Source of the DNA: Octopus vulgaris
Taxonomy: Eukaryota
NCBI GenBank assembly: GCA_951406725.2
Contig: OX597824.1
Coordinates: 65,968,001 to 66,032,000 of the forward strand
Length of the DNA stretch: 64,000 nucleotides
Direction of reading: 5' to 3'
The position numbers and the translations under genes were made by a program. The notes beneath the pieces are model-generated. The model did not search any database. It had not been told where the DNA came from and saw only the letters and a program-made list of their open reading frames with translations. The number at the start of each line of letters is the position of its first letter. Position 1 is the stretch's first letter. Below, piece after piece: positions 1 to 64,000 of the stretch.

Positions 1-282
1 TTATGTTGTCTGCTGTAAGGGATGAAGGAGAGAGATATATTGATAATATTGATATAGTGATATCATTGGAGAGAAATTTTGTTTGAAATTATATCAGTAA
101 TCAGTGCAGGAAGAGTATTTAAGAGTCAGTATTGAAAGATTTTAATCATCACAACCATCATCACCATCATTGTTTTAACAGCCACTGTTCCTTGTTTGCA
201 TGGGTCAGATGGAAATTGTATGGTCAGATGGAAATTTTCTATGGCTGGATGCCCTTCCTGTTGCCAGCCCTTTGTTATATAT

Positions 283-605
283 ATTACTGATGAAGGTTAT
301 CCCCCACTCCCATCAACAATCAATTTCCAGCTGGAAATTGATTGCTGATAGGAGTGGGGGATAACCCCCTACCTTTTACCCTTATGGCTGACAGATGGCA
401 TAGCTGAAGGAGGACGACACAGCTGGAAGCCGATGACCAGCACCAAAAGGACATAACCCCTATTGTTTATATCTATTGTTACCCCCCCGCCATATTTTAA
501 AGAGGCCATAGGCCAACAGGTCTTAGGGTTTGAAGATACACCATTAAGGTACCCTTTATGGTGAGAAACCTAGGGTAACCCTATAAATCTGCCTTCACCA
601 GTAAT
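283..605. mobile_element. Penelope-like (PLE) pseudo-LTR-derived element with inverted ends and an internal palindrome
   Basis: Ends TATTACTGATGAAGG (~282-296) and CCTTCACCAGTAATA (~592-606) are inverted repeats. A 72-bp palindrome lies at 295-366 and a hammerhead fold at 524-583. (TA)n lies at the left edge and ~65 bp beyond the right end. Confidence 0.55.
524..583 (+). ncRNA. Minimal type I hammerhead ribozyme-like motif (C3U core variant)
   Basis: Stem I TAGGGT(524-529)/ACCCTA(578-583); core TTGAAGA(530-536); stem II 537-564; GAAA 565-568; palindromic CCTAGG stem III; GTA triplet 575-577. Confidence 0.65.
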
Positions 606-935
606 AAATATAGACTGCTCTACTTCTTAGAGTGTGCTTCTCTGGATTTATGTTTTTCTAACGAAAAATTATATATATATATAGTAATATGTAAAGGTAA
701 GATCCAAGCATCAAGGTGTAGGAAGGAAGTTAGTAAGCTTTGAGCTGTGTATAGAAGGTATAGAAAACAACTTTCAGGAACAATAGTGGTTCATTGACAT
801 AAAAGTTTATAAAACTTTCCCATATTGAAGTTCAATTAGCTGGAAAAAGTTATTTTATAGTTCACAGTTAGCAGCTGGGATTGCTGTGTATACAAATAAA
901 CATCCAAATTTAGGGAAAGGCGTAGATAAAATCCA

Positions 936-1019
936 GGCTACATATGTTTCATAGCTAGTGAAACCTTGGAAGTAGTAATTATCCAAATGGGGGGTAATCC
1001 ACTAGCTACTCATCAAGCC
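936..1019 (-). ncRNA. Minimal hammerhead ribozyme-like motif (C3U), structurally intact
   Basis: Minus strand reads GGC-TTGATGA-GTAGCTAGTGGA...TTCACTAGCTAT-GAAA-C-ATAT-G-TA-GCC: 12-bp stem II, palindromic stem III loop, GUA cleavage triplet. Confidence 0.7.
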
Positions 1020-1115
1020 AAAGATACCTAAGTCAAATGAAGGTTGCAAACCTCCTGCAAGTTAATATGGAATCCCTTGACAACAATGTAGCCTTCATTT
1101 GTCTAAGGTATCTTT

Positions 1116-1199
1116 GGCTTGACAAGAAGCTCGCGGATTACCCCTCATTTGGATAATTACTACTTCCGAGGTTCCACTACCTACGAAACACATGTAGCC
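1116..1199 (+). ncRNA. Degenerate hammerhead copy (core mutated to TTGACAA)
   Basis: GGC-TTGACAA-GAAGCTCGCGGA...TCCACTACCTAC-GAAA-C-ACAT-G-TA-GCC; mirror copy of 936-1019. Confidence 0.55.
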
Positions 1200-2537
1200 T
1201 GAATTTTATTTACTCCTTTCTCTAAATTTGGATATTTATATATATATATATGAGTAAGTGGACAAACGAAAGAAAGAGCACTCTCCAAATATATTTGGTG
1301 GAATGCTATTTGTAGTTTGATTGATAGTAAGAATGTAGATTGATCCGTGTGTGCATGTGTGTGTACCATTTTCTCTAATTCATAAGATTCTGTTATCAGT
1401 TTGGAAATGTGGATCATTTAAAAAGTTTCTTTTGATTCATGCATGAAGTACTGTCTAAAGTTAGATTCAATATGTCTAATTTTATTACTTAACATTTCTT
1501 GTCTCATTTAGCTGCATGAAGTCTCATCTTGCTAACTTGTATGAAATTTATTGCTCTTTTTCAAGGATTTCTTTTTTGAGAAATATATTTCTATTATGAC
1601 ATATGTATATATGAAATCTGAAGTATTTCCATGGAAAACCCCCACCAACATATGACAGTACTCCAGCATGGCCATGTGTGATGCAGTTTTAATTTTAAGA
1701 AAGTATAAAAAAATTACCCAAACTATAGAATTTACAAAATGCTTTTTTTAAAATTTATTTTGTTATCTATTTATTTTTTTGCTTTTTATATAGATTTGTT
1801 TTCATTTTCTAGCAAATGCACTATGTTGATTTGGGAATCTCACCATGAACACAGCCCTCTTTCCTATCAGAATATTTGATTATATGTAAATGGATATAAG
1901 AAGCAAAACTGATGAAACATTCTTTTATTCCCATGATGTATCCTGCCTAACATTCCCTGACTAGTTCACAGTACTCAACACACTAGAACTTTCTCTCTTC
2001 ACTTTAAATAATATATCCAGATACTGTCATTCATACAACCAATCATTGTTTTGCAGACTGTGGTGTGGTACCTCGCAAGTGTGGTACCTCCCAATTGCTT
2101 GATCAGTGGATTGCCTTTAAGTATTCAGTTGTTTGCGTCTCTACTTTTGGCCTCCTACTTGAGTGTAGAACAGTGCTACACAATACCAACTAAAAGAACA
2201 CCACACAAACAATTATGTTTGCAGAACAATTACTAATAAGAAATTCCCAGTCAATATAATGATATTTTGTCTATTGGAAACAAAAACAAACTTACTTTGA
2301 TTTACTTTCTGTTCTCTAGTTTGAATATTTACTAATATGCATTGCTATTGATGTGATTGTTGTTAAAGTTTGTGATGTGTTTCCCTTGACCCTTTAACAT
2401 TTGTTTGCCATTCTGTAATGTCCCTTGTTGGCTGTTTTGCTTTTTAGTCAGTCTTTTACTAAATGCTATGATGATACACAGAGCATGGTGCTGTTTCCAA
2501 ATTCCTCTTATTTCTCTTGCTCTTTCCACTTTGACAG

Positions 2538-2571
2538 CCGGCAGCCGCTCCTGTTGACATGAAAGCAATGA
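2538..2571 (+). CDS. Candidate 34-nt exon (PAAAPVDMKAM), probably of the aftiphilin gene
   Basis: Long pyrimidine tract ...ttctcttgctctttccactttgacAG, GC-rich body, donor A|GTATGT. Only phase 0 is open. Confidence 0.4.
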
Positions 2572-4094
2572 GTATGTATTACAGCAACCCTCTCACTGAA
2601 CCCCATCAATCTCCTGCTAACCTTTTTGATCCACACAGCTTTTAAACACTCTTTTTTTGCCATAAACATGCAATGTCTCATTGTTTGTTCCATGCTAAAC
2701 CTTTAGCTACACTCAGCGTATTTAATCTTTTTATTTACTTGAATTCATTATAACTAAAATCACTTCATCAAAATGTACATCACACATTTTTCAACATGCA
2801 ATACATAGTACTTTCTGGAAACGACAATAAAACATGTATATTGTACAATTAAAATGCATCACATCCTAGAGCACATCATATAATTCAACTTCATTCCCTT
2901 AATATATTTACAGTTTTATAATAGGCAACACTTCCTCTGTAACAACTCAACATTATTCATCACCTTAGCTACCATCCTAACTCTTTCTTAATGAGATACA
3001 ATCTCCCACATCTGAAACAGTGGACACATTCACACACATAATTGTTAGACTAGGAAGAAAACAACTACCTAATAGATAAAATCACTCTCACACACATTTG
3101 TCAGTCACTGTTTAGTTTCCTCTGAATCTGCTAACTCTATACAAGTATGTATATATATATACACTCACACACACACACACATAAATCTGCATGGTAAGTG
3201 CATAAGTATATAACATGTATATATTTAAAAGTTCCTCCTGTTTATAAATTCAGATGTGCTTTTACACACTCACACGCACACAATTGTGTGTTCACACTGG
3301 CATAAATTATAAGCAGGTGAAAAAGTACTCAATGCTTTTAGGTAGAGTGGAATAGCATTACGATCACCATCTGTTCAGAATATGACAACCTTCTGGTATT
3401 GGTGAATGAACAAAGGCAGCATAGGAAAGCCATGACTCTTTGGTCTTGCCTTGATCAAGACAAGCTCTCTAATACTGATGCGTCGATAAAATGCACCCAG
3501 TGCGCTATGTAAAATGCTTAGTAAATGAATGGAGACAACATAGTTTGGAAAGGACTCTTTGTTCTTACCAAGATCATGATAATTTCTTGAAGTAGTTGGA
3601 AAGACATACAGCCATAGAAAAAATGCCTAATATAGAACACAAGAATGACACTTTATTGACCTGTCTAGGAGGGTGCAAGCAGCGAATGAGAACTAAATCA
3701 GTTCAATAAACAGTCAGAGTAATGCTGCAGTTCTTTACAACACTAACCCACTCATCCCATGCCAGCATGGATAAGTGGATATGAAATGATGATGATGGCA
3801 TTGAATCATGGTTAAACTTCCAAAATCCAACTGAAATCTTGAAGACTTAATGCAAAATTTATTTTACAGTTTTAAATTATAAAGTTGTAATACACACAAT
3901 ATAAAATTTATCTTTCACTAAAGCACATCCTTTTAAATAACATCTGTCCAGAAAGTACTCTCTGTATTGTATACACAGTGTGATGAACATTAATAGCTGC
4001 CTAACATTAGCATACTAACAATTATTAATTCTGAAGGTAAGGCTGCTTCTTATTTCTTCTACTTATGTCATCTGTTTAATTCATATTGTACTTG

Positions 4095-4143
<49 letters not shown>

Positions 4144-4324
4144 GTGGCGCCCAGTTCTAGTATTTGTGTAACTCTTGATGCCAAAGTTTGAGACAAGTCC
4201 TTCCAGATGTATATTATGGCATATCTTACTCTAACGTGTAAAAACTGCCTATTGAAGGCAATTTTCTTTTGTGCTTAAATGTACACTATTATATATATAT
4301 ATATATATAGATATAGATATATAC

Positions 4325-5310
4325 CCTTGCAAGCTACACAGACGATATGAAAGTCTCATAGAAAATACAGAACCCCAGCGTTGTTGCACATCTGCAACAG
4401 GAGTTGGACTCAATTTACAGATGAGTTGAGGATAATAATATGCAGTTTAATGCTGAAAAATTCCAAGCCCTGCTCTACCAGCATCCAAAACTGAATATGA
4501 AACTTACAGGGTCCACTGGTCCACAGGGAATTTCAATCCCAGAGCCTAAATCAGTGAGGGACCTGGGTATCATAATGATACCTCTTTCCAAGTGCACATT
4601 ACCAGAATGGTGACAAAGTGTAGATGAGTGGCTGGATGGATCCTGAGAACATTCAGAACCAGAGATAAGAAAACGATGATGGTCCTCTGGAGGACATTTG
4701 TCCTTAGCCACCTGTATTACTATTCCCAGCTATAGTAACCCAATAGTGTGAAATTAACAGCGGACCTTGAAGCAATCCAGAGAAGATTCACAAAGAAGAT
4801 CATCTCTTTGCAACTGCTCAGCTACTGGGAAAAGCTGAAACAGCTAAGACTCTACTCCCTGGAGAGAAGGCGGGAGAGGTATGCAGTAATATACATCTGG
4901 AAGTTCCTGAAAGGAATTTCAATGCCAAAATTTGGCACTGAAAGCTACACCAATACCAAAACGGGATGACACTACATAGTGCCAAAGATCCCAGCAACAC
5001 CATCGCATTTCAGGACCAGTTACTGCAACAGCCTGGGTTTCAGTGGCCCACAGCTTTTTAATATTCTCCCAAAGAGCCTGAGGAACCTGCACAAAGTAGA
5101 TGTAGGCATTTTAAAATCAAAGCTGGACCTCTTCCTGTAAAGAGGAATCTAACTCATGGCAAGAGAGGCAAAGGAGGGTAGCTACATCAAATTCTATTCT
5201 TCACCAAGTGCCACATATTGGAGGAGGCTCTCAGTAATAACAGCATAGCAAAACGGCAGTGCATCAGCATGGCCGCAGCTCTGAGCTGAAACTACAGAAA
5301 AAATAAAAAG
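4325..5310 (+). mobile_element. 5'-truncated, decayed CR1/L2-group LINE (RT C-terminus plus 3' tail)
   Basis: YTDD-like motif at ~4335; NNMQFNAEKF; ORF 4748-4969 LEAIQRRFTK...LSYWEKLKQLRLYSLERRRER. Stops and frameshifts present. Stem-loop tail followed by an A-rich end. Confidence 0.85.
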
Positions 5311-5349
<39 letters not shown>

Positions 5350-5354
5350 GTGTG

Positions 5355-7005
5355 TACTAGCAGAGATACCTGGCATTGCCCGTGTTACATGTAATTGAAG
5401 AATTAGACTTTTCTACTATATTTTCTGTAATGAACAGGACTATCTATGATTTGAGTTTCATCAAAATTGCAGATGAGTGTTCTTTCCCTCTTTACACACC
5501 CTAAAACAATTGTAATCATGACACATGTATCTCATACTACTGATTTTTATGTGCAGATTCCAAAATTCCAGTCTTATAGAACCTGCTAAAAGGATTTTGC
5601 TCCTGAAAAATGGAGGTCATGGAGCTCTAGAATGTGGAAGTTAAGGTCCCTATTGGGGGTGGGTGTCTAAGTTGAATTGTTAAGAATCTTTTTAACTTGG
5701 GTCTTATATCTATTGTTTAGATTTCTTTGAAATAGGAAATATATGTTCACTGGGTTTGTAAAAGAGAGCAAAGCTACAGGAAACCAAAAGACGAATGATC
5801 ACAATACGCAGTCAGCTACCATACCCTAGTTGTTATACCACTCCCAATGTAGGATTCCTCATGATACAGGTGACAGATACAGCCGTAAGATGCATTACTG
5901 ATCTATAGCAATTGGAAGGGTGTGACTCAACTCAAGCATTAACAACTGTGTGACGTGAGGGCTAAGGAGAAATGAAAGTGTCACCTCTGGAGTTTGCAAA
6001 TGACCACTATACTTATATGTAACTGGACAGAATAAATTTACAATCTATAAATGTCTTTGAATAACCAATCACTTATCTGGGAAGGCCCTGAAATCAATGT
6101 TACAATCTGGAGAATATGTGTGACCCAGTGATAATAAAAAGACTGAAAGGAGGTCTGCAACCAAATAACTTTACTCAACACTTTGCAACTGAATCAGTTG
6201 GGGCATATATGCCTCTCATTTACTTGACAGTTTATGCACCACATTGCAGAAATTACAATCTAAGTATATGTCAAAGCAAACTCTTACACTGTTGTACCAT
6301 TGAATTACAAATAATGCTCATCTTTTATGCTCAACTGACCCTACAGCTTCCAAGAGTATAACTGTATTCATCTTTGCTTAGATAAAATGACTAAATTGTG
6401 GGTGTTAAGTCCCCATGAAAGGGTGTTTCTAACTTGTAAGAAGATGAAATTTTAGAAATATTATTTCATTTGTGTCTATCTATGGTTAAAATTTCATCAA
6501 CAGCAAAAATATATGAATTGTCATGGGGTTATGGCCCTTATGCATAGAATATAATTTCCATTCAGTACTTTTGACCTAGTTTTGGAGCATAAAAGAAATG
6601 ACTAAAATTTGGGAATTAAGGCCCCCATTAGGGTGTCTTAGAATCCTCATGAGAAGTGGAACTTTATGAGTACTTCTTGATGTGTGTCAATTTCCCATGG
6701 TTGAAATTTCATAAACATCGAAAATTTATGAATTTTCATGGGGGTTTTGCCCCCTTTAAACCATCTGAAATTCAAACCAAACATATTGCATTATACCCAC
6801 CCTTATGCATTGAAACTAAGTTCCAAATATCATAAGGATCCATTCAGTAATTTTGGTCCATGAAATTGTATGAAACACACAGCATTACCCTTCTCCCTAG
6901 GCTTGGATTTTGTGTTCCAAATTTCATTAGGATCGATGCAGCAGTTTTCAAATGTATAAGTAACTCATGAACACACATAAAAACATTGATTTTTATATAA
7001 TAGAT
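5355..7005 (+). mobile_element. Helentron/DINE-1-like non-autonomous element (composite)
   Basis: Starts TACTAGCAG...CCTGGCATTGCCCGTGTT and ends TTTTATATAATAGAT. Similar termini at 42132 and 60366 (-). Confidence 0.55.
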
Positions 7006-7134
7006 ATGAATATGCACATATACATACTTGTATATGTGTGTGTATTATACATACACACACACAAAGATAAATTGTTAGGTACAACTGAGTGGGCAAACAA
7101 AAATATGAGACACTGCCTAGTGCTTTTTTTTTAT

Positions 7135-7420
7135 TTTGATAAGCCTGGTACTTATTCTATCAGTTTCTTCTTGTCAAACCAGTAAGTTATGGGGATGTAA
7201 ATAAATGAACAGCAGTTGTGAGGGAGAAACACAGAGACAAAGACAAACACATACACTTCCACATATATATACGATAGATTTCTCTCAGTTTCTGTCTGCA
7301 AAATCCACTGACAAAGCTTTGGTTGGTCTGAGGCTACAGCAGAAGACACATACGAAGTCAGCACACAGTGGAACTGAACCCAGGACCATGTATTTTGGAA
7401 CCAAGTTTGTTGCCACACCT
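7135..7420 (-). mobile_element. tRNA-derived SINE (family of 11093-11487), diverged
   Basis: Reverse-complement similarity to the 11093-11487 head and core. Confidence 0.75.
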
Positions 7421-7526
7421 GTACCTACATATATATGTGTGTGTGTGTATGGGTGTATATATGTATGCATGTATATATGTGTACATATTAGATGTACATC
7501 TATATATATATATATATTTGTGCTGA

Positions 7527-7559
<33 letters not shown>

Positions 7560-8009
7560 GGACTGCAGCTGTGCTAGAGCACCACCTTTAGTCGAGCAAA
7601 TTGACCCCCCCAGGATTTATTCTATGTGATCCTAGTACTTATTCCATCAGTCTCTTTTGCCGAACCGCTAAGTTATGGGGATCTAAGCACACCAGCATCG
7701 GTTGTGAAGTGATGATAGGGGTACAAACAGAGACACACAAACATATACATGCACACACATACACACATGCACACACATACACACATGCACACACTCACAA
7801 ACACACACACAAATATATAAATATATATATGCACACACACACACACACACATATATATGAAGGGCTTCGTTCAGTGTTACATCTACTAAATTCACTCAGG
7901 TTCTGGTTGGCCCGAGGCTGTAGTAGAAGACACTTGCGCAGGGCGCCAAGCAATGAGACTGAACCCTGAACAATATGCTTGGTAAGCAAGCTACTAACCA
8001 CACAGCCAC

Positions 8010-8010
<1 letters not shown>
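7560..8010 (-). mobile_element. tRNA-derived SINE with internal (CA)n
   Basis: Reverse complement of the 11093-11487 / 13332-13763 family. Confidence 0.85.
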
Positions 8011-8040
<30 letters not shown>

Positions 8041-8114
8041 ATGTATATGTATATATATGTGTGTATGTACATACATGTGTATGTATGTATAGTATATATG
8101 TATGTATATGTATC

Positions 8115-8145
<31 letters not shown>

Positions 8146-8214
8146 CACATACATATATATATATATGTATATATATGTATATATATGTATGTATATATTA
8201 TATATGTATGTGTA

Positions 8215-8270
<56 letters not shown>

Positions 8271-8342
8271 TGTATATGTATATAATATGCATATAAACAT
8301 ATGTACACATATAACATATATATACGTACATATATATGTATA
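8011..8342. repeat. Compound (TA)n/(TG)n/(CA)n microsatellite
   Basis: Direct reading. It is the source of many spurious Y/I/C/V/H/T ORFs. Confidence 0.95.
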
Positions 8343-9401
8343 GAAATTTTGTTTGCATCCTAAGTGTTTAGAAACTTTGTGAGAACGTGAAATAATTCAT
8401 ATTTAAAAGAAGTTGATGCTATTAATGTGATAACATTGTGATAAAAATAATCATATTGCAAACATGTTGCCGTTGCATAGAGATTTTTTCCTATGCATTT
8501 CCATATGTATAACTATCTGTTCTTTGACTTCTTCATTTGTGGTGCAAAGAAATAGAATTATTTTATTTTTTGTTTATCTAATGGGTTTACAGAACGAATT
8601 TGTTTGTGGTAGTCTGTACTTTTGTGTACATTCTTTGCTTGCACATACCCCAGCCCCTCTCTACAGATCATTGAACAGTCTCAACATATCTTAAACATTC
8701 TATATACATACAGACACAAATATTTACACATGCCTACAGGTATATACATACATGTAGATACATACAGAGACCTCACCTCTTCTCTTTGGTTCTATACTTG
8801 TACATATATTGTTGGTGTTTTTATTTATTTGCTTTTGTAGTTTTCTGTTGGACCAATGTTAGGTATGTGTAGAACGACTGTGTTTGTATTGTGTAAAATT
8901 ACTGTGTTAGGGTAGTGTAGAATGAACATATAAGCATTGTGTAAAGCTACAAAGTTATCATGTTAGTGTTGTGAAGAACTGTAGTGCTAGTCTTTATGTT
9001 TATTGAACTGATGTCAGTTTTCCATACATGCATACATACACACAACACATATATTTGTGTATGTATGTATTTATGTACATATTGTTGGTTTTCTGAAAAA
9101 ATATGTCGTTGCAGGTTTGTAATTTTACATAGATCTGTGGCATTTTGTTTTATATGGATATGTGGCTTGCAAGTTTATGTTAGATCTGAGTTTTGTGTAG
9201 CTTTATGTTCAACATGGTGTTTGGAGCACAGATGTGGATTTTAATGCCAACTGTTTGTAATGTTGTTAACAGAATGGTAAAATTCTTCTTATGGTTTTTA
9301 AAATCTCTTCTAAAATTTATGAGATAAAATATTATTAGTTTCTATACACATGAAAATAACTGTATATATTGTTTTTTTTTTCATAGTTGTTTAAATGACA
9401 T

Positions 9402-9627
9402 AACCTTTTAGCATTAAGATTTCTCTGTCAAATGTAATGCTTATTTTCTCACATTGTTTTGAATTTATCATGCATTATCTCATAGCTTCAATATTTTGAT
9501 GATGTGATTGTTTATTTTTAGAATGACATTGTAGGGTAGGTGTGAGAGGCTGGATCTAGTCTGTTTGAATATGAAATAGATTGATAATCTTGGTCAGATA
9601 TGGCTGTCTTAAATGCTAAAGTGTTAA
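9402..9627 (-). mobile_element. piggyBac-type MITE (family of 47058-47277)
   Basis: Ends AACCTTTTAGCATT ... AATGCTAAAGTGTTAA. Interior is the reverse complement of 47058-47277. Confidence 0.7.
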
Positions 9628-10419
9628 TCAGTAAATTATTTTGTTATGCAGTTTTCTGCAGTTTTCTGCCTTTGTCTGTTTTTACATAGTTATATCAATC
9701 ATGTATCAGTAATGTAAACCTGTAAGAAGTTTTTCTTTTTTGTATTGAAATTACTTTTATATTAAACTATTGTTTTATCATTTTGTGAGGGACTTTTTTT
9801 TTAATGTTTTTCTGTCTGTAATGATAGCATTGGATGTCAAAGGTGGTAATATTGGTTTGTGGTATTTTATTAAACATTTTTTTCTGTTTCAAGTACTATT
9901 TGTAAAAGTGCATAGTATTGTTGTTTGTTCTATATACAGCTGGTCTTATGTTGTGTACTATTATTGGTCACTTTCCATAGAATTATTGGTTGTCCTAAGA
10001 AATGTTGAGCATTTTCGATACATTGTTTACCTACATTGTTTACCCACAAAATTGGTTGTAGTTTTGTGCAGAATTATTTGTAGGTCTTTTAAAACCATTA
10101 AATGAAATGTTTCTAGTAGTTTTGCATAGAATTGCTAGTATATTCATGAAGAAACTTTAGTGATTTCGTAGGTTTACAAACCAATAAAGTTGATCTCTGT
10201 AAATAATGGAATGTTAGTTGACTTATGTTGAATAGTTCTTAATGTGTGTGTGCATGCACTCATATCTGTATATATGTTTGTATATAAATGTGGGTGTGTG
10301 TTTATGTATGTATGCATGCATAGGAACTGAAACAGAAAATGGTTGTGAATGCCAAGTTTTTCCCCAATAAAGAACATACAATCCAATATTAGTAGTAAGT
10401 ACTAGTTAAGCATTTGATG

Positions 10420-10930
10420 AGAGGAAGGAAGAGACAGAGATTTACTGTATAAATGACTGAGGGCTACAGATAGTGTTGGTGGCTGGTGCAAGATTCCTGG
10501 TACACCAAATATGATGTAATGGTGAGACAGTGAAGTAGATAGAACCATTAAAGCAAAGAGGCAGGCTTGGAAAAATTGATAGAATTTTCCCAGTTAGAAA
10601 ATGAGCTGGCAACAAATTTACTTAGCAAGGGGAGAAGCAGATCATGAGCGGTTTACCAATGTTCTACACTGTGCAGATCTGAGGTGAGAAGTATTCTAAA
10701 TTGCAAAGCAAGGTACCAGAGAGAATCAAGACATTGTGGGTGAGAAGTGTGTATGGATGAACAATGGAGCACTTGCACTTAATGATCCTGATAAGAAAAA
10801 AGCACAGAAGTGTTACTATGAAAGGATGTCAGATGTAACCAATGGCTGGGAGAAAGATGTCCTTCCTAGCTTGAGCCAAACAAAGGTACTAGCTAAAAAT
10901 GGGATGGAATCATTGGCAGATTGACAGAGA
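10420..10930 (+). mobile_element. Decayed RTE LINE fragment
   Basis: ORF 10736-10924 (GEKCVWMNNGALALND..KK..CYYERM..V.N.WEK) matches ORF 30775-31389. Confidence 0.8.
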
Positions 10931-11092
10931 AAGCAAATTTTGTATGTGGCCGCTGTGTTTGAGCAATAAACTTTAAGAGGACATGGGAAATAGTTGTTCT
11001 CAAATGCTCAGGCAGATCCCTACAGGTGGTAGGTAGTTTCTGTTATCTAGATGGCCTAATTGGTAGTGTTGGCTGTTGTTCTCAAATATAGT

Positions 11093-11487
11093 GGTGCAGG
11101 AGTGGCTGTGTGGTAAGTAGCTTGTTTACCAACCACATGGTTCCGGGTTCAGTCCCACTGCGTGGCACCTTGGGTAAGTGTCTTCTACTATAGCCTCGGG
11201 CCAACCAAAGCCTTGTGAGTGGATTTGGTAGACGGAAACTAAAAGAAGCCTGTTGTATATATGTATATATATATGTGTGCATATATGTTTATGTTTGTCC
11301 CCCTAGCATTGCTTGACAACCGATGCTGGTGTGTTTATGTCCCCGTCACTTAGCGGTTCGGCTAAAGGGACCGATAGAATAAGTACTGGGCTTACAAAGA
11401 ATAAGTCCCAGGGTCAAGTTGCTCGATTAAAGGCGGTGCTCCAGCATGGCCGCAGTCAAATGACTGAAACAAGTAAAAGAGAGAGAG
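11093..11487 (+). mobile_element. tRNA-derived SINE (octopus OR-like), near full length
   Basis: Pol III A-box-like TGGCTGTGTGG and B-box-like GGTTCAGTCCC; core CACCTTGGGTAAGTG; tail CCAGCATGGCCGCAGTCAAATGACTGAAAC. Near-identical to 13332-13763. Confidence 0.9.
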
Positions 11488-12219
11488 TATAGTAGCCCAT
11501 GTAAGAACAGGGTGGAGAAAGTTTAAATATGTATTCTCTCTGTTGGGAACAAAAATTTCTCTCTGAAAGGCAGACTGTATGATGCTTGTGTTTGAACTGT
11601 TTTTACTGGGCTTAAGAAAATTAGTTTTTAAAGAAGTCTTGTTGTGCAGAATTAAATTGAAATTCATCTGTCTTTATGTGTAGTGGTAAACTCATAATTA
11701 TTTACATTTGCCTTGCTTAGATCTTATCTAGTCTTAAAACTAAACTTGATCATCACCACCTATTGATTTATTTCAGCTTTATCTAATGATTAAAAAAAAA
11801 AGGACTTTTCTGGTAATTAGAGTATTTTCACTTAGTTTATGAGATGGTGCTTAACAGTTGACAAAAGCCTATAGGCTGGACGTTTGTGCATTCAATATTG
11901 GTAGAAGTACCTCAGTTGTTTTATGTTTTAATAATTTAGCAATATGTTAGTCAATTCTATACTTTTTTTTAAACAAGTAGCTCATTTTCTGATCTCCATT
12001 TAAGTTACAATTCCTTATTTTGGCTGAGAGGTTGATTAGAAGGTTTAAAATTCAAATTCTACTTTGCCCATTATTTAGCTTTACATTTGAATGGTTGATA
12101 TTATGAAAGTGCCTGGCAAGATGTATTATGATGACAACAATGATGATGATGATGATGATGATGATGACAACGACGACCACGACGGCGACTATTATTATTA
12201 TTATTATTATTATTATTTC

Positions 12220-12630
12220 AAAATTACATTGATCCCAGTACTTGATTAAGCACTTATTTTATTGACACTGCAAAAATGAAAGGTGACCTCAGTGGAATTT
12301 GAACTCAAAATGTAAAGATGGATGAAATGTCACTAAATAGTTTGCATGGCATGCTACTAGTTCTGTTAGCTCATTGCCTTAATAATAATAATAATAATCC
12401 TTTCTAGTAAAGACACAAGTCCTGAAATTTTGGAAGGAGACTAGTTGATTACATCAACCCCAGGGCTTGACTGGTACTTATTTTATTGACCCTGAAAAGA
12501 TGAAAGGCAAAGTCAACCATGGCGGCGGAATTTGTACTCAGAACGTAAAGATGGATGAAATACTGCTAAGAATTTTGTCCGGCGTGCTGAGAATTCTACC
12601 AGCTTGCCACCTTAATAATAATAATAATAG
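12220..12630 (+). mobile_element. Tandem MetaSINE-like copies in antisense orientation with (ATT)/(TAA)n
   Basis: Reverse-complement match to the GACTTTGCCTTTCATCCTTTCGGGGTCGAT core of 20402-20632. Confidence 0.7.
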
Positions 12631-13331
12631 TGCTCAGGTATACTATAACTTGTTGGAAAAGGGTAAAAACAAGAGGATAAAAAGCAGCCATACAAGTCAA
12701 ATAAAGGAAAACAGCAAAGATTACCAAAAATACATGCACTCTACACAAAATAAATGCAAAAAGACAGATAAGTGAAGAGTTAAAGCGGAAAGGTTGTATA
12801 AGTATGTCAGGGTAAATTTCAGGAAGCATGGAATTTTTGTAAGATACCCTGTCCTGGTAGTCAACAACCAATCTGATCGTTAATACTTACAAAAGTTAAA
12901 GCATGTTCATGGGTGGTAGAGCTACTGAATTCAAAAGATGTCGCCAAAGTTTTGGAAAGGTGGTAGATAATCTTGTTGGTTTCTACAAAGTCAGCTGCTA
13001 AATGTCAAAGCTTTAGTTACAGCTCTTTATGTTATGAGTTCAAATCATACTGAGGTTAACTTTGCCTTTCATTCATCCAAGGTACTGATTAACTTCTGAG
13101 GTCATCAATTGTACCTTCCCAAAATGCATGTGACACTGTACCTTTGTTAGGAAACAGTAAGCACCAGTGAGTTGGTCCAGAGTAAAACAAATTTCAAGTT
13201 GGAGAATATGAGTTTCTACATCAGGGAAAGTATAATAAATACATTGTTCTTAGCCTTACATAGCACAGTGTTTGGCTCATGGCTGTGGTTAATGTCTCTT
13301 TAAAATCCTTCTAGGAAATAAAATATATATA

Positions 13332-13493
13332 GACGCAGGAGTGGCTGTGTGGTAAGTAGCTTGCTTACCAACCGCATGACTCCGGGTTCAGTCCCACTGC
13401 GTGGCACCTTGGGTAAGTGTCTTTTACTATAGCCTTGGGTCGACCAAAGCCTTGTGAGTGGATTTGGTAGACAGAAACTGAAAGAAGCCTGTC

Positions 13494-13544
<51 letters not shown>

Positions 13545-13763
13545 CGTGTATGTTTGTGTGTCTGTGTTTGTCCCCCTAGCATTGCTTGACAACCGATGCT
13601 GGTGTGTTTATGTCCCCGTCACTTAGTGGTTCGGCAAAAAGAGACCGCTAGAATAAGTACTGGGCCTACAAAGAATAAGTCCAGGGGTCGAGTTGCTCGA
13701 TTAAAGGCGGTGCTCCAGCATGGCCGCAGTCAAATGACTGAAACAAGTAAAAGAGTAAAGAGA
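13332..13763 (+). mobile_element. tRNA-derived SINE (octopus OR-like)
   Basis: Same head, core and tail as 11093-11487, with internal (TA)n(TG)n. Confidence 0.9.
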
Positions 13764-14359
13764 TATAACCAACCTGTACAATGCATGACAAACTGAATAA
13801 TGATAGTAGCGGTGGAGAAGACAACCACAATAAAAACAAGTTATGAAACTGGTGATGATGATGATTACAGTGACAGTGCACCTCTATAAAATCTTTTTTC
13901 ATCCAGCAGTTGATACACAAATCCACAACCATACAAATGCACGACAGCCTTGTGACTATCAAAAACAAAAATGTAAAAGCATAAAAGCAATACCAACAGT
14001 AATTGTTGTTTAGCCCCAGCTCTATAATCTATTTCTTTTATTTCAGACACAGTGTATATGGAGCTACACACTTATCCAATGTATCTCTCCTCTTTTTCAT
14101 ATGATAGGAATGATTTTGAAGGTGATTTGGCTGCTATGTCTAGTATATCACGCAAACACTTATAGGTTTCCTTTCGGTGCCGAATGTCAGTTGTAAAATA
14201 TAAGTGTGATTGCATGTATGAATATCTGAGATTAGTTAGTGCAAGAATAATTTCAATTTTAATTCTACATTACTAATAGTATTCTGTTGTGCTTGTATCT
14301 TACACTATAGTTTGAGTTGTCTTGTCTCTAGTCTGATTGTTTTTATATATATATATATT

Positions 14360-14393
<34 letters not shown>

Positions 14394-14410
14394 TACATAC
14401 ATACATACAC

Positions 14411-14560
14411 CAAGCATTGGCAACCTCTTTTTGAGAAGCAGGCTGCTTGAGACATGAAACATAGCTCATTATCAGGATGGTTGCACTACTAAAAAGATTC
14501 AAGGTAATTTTTTGTTAGTGTGTCATTCGGGAAGTTCTGTAGGCTTCAGTTTGCTCATGG

Positions 14561-14564
<4 letters not shown>
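14411..14564. mobile_element. hAT-type MITE
   Basis: Ends CAAGCATTGGCAAC / GTTTGCTCATGGCTG. A second copy lies at ~58466-58615. Confidence 0.65.
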
Positions 14565-14617
<53 letters not shown>

Positions 14618-16474
14618 CTCTCTAGGCTGGTTTTGTATTTGAACCTTTGTTTCATATGCAGGTTTTGCTAAGTTGTTAAGAATGTTAAAATTTTGCTTTA
14701 GAAATAAATTTTCAGACTTCAAATTCAATGAGGAATATGTAAATAGTAAGAATAGTAAGAGATTAAGCCTATTGAAATTTCAACACTTTTGAAACCAAAC
14801 TGTCTGTGTGTGACTGCCTTTGATTTTACGGTATAGCCTTTCCATTCTGAAGTGACATAAATTAAAACTTCCTATTGAAATTTCATGTTAGTTATATTCC
14901 ATCAGCTTAATAATGACAAAGTTATTTTACTATATTTTTCATTATTTTTGAAGTTATTATTTTTTAAATCAGTGTCGTTTTACCTCAGTTATAAGACTAG
15001 TACATGTTATTAATTTATATATCATAAATGAAGCTCCAAAATGCTTTAGATATTGCGTGATAATTTGAGAATCATTTCTACTTTTTGTTCTGTATTATTT
15101 CAGTATGAGGAGTGTGTGTGTGCGTACTGTATTGTATGTGTGTGTTTGCTTCAGGTAATTACCCTTTTTAGGGATATTTTTGTTTTGTGTGATTTTATTA
15201 TGTAGTAATTAAATGAGAATACGTATGTATGCATACATGTATATATGTTACTAGTGCAAAAATGTTATCTTAAATTTAGTGTATTTAGCAGTCACATTAG
15301 ATTTGTATATTGTGATAATTTAATGTATATCACAGTGGACTACATTGTTTAATTTGTCTTTTATTTTTATAAGACATTAGGGTGTGTATCCCTGTGGAGA
15401 TTTGGCTGTATTTGTAGCTTTTCAAGTGACTGCACATAGTCACTTGTGTGTGTGTCTGTGTGTGACCTAATTCATGGTCAAAGGACAATAGCTCTAACAT
15501 TCTTGCCTTAAAGCTTTGCTTGTACCCATTAGAAATAGCTGTAAAATTTTCACCAAATTATAATCTACTGTATTAAAAAAAAATGAAGACCACATTACAT
15601 AATGCACATGATATCTTCAACAAAAAAAATTGATTATCATGATCTTTTTTAGAACAACAAATGCTATCATAATGATTTGTTTGATTGAAATGTGAGATCA
15701 ACTTCTCTGAGGAGAGGAATTGACTTCATTGAGTGGATCTTTGTATATTACTCCATTCACATCTAGAATGCATTATAGGAATATACATTGGTCCTGGTAC
15801 TTGTCTGGGACTTTATTTAACTCTTTTGAAACCAACCCACTTGAGACCACTCCTGGTCATCATTAGTTTCATAATTAATTGCAACAAAGGCAATGCATTT
15901 CAACTGAAATATTACACAAAAGTTCATCAACAATGGAAGGATGAAAGATAAAGTTCACCAAAGCGAGATTTGAACTAAGTACAAAGCAGAGATGAATGGC
16001 AACATAACATGAGCCACATTTGAACTCAGAATGTGTGACTTAATACTAATTCTGTAAGGAATATAATCTTGTCTCCCTACTAAATATTTCATTTTATTGT
16101 CCACCCTGTATAACAATAATGTTTAGTTTGCTTAATGGTAATAGTTTCTCATTTTGACAAAAAGCCAGACATTTTAGGGAAGAATATAATCATTTAGATC
16201 ATGTGTATACATACCATACATATTTCTCTCTCTTTCTCTCTATATGTATATATATGTGTGTGTGTATGCAGATAGTGATGTCTTTATAAACCATACTTTT
16301 GAAAGGATACGTGTCAGTTTTAACTAATTTTTAAAGTTAATTGATAGTGCCGTTTGATGTTGTGTATGTATATGATATTAGCAATATATGCTGATCATAA
16401 ACAGTAACCAAATAATAAAAATACTGTAAATATCATATAACTAAAAAATGAACGTATACTTTTCTACAGAATTA

Positions 16475-17741
16475 TAGGGGTTAGACAAAATAATGGAAAC
16501 ACCTTAAAATTTCAAACAAATTTATTTTAATAGTGAGTAGGACTGCTTTTGACAGTAATTACAGCTTGAATTCTATGAGGTATGGACTTGTACAAAGTTT
16601 GAATTGTTTCCAAACGAATTTTTGTCCATTCTTCAGCTAAAACAGTCTTCAGTTCTTTTAGTGATGATGGTGGAGGATATCGACTCCTTACTTGTTTTTC
16701 TAAAATGCACCATAAATGTTCAATAATATTGAGATCAGGGGACTGTGGTGGCCAGATAAGATGTTCAACTTCACCAGAATGTTCTTCATGCCATTCAGTA
16801 ACAAATTTAGCTGTATGAATTGGTGCATTATCATCCTGAAAGATTGCGTTTCCCTTCAGAAACAGTTCCACAACCATAGGATGAATTTGATCAGATAAAA
16901 TGCTTAAATACTCTTGACTATTAATTCTGCCATGAAGTGAAACCATTGGGCCAGCACATTTCCAAGATATAGTCCCCCAGATCATCACAGATCCTCCTCC
17001 ATGTTTAACAGCTGGAAGAAGGCAGTCTGGGTCAAGTGCTTCTTTTGGCAGTCTCCACATGTATACTCAACCGGTGGTTGGAAATTAAAATTTATTAAAA
17101 TAAGGTAAAGGATGACTTGTCCAGGAAAATAACATTCGTCCACTACTCTAGGGAACGATTCTGTAGGTTTTTACTCAACTCTAAATGCTTTGCAACATTT
17201 GTTTTTGAAAGTAGTGGTTTTCTGATTGCAGTCCTCTCGTGAAATCTGGCTTTGTGCTGTGCCCAGCAAACGGTTTTTGTAGAAACTAGGTTCTCGAGGT
17301 GGTCATTAAGGTCTGCAGTAAGTTTGGGAGCTGTACTTTTGTGATCCTTTCTAACAATTCGCGTAAGAGTCAGACGGTCCTGATCTGAATGATTTGCTTT
17401 TCTTCCAGACTTTTGTTTTGACAAGGAGGTTTTTCCCTCTTTCTCAAAGGCTGTCATTACTTTTGTGACAGTACTTCTTGATACACCAAACATTTCAGCT
17501 GTTTTCATGACGCTGGTGCCTGCTATACAAACATCAACAATTTGACCTCTTTGAAAGTCCGATATATTTGTCATTTTAATGATTTTTCTGATGATATCTG
17601 AAAAGAAACAGCAATTTTAGCAAAACATTAAGCAACACTAATAATAAATCAAAATACATAAAAATAAACAAGCTTTTGACAATTTTATAGATATTTAAAA
17701 ATTATGATGCTAGGTGTTTCCATTATTTTGTCCAATCCTTG
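16475..17741 (-). mobile_element. Tc1-family transposon, DD36E type, full length with disrupted transposase
   Basis: ~29-bp TIRs (consensus CAGGGGTTGGACAAAATAATGGAAACACC) with TA on both sides. HTH ORF 17143-17574 and DDE ORF 16527-17060 (FQDDNAPIH...WPPQSPDLNIIE). Confidence 0.92.
16527..17574 (-). pseudogene. Tc1-like transposase pseudogene
   Basis: Two ORFs separated by a stop/frameshift around the first catalytic D region. Confidence 0.9.
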
Positions 17742-18109
17742 TATTTAACATTACAGTTTGTGGAAAATGAAGAAACTGATACCATAAATTGTTAAAATCA
17801 TTTACCTTTGGCAGTTAACTGTAGAATTTTATGTGGTGGAAATGTGGGTAATGGCTGTGGTGATAATTTGTCATTATGCATTAATAGTGCTTTGATGCTC
17901 CACTCTACTGTCATAAAAAAAGGACACATTGAATAATGTGATCCTCAGTCGCATTGCCTGAGAAAAAAGGAGAGACTGTCATGGTTGGGATTCTTTTGCT
18001 CATAGATCTGCTTGATTAGAGCTGACCTTGAGCTGAACAACAGTATCAATAACCTGAGTTAAATGCTTCTAAATTTGCAAATGTATGGGTGTGAAAGTGT
18101 AAAAGAGCT

Positions 18110-18672
18110 TTATATATATCAGTCTGTTGCATAGATTTAACCGCACTGCATGTCTCAGTCTATTGTACATGCACAACTCCACTTCACATATCAGATTTTG
18201 TTGAAAACATTTACTTGCACCTTACATGTTAGTTTGCTGTGCATGCTTAACTCTAGTGCATGCATCAGTCTGTTGCACATATTTAACTCTATTGCACACA
18301 TTTGTTGCACTTGCTTAACTATGCTGTACACATCAGTGTGTTGGACAGTTTTGGTTCAGTTGCACATATCACTTTATTGCACATGCTCTGCTCTACTGCT
18401 CATATGAGTTTGTTGCACATACCATTTAAGTTCACTGCACACACTCAAGTTTGCTTTATCTATCCATCTCTACTGCACATTCCTGTGTTTACTGCTTACA
18501 AGTATAAGTATACTGGACTAACCAGAATTTACTGCACTTACTTGGGAATGTTGCACATGCTTACCAATTATTATTTAATTATGTACAGCATCATCTGTTC
18601 TACATAATTAAATCTGCTGTAAATGCCTGCTTGAGACTGTTCATGGTGCATGATGCAATTTGCTGCACATAG
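18110..18672. repeat. Degenerate tandem array rich in TTGCACAT / CTGCACAT
   Basis: Repeated ~20-bp units such as TCTGTTGCACATATTTAAC and ATGTTGCACATGCTTAC. Confidence 0.7.
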
Positions 18673-20401
18673 GTTGAGTGTTTAAATCAATAATGGTACA
18701 AGAGTATGTATGTATGTATGTGTGGATGTATGTATGTATGTATTTGTGGATGTAAGGCTGAGTGTGTTGGAAAGTTTATTGTGTATTGACTCAGCATTGA
18801 TATCATAGCTGACTACCATGATGTTGCTGTTTAGCTCAAATTTTTGCCCTAATTCATCAGACCTATTATCAAAGACATTCAGGCCATGACCATCCCAACT
18901 TCTTTTCAGGCGTAATGTACCATGGACTACATTATCCAATATGTCCTTTTAAAAAAAGATTTTAGGGTGTGGTTTGAAGGAAATTTGGGTACTATCCCTA
19001 AAAGCTGTCTGCAAATAGACTCCTTCATTAGTCTGAGGAATACCATGTATTTGTGTGCAATAACTGCATAGAGGTAAAGGCCTGCGTAGTATCAGTGAAC
19101 ATAAGAATGGTTGTTGCACTCCGGCTATTACAATAATAAATCGTGTAAGCCAGATTGAGAGCCTGGATTCATTCAATGCTAAGGCTAACTCAAGCAACTG
19201 GAGGATTCTTAAATGTGAGGCTCAATACTAGATTAACTTCCTGTTGCTTTTATTGAGCACTGAAGTCTGGTAAAACATTAATTGTACAATATTCTCAATG
19301 CTTACAGTGTGGAGCTGTACCTATCGTGATTCTGTGCCAAGTTTTCTCTCTCTTGGTCATAGACTGCATAGCTAAACAGTAAAATATAATTCTTTTGTCA
19401 TAGTCTGACAAAATTTGTTTAGCTGATATGCCGCAACATTACACTGGGTCATATTATGTGATAATGTGCTATTATGTAATTTTGATCACAATATCTCTGA
19501 TTATATTGCACTGATATGCATGTGTAAAGCTATCACATCATTATATATTTATATACCACACTTTATATCATGTCTAACATGTATGCAGTGGTGTTTCCTG
19601 CATTAATGCAAAGCATGCTTAACATATATAGATGAATACAAATAAAACACAGATTTTATTATAAATCTTTAATTTTTATGAGACAGGTGAAAGGGGTTAC
19701 ATACATACTTTGTGCATCTTCTTTTATATGGCTTTAATTTTTAAATCTAAATGCTCTGGATTAAACAGTAGGAGCTGTCCTTGTTAGTGTAGCATATTTC
19801 ATTTTCTGACACAAGTTTGTGCAAAACTGCATTACATTACCATTGCTACAATGCCATATTACATGCATGCACACGCACACACACACATACACACACACAC
19901 ACACCTATATCATCCAACCCATGTGGAATGGTATAACATTCTACATCACAACAAAATATATCAACATCACCATATGACATGACTATATGCATGTGCATGT
20001 GAATATATATGTACATAAATAAATGACAAAAGAATAGGAGTTATGTAATCTTATGAGTGCAATGCTTCTAATGACAGAAACAGCTGTAAGCTAATCAAAG
20101 GGATTACATAACTAATGTTCTTATGTCATTCATTAATTGATATTTTGTGTTCTCACTTGAAGCCTTATTCTAAAGCATTACTACATTGAGTTCTAACAAC
20201 TGGTTTAATATTGCTATGTCTAAGCAAAATCATAATATGTGTGTGTGTTTGTAATACTTTTTGTAATTTCAATATTTTCTCTCATCAGCAACCTTATTTT
20301 AACAGGTGAATATCTCAATAATGTTATATCAACTGGCAGAGATTACTAGATAGGTAGATAGATAAGTAGGTAAATAGTTTGGTAGGTAGGTTGGGAGATT
20401 G

Positions 20402-20632
20402 AAGGTGGCGAGCTGGCAGAAACGTTAGCACACCAGGTGAAATGCTTAACGGTATTTCGCCTGCCGCTACGTTCTGAGTTCAAATTCCACCAAGGTCGAC
20501 TTTGCCTTTCATCCTTTCGGGGTCGATTAAATAAGTGCCAGTTATGCACTGGGGTCAATATAATTGACTTAATCCATTTGTCTGTCCTTGTTTGTCCTCT
20601 CTGTGTTTAGCCCCTTGTGGCTAGTAAAGAAT
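20402..20632 (+). mobile_element. MetaSINE-like tRNA-derived SINE (octopus OK-like), well preserved
   Basis: AAGGTGGCGAGCTGGCAGAA head, B-box GAGTTCAAATTCC, core GGTCGACTTTGCCTTTCATCCTTTCGGGGTCGAT. Confidence 0.85.
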
Positions 20633-22955
20633 TAGGTAGATTGGGAGATAGATAGATACTGTGGTTATACCTAGGCCCTTTTAGTCATATACAAGCTGGA
20701 TTGCAAGATGACTGCAACCATCTGTTATTCTGCATCTTGTGCAGTCAACCATTGAATGGTGGAGTGTGTCTCAGAGTGTTCTAGAAAATGTCTAAAGCCT
20801 GTTGCTTAGTCACACTGTATGTAATCTCTAAGCATTTGCTAAGCTACTAAAGTGTGATGGATCTTATTTATTTCAGAGGTAACCAGAAATATTTAATTTC
20901 AGCAAAATTAATTGCAAGTCTTCAACATCACTATATATTTTATATCATGTATACAAGCCAACATAGGGGAGGTGCTGTCTGGTCACTCAACCTGCTAGAA
21001 ATAGCAGTCAAGTCTCTCTTAAGTCACTCCCTAACATCTTAAAAAGAAAACGGAAGGATATATTTCATAATATAGCTATGCCTGATTCAAAGATGAGATG
21101 GTCATGTTTGCAACAGCTTTGATCATAGAGCTGAGTTAGGGCTAAAAAAAATGTTGAATATTCTTGTTTGGGCACAGGATTTCAGATGGTATGGCCATGG
21201 CTGGAATGCCCTTTAATGTCTGCCTGCTCTAATAAAAGTAACCTAAGGCTAAACAACATTTGCATTTGGTGACACTGGGCCCAGAGCCTTTCATACAAGT
21301 TTTTGTCTGCTTCTTAGGACCACCTTTCTTGTGTTTGGCCCCTGTTGGCATGGAACCCTTCTTTGCCTTCGTCTTTAAAGGTCTTGTTCAAAAATTTACT
21401 TCTGAAATTTTAAGGGAATCTCTATGTAATTGCCTGGGAACATCAGCTAAAATTCTCTCAGATCACATCGTACCATCTTAAAGGATTCCATTGGACAATG
21501 CAGTCCTTAGTATACAAAGCAACTGGATTGTTATAGTTGGAGTGTCTTTCATCATTGGGCTGCTCAGTCAAACTGACCTTGGGTTAAACAACAGCAAAAT
21601 TGTGTCTGTATACACACACACACACACACACACACATACACAAGTCAAAAGCTGTGTTATAGTTGTAAACTCCTCACAGACTAAATCTGCAAATCCTGTT
21701 CAATTCAAAGCGGTGACCTTTTCATTTGGCTTACTATTTTTACTTGTGATTCCCAACGGTCTCCATCAAGTTGATTTGCTCCTCAACACACTAAATGAAA
21801 ACTAAAGTCTTCTGCTAAGACCCAACAACCCATTGAGGAATATGGCAATGTTATCATTTTTCACACTCAGATATCTCAGTCACTTTCACCTCTGACATCT
21901 CACTCTCCAGAATATAGCAACACCAGTTTATTGCAGTTTCTCTCATATGATACTGAATTCTAAAGCCATCCAATTTCTGTAATGAAAAAAATTCATACAG
22001 TAATTTCTGAATTCTAATCCTTTAATTTATTTTTATTATATATGAATTTTTCATTTCATTTCTGTATTTTCCCTTGTAAAGAAGGCTCTACAGATATTCT
22101 TCCATTTTGGTTTTCTTTCATTCTAAATATTTTATATGACTTTATATCTATACAGGATTCAATCTCTAGTTACAGGTGTAGCTGGTGTTGTGTTTATTGT
22201 CTTGCTATAAGTACATTGTTTCCATGTACACTTCCTATAAAACAGATGTCCTCATTTTACCAACCTTAACATTCAGATATGTTAATGTGCCACTATGTAT
22301 CGTGTTTGTGTATGTGTGTATCTAGTTGTGATTCTACAATAATCTTTTTCATCTGTATGAGTTTATTAGTATATTTGAATGTTTTATATTTGGAGGTCTG
22401 TGTTTTGGTTTTGTATATATTTTTGTGAATAGTTTTCTATTTTAGGCTACACTTGTAAAGTCTTTTGTGTGTGTGTGTGTGTACATGTATATGAGGGTGT
22501 GTGTGTGTATATATGTGTATGTGTGTGTGTACATATATGTACACACACATGCACATAATTATGTTTTTCTATGTAAACCCACTTATTTATTTGTGATAGT
22601 GTGTTTTGTATGTGTGCATGTGTGCGTATATGTGTGTAATACATTTATGTGCATGAATCAATTTACATCTTTCAAGTTATTTCTTTGATTACTTTCAGGC
22701 TTTTTTCCTTTTTTTTCCTTCCTATAATCTTTCCTAATTTGATCTTTCTTCATTTCTGTGCACACAGTGGTCCACTCCCTCATAGGACCTGATCCCTTAC
22801 TAATCATTCAGCTGCATATCCCACCGAACATCACAGAGGCACACTGGGCACAACTTGCCATATCTTTGCAGACCTCCCTCAGACCTGTCCCATGTGAATT
22901 CCTCCTTTTGCTTAATGATCTGTCAGCTATTGCTGTTTCTCTTTACTGATTTCAG

Positions 22956-23019
22956 GTTGATATTCCACCTGTGCAGTTTGACTGGACTGGTAGTGGTCTT
23001 ACTAACCCATTAGAGCAAT
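22956..23019 (+). CDS. AFTPH: Aftiphilin coding exon (VDIPPVQFDWTGSGLTNPLEQ), phase 0 to 1
   Basis: Acceptor ttcAG and donor T|GTGAGC. Peptide matches the conserved aftiphilin PPVQFDWxxSGLTNPL motif. Confidence 0.92.
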
Positions 23020-23432
23020 GTGAGCACTTCTCTACTCAATATTTTCTCTCTTTCTCTTTGCATTTTTGTTTTATTATTATTATTTTTTCTATTTCTTGAA
23101 TGAATGTCTTAAAATGCAACTAAGGGAATTGGGGAGGTGGCAGTAGTAATTACCAAGCCACTGCATGATCCCTTCATTCCTTGCTGAACAGTGATATAGC
23201 GGTAGCATGGTATGGAGGATATCTTCTCTATTCTGTTTGTTTTAATACCTATCTTCCACCTCCTTCACCTTCACCTTTTGAGTTTGTTTTGTTTTGTTTG
23301 TTTTGTTTTGTAGATTTTTTAATAGTTTGTTGGTTTCTGATGGTGGCTTGCTGGTTTCTTCTTCACTTTGTTTTTTCTTTTTGTCTTTTTTTTTTACTTA
23401 TTATTATTATCATTATTATTATTATTATTATT

Positions 23433-24870
23433 ATGGCAGTGAGCTGGTAAAATTGTTATCATGCCAATCAAAATGATTAGTGGTTTTTCACCCATTGTTA
23501 CATTCTGAGTTCAAATTCTGCTGAGGTTGACTTTGCCTTTCATCCTTTCAGGGTTGATAAATTAAGTACCAGTGAAACACTGGGGTTGATGTAATCGACT
23601 AGTTCCCTCCCCAAAAATTTCAGGCGTTTTGCCTTTAGTAGAATGGATTATTATTAGGGTGGCGAGCTGGAAGAATTGTTATGCCAAGCAAAATGCTTAG
23701 TGGCATTTTCTCGCCTTTTCGTTCTGTATTCAGATTCTACCAAGGTTGACTTTACTTTTCAGCCTTTTGGGGGTTGATAAAATAAGTACCAGTTGATCAC
23801 TGGGGTTGATGTAATCAGTTTACTCCAGCCCCTTGAATTGCTAACCTTGTGCCAAAATTAGAAATTATTATTATTGTTAAGGTGGCAAGCTGGAAGAATC
23901 ATTAGCATGCCATACAAAATGCATTTCATCTGTCTTTATGTTCTGAGTTCAAATTCCATTGAGGCCAACTTTGCCTTCCATCCTTATGGGGTTGATAGAA
24001 TAAGTACCAGTTAAATAATTGACTCATCCCCTTCCCCAAAATTGCAGCCCTTGTGGCAAAATTTGAAACCATCATTATTATTATTATTATTATCGTTGTT
24101 GTTGTTATGGCAGCAAACTAGCAGAATCATTAACACATTGGATAAAATGCTCAGCTGCATTTTTTCCTGCTCTCTACATTTTGAGTTCAAGTTTCACTGA
24201 GGTTGACTTTGCCTTTCATTTTTTCAGAGCCAATGAAATAAGTACCAGTTAAGCACTGGGGTCAGTGTAATTGACCAGTCCCTTCTCCTCATGAAAATTC
24301 CAGTCCTTGTGCCTATAGTAGGATTATTAAGGCAGCGAGTGCACAGAATCATTAGCACACCGAACGAAATGCTTAACAGCCCATCATTATGATCTGAGTT
24401 CAAATTTAGCTGAGGTAGACTTTATGCAATTTGTCTTTATGATTTGAATTCAAATTCCACCAAGGTAGACTTTGCCTTTTATCCCTTTGGAGTCAATAAA
24501 ATAAGTACAAGTTGAACACTGGGATTGATGTTATCAACTTACCCCTCGCCCAAAGTTGTTGGCCTTGTGCCAAAGATTAAAACCAATATTATTAGTAGTA
24601 GTAGTACAATTACTATCACTATTAAGGTAGTGAGCTGGCAGAACCATTACTGCGCCAGACAGAATTCTTAGTGGCATTCCACCTGTCTTTATGTTTTGAA
24701 TTCAAATTCTGCCAAGGTCGACTTTGCCTTTCATCGTTTCAGAGTCAATAAATTAAATACCCGTCAAGTACTGGGGTTGATGTAATTGATCTGTTCCTCC
24801 ACCCCCAAATTTCAGTTCTTGTGCTTTTAGTAGAAAGGAATATTATTATTATTATTATTATTATTATTGT
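23433..24870 (+). mobile_element. Head-to-tail array of about 6-7 MetaSINE-like copies separated by (ATT)n
   Basis: Repeated GAGCTGGCAGAA...TTCTGAGTTCAAATTC...GACTTTGCCTTTCATCC units, each ending in an ATT-rich tail. Confidence 0.9.
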
Positions 24871-27430
24871 GTTGTTGTTGTTGTTTCTTCTTTCAATCTA
24901 TAATTTTTTCCTTCAGTTTTCTGTTTTTCTCCATCATTATTGGTGTTGGTGTTGTTGCAGTTTGAGTCTTTGTTTCAAATTGTCTTTCACTTAATCTTTT
25001 ACAATTTGTTGACCTTTGGTTATTGTTGTTGGTATTGTTGGCTTTGTTCTTGTGTTGTTATTGTTGTTGTTTAGCCCCATCTCATTGAACAGACTTGTAA
25101 TGAAAAATATTTCTGTATTGACCAGTTTTTTTCTTTCTCTTTTTTTTTTGTTGGTGGCGGGGGTGGGACTTATCTATGACTATGTCATACAATGTGTCTT
25201 TGATCTTCATGTTATTATGGCTGTTCACAGTACTTATCCAGTTCCTTGGGTAACTTTTAAAACTTCCATCCCTTTGGAATTTATACATAAAAATGAACTG
25301 CCATGCAGATTTGGTACAAGTTCTAAATAAAAAGAGTATTCAAATATTTTGAATTCAAGTCCACTGTGTTTTACAATATATTTTGGGTAGTATGCTCTGG
25401 GTGTGACTTTAAGCTGCATCCAGTAGTGGGGCCCTGGTTCAAGAGTTCCAGTGTTTTGAGGAGTGTGGAACCACCTATTACCCACTATTGTTCTCAGATC
25501 TACTCTGACCCAAAGTAGTAGCAACTGCCAGGGTACTAGCTGTGAGTTAATTAGCATATAAAGGCTTGCCTACCTATGCATGTGAAGATTGGATTTGATG
25601 GACTCTGTAGAAGAAACCTCAAAAAATAGTTTCAAGTATGATATTCTTAAAAAATGATAGATTGGTATGCTTTCCATATTAAACATAATGAAATTTTGAG
25701 TAGTTATATCTCCTTTAGTAAAAATACTAAAGACTCATGTATAATATTTGCATTTATTTCTTTTCATATTCACATAATGAAACATGTTCAGAAGCTTCAG
25801 ACTTAAATTGTGGTTACCATTTTAAGATTTATGGCTTAAAATATGAGGTCATTGTTATAAGATTTACCCCTTTTGTTATTACATTTCTGTTGAAATCCAC
25901 TGCATTGGTTTCAATTAATGTTGAAAACAATGAAGAATTTAGTAGCATTATCATTACTATTAAGCTGCTGTTTGGAACGTAACATGAAGTTCTGATGGCA
26001 AGTTTTAATTTAGACAACTTTAAAATAGAAAGTTTGTTATAGAATCAGGAGCAATCTCAGGTGGGTTGGTATCAAAAGGGTTAAGGCTTAATACACATGG
26101 TCACTATTTTGTCATTTCAATCCAAGTTGTGGATTGACAACTTAAAATATGAGAGGGAATCACTCCTCTTATGGTTTGGGTATTACATCATGTAGTTCTT
26201 ATCAAGTTCTTATCTCAAGTGCTAAGAGTTATATCTCTCTGTATCTTAGGTCTAGTCAAACAGTAATGCCCAAGGATATGACACTAAGCAAGTCAGTGAG
26301 ATGTGCACAAAGAAATTACTTAGTATTTAAAAGTTTCCTTTAGTTGTAAATATTCTCTGTTTTTCAGTATGCTAATCATAGTTTTAGTGGCCTCAGTATG
26401 AACTCTATCTCACTTAGGAATATTACCTTTTCACTCCATACACCATTTATTTTGTCTTAATATCTGTTAATTTTTGCCTCTTCCTAAGTGACTTTCAATT
26501 TTCCTGTTTTGTTTTTAGAAAGGACTGTCTAACTCTATGGTGCATGCACACACACACACACACACCTTTATTTAAATAATAATATTTATTTTTTACTTAG
26601 TGGCGTATCTTCACCAACACAATCTACTAACAAAATTAACCACATGAATGACATAGAAACTCAATAGTTACCTGCTTTTGTTCTTTTTCTAAAAGCATTT
26701 TCCTTTTTTACTGGCCTATTTTCAAAATCATGAGCCACTGAAAGATTCTTAAAACTTTTTTTTTCATACTCTGGTGTTTGAGCAGCAAACAATTTTCAAA
26801 TTTTCAAGAAGGCTGCAGCAAACCTCATGTTAAATGGGTCATCAAGATTTGGGAAGTCTTTTGCATTGAGGTCAGTTTTATGGAATGGACAATAAAATAT
26901 TGATAGGTGATAATTGAATATATTAAAGGATATATATATATACACATGCGTATGGATACATACACACTTGCATATATACACACACATAGATAGACACTTA
27001 CATAAGTATACAGAGAAGTAAGCTCCGGAACAGATGGGGTAATAGGCAGAAAAATGAAAATTGTTAGAGAGAGAGAAAGAGAGGGAGAGAGTCAAAGATT
27101 GACATAAATGATATGGTGGACTGAGCAGAAGATGCAGTGTTACCCTATGTTATATAAGGGTAGGTACAGTGGTGCATGGAGGAGAGAGATGAAGAGGAAT
27201 CAGAGCATATTCTCAAGGTAACATGTTCAAGAGAGTATGATGAAAGGAGGATCAGGGAAGGCAAGTAAAAGCTGCCAGAGTGCAATCCCCTCCTACACAA
27301 GCAAAATTAATTGGACAGACAGAGGAGAGAGGGGCAGCAGGATATTGATGGTGAAGATATAGAAGATGAAGTTATTTAGTCAGCACAAATTGAGTGCTTT
27401 CCTGACAATTATGAGTTACATGGTTTGGTG

Positions 27431-27682
27431 CAGTAGTTCCCAACCATTTTCACCTATGGACCCTTTCGATTCCTCTTTTACTTGGGTGGATCTTCATAGC
27501 CATTCAATGTTTAAAAAAAAAGTCATATTATATTTTTATAATTAAAGATTACTAGGAATTGTATGAAAAATTGTTAAAAATATTTTGTGTATTGTAGAAG
27601 TATATAAGCAACTTATTGCACAAATTTTAACAGCAAAAAATGGGGTCCATATAATATATGGACCCCATTTGAGAACGACTGG
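27431..27682. mobile_element. hAT (Charlie-like) MITE
   Basis: Ends CAGTAGTTCCCAA / TTGAGAACGACTG; internal GGACCC motifs. Confidence 0.6.
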
Positions 27683-28188
27683 TTTTGTGAGTAGATGGAA
27701 TGACAGATATAGAATTGATATAGTGGGTGTGGCAATAATTAGTGTGTAATGTGAACACAATACAATAGAAAATGTGCATGCGCACCATCCCACTGTTTCA
27801 ACAAGTATTTTGGAAAGCTTATGTGGGAGGTCAGGTCTTTTACAGAACCACATATTACTAGTTGCTACAGCCTCTCTAATATCATTTATCAGACATAACA
27901 TCTTGTGATCATATTTCACCATCACATTCCAAATCTTCCCACAGACATATCATCATCATCATCTTTTAATGTCCAGACCTGGTTGAATGGTTAAGAAGCT
28001 TGATTCCAACCATGGGTTCACTCCAACAGTGTGGCACATTGGGAAAATGCCTTCTGTTATAGCCCTGGGCTGACCAAATATGTATATGTGTGTATTATAT
28101 ATATATATATATATATAATATGAGGGAATATCATTCCAAACTTACAGGGAAAAATTCAATTTAGAACTACTAAATCAAATTTCACAAA

Positions 28189-28225
<37 letters not shown>

Positions 28226-28229
<4 letters not shown>

Positions 28230-28451
28230 TAGAAAAAACCCCACCTTTTATCAATTCAATAATGAAAAATTAAATTATACCATCTAGAAAATTACATATT
28301 ATAGAAAGATTAAATATAAGATAAAATATATAACAATGATTAAGTATTGTGCAAAATAATAAATAAAACATATATATTTGGTAATTGTAATTTTCTAGAT
28401 GGTATAATTTAATTTTTCATTATTGAATTGATAAAAGGTGTTTTTTTTCTA

Positions 28452-28489
<38 letters not shown>

Positions 28490-28574
28490 TGTTATGTCTG
28501 GGAAGAGTCATTTTCTTTTTGTGCCTTATTATGTAACACAAAAAGAAAATGACTCTCCCCAGACACAACAGAAT
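28226..28574. repeat. Two adjacent foldback elements embedded in (TA)n
   Basis: 28226-28455 has ~70-bp inverted arms. 28486-28574 is a hairpin with a ~39-bp stem. Confidence 0.85.
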
Positions 28575-28628
28575 ATGCTTCAACACACGAACTCATATAA
28601 ATAACCTTGCAAACCAAATCCAAAAACG

Positions 28629-28662
<34 letters not shown>

Positions 28663-29265
28663 TCAACATCATTTAATGACCACTTTCTCATGCATGTATG
28701 GGCCATTCGGAATTTGTTAAAGCAAACTTTCTATGGCCAGACAACTTTCCTGTAACCAACCCTGAACTGTTTCCAAGCAAAGTAATATTTTGCTGTAGGT
28801 ATTCGTTTTTCACAGAAGAAGGGAATTGAACAATATCACTTGTATGATGGTAATACTCATTACAATTATCACATAATGTCAAGACAAGGGTACTTACATG
28901 TATGCTCACACACATACACACACATATATATATAAATGTGACAGGAAACAAGTAAAAGATGAAAGGTATACATGCATACATACATACATACTGGGTATGT
29001 ATAAATGGACATACATGACTACTTTCATGCCCTTCTTACCCCCTCTATCTACTGGGTCTTAATCTGGATGCTGTATAGGAGCCAGTAAATTGTACTTCAT
29101 TGAATTGAATACATGCTGTGGCAAGGTATATTATCATCATCATTTACCGTCCATTTTCCATACTAGCATGGGTTGGATGGTTTGACTGGGGGATGGCAAG
29201 CCAGTAAGCTACACCAGGCTCCAAACTGATCTGGCAAGGTTTCTACAGCTGGAGAATGTAGTGGG

Positions 29266-29500
29266 TGCTTTTTATGTGCCACTGGCATGGGAGCCAGTCA
29301 GGCAGCACTGGCATTGACCATGTTCAGATTGTGCTTTTTACATGCCACTGGCACAGGAACCAGTCGATGGGGGACTGGTATTGACCATGTTCGGATGGTG
29401 CTTTTTACGTGCCACTGGCATGGGAGCCAGTCAGATGGCGCTGGCATCGACCATGTTTGGATGGTGCTTTTTACATGTCACTGGCACAGGAGCCAGTTGC
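29266..29500. repeat. ~66-bp minisatellite (about 3.5 units) inside an antisense RTE-tail element
   Basis: GTGCTTTTTA(C/T)(G/A)TGCCACTGGCA... units start at ~29266, 29331, 29398 and 29465. Confidence 0.85.
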
Positions 29501-29699
29501 CAGGCAAGACATACAAGGCTACTTCATGACCTCCTCATCCCACAATCTGTACTGGTCCTTAATCTGGATGCTGTATAGTAGGGAGAGAAAAATTATACTT
29601 CATTGAATCAAATTCACGATGTACACTACACTACTTGGCAAACGTTTACTCAGATCTTTTCAAACACAAACAAAAGCCCCTCAGCAATGACCTTCCTGT

Positions 29700-32600
29700 T
29701 GTCTCTCCCAAGTATACAATTTTAGGGCTGCAAACATCAATGTTGGCACAATGAAGGAAAGATCTGTTGAGATTGTCGAAATGTTGGAGCGCCATCATGT
29801 CAATGTGTGTGGTCTGCAAGAAGTGAGATGGAAAGGAGCCTCTGCTAGATTCTTCATGGGTAAGAAGCAGAGGTTTTAATTCTTCTGGGTAGGCAGAAGT
29901 GGCGGAGTGGGTGGTGTAGGCATACTCTTAGTGGAAAAGTGGGTAGATAATGTAGTTGAAGTAGTCAGAGTGTGCAATAGGGTTATGAAGTTGAGACATG
30001 AATATATTAACAATTACATTTATCTTTGCCTATGCTCCACAGGCTGAGCTGGCTGATAATCAGAAGGACCAATTCTATGAGGTTCTTTTGCAGACTACCT
30101 CAATGACAAATGACAGAGACTTCATTATTGTGGTTGGCAACTTTAATGGACATGTTGGGCTGCATTCCCATGGATTCCATTGTGTTCATGGTGCTTATGG
30201 CTTTGGCACCAGGAATGAGGAAAGTACAAGGCTACTTGAGTTCTGTGATGCAAATAATCTTATGATTTGCAACACTAACTTTAGAAAGCCAACTAGCCAC
30301 CTAATTACTTATCAGTCTGGTGGAATATAAGCCAGGTTGATTACCTTCTCACCAGGCAAGGAGATAGGCAGATGTTCACAAATGCGAAGTCTTTCTCAGG
30401 TGAAGATTGTACACCCTAACATAGGCTACTAGGTAGTGACTTCAGAATTGGGGCTACAAAGACTCAAAGACATAAACCACATTGGAAAAGAAGATTATGG
30501 AAGTTCAAAGACCCCACAAACCAACACAAATTTAGAGACATTCTACTGGAGGCCTCTGGTGATAGAGAGGAAGAGGAGGAGGAAGGGATATATAGCTTAG
30601 AGGACAACTGGAAGTTGTTGAGGGACAATTTACTGGGTGCTGCTGACCAAATCTGTGGTTGGTGCCAAGTCCCAACCAAATTGTGGGTGACTTGGTGGTG
30701 GAGCTAAAAGGGAGGCTAGGCAACAGGTTTACATAGCTAAAAAAATAGCAGAAGGTAAGAAGTTCACCAATGTTATGCAGTGTGAGGATCAGAGGCATGA
30801 GGTGTTCAGGATTGCAAAGCAGTGTATCAGAGAAAATAGAGATGTGGTAGGTGAGAAATGTGTGCGAATGGATAAAGGTAAGCTTACACTTAGTGACTCA
30901 GAGAAGAAAGATGTGTGGAGATGCCATTATGACAGGTTGTTAAACGTGGAGAATGATTGGGAGGAGTGTCTTTCAAATATTGAACCAGTTGAAGGACCAG
31001 CCATCAGAGTGGATAGCAGTATAATAGATAAGGCAATTAAGAAAATGAAGACTGAGAAAGCCCCAGGACCATCAGGTATCACTGCTGAGATGATTAAAAT
31101 ATCAGGCAGTGTGGGATACAGTCCAGTCACTTGCATAGTTAATCAGGTTATTCAAGAAGGCATCATCCCCAAAGACTGGTGTAGCAGTATTATAGTCAGC
31201 TGCTATATGGGTAAAGGTGGTGCCTTAGATAGAAACAACTACAGAGGTATCAGACTACTTTACCATGTCATGAAAGATACAGAGAGAGTTATATCTCAAC
31301 TAATTAGGGATAGAATTAAACTAGATGAGATGCAGTTTGGTTTTGATCTTGGGAGAAGTACCACAGATGTTGTCTTCATAGTGCGATAGTTGTAAGAAAA
31401 GTATTTGGCCAAAAGTAAGCCATTGTACTTAGTCTTCATCAACCTGGAGGAAGCTTTCGACAGGGTTCATTGCTCTCTTATTTGGTAGTCTCTAGGGAAG
31501 CTAGGAGTAGAGGAGTGGTTTGTTAGTGCAGTTCAAGCCATGTACACAAATGTTATTAGTTAAGATGTGAGTTGGCCTTGAATACAATGATGAATTTAAT
31601 GTACAAGTTAGAGTACACCAGGGATCAGTTCTTAGTCCACTCTTATTTATCATGGTTTTTCAGGCTATAACAGGTGAATTCAAAACTGGATGCCCATGGG
31701 AACTACTATATGCTGATGATCTTGCTCTTATTGCAGAATTTGAAGCAAAATTGGAGAGGAAGTTCCAGGTTTGGAAGCAAAACCTGGAATCAAAGGGCCT
31801 CAAAGTTAACATAGCTAAGACTAAAGTTGATGTTAGTGAGAAAGGAGATAAGACTATCATTCTGGCTGGCAAATGTCCCTGTTCAATATGTAGGCAAGGG
31901 GTGGGATGTAATTCCATTCGCTGTATCAAATGTAAACTATGGCTGCATAAGAGATGCAGTGGAATTGTGGGAAGGTTATCAGATAAGGTTATTTTCATGT
32001 GTGGTAGATGCGCAGGAACAGAAGGCACTAAGAGCACAAGGGACTTAAACTCCCTCAAATGCCCAGGAGGCTCTCTTGAGGTAGTAGATAATTTCTGCTA
32101 TTTAGGCGACCAAATTAGTAATGGTGGTGGATACTCTGAAAATATTGTTTCTAGAATACAAATAGAGTGGAGGAAATTCAGCGAACTACTACCTCTGTTG
32201 GCAGCAAAAGGACTCTCTCTTAGAGTGAAAGGTAGATTGTATGATGCTTGTGTGAAAATAACTACATTATGTGGGCTCTGACTACAGAGGACAAATGTAG
32301 ACTGGAGCGGAATGAAGGTAGTATGCTGTGTTGGATTTGCAACATCAGTAAGCATGACTGACAAAGCACAACTGTGTTGAGAGAAAAGTTAGGCATAAGA
32401 GGAATTAAATGTGGTATATAGGAGAGGTGACTGCATTGGTTTGGATATGTGAATGCATATGAGTGAAGACACTGTATACAGATGTGCCTGTTGTTGAAAA
32501 GGATGGTATCTGTGGAAGAGGGAGACCCAGGAAGATAAGGGATGAAGTGGTGAGGACTGCTTTTAGGATGTTTGGGCTCATGGAGGAAGTTACAGTGGAC

Positions 32601-33640
32601 TGAGATGTTTGGCGATATGAGATCCTAGAGAAGACCCATCCATGAAACTGAGTGCTAAGAGAGTTGTGTCCCACCCACATGTAACAACACACTTTTCACC
32701 CACTCTATCTTATGAAATTGAACTACAACTCCTCTTCTAATTGCATCTTTCTCTTCCTCACATTTCCTCTTCATAAATTATGATTGTTTTCCAATCCCTT
32801 TTCTTGCCCTGCTTTCTGTATTGCTACTCCCCACACCCCCAACACCCACACTCACGTCCTATTTTTCTAACTAGGTTCTACACTCATATTCTTGTTACTT
32901 GTGAGTATATCCTAGCATTACACCATCTCTCTTCTGCTCTCTCTTACACTTTTACTGTTTCTTACTCTCTCCTTCTCTTGTTTATCCTCTGACTAGGTAA
33001 CCAAGTATCACCTTTACATCAGCACACTTATTTTTGGCCTCTTTCTTGTTCCTCTCTCTCTCACTCTCTCTCTTTCTCTCTCTCATTGGGTAACTATGTA
33101 CCTCCTCTATAGCAAGACACCTATTTCTGCCTCTCTATTTCCCTGTTACACTCTAACCTTTCATCATTTGATACTGGATCACCTAGTCTAATGCTCCCTC
33201 TGTTGTGGCAAGACACCTGCTTCTGTCTCTCTGTCACTTTATCACACTCCAACTTTTCATCATCTGACACAAGTTCCCCTCATCAAATGCTTTACCCCTC
33301 TCAAAATTCCTTACCTTGTGTGTTACTTGGTTACCCTGCCAGTACTGGTGCCACATGAAAAGCATCCAGTCCACACTGTAATGTGGTTGGCATTTGGAAG
33401 AGCATCCAGCTGTAAAAATCATGCCAAAACTAACTTCACCTGTGCTAGTGCCATGTAAAAGCAATGAGTCCACTCTGCAGGGTGGTTGGTGTTAGGAAGG
33501 GCATCCAGCCATAAAATCCCTGCCAAAACATACAAAGTAGCCAAGGGTTGTTTTTCTATTTGGCCGGCTCCTGCCAGCTATCCTATCCATGCATGCATGG
33601 AAGATGGACATTAAATAATGATGATGATGATGATGATGAT
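29700..33640 (+). mobile_element. Near full-length decayed RTE-clade LINE (AP endonuclease + RT + PHD-type finger; 3' UTR ending in (GAT)n)
   Basis: Endonuclease motifs NVGTM, LQEVRW, AYAPQ, GNFNGHVG. RT motifs KAPGPSGI, NYRGIRLL, QFGF, HQGSVLSPLLF, YADD. Many stops and frameshifts. Confidence 0.93.
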
Positions 33641-33659
33641 ATATATATCATCAGGTTAC

Positions 33660-34690
33660 AAGAAGTATTTGAGGACATACTTGGAATTTAATAAAACAAC
33701 TCTAATCTGATAAAGACCAAATATATTTGTTTACATGTTCTCGATAAGCTTTCTTATAAGATTATTCTATGAATCTAGCTTCTGATTTGATGATTGCTTC
33801 AATGCAGGACCAGATTCATTGGCAAGCTTGTACGTATTCATTTCAGACATCATTTGACTATGGTGGCATTTAGCATAGCTATGATGTAGGATCATTGATT
33901 AGTCACTCTTTCAACAATGCTTCATGTATAGTAAGTTAATGGGATTTGAATCTAGTGAGTTTAGAGGATACAAGTTTGGTATTACATGATCATGAAGACA
34001 TCCATTCTTGAGCTGCATCAGCTTTGTCAGAAGGTGCTGAGTCTCATTGAAACACATATGGTCTGCCACTGTATTTTACCCATTCAGGCCTTAACTAGCA
34101 CTTTGCCGTATCTAGCAGCATTAATTCTAAGAGCTTGTGGAAAGGTGTGAGATGGCATGACATGACCTTCACATTACTCATCACTTCTAAAACCTTCACA
34201 GTTGTTGGAAACTTAGTGTACATCACTTTATGAACATCAGAAGGATCTACACATAGCCATCTGTCATTTCTTCTGCTAGATTTTTGGCCTTGGTCGAAGT
34301 TTTACCTAGCAGAGAAGAACCAAAGCATGCCATGTTTGTGAGGGTTTTAAACCTTGTTAAACAATGGCTTGGCATTGATCAAACAGTTTTTCTGTGGAGA
34401 CATGAATTGGCTTCCCCTCAGTACACAGCATTGACTGTCCTCATACTCCACAGTTCTGATAGTCCATTATGACACCTAAAGATCTTGGATGATGGCTCTC
34501 ATCAATTTTCTGGGATCATCATTGGTAATGTTTTGAACCTGTTGGATGAATTGTAATGTTCTTATAGTGGTCCAGATGTTTAGAATGTTTTTTCTCTCTT
34601 TGATAGATTAGTTGAAATATTCTTGCCAGAGCCTTCTGATTCCATCTGAATTTTGTATACAATAGATTTTTGCAACATCTAGAAAGCTGT
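33660..34690 (-). mobile_element. Highly decayed Tc1/mariner remnant
   Basis: Minus strand near 33935-33967 reads PLNSLDSNPIN, a degenerate PxSPDLNPIE motif. (TA)n on both flanks. Confidence 0.4.
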
Positions 34691-36656
34691 CGATATATAT
34701 ATATATATATATATATGGTAAATGAAAGATGGAAGATACATTAATTTTTATTAATTACTACAATTGTTTCAACATATCTAGCATCAGTCCCTCACAAGTG
34801 GGATACTTTCATTTACCATATACATAATGAACACTGTGAATGTGACTGCTTTACCAGTAAGTTACCAAGTCTAAACCAACTCTAAAGGTAGAAGAGGTGG
34901 TAAATATATAACAAAGGATATAGTTTACAATGGTATTGAGACTGTGCGTTCAGTAAAACATATATGAATTTTATATCTCTTAAGAACCAAATGCCTCAGA
35001 AAATATACAATTTCAAAAGAAATTATGTATTTAATAGAATCCTGTAAACTTCCAACACTCTTAAACTTCTCAAAATAACTGTCAGGTATTATTAGGGTAG
35101 TGAATTGAATGAAATAGTTGAGTAGCAAACTACATTCCTGACAGTGTCTAGTTTCGTTTTGCAATATTCTGAGTTAAAATCTTGTCAAGAACAATTCTAC
35201 CTTTCATCACTATGGGGTCAATAATTTTAATACTTGTCAGTCATATACAAGCTTGATTCATTGACTGTTCATCTACCCTATGAATGTACAGCTTTGTTTC
35301 AACATAAGATATTGTAAGTATGGAAATTGAAAGGTCTGAAAATAGACACTTTTCTCTTTGGTTAAGCTCTTATCAGCTTCTCCAAATTCTATCTGGAGAG
35401 TAAGGTGAGAGTGGAAAGTGAAGTGTTCTACAGGGAATCTACTGAAAGGTGAGTGGGAATAGTAAGAATGACCTCTGTAGAAATGCTTACTTTCAGCATG
35501 TTGACTGAAAACAGCTTGGGGAGTTAGAGTAATCCATGATTTATAGAGGACCCTTCATTGACTTTAGGTGGCTCTCCCCACTTTTACGACATCTTATTTT
35601 GTGCTTTTTGTAAACTTTTGTTTTCCACGTATATTTTTTCTTAATAAATTCTGCATTTCTCCCCCTGTTTGTGTTTAATGTCTGTGTAATTTCTTCTTCA
35701 CTTGTTATCCTTGTAACAAATAATAAATTTTTAAATGCAAAAAAGAAAAAAAAGTTAGAATTAAAAAAGTTATTTCATTTTTCTTTTTCTTTTTTCCCCT
35801 AACCTTTAATGTGTGCTAATTTCTCTACAAGTCTTTGTGTGACTTAATAATAATAATAATAATAGTAATAGTAATAATAATATTAATAATAGTAATAATA
35901 ATAGTAATAATAATAGTAATAATAATAATAATTGTAATAATAATAATAAAATAATAAAATATACATGAGTAAATATCGACTTTTAAGATTAATTGTAATC
36001 ATCTAAAAATCTTTCATCAATAATAAATTTTCTATAAAAAAATTCTTGTTTAATTTCTCTTTTTCATTCTACATAACCCCTTTCCCACTTTCTGTAATTT
36101 ATTTTTGTTATATATCCTTCATTTGTTGTTCATGTGACAAGTAAAAGAAATTATTATTTCTTTTAAGTCAATTACAACAATCTCCAGTACTTGATTGGCA
36201 TTTTATTTTATTGCGCCCCCCCCCTCCAAAAAAAAGGGTGCCCTTGGCTAAAAGTTGCTTTTGGCAGAATCTGAAATCAGGATGTAAAGACAGAAGAAAT
36301 ACCACAAAGCATTTTGTTTGATATACTAATGATTCTGTCAGCTAGCCATTTTAATAATAATATTGATGACACTGACTTTTTGACTATTTAATAACTTTGA
36401 TAGTTTTTGACCAGTATAAGCCTAGGCCATGTCTAACTTAATACATTATTATTTTTTTTTTTTTTTGCTAAGGTGGCTACCTGGCAGAACCATTTGCATG
36501 TCAGATAAAGTTTTGCAGTATTTCTTCCAACTCTGTACGTTTTGAGGTCAACTTTTCCTTTACTCCTTTCAGGATTAATAAAATAAGTACTGGGGGTTGA
36601 TGTAATCGACTAACCCTCTCCCCCACCCCCAAAATTTGAAGCTAATATTATATATA

Positions 36657-37052
36657 GGCACAGGAGTGGGTGTGAAGTGAGAAGCTTGTTTCTCAACCAC
36701 ATGGTTCTGGGTTCAGTCCCATTGCATGGCACCTTGGGCAAGTATCTTCTACTATAGCCTTGGGCCGACCAAAGCTTTGTGAGTGGATTTAATCGACAGA
36801 AACTGAAAGAAGCCCATTGCATATATATATATGTGTGTGTGTCTGTGTTTATCCCCCATTACCACTTCACAACTGGTGTTGGTGTATTTAGATCACCATA
36901 ACTTAGCAGTTTGACAAAAGAGACCAATAGAATAAGTACCAGGCTTAAAAATAAGTACTGGAGTTGATTCATTCGACTAAAAATTCAAAGCAGTGCCCCA
37001 GTATGGCCACAGTCTAATGCCTGAAACAGGTAAAAAGATAAAAGATAAAAAG
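36657..37052 (+). mobile_element. tRNA-derived SINE (OR-like)
   Basis: Same head, core and tail as 11093-11487. It ends ~95 bp upstream of the exon at 37148. Confidence 0.85.
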
Positions 37053-37147
37053 ATAGTTTGTCCAATAATTTTCAATCTTTGATTTGTAATCTTCTTTCCT
37101 TAACGTCAGTATATTGGTCCCTTTTTTTTATCTCCGTAACTTTTCAG

Positions 37148-37228
37148 CGGCAGCATCGGCAAATACTTTGGACTTGGACTTCCTTGTGGTGAAAGACTCT
37201 CCTGAAACTACGATATCAAAAACTGGAG
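37148..37228 (+). CDS. AFTPH: Aftiphilin coding exon ((S)AASANTLDLDFLVVKDSPETTISKTG), 81 nt, phase 1 to 1, clathrin-box-like LDLD
   Basis: Acceptor ttttcAG and donor G|GTTAGT. In frame with both neighbouring exons. TLDLDF corresponds to vertebrate LLNLDF. Confidence 0.88.
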
Positions 37229-38617
37229 GTTAGTTCTTTTGCTGTCATTGTTCAATTTCTAAAGAATTAAAAAAATATTATTTTATTTTATTCATTTATT
37301 TTCTTGTTTTTGGAGTGTGCAAAAGCAAAAATGTGTGACTATATGTTTGTTGTTATAAGATCTGCCCAAATAGCGAATTATTAGATTATTTTTTTATATG
37401 TGTGTAAGATGGTATTTCATTTATATGTAATTTAATTTTTAACTTCCCGGTATCAATCAATATCAAATTTAATTCAGAGTATTGTCAGATGTCTGTTTCA
37501 TTTATTCAGTTATAAACACACACACACCATTTGTGGAGACATTTATGTCACTGAATTTTTTTAACTTCTTTGCATCAATCAAATATAATTGAATTTAGCA
37601 TTGTCAGTACTGTCGATTGCCTACTTATTTTATTCAATTTATATGTGTGTGTGTATTAATGTATATACGAATGTACGTAGATATGTATTTATATATGCAT
37701 GTATGTGTGTGTGTGCATATATATATACACACACACACACTCTCTCCCTCTCTCCTTCCCCTTTCTCACTAGGTGAGAAGTTAAATTCTGTGTTTCAGCC
37801 CTTCTAAACTTAAAATAGCTATTACTACTTTTAGGCAAGTGCCTTGATTTGTTTTGCTGAAAAATAGTCATCACCTAATTAAAGGGATGTGTGTATGTGT
37901 GTGAATGAGTGAGTGAGTGAGACAACACTTTTATAAATTCTCTGTCTCTGTTTTTGTCCTGGATGTTGGGCAAATGTTTGACTTTTTCATTCCTCTTGAC
38001 AAATTAGCTCATTAAACTCTACTGCAAACTCTTTTATTGATTAATTTTGGCTGACACATACCACCAGTTTGCTCAGATTGCTGATTTCACCATATATATA
38101 TATATGCTTAAAATAATGGGGAAATGGGAAGTATAATTGTTTTCAGGATAAAGTAAGGGACTATTCAATATTATAGCCAGGCTAAGTTCAAACCTTTCTG
38201 TTACATTCCTCTAAAGTACACATTACTCTGTTTCCTTCAGTCTAAATTCCTAGCAGGATTTTTTTTTTTTTGCTTCACTGGAGTGATTATTAGTATGAAG
38301 GACTTGTAGTTACCCACCACAAAAAAAGCAAAACAAAATACATTTGACATGCCAAATTAGCAACAAAAAAACCCCTCCAGAAAACAAAAACAAAAGCCTC
38401 TAAAGTTCCCAAATAAAATGGTAAAAGAAACCTCTGCCTCTGTTAGTTATTAAAAAGTAAAGTATAAGAGACAAGGGCAATGTGTTGGTGTATCTCAGGG
38501 AACATGGTTGGATTTTAATGAGATAAGAGGGTAATGTCATTAGCAGGGAGGAAGATGAGGGGAAGTAAAATAAAAATATAAATTATGTACATGTGTGAAT
38601 GAGTGTATGTGTATATA

Positions 38618-38678
<61 letters not shown>

Positions 38679-38904
38679 GAACAAAAAAAAAATTATATCC
38701 ATTAACATTAACCTATTGAAGAAATTAAACTTTTTTACTACTAGCTTTATTGTATTTTATATTGTTTTACTTTATCTTATTTCTTTCATCTTCCCCCTTT
38801 TTTATTTTATTTTTATTTCACTTTCATCTTCCTCCATACTTATCCTATTAACAGCATTACCTTGTTACCTTACTGTAATAGAATAAAAAAAAAAGAAAAG
38901 GATG

Positions 38905-39090
38905 AAGATCCTTCCAAAGCCATGTAGATTCATAGGCCAGTTTCCCAGTTCCTGTGGCATGTGAATTCTCCACCTGGACGGGATGCTGGTCTGCCACAGG
39001 ATTACTCATTTTTGCCAGCTGAGTGGACTAAAACCACAACTTTACGATCATAAGTCCAACACCCCTAATTACTAAGCCACACACTTCCAC
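38905..39090 (-). mobile_element. tRNA-derived SINE, third family (related to 45730-45995)
   Basis: ACTCATTTTTGCCAGCTGAGTGGACT matches the reverse complement of AGTTCACTCAGCTGTAGAAATGAGT at ~45823. Confidence 0.55.
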
Positions 39091-40109
39091 TTCTATAAAA
39101 GACAAATATAATATAAACAAACAAAATTTTGATTGATATCACACCAGCTGGTGAGAACATAAGGTTTTGAGATGTGTGTTGTATATGTTACTTTTTTTTT
39201 TATATGCTCTTTAGTTTCTATAAATCTGCATCGCTACATTTTGTGTTTGTTTTAGATTATGTTAAAATTATTTTAGATTAAATTATGATTGAGTATATAT
39301 ATGTGTGTACATATGTATGTATTAACATGTGCATGTATGTGTATATACATGTATATTTACACACATTCATCTATGTTTGTGTATGTGTGTTCCTTACATT
39401 AAAGTATTGATTGATTCATTTGCTTTGCATTCCTTTTTTCCATGCTGGCATGGGTTGGACAAGTGTATTGTGGGACATTGTTTTTGCAGCCAGAATCCCT
39501 TCCTGTTACTGTCCCTCTTCTGTTTTGGGGTCAGAGGATCTTTTGTTTTGTATGTTTTCAGAGTGAGATGAGCAGATGATTTGTTGCCAGGGAATGGCAG
39601 TACTACTGCCTATGGTGCATGAGTGTAGATAGTAACACACATACATGCGAGCATATGTCCACACACACACATGCACACATACACATACACACTGAGGCTT
39701 CCCACAGTTTCTGTCTATCAAATTCACTCATGATGCTTTGATTTGAGGCAGTAGAAGATAGTGACCAAAGGTGTTGTAGAGTGGGACTGAACCCCAAGCC
39801 CTGTTGTTGTGAAGTGAACTTCTTAACCACATATCTGTCTCTATGCCTGAGACTATAACATGCTTGTACCAACATATGACAATAATTTCTATAAAGGTCA
39901 AAATTGCGATCAATTGGTTAATGGGGAGCTTTGTAAAAATACCAAATTCATTAATAGTAAGGTGAAATCTTTTTGTTAACCCTTTTAATATAAGAGCAAC
40001 TGTCTTAAGATCACCCAATATTAAAGTGTTTATATATGAATGATGACATGATGTCTCAGTTGTTTAACACCAGCATTAAATATATATATATATATTTGGA
40101 TCATAGGGT

Positions 40110-40458
40110 ACCTTGGATCGTAGGGCGACCTGCTGTGCTTGAGGAGACCTATTGAGTCAAGTACATTAAAATAAAAATCAAATGGAAATTGTAGTTGTGA
40201 TACCCATGCTGGTGGCACATAAAAAACACCAGCTGAACGTGGCTGATGCCAGCACCACCTTGACTGGCGTCCGTGCCAGTGGCACGTAAAAAGTACCCAC
40301 TACACTCACGGAGTGGTTGGCGTTAGGAAGGGTATCCAGCTGTAGAAATACTGCCAGATCAGACTGGAGCCTGGTGCAGCCTCCTGGTTTCCCAGACCCC
40401 GGTCGAACTGTCCAACCCATGCTAGCATGGAAAACGGACGTTAAATGATGATGATGAT
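40110..40458 (+). mobile_element. RTE 3'-end-derived short element
   Basis: GTGGTTGGCGTTAGGAAGGGTATCCAGC...CCCATGCTAGCATGGAAAACGGACGTTAAATGATGATG matches the tail at 33480-33640. Confidence 0.8.
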
Positions 40459-40595
40459 ACACGCACATATAGTTCATAGATGAGAATCAGATATTTTCAA
40501 TAAAGAATACACTTGGTAGTGCTCAAGAGATTTAAACTTGAGAGGGTATAGAAGTAAATGTAGGGATAAGCAAGTTAGACAAATCAATAACTTGC

Positions 40596-40626
<31 letters not shown>

Positions 40627-41215
40627 AACACACACACTCACACACACACACACACACATGCACGTACACACACACACACACACACACACTCAAAATATAT
40701 AAGAAGTAAAAAATAGGATTAAAAAATCCAGGCAGATATCAATAAAGCACTCAGTTTTAAATGAATTTGGTTAACTATATCCAACAATTGGACACCAATA
40801 AATTAAAGTAGAATAGCCGTCCAAGGTAATTCCTCGTGTATGACAAATAGATCCATATATCATTTCGAAGAATTTCGTGAAATTCAGAGTATCAGACAAC
40901 AAAATATGTTTGGAGAAAGTCACAGCTGATGATTGTTTCTGTTGTATTAACATGTGTAGATATAGAAAGTATCATTGAAATTAACATTTCCAAAAATACG
41001 CATTTAACATGTATTTCAAATGTGTTTCAAGGTGAATTTAGCTAATTTTTGATTACCTTGAAATATTAATTTCAATGATATTTTCTCTGTCCAAATGCAA
41101 CAGAAACAATTGTTGACTTTGAAAGGTGAATTCTACAGTTAAAGATTTAATTTTCTCTATACATATTTTTTGTTTGTTATACATATATGTATATATGTGT
41201 ATATTTTTATATATA

Positions 41216-42087
41216 CGGGGTGCGATGTGTAAATTGTCACCATTTTGTATTTTTAATTTCATGCATGCTCATTGTTTGTTTTTGATTTTGTCGACTACAC
41301 AGTATAGTAGGGTCAGTTGGGTACCATCTGTGAGAAAAACAGCTCCACGACACAATTCACTCTGCCAGAAATTTGGAAACAACATGCTGTACTACTTGGC
41401 ATTTGCGTTCGAAGCTCCAATACAAACATTTCAGAGTATTTGGGTGTCAATCTGAGGACAGTGTGATCTGCAGACATGTACCAACAGTGATAAAAATCAA
41501 ACATCCAGTCAACATCATGGTGTTTGGAGTAATCACTAGTGATGGCAATGTTATGCTTCCAGTCATCTTCCTATGTGGCCTCAGACTCAGCATGGAGGCC
41601 TACATCAAGTGCCTGCCCTGGGTGAAGAGGATGGCTGCTAGACAACCCTATGTCTAGCAACAGGACACTGCCATACCACACAAGCAGGAGAAACCAGTTA
41701 TGGCTGTCAGACAATTCCTGCAACCACATCACCCCTAACATCTGGCCAGCTAACTCCCCAGACTGCAACCCCCTTGATTATTATGTGTGGGGCACAGTTA
41801 AGCGAGAGACCAACAAACCTCCTTGTAACACCAAAGATAAAGTGAAGGTAAGGATTATGGTAGCATTCACCAACTTAAACAAGGAGACCAGCCAGAAGGG
41901 TTGCAGGAGATTCTGAAGTTCTCTGGAGGCCATGGTTGAAGCCAATGGCGATTTTATTGAATGAATTTACTCTTTAGTATTTCAAGATATTTTTATGTAA
42001 TTTAGGTAAATATATCTGTTAAAACGAGATGTCAGTGTTATTTTCATTTTTGCGTAATTTATATGACAGTTTATTCACCACACCCTG
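41216..42087 (+). mobile_element. Internally deleted DD37D (maT-like) transposon
   Basis: TIRs C(G/A)GGGTG(C/T)G(A/G)TG..TAAA(T/C)TGTCA with TA flanks. Remnant KHPVNIMVFG...QQD...WPANSPDCNPLDYYVWG. Confidence 0.85.
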
Positions 42088-42131
42088 TATATATATGTGT
42101 ATATATATGTATATATATATATATATATATA

Positions 42132-42986
42132 TACTAGCAGTATTGCCTGGTTCGTGCGTTCTATGCACGCGCAAATTAAGCTAAACTTGGATGAAGTTCA
42201 ATCAAAATTCAGTCATTTTGGTTTTAAAATCAAGCATTTAATGCCCTCTATTTTTGTGCTTATGTGTTCCATTTCCTCAATAGGAAGTATGTAGAAGTGT
42301 TTCATAAATTTTTGTTGATCAAATAATTGCATTGTTGAATTATTCTTTTAGATCAGTATTTCTCAACGGGGATTTCAGGGGAAAGTTTCAGGGAGTCGCT
42401 GGCGATGTATCATGATGATCAAAAATCTGGCCTGCTAAAATTTGATTAAAGTGATTCAAACTGCAGACTCAATGCAAAATGGTCACATTTAATTCAAAGC
42501 ATTAAAAATATTATGAAAACAATTGGTATGTGTTCACAAAGTCCACACGATTAATACGAAAAAAACCCTCCAGGCTACATCCTGAAAATTCATTTCTTTG
42601 CCGAATTTCTACAATGTTTACGGCGATTCGTTTTTATATCTTGATTTTTTATTTTTCATGCAATTTACGCATGTTTTCACGCGTGGTAAACACAGTTCAC
42701 GTCAAACAGCTGACTGAGTAAAGTTCACTATTCAATGCATGGGATAAGGCCTAAACAAACACATTATCGATTTTTGCACTTGCGAGATGAATTTCGGAAC
42801 AGAAATAGCGCAGTTCAATTTTCATTCGCCTAAACTTTAAGTGACCCATTTTTGGTGGTTCTACGATTTGTTGGTTAGGAGGAGATGTGCCGGGAAGTTA
42901 AACACACAGACACACACACAGATACACACACAGACACACACACAGATACACACACAGACACACAAGTTGAGTTTTATATATATAAT
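42132..42986 (+). mobile_element. Helentron/DINE-1-like element with internal CA/CAGA-rich repeat
   Basis: Starts TACTAGCAGTATTGCCTGG. Subterminal microsatellite at 42901-42963. Ends TTTTATATATATAAT. Confidence 0.6.
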
Positions 42987-44066
42987 ATTATAAAGGCACG
43001 AACATCTCAGTTTCACATAGACACACACTCATATGATAGATCTTAGTTGAGTGGATTCTTGCAATGTTTGATTGAGGACTGAAGCAGTCTTTATGGAGTA
43101 GACAGCTAAAAGTGAGAACGTGGTGCAACAGGAATTTACTGGTGAGCATATCACTTAATGGATGTGAAGTATTAGCATTTTCTTCAATATGTTTAATATG
43201 ATGATTGTAAGAGAAGCAAATAAAAGAATCTGACAAAATTGTAATTAACTGTTTGGGTGGTGTATCAGTAAAATCATAAGTACTGGATAAAATGCCTTGT
43301 GGCATTTAGTTATGATCCATTAGGTTTTAAATCAAGTTTCTGTTGAGATCAATCTTATCCTTCACCCCCACCCCCACCCCAACATCAATAAAATAAAGGG
43401 CCAGTCAAGAGCTGAGATAGATTTAATCTCAGGGATTTTTGCCAATGTTAGAATTCAAAGCTACTATTATCTGAAAGGCAATGAGGTGGCAGAATTGTTA
43501 GCATTCTGGGCAAAATGCATAATGACATTTCGTCCATCTTTACATTCTCTGTTCAAATTCCGCCTAGGTTGACTTTGCCTTTCATCCTTTCAGGGTCGAT
43601 AAAATAAGTACCAGTCAAGCACTTGGGTCAGTGTAATTTACTTACCCCTTCCCTGAATTTGAAACCAAAATTATGATTATCTGTGCCAGAAGAAAAGAAA
43701 ATATATTGAAAAGTGTGTGCGGTTTGAACAAAGGGATGTTGGACCTTATAGTCAGTGTCATGTAGGACTGAGGTAAATGGCAATATACAACTTGCAGACA
43801 TGTCAAAACTATGATGCCACCTATTGCAAAACAAACATGAGACATTATGATTGATGTTTGAATTTATGATATCTGAGAGAGAAAAAAAGGAAAAATTACA
43901 AACACATTTTGGTTCACTGTGTGAATGTTTGCTAATTTCATCATAAATTTAATTTGTCCTTATGATACTATATTGAGCTTTCTGGAATTAAACATCCAAG
44001 TATTTTGATTGTTTGTCAAATCAATAATCCTTTTACTGAATTCACCTTATTTTCCCTCCATCCCAG

Positions 44067-44081
44067 ATGACCTGGACTGGG
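44067..44081 (+). CDS. AFTPH: Candidate 15-nt frame-preserving aftiphilin microexon (adds DDLDW)
   Basis: ttcaccttattttccctccatcccAG|ATGACCTGGACTGGG|GTAAGG. Phase 1 to 1 fits between the exons at 37148 and 50466. Confidence 0.7.
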
Positions 44082-45729
44082 GTAAGGATCCTCTGCTTGA
44101 TTTCTCATTCTCCTTCATTTCTTTATTTCTGATCTTAACTCACTTGAGAAACCTGTTCTGCTTGTCACTCAAGTAATTTCTTTATGTGTATGTGTGTGTA
44201 TATAATATGTGTGTGCGTGCGTGAGTGTGTGTGTGTGTAATTATAAACAGTTAGCTTACTGCTCTTAACTCAATTCAGTGTGAACACCTTGCATGCTGGT
44301 TTGGTTGATTGTGACTTCTTCAGGCTTTCCATTGCATAATGCATGTGAATGAGGTTTATTTGTTGCCTTCAGATTGTGTTCAACAGAATTCTAGGGAAAA
44401 AATACTTCTAAGTTTTGTTTTGGAAAATGGTGATAAGATAAACCTTGGGTTTTTTAAAAGGTTAACTTGGTGGGATTTTTTGAAACTTTCATTTGGTATT
44501 CTTTTTTCAGTTTCATTTTTGAAGAGTAATTATAAATTCTTTTTATCAAATGCTAATTTTTTAAGACAGTACAGTTTTTAGGTTAGTTTATGAAGTGAAT
44601 TATATAGTAGCCACAGTTTTTTGTATACATATGTTCCACAATACTTGTCAGATGTGGTTAGACCTACTTAAGAGCCTGATAGATGATCTTTTGATGTTTC
44701 AAAAAGCCATAGAGAAAAATTTAGACACAAAGTCGTTGGCCAGTTTTGCTTATGTACAACTACATTTATGTTGTATATAATTAAATGAACAGAATAGTCA
44801 TTGTGTGTCTCTAGCAAAAGCCATTCTGTTTTTTGCTGTGGGAAATGTCCTAATTAAAAAAAAATATGCTAAAATAACCATTTTGATATCAACCCTCCTG
44901 AGACCCTGCTTTGATTCTGTGATTCAAAAATGCCTCTTTTAATGAGCTTTACTTAAATCAAAATCTCTTATTACAATTTTATGTAAGAACCTTTTGTTTA
45001 TAAACAGTTTTAATAATAATTATAATAATAATAATAAAAGTTAGTTTATTAAATTTCTCCAAATTCTTGATTATTTTCAATTTTAATTCAAACACATGAG
45101 CAGAAATTTCATTAGAAATATCGCAGAAAAAGAAAAATGGTTAAAGACAATGGGTAAGATATTGAAGGAAGTTTTTCTGTTGAGTGCCTACAAAGAGATT
45201 CCTCACTGAATCCTATGGTTATGATTTAAAAAATGGGAAATGTATTTGTTGAGAGAGATTTGACTGCTGCTTAGAACAGTCTGACTACATATTATCCTTC
45301 TTGCTTGTTTTTATGGTCTTGATTTTTAAAACATCACTAAATTTTATTGAGGTTGATTTAATTTTGATATTGACCAATTTAATTATGAAAAGAATTCCCT
45401 CCTTGACTCATATAATCGCTATTTTAAAGCTATTAGAACATTTTCTAAAAAGCTTTGACTTCTATATTGAACATGCCAAATGACTCAGTAAGCTGGCTTA
45501 TTGATTTTGAGATTTTTTTTCTCGTTGAGAATCTCTCTGTTATCTTACAGTTTGTTCAAGGTCAGAACATACTTCTACCTACTCTTTACAGAGTTTAGAT
45601 CTCTCTCAGAGAAAAAGATCAACTGACTAATTGGCATGAAGTCACTGGCCAGTGTACTCCAACGTCTAGCCCACAGATGTGTTGTCCCTTCACTACACTA
45701 TTTCTACTAGTATTACCACAGTGATTACA

Positions 45730-45995
45730 GGGTCGGGTTTACAATCATGAGGTAGTGAGTTTGACTCCTGGAACAAGCTGTGTGTTGTGCTCTTGAGCAA
45801 GACACTTTATTTTGTGTTGCTCCAGTTCACTCAGCTGTAGAAATGAGTTGCAACATCACTGCTGTGGAGAGGGGAGGCTGGTATGTATGGGCGACTGCTG
45901 GTCTTCCATAAACAACCTTGCTTGTACTTGTGCCTCAGAGGGTAACTTTCTAGATGCAATCCCATGGTCATTCTTGATTGAAGAGCATCTTTACC
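45730..45995 (+). mobile_element. tRNA-derived SINE (V/Deu-like core TTGAGCAAGACACTT)
   Basis: B-box-like GAGTTTGACTCC; core GTTGTGCTCTTGAGCAAGACACTT. Confidence 0.6.
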
Positions 45996-46654
45996 TTACC
46001 TTTTACTACAGTGGCCTCTGTTTTTCAGAGTTAGTTGCTTTTGTGCCATTTTCCTCCTAACCTTACTGGCTTGCTCTTTGTCTCTCCCCCTCCCCCTGCA
46101 CCCCCCTACACTGACAGTATTACAAATATAAAAAGAAATAATTGCAACATATAGGGAATTAAAATCAGGCTATTATCATCACCAACATTATCATTTTTAC
46201 AACTGCAAAAGTGAGCAATAAGCATGGAAAAGTAACTGTAAAAATGATGATGGTAGTGATGATGGTGGTGAGTTGGCAGAATTGTTAGCATGCTGGACAG
46301 AATGCTTTGAGCCTCTGGCTTTATATGAGTTCGAATTCTACTTTGGTGAATTTTGCCTTTCATCAATGTAATTGACTGGCCCTCCCTACTAAAAAGTTTC
46401 AGGCCTTGTACCTATAGTAGAAAGGATTTATCATCATCATCATCATTAAGGTGGCAAATTGATAGAATTATTAGCACATCAGACAAAATGCTCAGTGACA
46501 TCTCTTTCAATTCTTTATGTTCTGAGTTCAAATTCTGCTAAGGTTGACTTTACCTTCATCCTTTTGGGGTTGATACCACTTTGGTTATCAATGCAATTGA
46601 TTAACATCTTTCCTATAAAACCACTAGCCTTGTGCTAAAATTTTTATTATTATT

Positions 46655-47435
46655 GAGTGAGAGAGCAACTCATGCCATCAAAATGACACTGGGGTACAAA
46701 TATATGAAGGGCAATATACCCATCATGACTATCCGTCTGATAAGGGTACACCAGGCACATGCATCACAACCATATGTGCATGACATGATGATCTCATATC
46801 AAGATAAACAGTGCATGACCTAGCAGGTGGGGCCCAATTAGAATTTTCTTCAGGTCGAGGAGCCCATTCTGCTCAAAAGGTCCCTGAATAAAATTTGTTT
46901 AAGGATGTTGAATGAAACGCCCATATTTTCAAAGGTGAATCATCCAAACCCCAAAGAATTCCTTTCAACACATGGCTGTGATGCTCTCCCACTACCTCTG
47001 CATGTGATCAGAGATGCATATAACATCAGCCACCAAGGGACATGCTCAATTGGTTAACCCTTTGGTGTTTAAACCGGCCATATCTGGCCCAAATATTCTA
47101 AATATTTTATATTCACACTGGCAATATCTAGTCTCTTACACCTAACCTACAATGCCATGCTAAAAATAAACAATCACATCACTGAAACCTCAAAGCTAGA
47201 AGATAATGCATGATTAATTCAAAACAATTTGAGTGAAAAAGTATTACATTTAACAGAGTAATCTGAACACCAAAGGGTTAAGGTCAAACATATGACAAGC
47301 AAATCTGTGGTACTAAGAATATTTGCTGTAGCCCATCTTTTATACCAAGACAAAACATGTACATGATAATACTTCCAATTAGTTAAGATCAGCAGCCATG
47401 AGAGCCAGTGCCTGGTATTGCATCAGGGCATTTAT
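46655..47435. mobile_element. ~550-bp non-coding element inserted in (ATT)n, copy 1 (interrupted by a MITE)
   Basis: Collinear with 48952-49505 apart from the insertion at 47058-47277. Confidence 0.85.
47058..47277 (+). mobile_element. piggyBac-type MITE with TTAA target-site duplication
   Basis: TTAA-CCCTTTGGTGTT...AACACCAAAGGG-TTAA. The empty TTAA site is at 49350-49353 in the sister copy. Confidence 0.92.
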
Positions 47436-47789
47436 TATTATTATCATTACTCTCATTATCCTCTTCTTTCAATTTTGTTTCCATTTCTTGCCAAGTGTCT
47501 TCCTGACACCTATGGCAAAGAAACTCATTGTATACATTGGTAGGCCATGAGAATAAATGCACCAAGTTGTTCATTTAAAAGTCATGTAGTAGAAAAAAAG
47601 GGGAAGAAAGAAAAAAAGGAAAGAAGGAAAAATGTTTAAATAGGAAAATTATCATTATTATTATTATTATTATTATTATCATTATTACTACTACTACTAC
47701 TACTACTACTACATTAACTTACTGCTCAGCTGGTACTTATTTTATGAACCCTGTAAGGATGAAAGGCAAAGTTGATCTATCTCAGCAGA

Positions 47790-48873
47790 ATTTGGACTCA
47801 GAGATCAACTTTGCCATTCATCCTTTTGGGGTTGATAAATAAACTACTTGGGTCAATACAATTAACTTACTTGCTCCCCTAAAATTGCTGGCCCCGTACC
47901 AAAATTTAAAACCATTATTATTCAGCTCTTTATGTTTCTTACATTCTGAGTTCAAATGCTGCCAAGGTTGACTTTGCCTTTCATCCTTTTGAGGTTGGTA
48001 AAATGATTATCAGTTGAGCACTGGAGTTGATGTAATCAAATTATTCCCTCCCCTCAAAATTTCAGGGGTATAAATACCTCTAGTAGAAAGAATTATTATA
48101 CAGGCAGCAAACTGGCAAAGTTCTTAGCATGTTGGATGAAATGCTTAGAAGCATTTCTTCTGGTTATTTATGTTCTGAGTTCAAATTCCACTAAGTTTAT
48201 TTTTGTCTTTCATCCTTTCAGGGTCAATAAAATAATTACTGGGGTCAATGTAATTGACTGACCTCTCTTCCAAAATTTCAAGCTGTGTGTCTATAGTAGA
48301 AAGGATCATTATTATTATCATCATCATTATTATTATTATTATTATTATTAAGGTGGGGAACGAGCAGAATCATTTCCTTGCCAGGCAAAAGTAGCATTTT
48401 GTCTGTCTTTATTCTCTGAGTTCAAATTCCGGTGAGGTTGACTTTGCTTTTCATCCTTTCAGGGTCGATAAAATAAGTATCAGTTGAGCACTGAGGTCAA
48501 TGTAATTGACTTACCCACTTCCTTAGTGGCATTTCATCTTGAGGTTGGTAAAATGATTATCAGTTGAGCACTGGAGTTGATGTAATCAAATTGTTCCCTC
48601 CCCCCAAAATTTCAGGGGTAGAAATTTCTCTAGTAGAAAGAATTATTATACAGGCAGCAAACTGGCAAAGTTCTTAGCATGTTGGATGAAATGCTTAGAA
48701 GCATTTCATCCAACATCTTTCATTTCATCTTTACGTTCTGAATTCAAATTCTGCTGAAGTCAACTTTGCCTTTCATCCTTTTGGAGTCAATAAATTAAGT
48801 ACCAGTGGAATACTGGGATCAGTATAATTGACTAATCCCCTTCCCCCCAAATTTCAGGCCTTGTGCACTTAGG

Positions 48874-48880
<7 letters not shown>
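47790..48880 (+). mobile_element. Tandem MetaSINE-like array including a ~170-bp local duplication
   Basis: Repeated SINE cores; 47989-48157 is recopied at 48539-48707. Confidence 0.85.
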
Positions 48881-48908
<28 letters not shown>

Positions 48909-48951
48909 CATTATTATTGTTATTGTTATTGTTGTTGTTATTATTATTATT

Positions 48952-49502
48952 GAGTGAGTGAGCAGAGCATGCCATCAAATTGACACTGGGGTAAAATATA
49001 CGAAGCCCAGTATACCCATCATGACCACCCGTCTCATAAGGGTACACCAGGCACATGCATCACAACCATATGTGCGCGACATGGTGATCTCATATCAAGA
49101 TAAACAGCACATGACCTTGCAGGTGGAGCCCAGTTAGAATTTTCTTCAGATCGAGTAACCCATCCCGCTCAAAAGGTCCCTGAATAAGGGTTGTTTAAGG
49201 ACGTTGAACGAAACACCCATGTTTCCAGAGGTGAATTATTCAAACCCCAAAGAATCCCTCTCAACACATGGCTATGAAGCTCCCCCACTACTTCTGCTCG
49301 TGATCAGAGATGCACATATCATCAGCCACTAAGGGACATGCTCAACTGGTTAAGGTCAAACTGACAAGCAAATCTGTGGTATTGAGCAGAATATTTGCTG
49401 TAGCCCATCTTTTATACCAAGACAAAACAATGTACATGATAACACTTCCAATCAGTTAAGATCAGAAGCCATGAGAGCCACTGCCTGGTACTGCATCAGG
49501 GC

Positions 49503-49505
<3 letters not shown>
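48952..49505. mobile_element. ~550-bp non-coding element inserted in (ATT)n, copy 2 (intact)
   Basis: Flanked on both sides by (ATT)n; matches 46655-47435. Confidence 0.85.
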
Positions 49506-49542
<37 letters not shown>

Positions 49543-50465
49543 TCTGCACAGATTAGGCTAGCACCCAGATTTTCATTCTCTATTTATTGGTCTTTTTTCA
49601 CTCACATTGTTAATACTGTTAGCATGAGTTGTGGGTGAGAGCTGGGGAAACACTAACTACCACATGTCCATTGCAGCATTTTAACTGTAATAGCATATTA
49701 CTTGCAACACATCAGCAGCAGTATCCACTGCAACACATTGGCTGCAGTATTTAGCTTTAGGTGCTTACTGCAGTACATCAACTGCAGTTTGCAGTTGATT
49801 ATGTCTACTGCAGTATATAGCTGTTGCTGTCCACTGCAACACATCAACTGCTGTATGTAGTTGTTTCTGAACACTGTAACAGATCAGTAGCTTTTTTTTT
49901 ACAGACAACATAATACAAATGAGTGCCTATGTTGTATATTCTTTCAAATACAGTACCTGTAAACTTCCATAGATAAATGCTATTTGGCATCTTCTTGTTA
50001 CTGAATAGTGATGTACATCTCCAGTAATTGACTGGTACTTGTTTTATTAACCCCTGGTATTTGAACTCAGGATGTAAAAAGCTGTAATTAAATATCACTT
50101 CAGTGATTCGGCCAATGTATTTCTAATTGTTTGTTCTGCAATATACTCATTTTGTTTCTTAGGAATTCTCTCAATACTGGGTCCTGTACTAGTGGTGACA
50201 TTTGTTCTGTTGTATTATCATAAACTAATGACAATCAGGAATGTTTTGGTAAATTGTTTGAATTAAACACTCAGCTATTTGCTCAATCATCAGTTTGTCT
50301 AGATTGTGCTTCTGTTGAACTTGAACCTGCATGTTGCCTGCTCATCTATAACAACTTGAGTAAATTGTGTAATGGATGCATTTAGAATTCACTCCATTTT
50401 TATAGTTGACAATTATATGAATAAAAAAAAAATGCTTTTCTTCTCATTTTCTCTTGTCTTTTTAG

Positions 50466-50692
50466 TGTTTGAGTCCGAACTGCTAGGTGGCCCTTTGAAG
50501 CCATTACCTTCTTTCAAGCCAATGCAGCCCCTTGAGGACATGTTAGCCAACACCAAGTCGACGACCGTGAAGAGAGGACACACATCAGATGAGCACTTGA
50601 GTCAGGAAGCTACTGTAATACTGCAGACTCTTCCTGATTTGTCTTTCATGCACGCTAAAGTTTTGATGTTTCCAGTACGTCAGACTAACTAA
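50466..50692 (+). CDS. AFTPH: Aftiphilin terminal coding exon (...EHLSQEATVILQTLPDLSFMHAKVLMFPVRQTN*)
   Basis: Long pyrimidine tract plus tttAG. EHLSxEA...LPDLxFMHAKVLMFP is the aftiphilin C-terminal signature. Phase 1 fits the upstream exons. Confidence 0.95.
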
Positions 50693-52879
50693 AAGCAACA
50701 AAAAAAAAAAGACCCAAACAATAAAAGAAAAATAACAAAACAAGAAGAAAACAAAAGCAGCACAGAAAATGGAGGTAGGGTCTTGTATAATGACACACCT
50801 TCTTCTCGACAAACCGTTGGTAGTTTCTGCGGTTTAAGGCAACTGAGATATATCAATGTTGATTTGGTGTTTATTTCTCTTGTACAACCAGGCTGAAAGT
50901 ACTTTTCTGTTAAAAGTTTGTTTCATTGAAAATTTAACCAGTTCGTAGGGGAGGGGAAGAACCTTTGAAAAGAGTGTGAGGGATTAACCTCAAAGGTTGA
51001 AGGCTTCCTTATTGAACTTCTTTCTCTTGCTGATATGTTGAGCAATGAAACTTTGATAAATCTTGTAGATAAGGAAAAAAAATACCAAAATCCTTGAAAG
51101 AAACTGAATAAAAAAAACTAAAATGGTATTGGGAAGTTAATTCTGGTCTGGATACATTCCTTTTATGCTTTATTTTTAATAGGTAAATGAAAGAAGAAGA
51201 GGGAAGACAGTTTTTGTTTTTAAATTTGATATGCTATATATATATATATATATATATAAATAAGGGCTAACAGTAGGATGTGATTGGTATAAGATATTGT
51301 TCTGAATGGTTTAGGGAGTGGAAGAAATTTTCAAGTGAGATGACCCTGTGGACATTCTTCCTGTTCTATAAAAGTAAATATAAGTCACTGTTGACATGTC
51401 ATGGTGGAAGTGGAATTTCACAGAGAAATACTTCTGTTTATTGCTTGGCTTTGTAGATGAGAATGGGGTAGAATACAAATCTTTGTATGTATATATATAT
51501 ATATATATATATATAATATGGGCAGCATGTTAAGCATACTTTAGATATAGCTGTATATGTTAAGTGTATATTTAGATGCAGCTGTTACTATAAAGGCATG
51601 TATGAAGGATTCCCAATTGCAATATGTTGTTTGAAGAAATGTTATCTTTATTTGATTGATTGTTTGGTGCAGTGTTTGAAAGAATGGATAAAAATTCAGT
51701 TTTGAAATATGTATTCTATTAAAGCTAAATTAAACGACAATTAATTTGTCATTTTGTGTGTGTGTGTGCATGCGTGCATTTATAAAAAAAAATTGGTTGA
51801 GTCATTAGAGCATTGATTAGATTGCTTATGTAATCCTTTTTGCTCTGAGTTCAAATCTTGCTGAGGTCAGCTTTATCTTTTATCCTTTCGGATTTGGGGT
51901 TGACTCTTTCTGTCTGTTTGTCCCTCTTTCTTGAAGAAACTAGTTGTAGTCAGATCTGGAAAGGAACGGGTTCCACAAAATCTAAAAATGCCCAGGACAC
52001 ACTGTATCATGATAGTGTCCCTGAGACTCCACCAAAGAGTTGAGGGCCCAAGGCAAGGCAAAGGAAACGTATGTGTGTGTATATATATATATGTGTGTGT
52101 GTGTGTGAGTGAAATGTGTGTGTATGTATATATATCATATACTGGGAGCCAGAAGTGATTCCTTTCCATATATGATTAAATATATTAATTTTTTTTAAAG
52201 TATTTTAGTTGGTTTTATCTGTTGTGGGTTTGGCTATATTTTGCCACTACTTAATCTGCTGTATGTTTTTGACTCTTGATCACCTAATTTCCTGCAGACT
52301 TTTGTCATTTTCATTTCTTGTCCTGAATTAAGGGAACGACTTGTTGGTTTTGTTGTTGATGGCTTACAAGGAATTAAGACTTAAGCTAGTTTTGAAAAAA
52401 AAAAAAAAAAAAAAAGAAAGAAAGAAAGCGAATTATAATCTTTTTAATTCTGTTAGTAAAGGAAAAAAGAAAAAAAACTATATAGAAATATATAACCAAG
52501 TTCTTCCCCATCACTGCCTTCAAAATAAGAAAAACATTTCCTTGTTAAATAGCAAGCTCAAACCAAGTAATTTTGCAATGGCTGTAAAATAGTATTTTTT
52601 TCTTATTTTCTCTTTCAAATCTTTTTGCATAATCTTATTCTAGATTAAGAATTGTATGAATTGTGTGTGTGTGTGTGTGGGGGGGTCAGAGCTGTTGAGT
52701 GCAAGGCATGCTAAGTTGAACTGAGTCTAATCTACAGCCCAGTTTTGATTCCCAACTTTAGCTATTTCACTAATACCTATTAACTTCAAGCATATCATTT
52801 TCTTCCTCTTTTTGATAAAGCCTTCTAGGTATCACTTTAGTGTGCAGTTTACCTGGCCATTTACACTAAAGCATGCAGT

Positions 52880-52943
52880 CTAACCCTAACCCTAACCTAA
52901 TCCTAGCCTTAAACCCTAACCTAACCCTAAACCCTGACCTAAA
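52880..52943. repeat. Degenerate (CCCTAA)n telomere-like tract within a short IR-bounded element (~52827-53008)
   Basis: CTAACCCTAACCCTAACCTAATCCTAGCC...; flanks ACTTTAGTGTG / CACACTAAAGT are inverted. Confidence 0.7.
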
Positions 52944-54522
52944 TCAGTTCATTTTACAATGTAAACTATGGATATTGTGGTAGACCACACACTAAAGTAG
53001 CACTACCTTGAGCCTTATATCAGAAGCTGTTGTTTTATTTTTTGCTAGGTTTTCGGAACTTTATGCTTTAATGTTATATAGAGATACTCTTGGTTTAGCG
53101 GCTTCATGTTTAATTTAATTCTGTTTGTTATATTATTGAAAATAATTAATAATTCTAATGAAAAATGATAATTAATATCAATATTTTACACATGCTAGTT
53201 TGAGACATAGTTGCTAAAATTTTTGAACAATTAAGTCTAATCTTATTGTGAGTTTTTAAGGTTTGTTCTTAGAAGGTCAGTTGTTGAAGTAAAGGGTTAT
53301 TTATCTGTAACCCTTACCTTCATTTTAACCCTAACCTGACCATGGGCTCTCATAGCTTTTATTCTTTATAATTTGTCTTGCTTATCCACATTTCAATTTT
53401 GTCTATAAAAATATCTGGATGTTTTCAAAAGAAAACTGCCCCTTATTATTACTATACTTAAAAATGCCATATTACTCTATAAACTGAAGTGATATGGCCC
53501 CTTTATAACTTTACAAACTATATTGAAACAGCTCCTTACTGTTCTGTAAATTGTTCTGGAATGCCTCTTCCTTGCATCATGAACCCAAGCATTATACTTA
53601 TATGGCATTTAATTACTTTGTAAACTATATTGAAAAGTATAGTTTGCAGTATATCTTATAAATCTGTTTTAACAGAACTCCTTATCACTCTGTAAAGTAA
53701 ACAGAAAAGGCTTCCTTAATGTTATGTATATTGTGTATTGAGCTACCTTAGCATATGTTTAGTATGTGTATTCTGTAAAGATGATGAAATATGAGAATAA
53801 CTGATGGGATGTTGAGATTTATTTCAGAAAGGCAATCTGTTATTGATCCACTGAATGTGACATGGATATTTTTTATTGTTTCATGATTTATAGTCAGGTA
53901 ACTATTACATTCATATTACGTGACAAAGAATATTTACTCTATACTTCATATTTAGGAGGGATTTCCAGACATTTTTTATAGAATTCTGTTTTTTAATTAT
54001 TTTCTTAAAAAATTTTAAAATGTAACTAGTTGAAATTGAGTCTTTAAATTGCCTCATTTCTTTTTTAATTTTAGAAATACACAGTGTTTTTCTCTCTCTC
54101 TCATTTTTTTTTTGTAGTCATTCTTCAAGTCATACTCATAGTATCATAACTGAATTGCAATGCAGGGACATGACTATCTCTTGTTTTATTGCAACCCCAA
54201 ACATTCCTAATTCATTGTTGGTTCATTTTTAAGAATTGGAAAAAAGAATATGTTGTACTTTGTTGGGTTTTCTCGAATGTTAGTTATGTTGGCTTTTGTA
54301 TTTGTCAGTCTACAACAAACCTTAAACTACTTCAAGCAATAACTTATCCCACAAATATAGGTGGCATGTAATTTTGGAAAAAAAAAAGCCTCGGGTTTGA
54401 CAAGAATAATAATACCAGTGCTGAATGACAAAAGAAATGGTATATTTCACTTTAAAAATGAGAAATGAAAAATTCATTAATCAAGGCTTACATCACATCA
54501 GCTTCTTATACATTGAAAAATG

Positions 54523-54703
54523 TATGGTCACTTTTGCCTCAGTTCAGTTGACCAAGTCCCTTGCTCTACAAAAATTGCCTTTGCGTACAGTTAAAAGAAA
54601 TCAAGTGACAAACCCCTTAAAGTAAAGAGCATGTACTGGTGTTTTTGTTGTGCTACCAGCACTAGTGATGTCACCAAACTCCATACCCCTCAACAGTGGA
54701 AAT
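54523..54703 (+). repeat. Circularly permuted identical copy of 56036-56142 + 55892-55965 with 9-bp flanking duplication
   Basis: Direct base-by-base comparison. AAATGTATG occurs at 54518-54526 and 54700-54708. Confidence 0.95.
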
Positions 54704-57126
54704 GTATGTTATGAATCAGAATTGTTTCTAAATTATATTTTTAATGGCATAAAAATGTAGTGGAGAAGCAGAAATGGTAGAGTGCTGGACTAAATGCCTT
54801 GCTGTATTTTGTCTCATCCCTCTACATTCTGTGTACAAATCTCATAGGGTGGGTTTCAACCTTTCCTTTCTTCCCTCCAGATCCAACTAAGTTATATAGT
54901 TGCTCGACTCGGTTGACTATACCTCTTACCCTACATATCTGTGTAGTCTTTTGCTATTAATATATCTTTATTATTCTATTGAAACTAAATCTTCAACAGA
55001 TTAGATATAGATTTAGGTCATAATTGTCATGAATTACATTGAACTGAGTCAATAGAATGTTAAAATACTTGTTGAAAAAAGAGTTAATAGTCATTGTTAT
55101 TTAACTCCAGGTTCAATCAGAATGAGCAGACCTACGATTAAAAGCGTTTGGATAAAGACCATCCCATTTTTGTTGTGATATCACTCTATGTTGTTTATGG
55201 CAAATATATTCATCTCTTAATATTCAAGGAACCTAGCCATAAATGTGTGATTTGAGGTGGTACAGCTTACTTCTACAAACAGCAGGAGCACAAAAAAATA
55301 CTGAGTTCAAACTGTCTTATGGTTATAGATTCAAGAAAGAAGGAGAGAATAAATTGCATTCTTTAGTCTGATTTGCTTGCTTCTTTGATACACTATACAA
55401 AGATATGATCTAAAACAGTGGTGTCACAACATTCAAATGTGTTTACAGGACACTCTGTTGGCTATGGTTAGTATTAGACAAGGCGTATGACAATTCCAGA
55501 ATTACACTATACACTATTGCCTCGTTGCAGGACATTCAATGTTGTAACACCATGTTAGCTTGAAAAAGGAAAACCTGTTGAATTAAATGATGATGATGAT
55601 AATGGTGATCATGTTATTGTATGTTTATTGTGAAATCAAATTCATGATCAAGTCTTGATTCCTGGTTTGAACTGCTTCATTCTTATGCCTGTTCTAATTA
55701 TTCTTTTCCTTTCCTTATAAAATACTGAGTGTTGAAATTTACATATCTCTCCTTTTTCATCATCATTAGAAATTCATGTGTTGGATAGTTTGATAGGATC
55801 CAATAGGTCCAAGGACTGTATTGTGCTCCAGTGTCTGCCTTGGCCTGGTTTCTATGGCTTGATGCCCTTCCTAATATCAACCACTTTACAGCATGTACTG
55901 GTGTTTTTGTTGTGCTACCAGCACTAGTGATGTCACCAAACTCCATACCCCTCAACAGTGGAAATTGTCCAGCCTAACAAGAGCAACAAGCTTTATTTAA
56001 TATTGTGTGTCATTGTTCTAGCTTTATATTCCACCTATGGTCACTTTTGCCTCAGTTCAGTTGACCAAGTCCCTTGCTCTACAAAAATTGCCTTTGCGTA
56101 CAGTTAAAAGAAATCAAGTGACAAACCCCTTAAAGTAAAGAGGTAAATTTCCAGTAAACTTAGTCTGCAAACCTAGTTTGGTTTTGATTCTTAATTGTCA
56201 TCTAACCATCCCTAAAATATAGGGCTTTTGTGCCTAGTGAGAATTGGTAAAAAGCATTAGAAAGAATAATTATGTTGATTGATTTTCTTCTTGCTTTTAT
56301 AAATATCCTTTCTTTCTGATAACTCTTTCATTTTAATGAACAGATTACTTGTGCTTCAATCTGATTTTCAGTATAATCAAAATTTTGGAGGAGTTTAAGT
56401 AACCTCGGCAACATTATATATTGTTATATGTTATGCTAATGTTGACCAACTCAAATTTCCTTATATTCAAATTATAAAACTTGGATTGAGATTTCAGTTT
56501 TAATATGGTTATTTTAGTATGGATGGTCTCAAGTGGATTGGTGTTAATAGGGTTAATATCATTACTTTGATTCCAGTCATGTTGTTTATATATGAGTTGT
56601 TTCTAAAAACAAAAAAGAAAGAAAAAACTTGGCTGTTATTGAATATGCATTGTTTCTACAACCTGACTCAGATTTCTGAATGCCTTCAAGTTTCTTGATG
56701 TCTTGGTTTTTATTAAATCAGCTTTAAACACTATCCACTCTCTCTTTCCCTTGTCCTCACACATGCATCCCTTTGTTTCAGTCTCTGATTTTGAAAACCA
56801 TTTTATCACTTTTAGCCTCTTAGCTATCAGATTGGGCAGTGTGACTGTTTAGAGAGAGACATACATTTATATTTTCTGCTGTAGTCTACCATCAGTATTG
56901 GTTATTATATAGAATCATGATGTAGCTATTGAAAAGCCAAGACTTTTAATCTCCCAGTGATCATTGGTGTGTATGTATGCATGCAAGTATGTGTATGTAT
57001 ACAAGTATTGAAATCAACACATGTAAACATTAATTCATGTGTGTGTCTGTATTTTATGTGTGTGCATGTGTGTTTGGCTTTCTCAAACAAGAAATTCTAA
57101 ATAAGCTTTGCAATTGACAAAAAAAA

Positions 57127-57154
57127 AATAAATAAAAATATAAAAATAAATAAA
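57127..57154 (+). terminator. Cluster of AATAAA polyadenylation signals, candidate distal AFTPH 3' end
   Basis: AATAAA at 57127, 57131, 57145 and 57149, followed by T-rich sequence. Confidence 0.4.
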
Positions 57155-58789
57155 GCTTGCTATTTATTGGCATGCCAGTCTTTATTTCAAAGCCAAATAA
57201 TATAAGAGTGGATGTATATAGCTTGTTTATAGGATTTGGTTGAAATTCTAAATAGAGAGTGAACTTCTCCTCCCCCATGGTCATCAAGTGCCTTTATGGA
57301 TTTTCTTCATTTCAATGATTAATGCCAGTAAGTAGAAGCAGCAGTCTTTTCTCTACGCAAGGAAACATTAGCTTTAGGCTTTCTACTCATCTATATTGAT
57401 TGGTTGATTAGAACAATAAAAAAAAAACTCTATGTTCCTATTGAGCTCACTTTCTCATTCATCTGAACTTAGCTTTGGGCAAGGCAAGATGGTCTGGGCA
57501 GAGATCAGTTTGGGGAAGGCAAAAACAGTCAGGGCAGAGAGCAGTTTAAAATTTATTCAAAACAGATTTGAAAACTTCAATAATAATCAGATTTAAGTTA
57601 TTATTCTTTCTTTCATTGGGAGGAAGAAAAATTTTTTAAAACTCCCCCAAAACATGTTTTTTTTTCATCTGTAAAATTTGTTTTAATAAAACGGTTTTTG
57701 TTGGCTACACTTTAAATCTTTTTAATTGAAAAAAAAAAAAAAAAGCTCAATCTCCATCAGGTGCTCATGCATTATCAGTATGACTTCAGAACTTCAGAAC
57801 ATTCTACCAACATTGCTACAAAGAACAATTTTCTAAGAGAAATTTGGCAATCCTTGTGAAATATTTTTAATGTCAAGAATACTTTATTCAAACTTGTTTT
57901 CTTTTTATCCATCACCTCTGTTTGATGTTATGCTATATAAGAACATTTTTTCCTAGTTGAAAAACTGTTGAGACATGAGTTTTTCACGTAGGGAAATAAA
58001 CTTAGTTCTTGTTGAATGAGAACAAGCCAGCCAGTTGCAGCTGGATATAGACAATAATCTCTGTAGATATTATCTATATCCAGAAGTCAAGAGGTAAGGG
58101 GAAAATAAACTGTTTCAACTAGAAATTGCACCTATGTTACAGACATATATCAAAACAGACCAATGAAAAAGTCCTCTGTATCACACTGCATGCTAGAAAT
58201 AGTAGTAACATCTCCTTCAAATTATACCCTATCAGCTGAAAAAACAGTGAAAATGAACATATTGGATAATGTAGTCCTAGCTATACTGTATGAAAGAAAG
58301 ATAGGATTTTTATAGACAGAACACTTTCAATTATAAGTCACCGCAAGAACAACAGCACTTTGAACCTTTTCAAGGACTTTGAGGAAGGAAAGAAGTTATC
58401 CATAGATGAGAGATCTAACTTAAATACTTGCAACAATGTAAGATAAGGCTGAGACGTTCTTAACTTAGGCATGGGATACCTTTTACGAGAAGCAGGCTGC
58501 ATGAGACATGGCTCATCATCATGTGGGCCACACTATTAAAAAAAAATTAAAGGTAATTATATTTTGTTGGTGTGCCATTCAGAAAATCCTATAGGCTGCA
58601 GTTTGCTCATGACTATTTTAAATAGATTAAGTTTACTTCTCAATTAAAGCTGATCAGGAGCTGAACAACAACTTGTGAACTGCAACACTGTAGAAAACAA
58701 ATTATGTAAGGGGCTTTTTTTTTTAATGCAACAAATTTTTACTTTTCTCAATGTTTATATTCTTCACCAAAAGATATACACATATCTAC

Positions 58790-58820
<31 letters not shown>

Positions 58821-58969
58821 GTGTTTGTGTGTGTATAGTTAAATGGATGACTGCTGGTGTTGTGTTTAGAGCTCCATCCAGTCTATTTCCAAACAAGTTT
58901 ATATCATTTGTTCCTATGTATGTTAAATCATTTTTTAAAACCTTTGCATTAGATGTCCCCAATGATCCA

Positions 58970-59515
58970 TTGTAATTAATGTAATTAACTGGCTCCCTCC
59001 CCCAAATTTCAGGCCTTGTGCCTATTTTGGAAAGAATCATATTATTGTCACCCCATTAGTAAGTTAGCTTATGCATTATCCTCTCTTGGGAAGTTATCAC
59101 TAAAAATTGGGCTTATTATTGAGGTGATGAGCTGGCAGAATCATTAGCATTGCCAGACAAAATACTTAGCTGTATTTCTTCTGGCTCTTTATATTCTGGG
59201 TTCAAATGCAGCTGAGGTCAACTTTGCCTTTCATTCTTTTGGGGTTGATAAAATATGTACCAGACAGATACTAAGTTGATGCAATAGATTTGCTCCCTCT
59301 GGCTAAAATTGCTGACCTTGTGCCAAAATTTAAAATTTCTACTACTACTAAGGTGGTAGTATCATTAATACACCAAACAAAATGCTTAGCCTTTCATTCT
59401 TTTGGGGTCAATGAAATTACCAGTCGAGTGTAAGGGGTTGATGTAATCAACTAGCCTCCTCCGCCAAAATGTCAGGCCCTTGTACCTGTAGTAGAAAGAA
59501 CTACTACTGCTACTA
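58970..59515 (+). mobile_element. MetaSINE-like tandem copies
   Basis: Same head, core and tail as 20402-20632. Confidence 0.75.
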
Positions 59516-60022
59516 TAGAAAGAGAAGTGCGTTGACAGAATTTTTAGAACCCTGCAGTATTTATTTCAGCTCTTTATATTCTAACCCATGCTATCATGGA
59601 GAAGTGGACAGTAGTTTGATTGCTGATTTAGAGTGTCCCTTTGAACAAAATACCTTGTTTTTGAACAAAATACTTTATAGTCCAAGTTCAAATCCTTCAA
59701 TGAAACCAAATACAATATCGAACCAAATATCCATCAAGCTTGGGACCGGAAGTGACCTGGATTTTCTGGAATCTGGAGGCAGCTTTTACATATATACTTA
59801 GAATATAAAATAAACTTTGAAAAATAATGAACTAAATTGTATTTAACGGATTCAAATTAATACATGTCTAAAACAGGGTTTGTTTGATATTTATTAATCC
59901 ATTTAAACTTCTTAAAATATATCATACTGCACCATATATACAGTATAAGGTTGTTGGATAAAAATTAAACGAAGAAAAGTAAAGAACCTTTTTTCCTATT
60001 TAACAGATATAGATACAATTTA

Positions 60023-60366
60023 ATCTCTCTTTATATAAAGCTGAAGCTGTCTGTGTATGGCAGGTTTAACAGCCTTCAACTAACACTATCTCCTCCGAGA
60101 TCCTGCGGCACAAGTTGACCAAAATTCAAATCGGACCATGTTAACACCAAAAATTATTTACATCAAAAAGGTGCTTTTTTTCTATGAAAATCCCTATTTT
60201 TAAAATTTTTTTACTGCTGTGTTGTCATTTTTCGGTGTATTTCAACCAGAAAAATGTTGACTTAAAGAGAAAAACAAGCTACATAATGCAAAATTTTTAC
60301 TTTCCAAAAATTCCAATTCTAAAGGGTTGAAATAAACCCGAGCAATGCCAGGCGATACTGCTAGTA
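60023..60366 (-). mobile_element. Helentron/DINE-1-like element
   Basis: Minus strand starts TACTAGCAGTATCGCCTGGCATTGCTCGGGTTT and ends TTTATATAAAGAGAGAT. Confidence 0.6.
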
Positions 60367-62866
60367 TGCTTCTAAAGCAGAGTGTATTTAATTTTTAACA
60401 ATCCACATAAAAAAGTAAAGAACAAAACTAGTTTAACACACTGTATGCAAATTAACTATCTTCACAAACAAGGTCTATTTACAAAATATAGGGTACAATA
60501 TATTGCATGATATTACACAGTATTCCTGGAAATTCTAGATTTCTGGAAGATAGATAAGAGATTTGGTACTGTGCCAATTATGTACTGGGTTTGATTTGAT
60601 TGTTCCTTGCCCCCAACCTTGTCCTTAAAAAAGAAATGGTCTTGTGTGTATGCTAGAAACTCATCATCATTATTATAAAAGAAACATTACAGTTATGGAC
60701 TACATGGGTTGCAGTATTCAGTTATGTATCTTTACATTGTGAGTGAAAATCATCTGGAATTGATTTGTTTTATCATACCACAGGAAGAAGAAAAAGAACC
60801 AGTATTGGCATCAATTCAGTTGACTTGTGTATCACTTCTTTACAAACTTGTGGCTTTATGCCAAATTTGGGGAATTTTATCTAATTCAATGAATGTTTAA
60901 AACATTAAAAATATCTATTTACTTATTAAAACCAAATCAAATTGCCCAAGTTATTTCCACTATAAAGAGATGTTTTTATGAACCCCATTTGTTTTCATAT
61001 TTCTGTTGAAATACCCTGCCATTGTTTTAATCAATTTTGAAAATAATGAATAATTTAATAAAATAATTTTGTCATTACTGAGCTGGTATTTGGAACACAA
61101 ATTAACATGAAATTTTTAAGGAAGGTTTTTATTTAGATCAATTTAAAGCAGGAAGTGGCAGAGTGATTTCATGAGAGTTAATACAAATCTCGCTTTTGAC
61201 ACATGTGGACTGACAAAATTTAGAGAATGCTGGACAAAATATCTTGCAGTGTTTAGTAGTGCCACTTTATACTCTATGTTCAACTCTATCTTTTAGTCAA
61301 ACACTGGGACTACTATAATCAACTGTTCCATGCCCCAAACGTGTAGTCCTGTGTCTATGCTCAAAACCACCAGAAGCCAGTAATGAGAGCTTAGGCTGAA
61401 AGGCAGAACTAGCTGATGTGAATACTGGAGCAGCTTCTTGTTGCTTTTTTCAGTACTGTAATAAGTAAGCTAATTAAACATTTGTTAATTTACAGTAACT
61501 CTGCTTCTCACAGCTTCAAAAATTGGTATCTTTTTACTGCAATCTGGACCAAGTTATAGATACCATGCAGTGTCTGTGGCAGGATATGGAGTAGTGAGCC
61601 TTCAGCTAGCAGTCCAATTGTCTAAACTATTTGCAATTCAATGGACAACACTGTAGAGTTATTTCCCCTGGTTCTCATTCCATAGACTAATGCGGAATTA
61701 GAAGCTATTCTAGTTAGAAATGAACATGAATAATCCGTGGCTCAGTAGGGTCTTTATAGCACATTAAACTAATATTAATTGAACCCTTTAGCATTTAATC
61801 TAGCCATAATCAGCCCAAATATTCTGCCTGTTTTATTTTAAAACCTACCTTATAACGTCATTCTAAAAATATACAAACACATCTTTGATATCTTGAAGCT
61901 ACAAGTGTAATCAATTCAAAACAATATAAATAAGAAATACATTCGACAAAAGTGCTTTCTCTCAATAAATTTTCCAATCCTGTTAGAAACCAGAAATTTT
62001 GATGAAATGCAGTCAATCCAGTGTAAAAACCGTGAAGATAGCTATTGCATGATTTTTCAATGACAGTTGGTGAACATTATAAGTTTGGGCTTTTCCTATT
62101 GTTGTAATTTTTACCTATTGTCACATCATTTTCACCTGCCCAGGTAAGTTGATTTTCACATATTTACAAGTTATTGATTTCTAGGTGTTGATTTCCTGTC
62201 ATAGAGCTTAATTTGTGCTCTAGTAATCTCTAACTTGGACGCTGCACAACTCTCATTAAAAAAACATTCCAGGATAGGCCTACATTATAAATTAGTGTTA
62301 TTTACTCTCATCACAATAATAAACCTACCATTATATCAATAAAGTAATGTTCTTTTTAATCCTCACCATTTACTAGTAAAAGCATCAATGCACTCCTTCA
62401 TAAATAAATCTCTATAAATTTCATGCTGACGTGTACAGAAGATACTGAAATGTTACTGATTATTTTTTCCAAGTCTAAGCTCTTTCCCTCAAATACTATT
62501 TAAATCATTAATGAATAATATTACCAAGCTTTAACTCAATGTTTGAGGCATTATTTGCCATGATGTTAAAAAATTAAAGGAAAAATACCCATACATTTAC
62601 TTAATAAACTGCAACAGTTGCTGTTAATTATGAACAAGACTTTAAAGGTTTACATAGAAAAACTGAGATCAAATGAAAAGAAAGTCTTGATGATAATTTT
62701 GCAAATTCATTATTTCCTTTTATTGATTACGAATATCAAATAATATATATTAATATGGTTGTAATATAAATATATATATATATATTTTTTTTTTAAATTA
62801 GCATGTTCTTGAATAATCAGGAAGGAATTGTCAGCAGTGAGGGTATCATCTGTTTGGCTCCATTCA

Positions 62867-62929
62867 TCACCCAGCTTCTTGTTTACATTTATCAACAACA
62901 GAAACTGGTGGCAATATTTTTTTGAAATC
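62867..62929 (-). CDS. Possible terminal exon of an unidentified convergent gene (DFKKILPPVSVVDKCKQEAG* if phase 0)
   Basis: Minus-strand acceptor tttctctctaactgtAG, non-repetitive GC-richer body, TGA. No homology recognised. Confidence 0.3.
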   Translation of the reverse strand, partial: DFKKILPPVSVVDKCKQEAG

Positions 62930-63119
62930 CTACAGTTAGAGAGAAATTGCTATTAACAGATTTGACTTGCTGAAATTTTAAAATTTACAGAGGGTGCGTG
63001 TATGCATGCAAGTGGGTGTATGAAGGTATGTGTTATGCATGATGTTTCTGAGTTTTGACCATTAGTGAAGCTCTTAATCATTCAGGATACTCACATTTGG
63101 GTAACATGACCTCTGGATA

Positions 63120-63352
63120 TGATGATCATCATCATCACCATCATTTAACGTTTGTTTCCCATACTGGCATGAGTTGGACAGTTTAACAAGGGGCTGGCAA
63201 GCTGGAGAGCTGCACCAAGTTCCAAATTTCTGTTTTGGCATGATTCCTGTGGCTTGATGCCCTGCCTAATGCCAACCACTTTACAGAGTGTATTTTTACA
63301 TAATGCCAGCACAAGTGCTCTTTATGTGGTACCAGCACAGGTGCTTTTTACA
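63120..63352 (-). mobile_element. RTE 3'-end-derived short element
   Basis: (CAT)n TTAACG...CCATACTGGCATG...GATGCCCTGCCTAATGCCAACCAC is the reverse complement of the 40110-40458 family. Confidence 0.75.
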
Positions 63353-64000
63353 TCCATTCTTAGCAATATTTAATCAATTACATATAACAAACAAAACATG
63401 GATTTTATAAGCAGACACTTCCACCACATCGTTCCTATGAATATGTTTGCTTGCATATATGCACATCAGTGTATGTGTGTGTGTTATTGTCAGACCTCAA
63501 GGGACACTCTACTAAATCATCAATCAAACTACTGTCCACTGTATTGTTTTACAGGCATATGCTCTTGTCACTGACACTCATTTCTCATGACCTCTTATTG
63601 ACAAGGATAATGACAGCATCACTGATTCTAACGAGAATTTCAAGGAAGAGCAGATGTAAATAAGCATGCAGATACATGCATGAGCACACACACACACACA
63701 CACACACACACAATGGCCTTCTTTTCAGTGTCCATCTACCAAATCCACTTACAAGGCTTTGGTTAACCCAGGGCTATAGTAGAAGACAATTGTCCAATAT
63801 ATTACACAGTAGGACAAAACTTGAAACCACATCTTTGGGAATCATAAAGCCATCCATCCTAAAAGAAAAGACATTAGATAATATGATCCTAGATAAACTG
63901 TATCTGGAAACATAAAGGATGAATATCCATGGATGGAATGCTTTTTAGTCATAGATCTGCTTGATCAGAGTTCAACTGGGACTAAACCACAAGACAGGAG

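Follow-up and report, generated by a model that had tools for sequence, protein, structure and literature searches.

The 15-nt block at positions 44067-44081, in the last intron of the aftiphilin gene of Octopus vulgaris, is a real and ancient molluscan microexon, apparently the counterpart of an in-frame insert that reads DEWDW at the same junction in gastropods and bivalves. Judging from its intact splice sites, frame and relatives, it is very probably still spliced in octopus, where it would add the residues DDLDW to the C-terminal tail of the protein.

The stretch of DNA that was analysed (the window, 64 kb) takes in the gene's 3' end, on the + strand, as determined by exon matching to the O. 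sinensis protein P0002. This protein harbors a PF15045 (Clba) domain, and its relatives across animals are named aftiphilin. Its exons at 22956-23019 and 37148-37228 were located in the window by tblastn, and the last exon is 100% identical to it. All three window exons that flank the candidate match P0002, in which 37228 is spliced directly to 50466 and the candidate is left out. None of four window peptides matched Pfam, the PF15045 region being upstream of the window; it is through the PF15045 homologues and the identity of the last exon that the gene is recognized as aftiphilin, the name given to it in the original prediction. The octopus record that skips the block is labelled 'isoform X2', and an isoform X1 with the insert may therefore exist. 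The features discussed below are collected in Table 1.

Table 1. Exons and candidate regulatory elements of the aftiphilin tail in the window (feature; position; strand; evidence)
15-nt cassette microexon, phase 1-1, DDLDW, putative ortholog of molluscan DEWDW	44067..44081	+	sites, frame, chance controls, orthologous insert in 10 mollusc records
3' splice region with pyrimidine tract and CAG; AG exclusion zone of 64 nt; nearest upstream UGC at -137	44001..44066	+	
5' splice site GTAAGG; read-through in frame gives GK, cf. limpet-like P0130 (DEWDW-GK...)	44082..44087	+	
Two TGCATG (Rbfox-type) hexamers at +209 and +259 relative to the microexon; possible intronic enhancers on weak evidence	44290..44345	+	
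Upstream 81-nt exon, phase 1-1, LDLDF segment; skipped in several homologues	37148..37228	+	
Last aftiphilin exon, coding part (VFESELL...RQTN, stop); V-F completes the motif	50466..50692	+	
Aftiphilin exon VDIPPVQFDW...LEQ, phase 0-1	22956..23019	+	
34-nt exon encoding PAAAPVDMKAM, phase 0-1; likely forms a mutually exclusive pair with 22956-23019	2538..2571	+	7/9 identical to cuttlefish P0003 segment

The acceptor of the microexon consists of a tract with pyrimidines at 15 of 17 positions followed by CAG, and its donor reads G/GTAAGG, which bears out the tract, the splice sites and the phase that had been read from the sequence at the outset. Its AG exclusion zone of 64 nt compares with zones of 27, 36 and 58 nt at the other three acceptors. 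The upstream exon ends in phase 1 with the donor GTTAGT, and scripted joining yielded TISKTG-VFESELLG when the block was skipped and TISKTG-DDLDW-VFESELLG when it was included, with the frame kept. The RNA-seq probe given in the original prediction is correctly assembled. The block is thus very short, a multiple of three in length, bounded by canonical AG and GT, open in frame and of the right phase, all of which characterize microexons, and it lies between introns of 6838 and 6384 nt. Its surroundings had been described as largely devoid of transposable elements, and it indeed sits in a 2600-nt stretch (43664-46263), the fifth longest of its kind, without any repeat copied elsewhere in the window, as seen by a test that detects only repeats occurring at least twice there. 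An Rfam search of 43000-46500 returned only two plant-type miRNA matches near 46170, both sub-threshold and rejected as chance. Two copies of a short element, TCTTAACTCA, lie in the intron (44130-44142 and 44260-44272), just 3' of the microexon and 5' of the UGCAUG pair. Mobile-element remnants are found at 29995-32278 (+), 16530-17616 (-) and 41334-41913 (+) within introns; from their translations we take them to be a LINE-like reverse transcriptase (YADD) and fragments of Tc1/mariner-like transposase.

How readily a block of this kind might arise by chance was assessed within the 13.2-kb intron. Its in-frame AG..GT blocks of 3-30 nt number 421, and 325 of these are stop-free. Only five of the short AG..GT blocks combine YAG with a good tract and a fair donor, and 44067-44081 is among them. 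It scores 23 against DEWDW (BLOSUM62), and the runner-up among the 39 stop-free blocks of 15 nt scores 3; in a simulation without a splice-strength filter, 4 of 1500 Markov-simulated introns reached 23 or more. From the rarity of such a resemblance, and from the fact that no other stop-free 15-nt block of the intron resembles DEWDW, we conclude by sequence comparison that the exon is orthologous to the molluscan insert and has been under selection in the octopus line.

A search with residues 725-948 of P0002 gave 113 proteins; 31 proteins were aligned, and all those gathered by then were scanned for the motif. The insert was found at exactly the same junction in six of the scanned proteins, as DEWDW in Pecten maximus X3, Argopecten irradians X3, Aplysia californica X2, Pomacea canaliculata X3 and P0035, and as EWDW in Saccostrea echinata. 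A second search, of 50%-identity representatives, listed 150 matches, 128 of which were new; 20 vertebrate-like rows were left out, and four of the 108 examined (P0117, P0121, P0127 and P0130) also carry DEWDW. No DEWDW-type insert was present in any vertebrate record among the proteins scanned for the motif. When the rows, each a single isoform, were placed by a 49-row tree of hand-picked invertebrate sequences, the insert was found in 6/16 gastropods, 4/10 pteriomorph bivalves, 0/6 other bivalves and 0/5 cephalopods. The gastropod carriers span the limpet, caenogastropod and heterobranch branches, and the chiton row, also one isoform, is without the insert. Because a cluster row represents one isoform, absence from a row does not mean loss. 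Conservation among molluscs, which had been proposed as a check on the exon, is seen in gastropod and pteriomorph bivalve records, and the five cephalopod records skip the exon. The idea that the exon is unannotated has become doubtful, since the orthologous insert is present in the gene models that NCBI derived automatically for Pecten, Argopecten, Aplysia, Pomacea and Saccostrea echinata.

Across gastropod and bivalve records, both inclusion and skipping are observed. Sister rows differ in this respect, as for Pecten, Argopecten and P0117, which have the insert, and Ylistrum, which skips it, for S. echinata and S. cucullata, and for P0130 and Patella X2; such opposite states in close relatives among scallops, oysters and limpets are as expected for a cassette. 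P0127 reads LTNPLT-DEWDW-VFK, with the insert present and the 81-nt upstream exon absent, which indicates that the insert is a separate exon. P0130 ends in DEWDW-GKIFML, corresponding to read-through of the same G/GTAAR donor, and the equivalent read-through in the window would give DDLDW-GK. The independence of the exon is thus seen in its flanking introns of 6.8 kb and 6.4 kb, in its inclusion alone in P0127 and in the donor read-through of P0130.

Compared with DEWDW, three of the five octopus residues are identical and one is conservative, and the first W is replaced by L. The tetrapeptide D-W-V-F, of which the last exon supplies V-F, is invariant in the nine in-frame carriers and in octopus. 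W-x-F occurs in all of these, and W-x-W only outside cephalopods. In the bivalve rows P0031, P0037, P0045, P0118, P0125 and P0126 and in Mytilus P0247, the last exon begins without V-F (ALE, LES or AF) and none shows the insert, a hint at joint loss of the motif and, perhaps, of the microexon. A distant aftiphilin-like protein, P0239 (1225 aa), contains DEFDEWEYW at a similar distance past its LDL segment.

Neural microexons of the eMIC type fall in a size class of 3-27 nt, to which the aftiphilin exon conforms. Like those controlled by eMIC/SRRM3/4 across bilaterians, as described in the available parts of two studies (PMC8797185; bioRxiv 10.64898/2026.09.05.749416), it preserves the frame, its pyrimidine tract and AG exclusion zone are long, and it is inserted where an intracellular trafficking gene encodes an interaction region predicted to be disordered. 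The eMIC targets of flies and mammals are reported to combine a long AG exclusion zone, UGC near the acceptor, a long pyrimidine tract and a strong branch point (PMC8797185, in part). The first and third of these are present here; on the other hand, no UGC lies close to the 3' splice site, the nearest upstream TGC being at -137, and no CUAAY is found closer than -135 to the acceptor, so that the eMIC code is followed in part only. The proximity of UGC is an enrichment in the same excerpts rather than an absolute rule (PMC8797185). The octopus exon also differs from the eMIC type in that its conservation spans molluscan classes, which the eMIC studies have not sampled, octopus being the only mollusc among the species listed in the preprint (bioRxiv 10.64898/2026.09.05.749416).

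The two TGCATG hexamers are where the original prediction had placed them. The window contains 53 such hexamers on the + strand and 35 on the - strand, and at least two of them occur in 253 of 6370 sliding 300-nt windows (4.0%), which makes the pair weak evidence for regulation by Rbfox. MBNL-type YGCY and CU-rich elements are also present 3' of the microexon. By analogy with its class, neural-enriched inclusion is the likeliest pattern and a somewhat favored one. It is possible, if rather unlikely, that the cassette is real and conserved, as we propose, but regulated in a non-neural manner, in muscle, gonad or secretory epithelium, or else weakly included in all tissues. The missing UGC hallmark, the downstream YGCY and CU-rich elements and the inclusion seen in bivalve gene models would fit such regulation, against which stand the size and the long AG exclusion zone, both typical of neural microexons, and the tendency of deeply conserved neural exons to be short, according to the accessible portion of the preprint (bioRxiv 10.64898/2026.09.05.749416).

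The AlphaFold2 model of the Aplysia protein P0046, computed from a 37-row alignment, is of low confidence overall (mean pLDDT 44, pTM 0.27) and served only to judge the local structure at the insert. The insert is modelled as coil, preceded by a short helix (869-872) and followed by the C-terminal helices, which start at 922, with pLDDT below 50 for residues 891-901 and a mean of 52 for 901-910; this is consistent with a linear motif, albeit as weak evidence. A PDB sequence search with P0046 gave no match. Helices that bind HEATR5 have been predicted around the Clba domain (PMC10798858, in part), and this domain is located upstream of the insert.

The binding motifs considered were approximate consensus forms. 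By these, gamma-ear, WxxF-acidic, clathrin-box, W-box, KLC W-acidic, DPF/W and FxDxF patterns are matched by none of the nine in-frame carriers, nor by octopus. An acidic di-aromatic pattern of the delta-COP type, also approximate and degenerate, fits all nine as well as the octopus inclusion form and is absent from the skipped junction; of the patterns tested, it alone fits both octopus and the other molluscs. The same degenerate pattern matches P0002 at six overlapping places, in three N-terminal sites. A D[DE]W acidic-Trp pattern, of the Arp2/3 type, matches eight of the nine carriers and not octopus. The delta-COP di-Trp motif, in the approximate form used here, comprises one or more acidic residues, W, 1-6 residues, and W or F. 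The insert shares with this motif (ELM LIG_deltaCOP1_diTrp_1; WxW in Dsl1, WxxF in Gcs1/ArfGAP1) a Trp and a second aromatic residue in an acidic, unstructured context. It differs from the known ligands in that aftiphilin is an AP-1/HEATR5 cofactor and not a known COPI partner, and in that octopus has W-x-F only. Acidic Trp motifs of the WxW and WxxF kinds bind the mu-homology domain of delta-COP, as stated in the consulted parts of PMC7145657, PMC4868844 and PMC6737914, and no paper linking aftiphilin to COPI was found in the literature examined. That the insert acts as a docking motif for a coat or an adaptor is probable on these grounds. That its partner is of the delta-COP or mu-homology type seems unlikely enough to be offered only as a lead, the pattern being degenerate.

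The original prediction had the insert tuning the binding of AP-1, AP-2 and clathrin. Its recognition by the canonical AP-1 gamma-ear, WxxF-acidic or clathrin-box patterns, in approximate form, finds no support in the nine carriers or in octopus, and P0002 already possesses six gamma-ear-like and four W-x-x-F sites by such patterns. Taken to mean an Rbfox-driven neural microexon whose acidic-aromatic motif, of a non-canonical kind, strengthens binding to the ear domains of AP-1 or AP-2 or to clathrin's terminal domain, this proposal must also face the W-box, DPF/W and FxDxF mismatches, and we regard it as unlikely. It gains from the facts that aftiphilin binds AP-1 and occurs with AP-2 appendages (PMC10798858, PMC1540706, both in part), that the insert lies about 15 residues past the clathrin-box-like LDLDF segment and that two UGCAUG are present downstream; furthermore, the available part of PMC1540706 cautions against deducing appendage motifs from how well a binding site is conserved.

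Improbable for its part is an ATG8-binding LIR, formed by W-D-W-V after acidic residues, that would link aftiphilin carriers to autophagy and would be weakened or lost in octopus. The LIR core, [WFY]xx[LIV] after acidic residues or S/T, is completed across the junction in all nine gastropod and bivalve carriers. Octopus fails the pattern with an L at the aromatic position, though it keeps D-W-V-F; the pattern also matches P0002 nine times elsewhere, and no paper joining AFTPH, LIR and LC3 was found.

Whether the exon is still in use in the octopus line has to be weighed against the cephalopod records. All five that span the junction (P0002, P0003, P0004, P0245 and P0246) skip it, and a search of short proteins for cephalopod fragments gave eight matches among 66 candidates, of which both junction-spanning ones skip and one enters the intron. 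These records, together with the replacement of the first W by L, are what a relic would predict, that is, an ancestral microexon no longer spliced in cephalopods. The molluscan classes are dated to a split in the Cambrian, and in unselected intron DNA the length, the phase, the splice sites at either end and four of five residues would not have stayed intact since then; the cephalopod records, moreover, are cluster representatives with a single isoform each. Such a relic is therefore highly improbable. That 44067-44081 is nothing but a chance AG..GT block, for which the 325 stop-free blocks of the intron leave room, is effectively refuted already, by its having been named before any homologue was seen, by its place as the one block in 39 resembling DEWDW and one of five with good splice sites, and by the simulations.

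The explanation that we propose, to which we give even chances as a whole, is that the block is spliced into octopus aftiphilin as a cassette microexon, the ortholog of DEWDW, that it is probably included in nervous tissue, and that it would there offer a vesicle-coat protein an acidic-tryptophan motif on which to dock. Its foundation is the frame, the splice sites and the orthologous cassette in other molluscs. In octopus the microexon would remain in use and its skipping would be the default form, as in 5/5 cephalopod records; it would be defined by a good donor and a long pyrimidine tract free of AG, and the downstream UGCAUG, YGCY and CU elements might gate it by tissue. The insert is predicted to lie in a low-confidence coil that follows the LDLDF segment and precedes the helices of the C-terminus, where together with the V-F of the last exon it would form D-x-[W/L]-D-W-V-F. 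This acidic di-aromatic motif might then plug into the hydrophobic pocket of a coat domain. The closest pattern is the di-tryptophan type bound by delta-COP mu-homology, and not the gamma-ear or WxxF sites, of which aftiphilin already has several copies in its N-terminal part, so that inclusion would give this HEATR5/AP-1 cofactor a new partner rather than an extra site of an old kind. The fullest version of the scheme is a long shot: a neuron-specific microexon retained ever since cephalopods, gastropods and bivalves shared an ancestor, operating without the UGC/eMIC signature (for instance through Rbfox), would switch aftiphilin to a second coat, namely the COPI delta-subunit or another mu-homology domain; in starfish, a Trp microexon of another sequence would have arisen in this intron, and cephalopods would have converted W-x-W to W-x-F.

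Other cassettes are found in the same part of the gene. Amphibian, echinoderm and mollusc records (P0005/P0006, P0047/P0048, P0126, P0147, P0154 and P0155) differ in whether they contain the 81-nt LDLDF exon, suggesting that it may be a very old cassette and the aftiphilin tail a splicing hotspot. In mouse, exon 8 of Aftph is an 81-nt cassette of unknown function (PMC4601534, in part), and a rhythmic skipped-exon event has been reported for the gene (PMC12705855, in part). The vertebrate cassette resembles the microexon in being an alternatively spliced element of the C-terminal tail, and the amphibian LNLDF exon, in P0006 and out of P0005, aligns with the window exon 37148-37228; from length and alignment, mouse exon 8 probably corresponds to this upstream exon and is thus a neighbor of the microexon, not the microexon itself. 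In starfish aftiphilin, the last intron holds a different cassette, of six residues (GWFRRK), which is found both together with the LNLD exon and in its absence (P0047, P0048, P0194 and P0079; Asterias rubens X1 vs. X3). It likewise contains a Trp and is independent of the LNLD exon, but it is basic where the molluscan insert is acidic and 18 nt long instead of 15, and the two are probably convergent.

Further upstream, 2538-2571 (+) and 22956-23019 (+) form a pair of exons that both run from phase 0 to 1, and PAAAPVDMKAM matches the segment of cuttlefish P0003 that replaces the conserved FDW...LTNPL exon. The two exons are likely mutually exclusive, and if so, one isoform would drop the most conserved motif of the tail, the FDW exon. 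At 22768-22893 (+), 62 nt upstream of the FDW exon, lies a 126-nt open block of phase 1-1 with 52% GC and AG/GT ends. Its phase is compatible with a position after the 2538 exon and incompatible with one before the FDW exon, and this candidate exon had no homologue among the mollusc-like proteins tested.

Microexon programmes have been mapped in vertebrates and insects. Deep conservation appears to be rare, with four exons at equivalent positions in fly and mammal in the portion of PMC8797185 consulted and two bilaterian-ancestral microexons reported in that of the preprint (bioRxiv 10.64898/2026.09.05.749416). The preprint, of 2026, includes O. bimaculoides, and the part of its main text consulted contains no mention of AFTPH or aftiphilin; its supplementary exon tables may list this exon. 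Aftiphilin is not named in the parts of the main text of PMC8797185 examined either. No paper on an aftiphilin microexon was found, in a search mostly outside subscription literature, nor anything on molluscan microexons in the literature examined, and no mollusc study was among the aftiphilin papers listed, by title or abstract start. The molluscan microexon is therefore implicit in the automated gene models of five named species and undescribed in the papers found. As a cassette kept in three molluscan classes, it offers a ready marker for a molluscan microexon programme. In mouse, the isoforms of the aftiphilin tail have no known function, as far as the available part of PMC4601534 goes, and the microexon points to an uncharacterised candidate binding site in a tail that is alternatively spliced from molluscs to mice.

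Follow-up and report, generated by a model that had tools for sequence, protein, structure and literature searches.

Downstream of the last coding exon of an Octopus vulgaris gene, two pieces of a short segment occur a second time, side by side and in swapped order, and the join between them reads as a splice donor followed by an upstream acceptor. The question that this locus raises is whether a circular RNA was written back into DNA close to its source, as the initial annotation proposed, or whether repair of a DNA break produced the same arrangement. We addressed it in a window of 64,000 nucleotides, from whose first letter all positions are counted.

Gene setting and anatomy of the insert

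The last coding exon of aftiphilin (AFTPH), which includes the stop codon, lies at 50466-50692 on the + strand and sets the transcribed strand. It matches the C-terminus of the Octopus sinensis protein P0001 (PF15045) at 75 of 75 residues, and two further aftiphilin exons were located at ~22956-23019 and ~37148-37228. Both the insert and its source lie downstream of the last aftiphilin coding exon. Of the 24 listed runs, 20 contain 91% or more of the words found in 53000-56950. Eighteen of the 24 were guessed to be RNA, although none is on record as such; they comprise 22-135 million letters each, whereas the DNA run has 3,306 million. From these run sizes we infer that the region is a transcribed 3' UTR. 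The AFTPH exon upstream and the RNA-like runs support the 3' UTR setting on the transcribed + strand that had been claimed for the locus. No open reading frame of at least 90 codons was present on the + strand at the segment. Rfam gave no match over the insert and source, and its five weak matches in 50000-60000 were all far below the gathering score; a coding or structured-RNA role of the segment was rejected on these two results. The insert adds no more than a second copy of 173 3' UTR bases and should leave the aftiphilin protein unaffected.

By sequence comparison, piece A of the insert (54523-54629, 107 bp, + strand) is identical to 56036-56142 and cannot be extended in either direction. 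Piece B (54630-54703, 74 bp, + strand) is identical to 55892-55965, and the match continues leftward over two bases (AG), giving 76 bp between 54628-54703 and 55890-55965. The pieces are in swapped order relative to the source segment, the 251 bases at 55892-56142 (+ strand) that would form the hypothetical circle. These identities and the permuted order had been described by the initial annotation and proved exact, with piece B longer by the shared AG. The internal join falls on this 2-bp AG microhomology (54628-54629, + strand), which had also been recognised, and reads from the donor at 56142 to the acceptor at 55892. Seventy source bases (55966-56035, + strand), covered by a contig at 55936-56065, are missing from the insert. 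The sequence AAATGTATG occurs at 54518-54526 and again at 54700-54708 (both + strand), a 9-bp flanking duplication found where it had been claimed. As also claimed, each duplicate shares four bases with the copied sequence: the last four bases of the left one, TATG, are also source 56036-56039, and the first four of the right one, AAAT, are also source 55962-55965. We infer from the window itself that this is a target duplication. The net gain is 182 bases, made up of 173 copied bases and one 9-bp duplicate. The microhomologies measure 4 bp at the left end, 2 bp at the internal join and 4 bp at the right end, and there is no polyA/T tail. With the insert removed, 1,192 bases separate the insertion site from the start of the source segment downstream (1.2-1.5 kb overall), which corrects the earlier figure of ~1.3 kb.

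Presence, sharing and age of the insert

Four of the 24 listed runs, from four studies (X1, X4, X9 and X16), were compared with the window as contigs. In all four, contigs bridge the left flank to piece A (to 54552) and piece B (from 54674) to the right flank, and piece A is held in one 107-base contig at about the summed depth. A contig across the internal junction (54600-54657) is listed in X1 and X16, and the junction depth in X4 was inferred from the bin table. X9 is possibly the assembly's own source and is therefore not independent. No empty-site joint, which would skip the insert, is listed in these four runs under two organism labels. In X16, which carries the second label, 3,951 bases show 7 substitutions and 3 indels relative to the window, with the insert still present. 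An assembly artefact, with which the 100% identity of both pieces to the source would agree, has a probability close to nil in view of the flank junctions bridged in every run, no more than one of them a possible source of the assembly, and of the internal join seen in two runs and inferred by bin depth in a third. Misassembly was rejected on the contigs from independent runs that bridge the junctions, evidence that falls short of long reads. Because the outer junctions are bridged in four of four runs under two labels and no empty-site joint is listed, the insert is neither a misassembly nor private. Its genomic presence is borne out, and the individuals or species free of the insertion that the initial annotation proposed to examine did not appear among these runs.

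Over 181 bases no difference separates the copies from their source (95% upper bound 1.6%), and the insert is young for this reason, barring gene conversion. It predates the small split between X16 and the window, because X16 carries it. The earlier wording, that integration occurred "very recently", is too strong for an insert found in all four runs, including the diverged X16.

The splice-like join and possible circular templates

At the source, position 56142 is followed by GTAAAT, and position 55892 is preceded by CCACTTTACAG with CCTAAT upstream, just as the initial annotation stated. The donor-like site (GAG/GTAAAT, 56140-56148, + strand) scores 7/9 against a splice-site consensus, the same as both real donors in the window. 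The acceptor-like site (55869-55891, + strand) has CAG, the branch-like CCTAAT and 13 of 20 pyrimidines, against 16, 16 and 18 in the real aftiphilin acceptors, of which the window has three. On the transcribed + strand, GT-AG falls exactly in register with the internal join. We compared it with all joins within 50693-57600 that would close a circle of 100-1000 bases. Among 278,715 such joins with at least 2 bp of microhomology, 0.59% read GT-AG on the + strand. The share fell to 0.014% for a donor of at least 7/9 with a YAG acceptor of at least 12/20 pyrimidines, a figure that overstates the surprise because its thresholds were set after the site was seen. By both figures the join is far more exact than chance, and its reading as a canonical back-splice, from a donor to an upstream acceptor, holds. 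A 6-base inverted repeat, ACTTTA, beside both join ends was dismissed as chance, since 33% of random pairs reach it.

The acceptor-like AG and the CTAA are supplied by an old high-copy repeat fragment at 55775-55938 (- strand). This repeat has 56 matches in 1.79 Mb (~31 per Mb) at a mean identity of 78%, and among the 45 copies that cover the site the AG is present in 30 and CTAA in 38. Both the acceptor and the branch motif belong to the usual make-up of a high-copy repeat. The repeat also matches, in reverse, 33341-33534, downstream of reverse transcriptase (RT) ORFs at 30691-32281, and the region 3' of these ORFs ends in a GAT run near 33620-33640. We read the fragment as probably part of the 3' tail of a LINE-like element, presumably of the RTE class, in antisense orientation.

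Spliced use of the two sites was sought among the contig joints as listed, a listing outside which 261 loose ends fall. For the three RNA-like runs it contains no joint at either 55892 or 56142, a count made without a positive splice control and from which rare forms can drop out. Contigs of these runs cross both candidate sites unspliced: the acceptor is passed by 54674-55919 in X1 and X16 and by 55846-55919 in X4, and the donor by 56113-56950 in all four runs. The use of these splice sites that had been claimed thus finds no counterpart among the listed joints. Contigs cannot show a circle at this locus because the genome already holds the same junction, and only depth can hint at one because the insert puts every circle word into the linear genome. 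A circle adds equally to the join, the gap, piece A and piece B, and the sum of join and gap minus piece B estimates its share. On the piece B side this balance was -0.9 (X1), -6.2 (X16) and -1.9 (X4), against depths of 37-160. On the piece A side it was +30, +19 and +16 for the same runs. The two balances disagree, coverage varies two- to three-fold along the stretch and the library type is off record. A circle would give the same positive balance on the A side, but uneven coverage is explanation enough. For X4, a depth of 123 in the contig that immediately precedes the circle (55846-55919), next to 115 in the gap contig, argues against a large circle share. With the B side near zero and the A side positive, the depths give no clear excess for the circRNA first proposed.

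Flanking inverted repeats promote back-splicing and are common, although not required. A comparison of 50693-55891 with 56143-64000 gave only one 30-bp simple-repeat reverse match. According to the available text of PMC9699675, octopus circRNAs are low overall, with 296 left after filtering to known splice sites. The candidate circle would drop out of that set because the set is limited to such sites. The word "aftiphilin" is absent from the four supplementary files of that study that were searched, which are files without a circRNA list.

These observations bear on the possibility that a 251-nt circRNA, back-spliced from cryptic 3' UTR sites, templated the patch of a nearby germline break at its own locus. 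The right end would prime via AAAT, reverse transcription would run back through piece B, the join and piece A, and TATG would join the left end. Candidates for the enzyme acting at the break are a repair polymerase and the reverse transcriptase of a LINE or Penelope element. We hold this to be possible, at well below even odds. A single circle would account for the order and the join in one pass, with GT-AG in exact register on the transcribed strand and a donor equal to real ones. The sense orientation, the target duplication and the priming-like microhomology fit such a route, and small, RNA-like runs cover the region from one end to the other. In the portions available of the respective studies, circular RNAs form R-loops with genomic DNA (PMC13478747), genomic circRNA copies exist (PMC4897178) and an RTE-class LINE is transcribed in octopus (10.1101/2021.01.24.427974). 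RNA-templated break repair has likewise been shown in human cells and is real but rare, at 113 whole-intron deletions among 73,030 tumour deletions (PMC12065846, in part). Counting against a circRNA template are the lack of listed splicing at 55892 or 56142, of a clear circle excess in depth and of flanking inverted repeats of note, together with a weak acceptor that is the stock motif of a repeat present at ~31 matches per Mb. By our reasoning, a cryptic circle should be a far rarer template than the linear transcript. No A-to-G difference separates the copy from its source, which is a weak point on the same side.

The likeness to published RNA-derived scars is partial. As in the circRNA-derived pseudogenes of Dong et al. 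2016 (PMC4897178), the join is non-colinear and there is no polyA tail. The cases in the text available from that study use real exon ends and join annotated exons of a detected circRNA, such as RFWD2 exon 6 to exon 2, whereas here the sites are cryptic and inside a terminal exon, the circle is a candidate and the copy lies within the parent gene. As far as the contigs show, the join does not fall at linearly spliced exon boundaries. Like RNA-templated break repair (2025, PMC12065846), a circRNA-templated patch would take place where the gene is transcribed and leave a splice junction in the DNA. The scar described in the available sections of that paper is a whole-intron deletion made from linear mRNA with long homology, in contrast to priming on 4 bases here, and the word "circular" is absent from its main text. 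No inherited, local circRNA-templated insertion was found by full-text searches of the literature, mostly of non-subscription papers, or in the available parts of PMC13478747 and PMC12065846.

The initial annotation also had the circRNA reverse-transcribed, possibly by a LINE, and integrated near its source. Of this proposal the GT-AG join is exact, and ordinary LINE retrotransposition is not supported, since it would not be expected to land 1.2 kb away in a genome of 2.8 Gb. Ordinary LINE retrotransposition of a circular or trans-spliced RNA, falling near its source by chance, is very improbable. It would account for the 9-bp target duplication and the A-rich 3' priming match, and the window does hold LINE-like RT remnants. 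An untargeted landing within 1.5 kb in 2.8 Gb, however, has a chance of about one in a million. PolyA/T tails occur in 0 of 39 proximal and 17 of 29 distant cases of human duplicons (PMC2671141, text available in part). The sense transcript carries the LINE tail repeat in antisense, an orientation in which it would not be expected to recruit the LINE enzyme. Within the octopus genome (2.8 Gb, 227 contigs), the unique part of the insert (query 237-343) matched these two places only, without dispersed copies, among 40 scored candidates out of 4564.

A DNA circle of 251 bp could also have been closed on the 2-bp AG near the break, with 173 of its bases then copied or ligated in. We consider this unlikely. 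Swapped order is an accepted mark of circular DNA intermediates, and the duplications attributed to them share with the insert both swapped blocks and microhomology at the joins, here of 2 bp (PMC7188851 and PMC7450558, as far as their text was available). The published cases in the same portions of text are segmental duplications of more than 1 kb, unlike the 173 bases of a 251-base segment seen here, which are local and accompanied by a target duplication. Seventy of the 251 bases are missing and the circle is not present whole. A DNA circle explains the GT-AG match no better than repair does, and it calls for one event more than two-ended repair. All readings other than break repair from DNA, a circRNA template and a DNA circle have, even when pooled, only a slim chance.

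Proposed repair of a staggered break from DNA templates

From the layout of its sequence, the insertion may well have arisen by DNA-templated repair of a staggered germline break, two-ended or serial, a reading to which we give a probability of about 0.5. A break with a 9-base stagger would open at 54518-54526. The left 3' end would pair via TATG at 56036 and copy rightward to 56142, and the right 3' end would pair via AAAT at 55962-55965 and copy leftward to 55890. The landing points would be crossed and 70 bases apart, making the copies diverge, and for this reason the swapped order and the missing 70 bases would arise without any circle. The two new strands would join on the shared AG, and fill-in would leave the 9-bp duplication. 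Alternatively, one strand making three switches, on 4, 2 and 4 bp of microhomology, would give the same product. The GT-AG look would then be a coincidence, singled out by the scanning of many windows; about 1,000 windows of this genome were read, and an effect of selection, of whatever size, is real.

DNA repair explains the order, the gap, the microhomologies and the distance, and leaves only the GT-AG match to chance. Counted against it is that match, in exact register on the gene's strand and with a donor as good as real ones. Counted for it are the unspliced sites, the depth balance on the B side, the lack of inverted repeats and the weak acceptor. A rough weighing set the splice match, taken as a likelihood ratio between several hundred and a few thousand, against an opposing prior of similar size, and that prior is a matter of judgement.

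Template switching at the DNA level, which the initial annotation had named as an alternative, fits the anatomy at least as well as a circle and has precedent in the proximal repair-mediated duplications of Pace et al. 2009 (PMC2671141, here and below in the text available). In that study 824 of 1,136 human duplicons lie less than 5 kb from their donor, with a mean length of 162 bp, and the distances show an apparent peak near 1,200 bp that its authors flag as a possible method bias. The insert compares closely, at less than 5 kb and ~1.2 kb away, with 173-181 bp. Microhomology with a target duplication was present in 5 of the 39 proximal cases inspected. Twenty chimeras had two donors, five of them with the second donor less than 3.5 kb away, and were explained by both ends invading and re-annealing on microhomology. 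The octopus insert shares with this two-donor type its end microhomologies, short target duplication, lack of a polyA tail and pieces joined on microhomology, and by sequence it appears to have the testable features of such a duplication. It differs in that both donors come from one 251-base segment, on the same strand and swapped, with a join at GT-AG. The published duplications are described for vertebrates, and the octopus is a cephalopod.

We surveyed local duplication in the octopus genome in 179 evenly spaced stretches of 10 kb from contigs C1-C19 (1.79 Mb, 14.6% masked as tandem repeat), one of 180 chosen stretches having fallen beyond a contig end. Pairs of 35-1000 bp with at least 90% identity were sought, and those matching other stretches within 5 identity points were removed as repeat families before the count. 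This gave 68 non-tandem local pairs in 48 of the 179 stretches, 35 direct and 33 inverted, with a median length of 100 bp and a median separation of 446 bases. The 68 are uncurated and include some that are parts of larger tandem duplications or perhaps retroelement arms in TA repeats. Multi-piece joints, in which adjacent pieces have different local donors, were present in seven stretches. One (L090) has two same-strand donors, one on each side, with a 7-base filler. Another (L119) combines two donors that lie 19 bases from each other, and the strand switches at their join on 2 bp. The copying of several local pieces is thus common in the Octopus genome. No second event of the same geometry was found in the 1.79 Mb, which places an upper bound of ~2 per Mb on its frequency. 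The genome-wide scan for GT/AG joins that had been suggested was carried out on this sample, where 0 of 8 same-strand joints read GT-AG, too few for an enrichment test.

Collectively, these results indicate that the insert is real, shared and harmless to the protein, and that it is most likely a scar of DNA repair. If so, the scar is ordinary but clean. Such scars place a perfect fake back-splice junction in a linear mRNA. This junction would mislead circRNA callers when the reference lacks the insert, and it would hide a true circle when the reference bears it. If a circRNA was the template, the insert would preserve in heritable form a repair that a circRNA templated at its parent locus, and it would join two fields, those of circRNA R-loops and of RNA-templated break repair. 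Such repair would have a signature that can be counted genome-wide, namely a sense-strand enrichment of GT-AG at permuted local insertions.

Other elements and small repeats in the window

Upstream in the window, the minus strand at 16527-17616 carries disrupted transposase-like ORFs, which have a match to DDE_3, and a 360-base region at 889-1246 shows 81% identity to its own reverse complement. A decayed LINE-like element on the plus strand (29995-33640), with RVT_1 (RT) matches and a GAT tail, sits within an intron of the aftiphilin gene. The putative 3' UTR of this gene contains a short, degenerate telomere-like CTAACC array at 52880-52942. In each of the three RNA-like sequencing runs (X1, X16 and X4), contigs that belong elsewhere match the 33 bases at 54768-54800, and loose ends lie to either side; this segment is probably a short shared repeat. 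Two copies of a tandem 36-base unit, 82% alike, occupy 57474-57547.

Two-donor insertions and complex rearrangements in other stretches

The background scan of 10-kb stretches of the same genome contained two-donor local insertions in L119 and L090. The insertion at L119:7019-7173 (donors 6566-6668 and 6688-6741) switches strand on a 2-bp overlap and adjoins TA repeats; its geometry is lariat-type or Penelope-like. The same-strand insertion at L090:4277-4378 is placed within a TA run, with one donor on each side (4591-4641 and 3923-3965) and a join carrying a 7-base filler. L020:4700-6010, L058:7380-8360, L143:7680-9110, L079:1160-1380 and L123:9450-9970 show complex rearrangements on a local scale, in which pieces are inverted and repeated, and several of these adjoin TA repeats.

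A LINE-tail-like repeat with an acceptor-like motif

A high-copy LINE-tail-like repeat occurs in the window at 55775-55938 (minus strand), 33341-33534 and 63229-63292. Among the 45 matches in the scan that cover the acceptor-like site, about half (24) carry, on the antisense strand of the repeat, a CAG acceptor together with a CTAA that resembles a branch site. Antisense Alus are an analogous source of cryptic exons in primates. By analogy, the LINE-tail-like repeat could be a common origin of cryptic exons in octopus.
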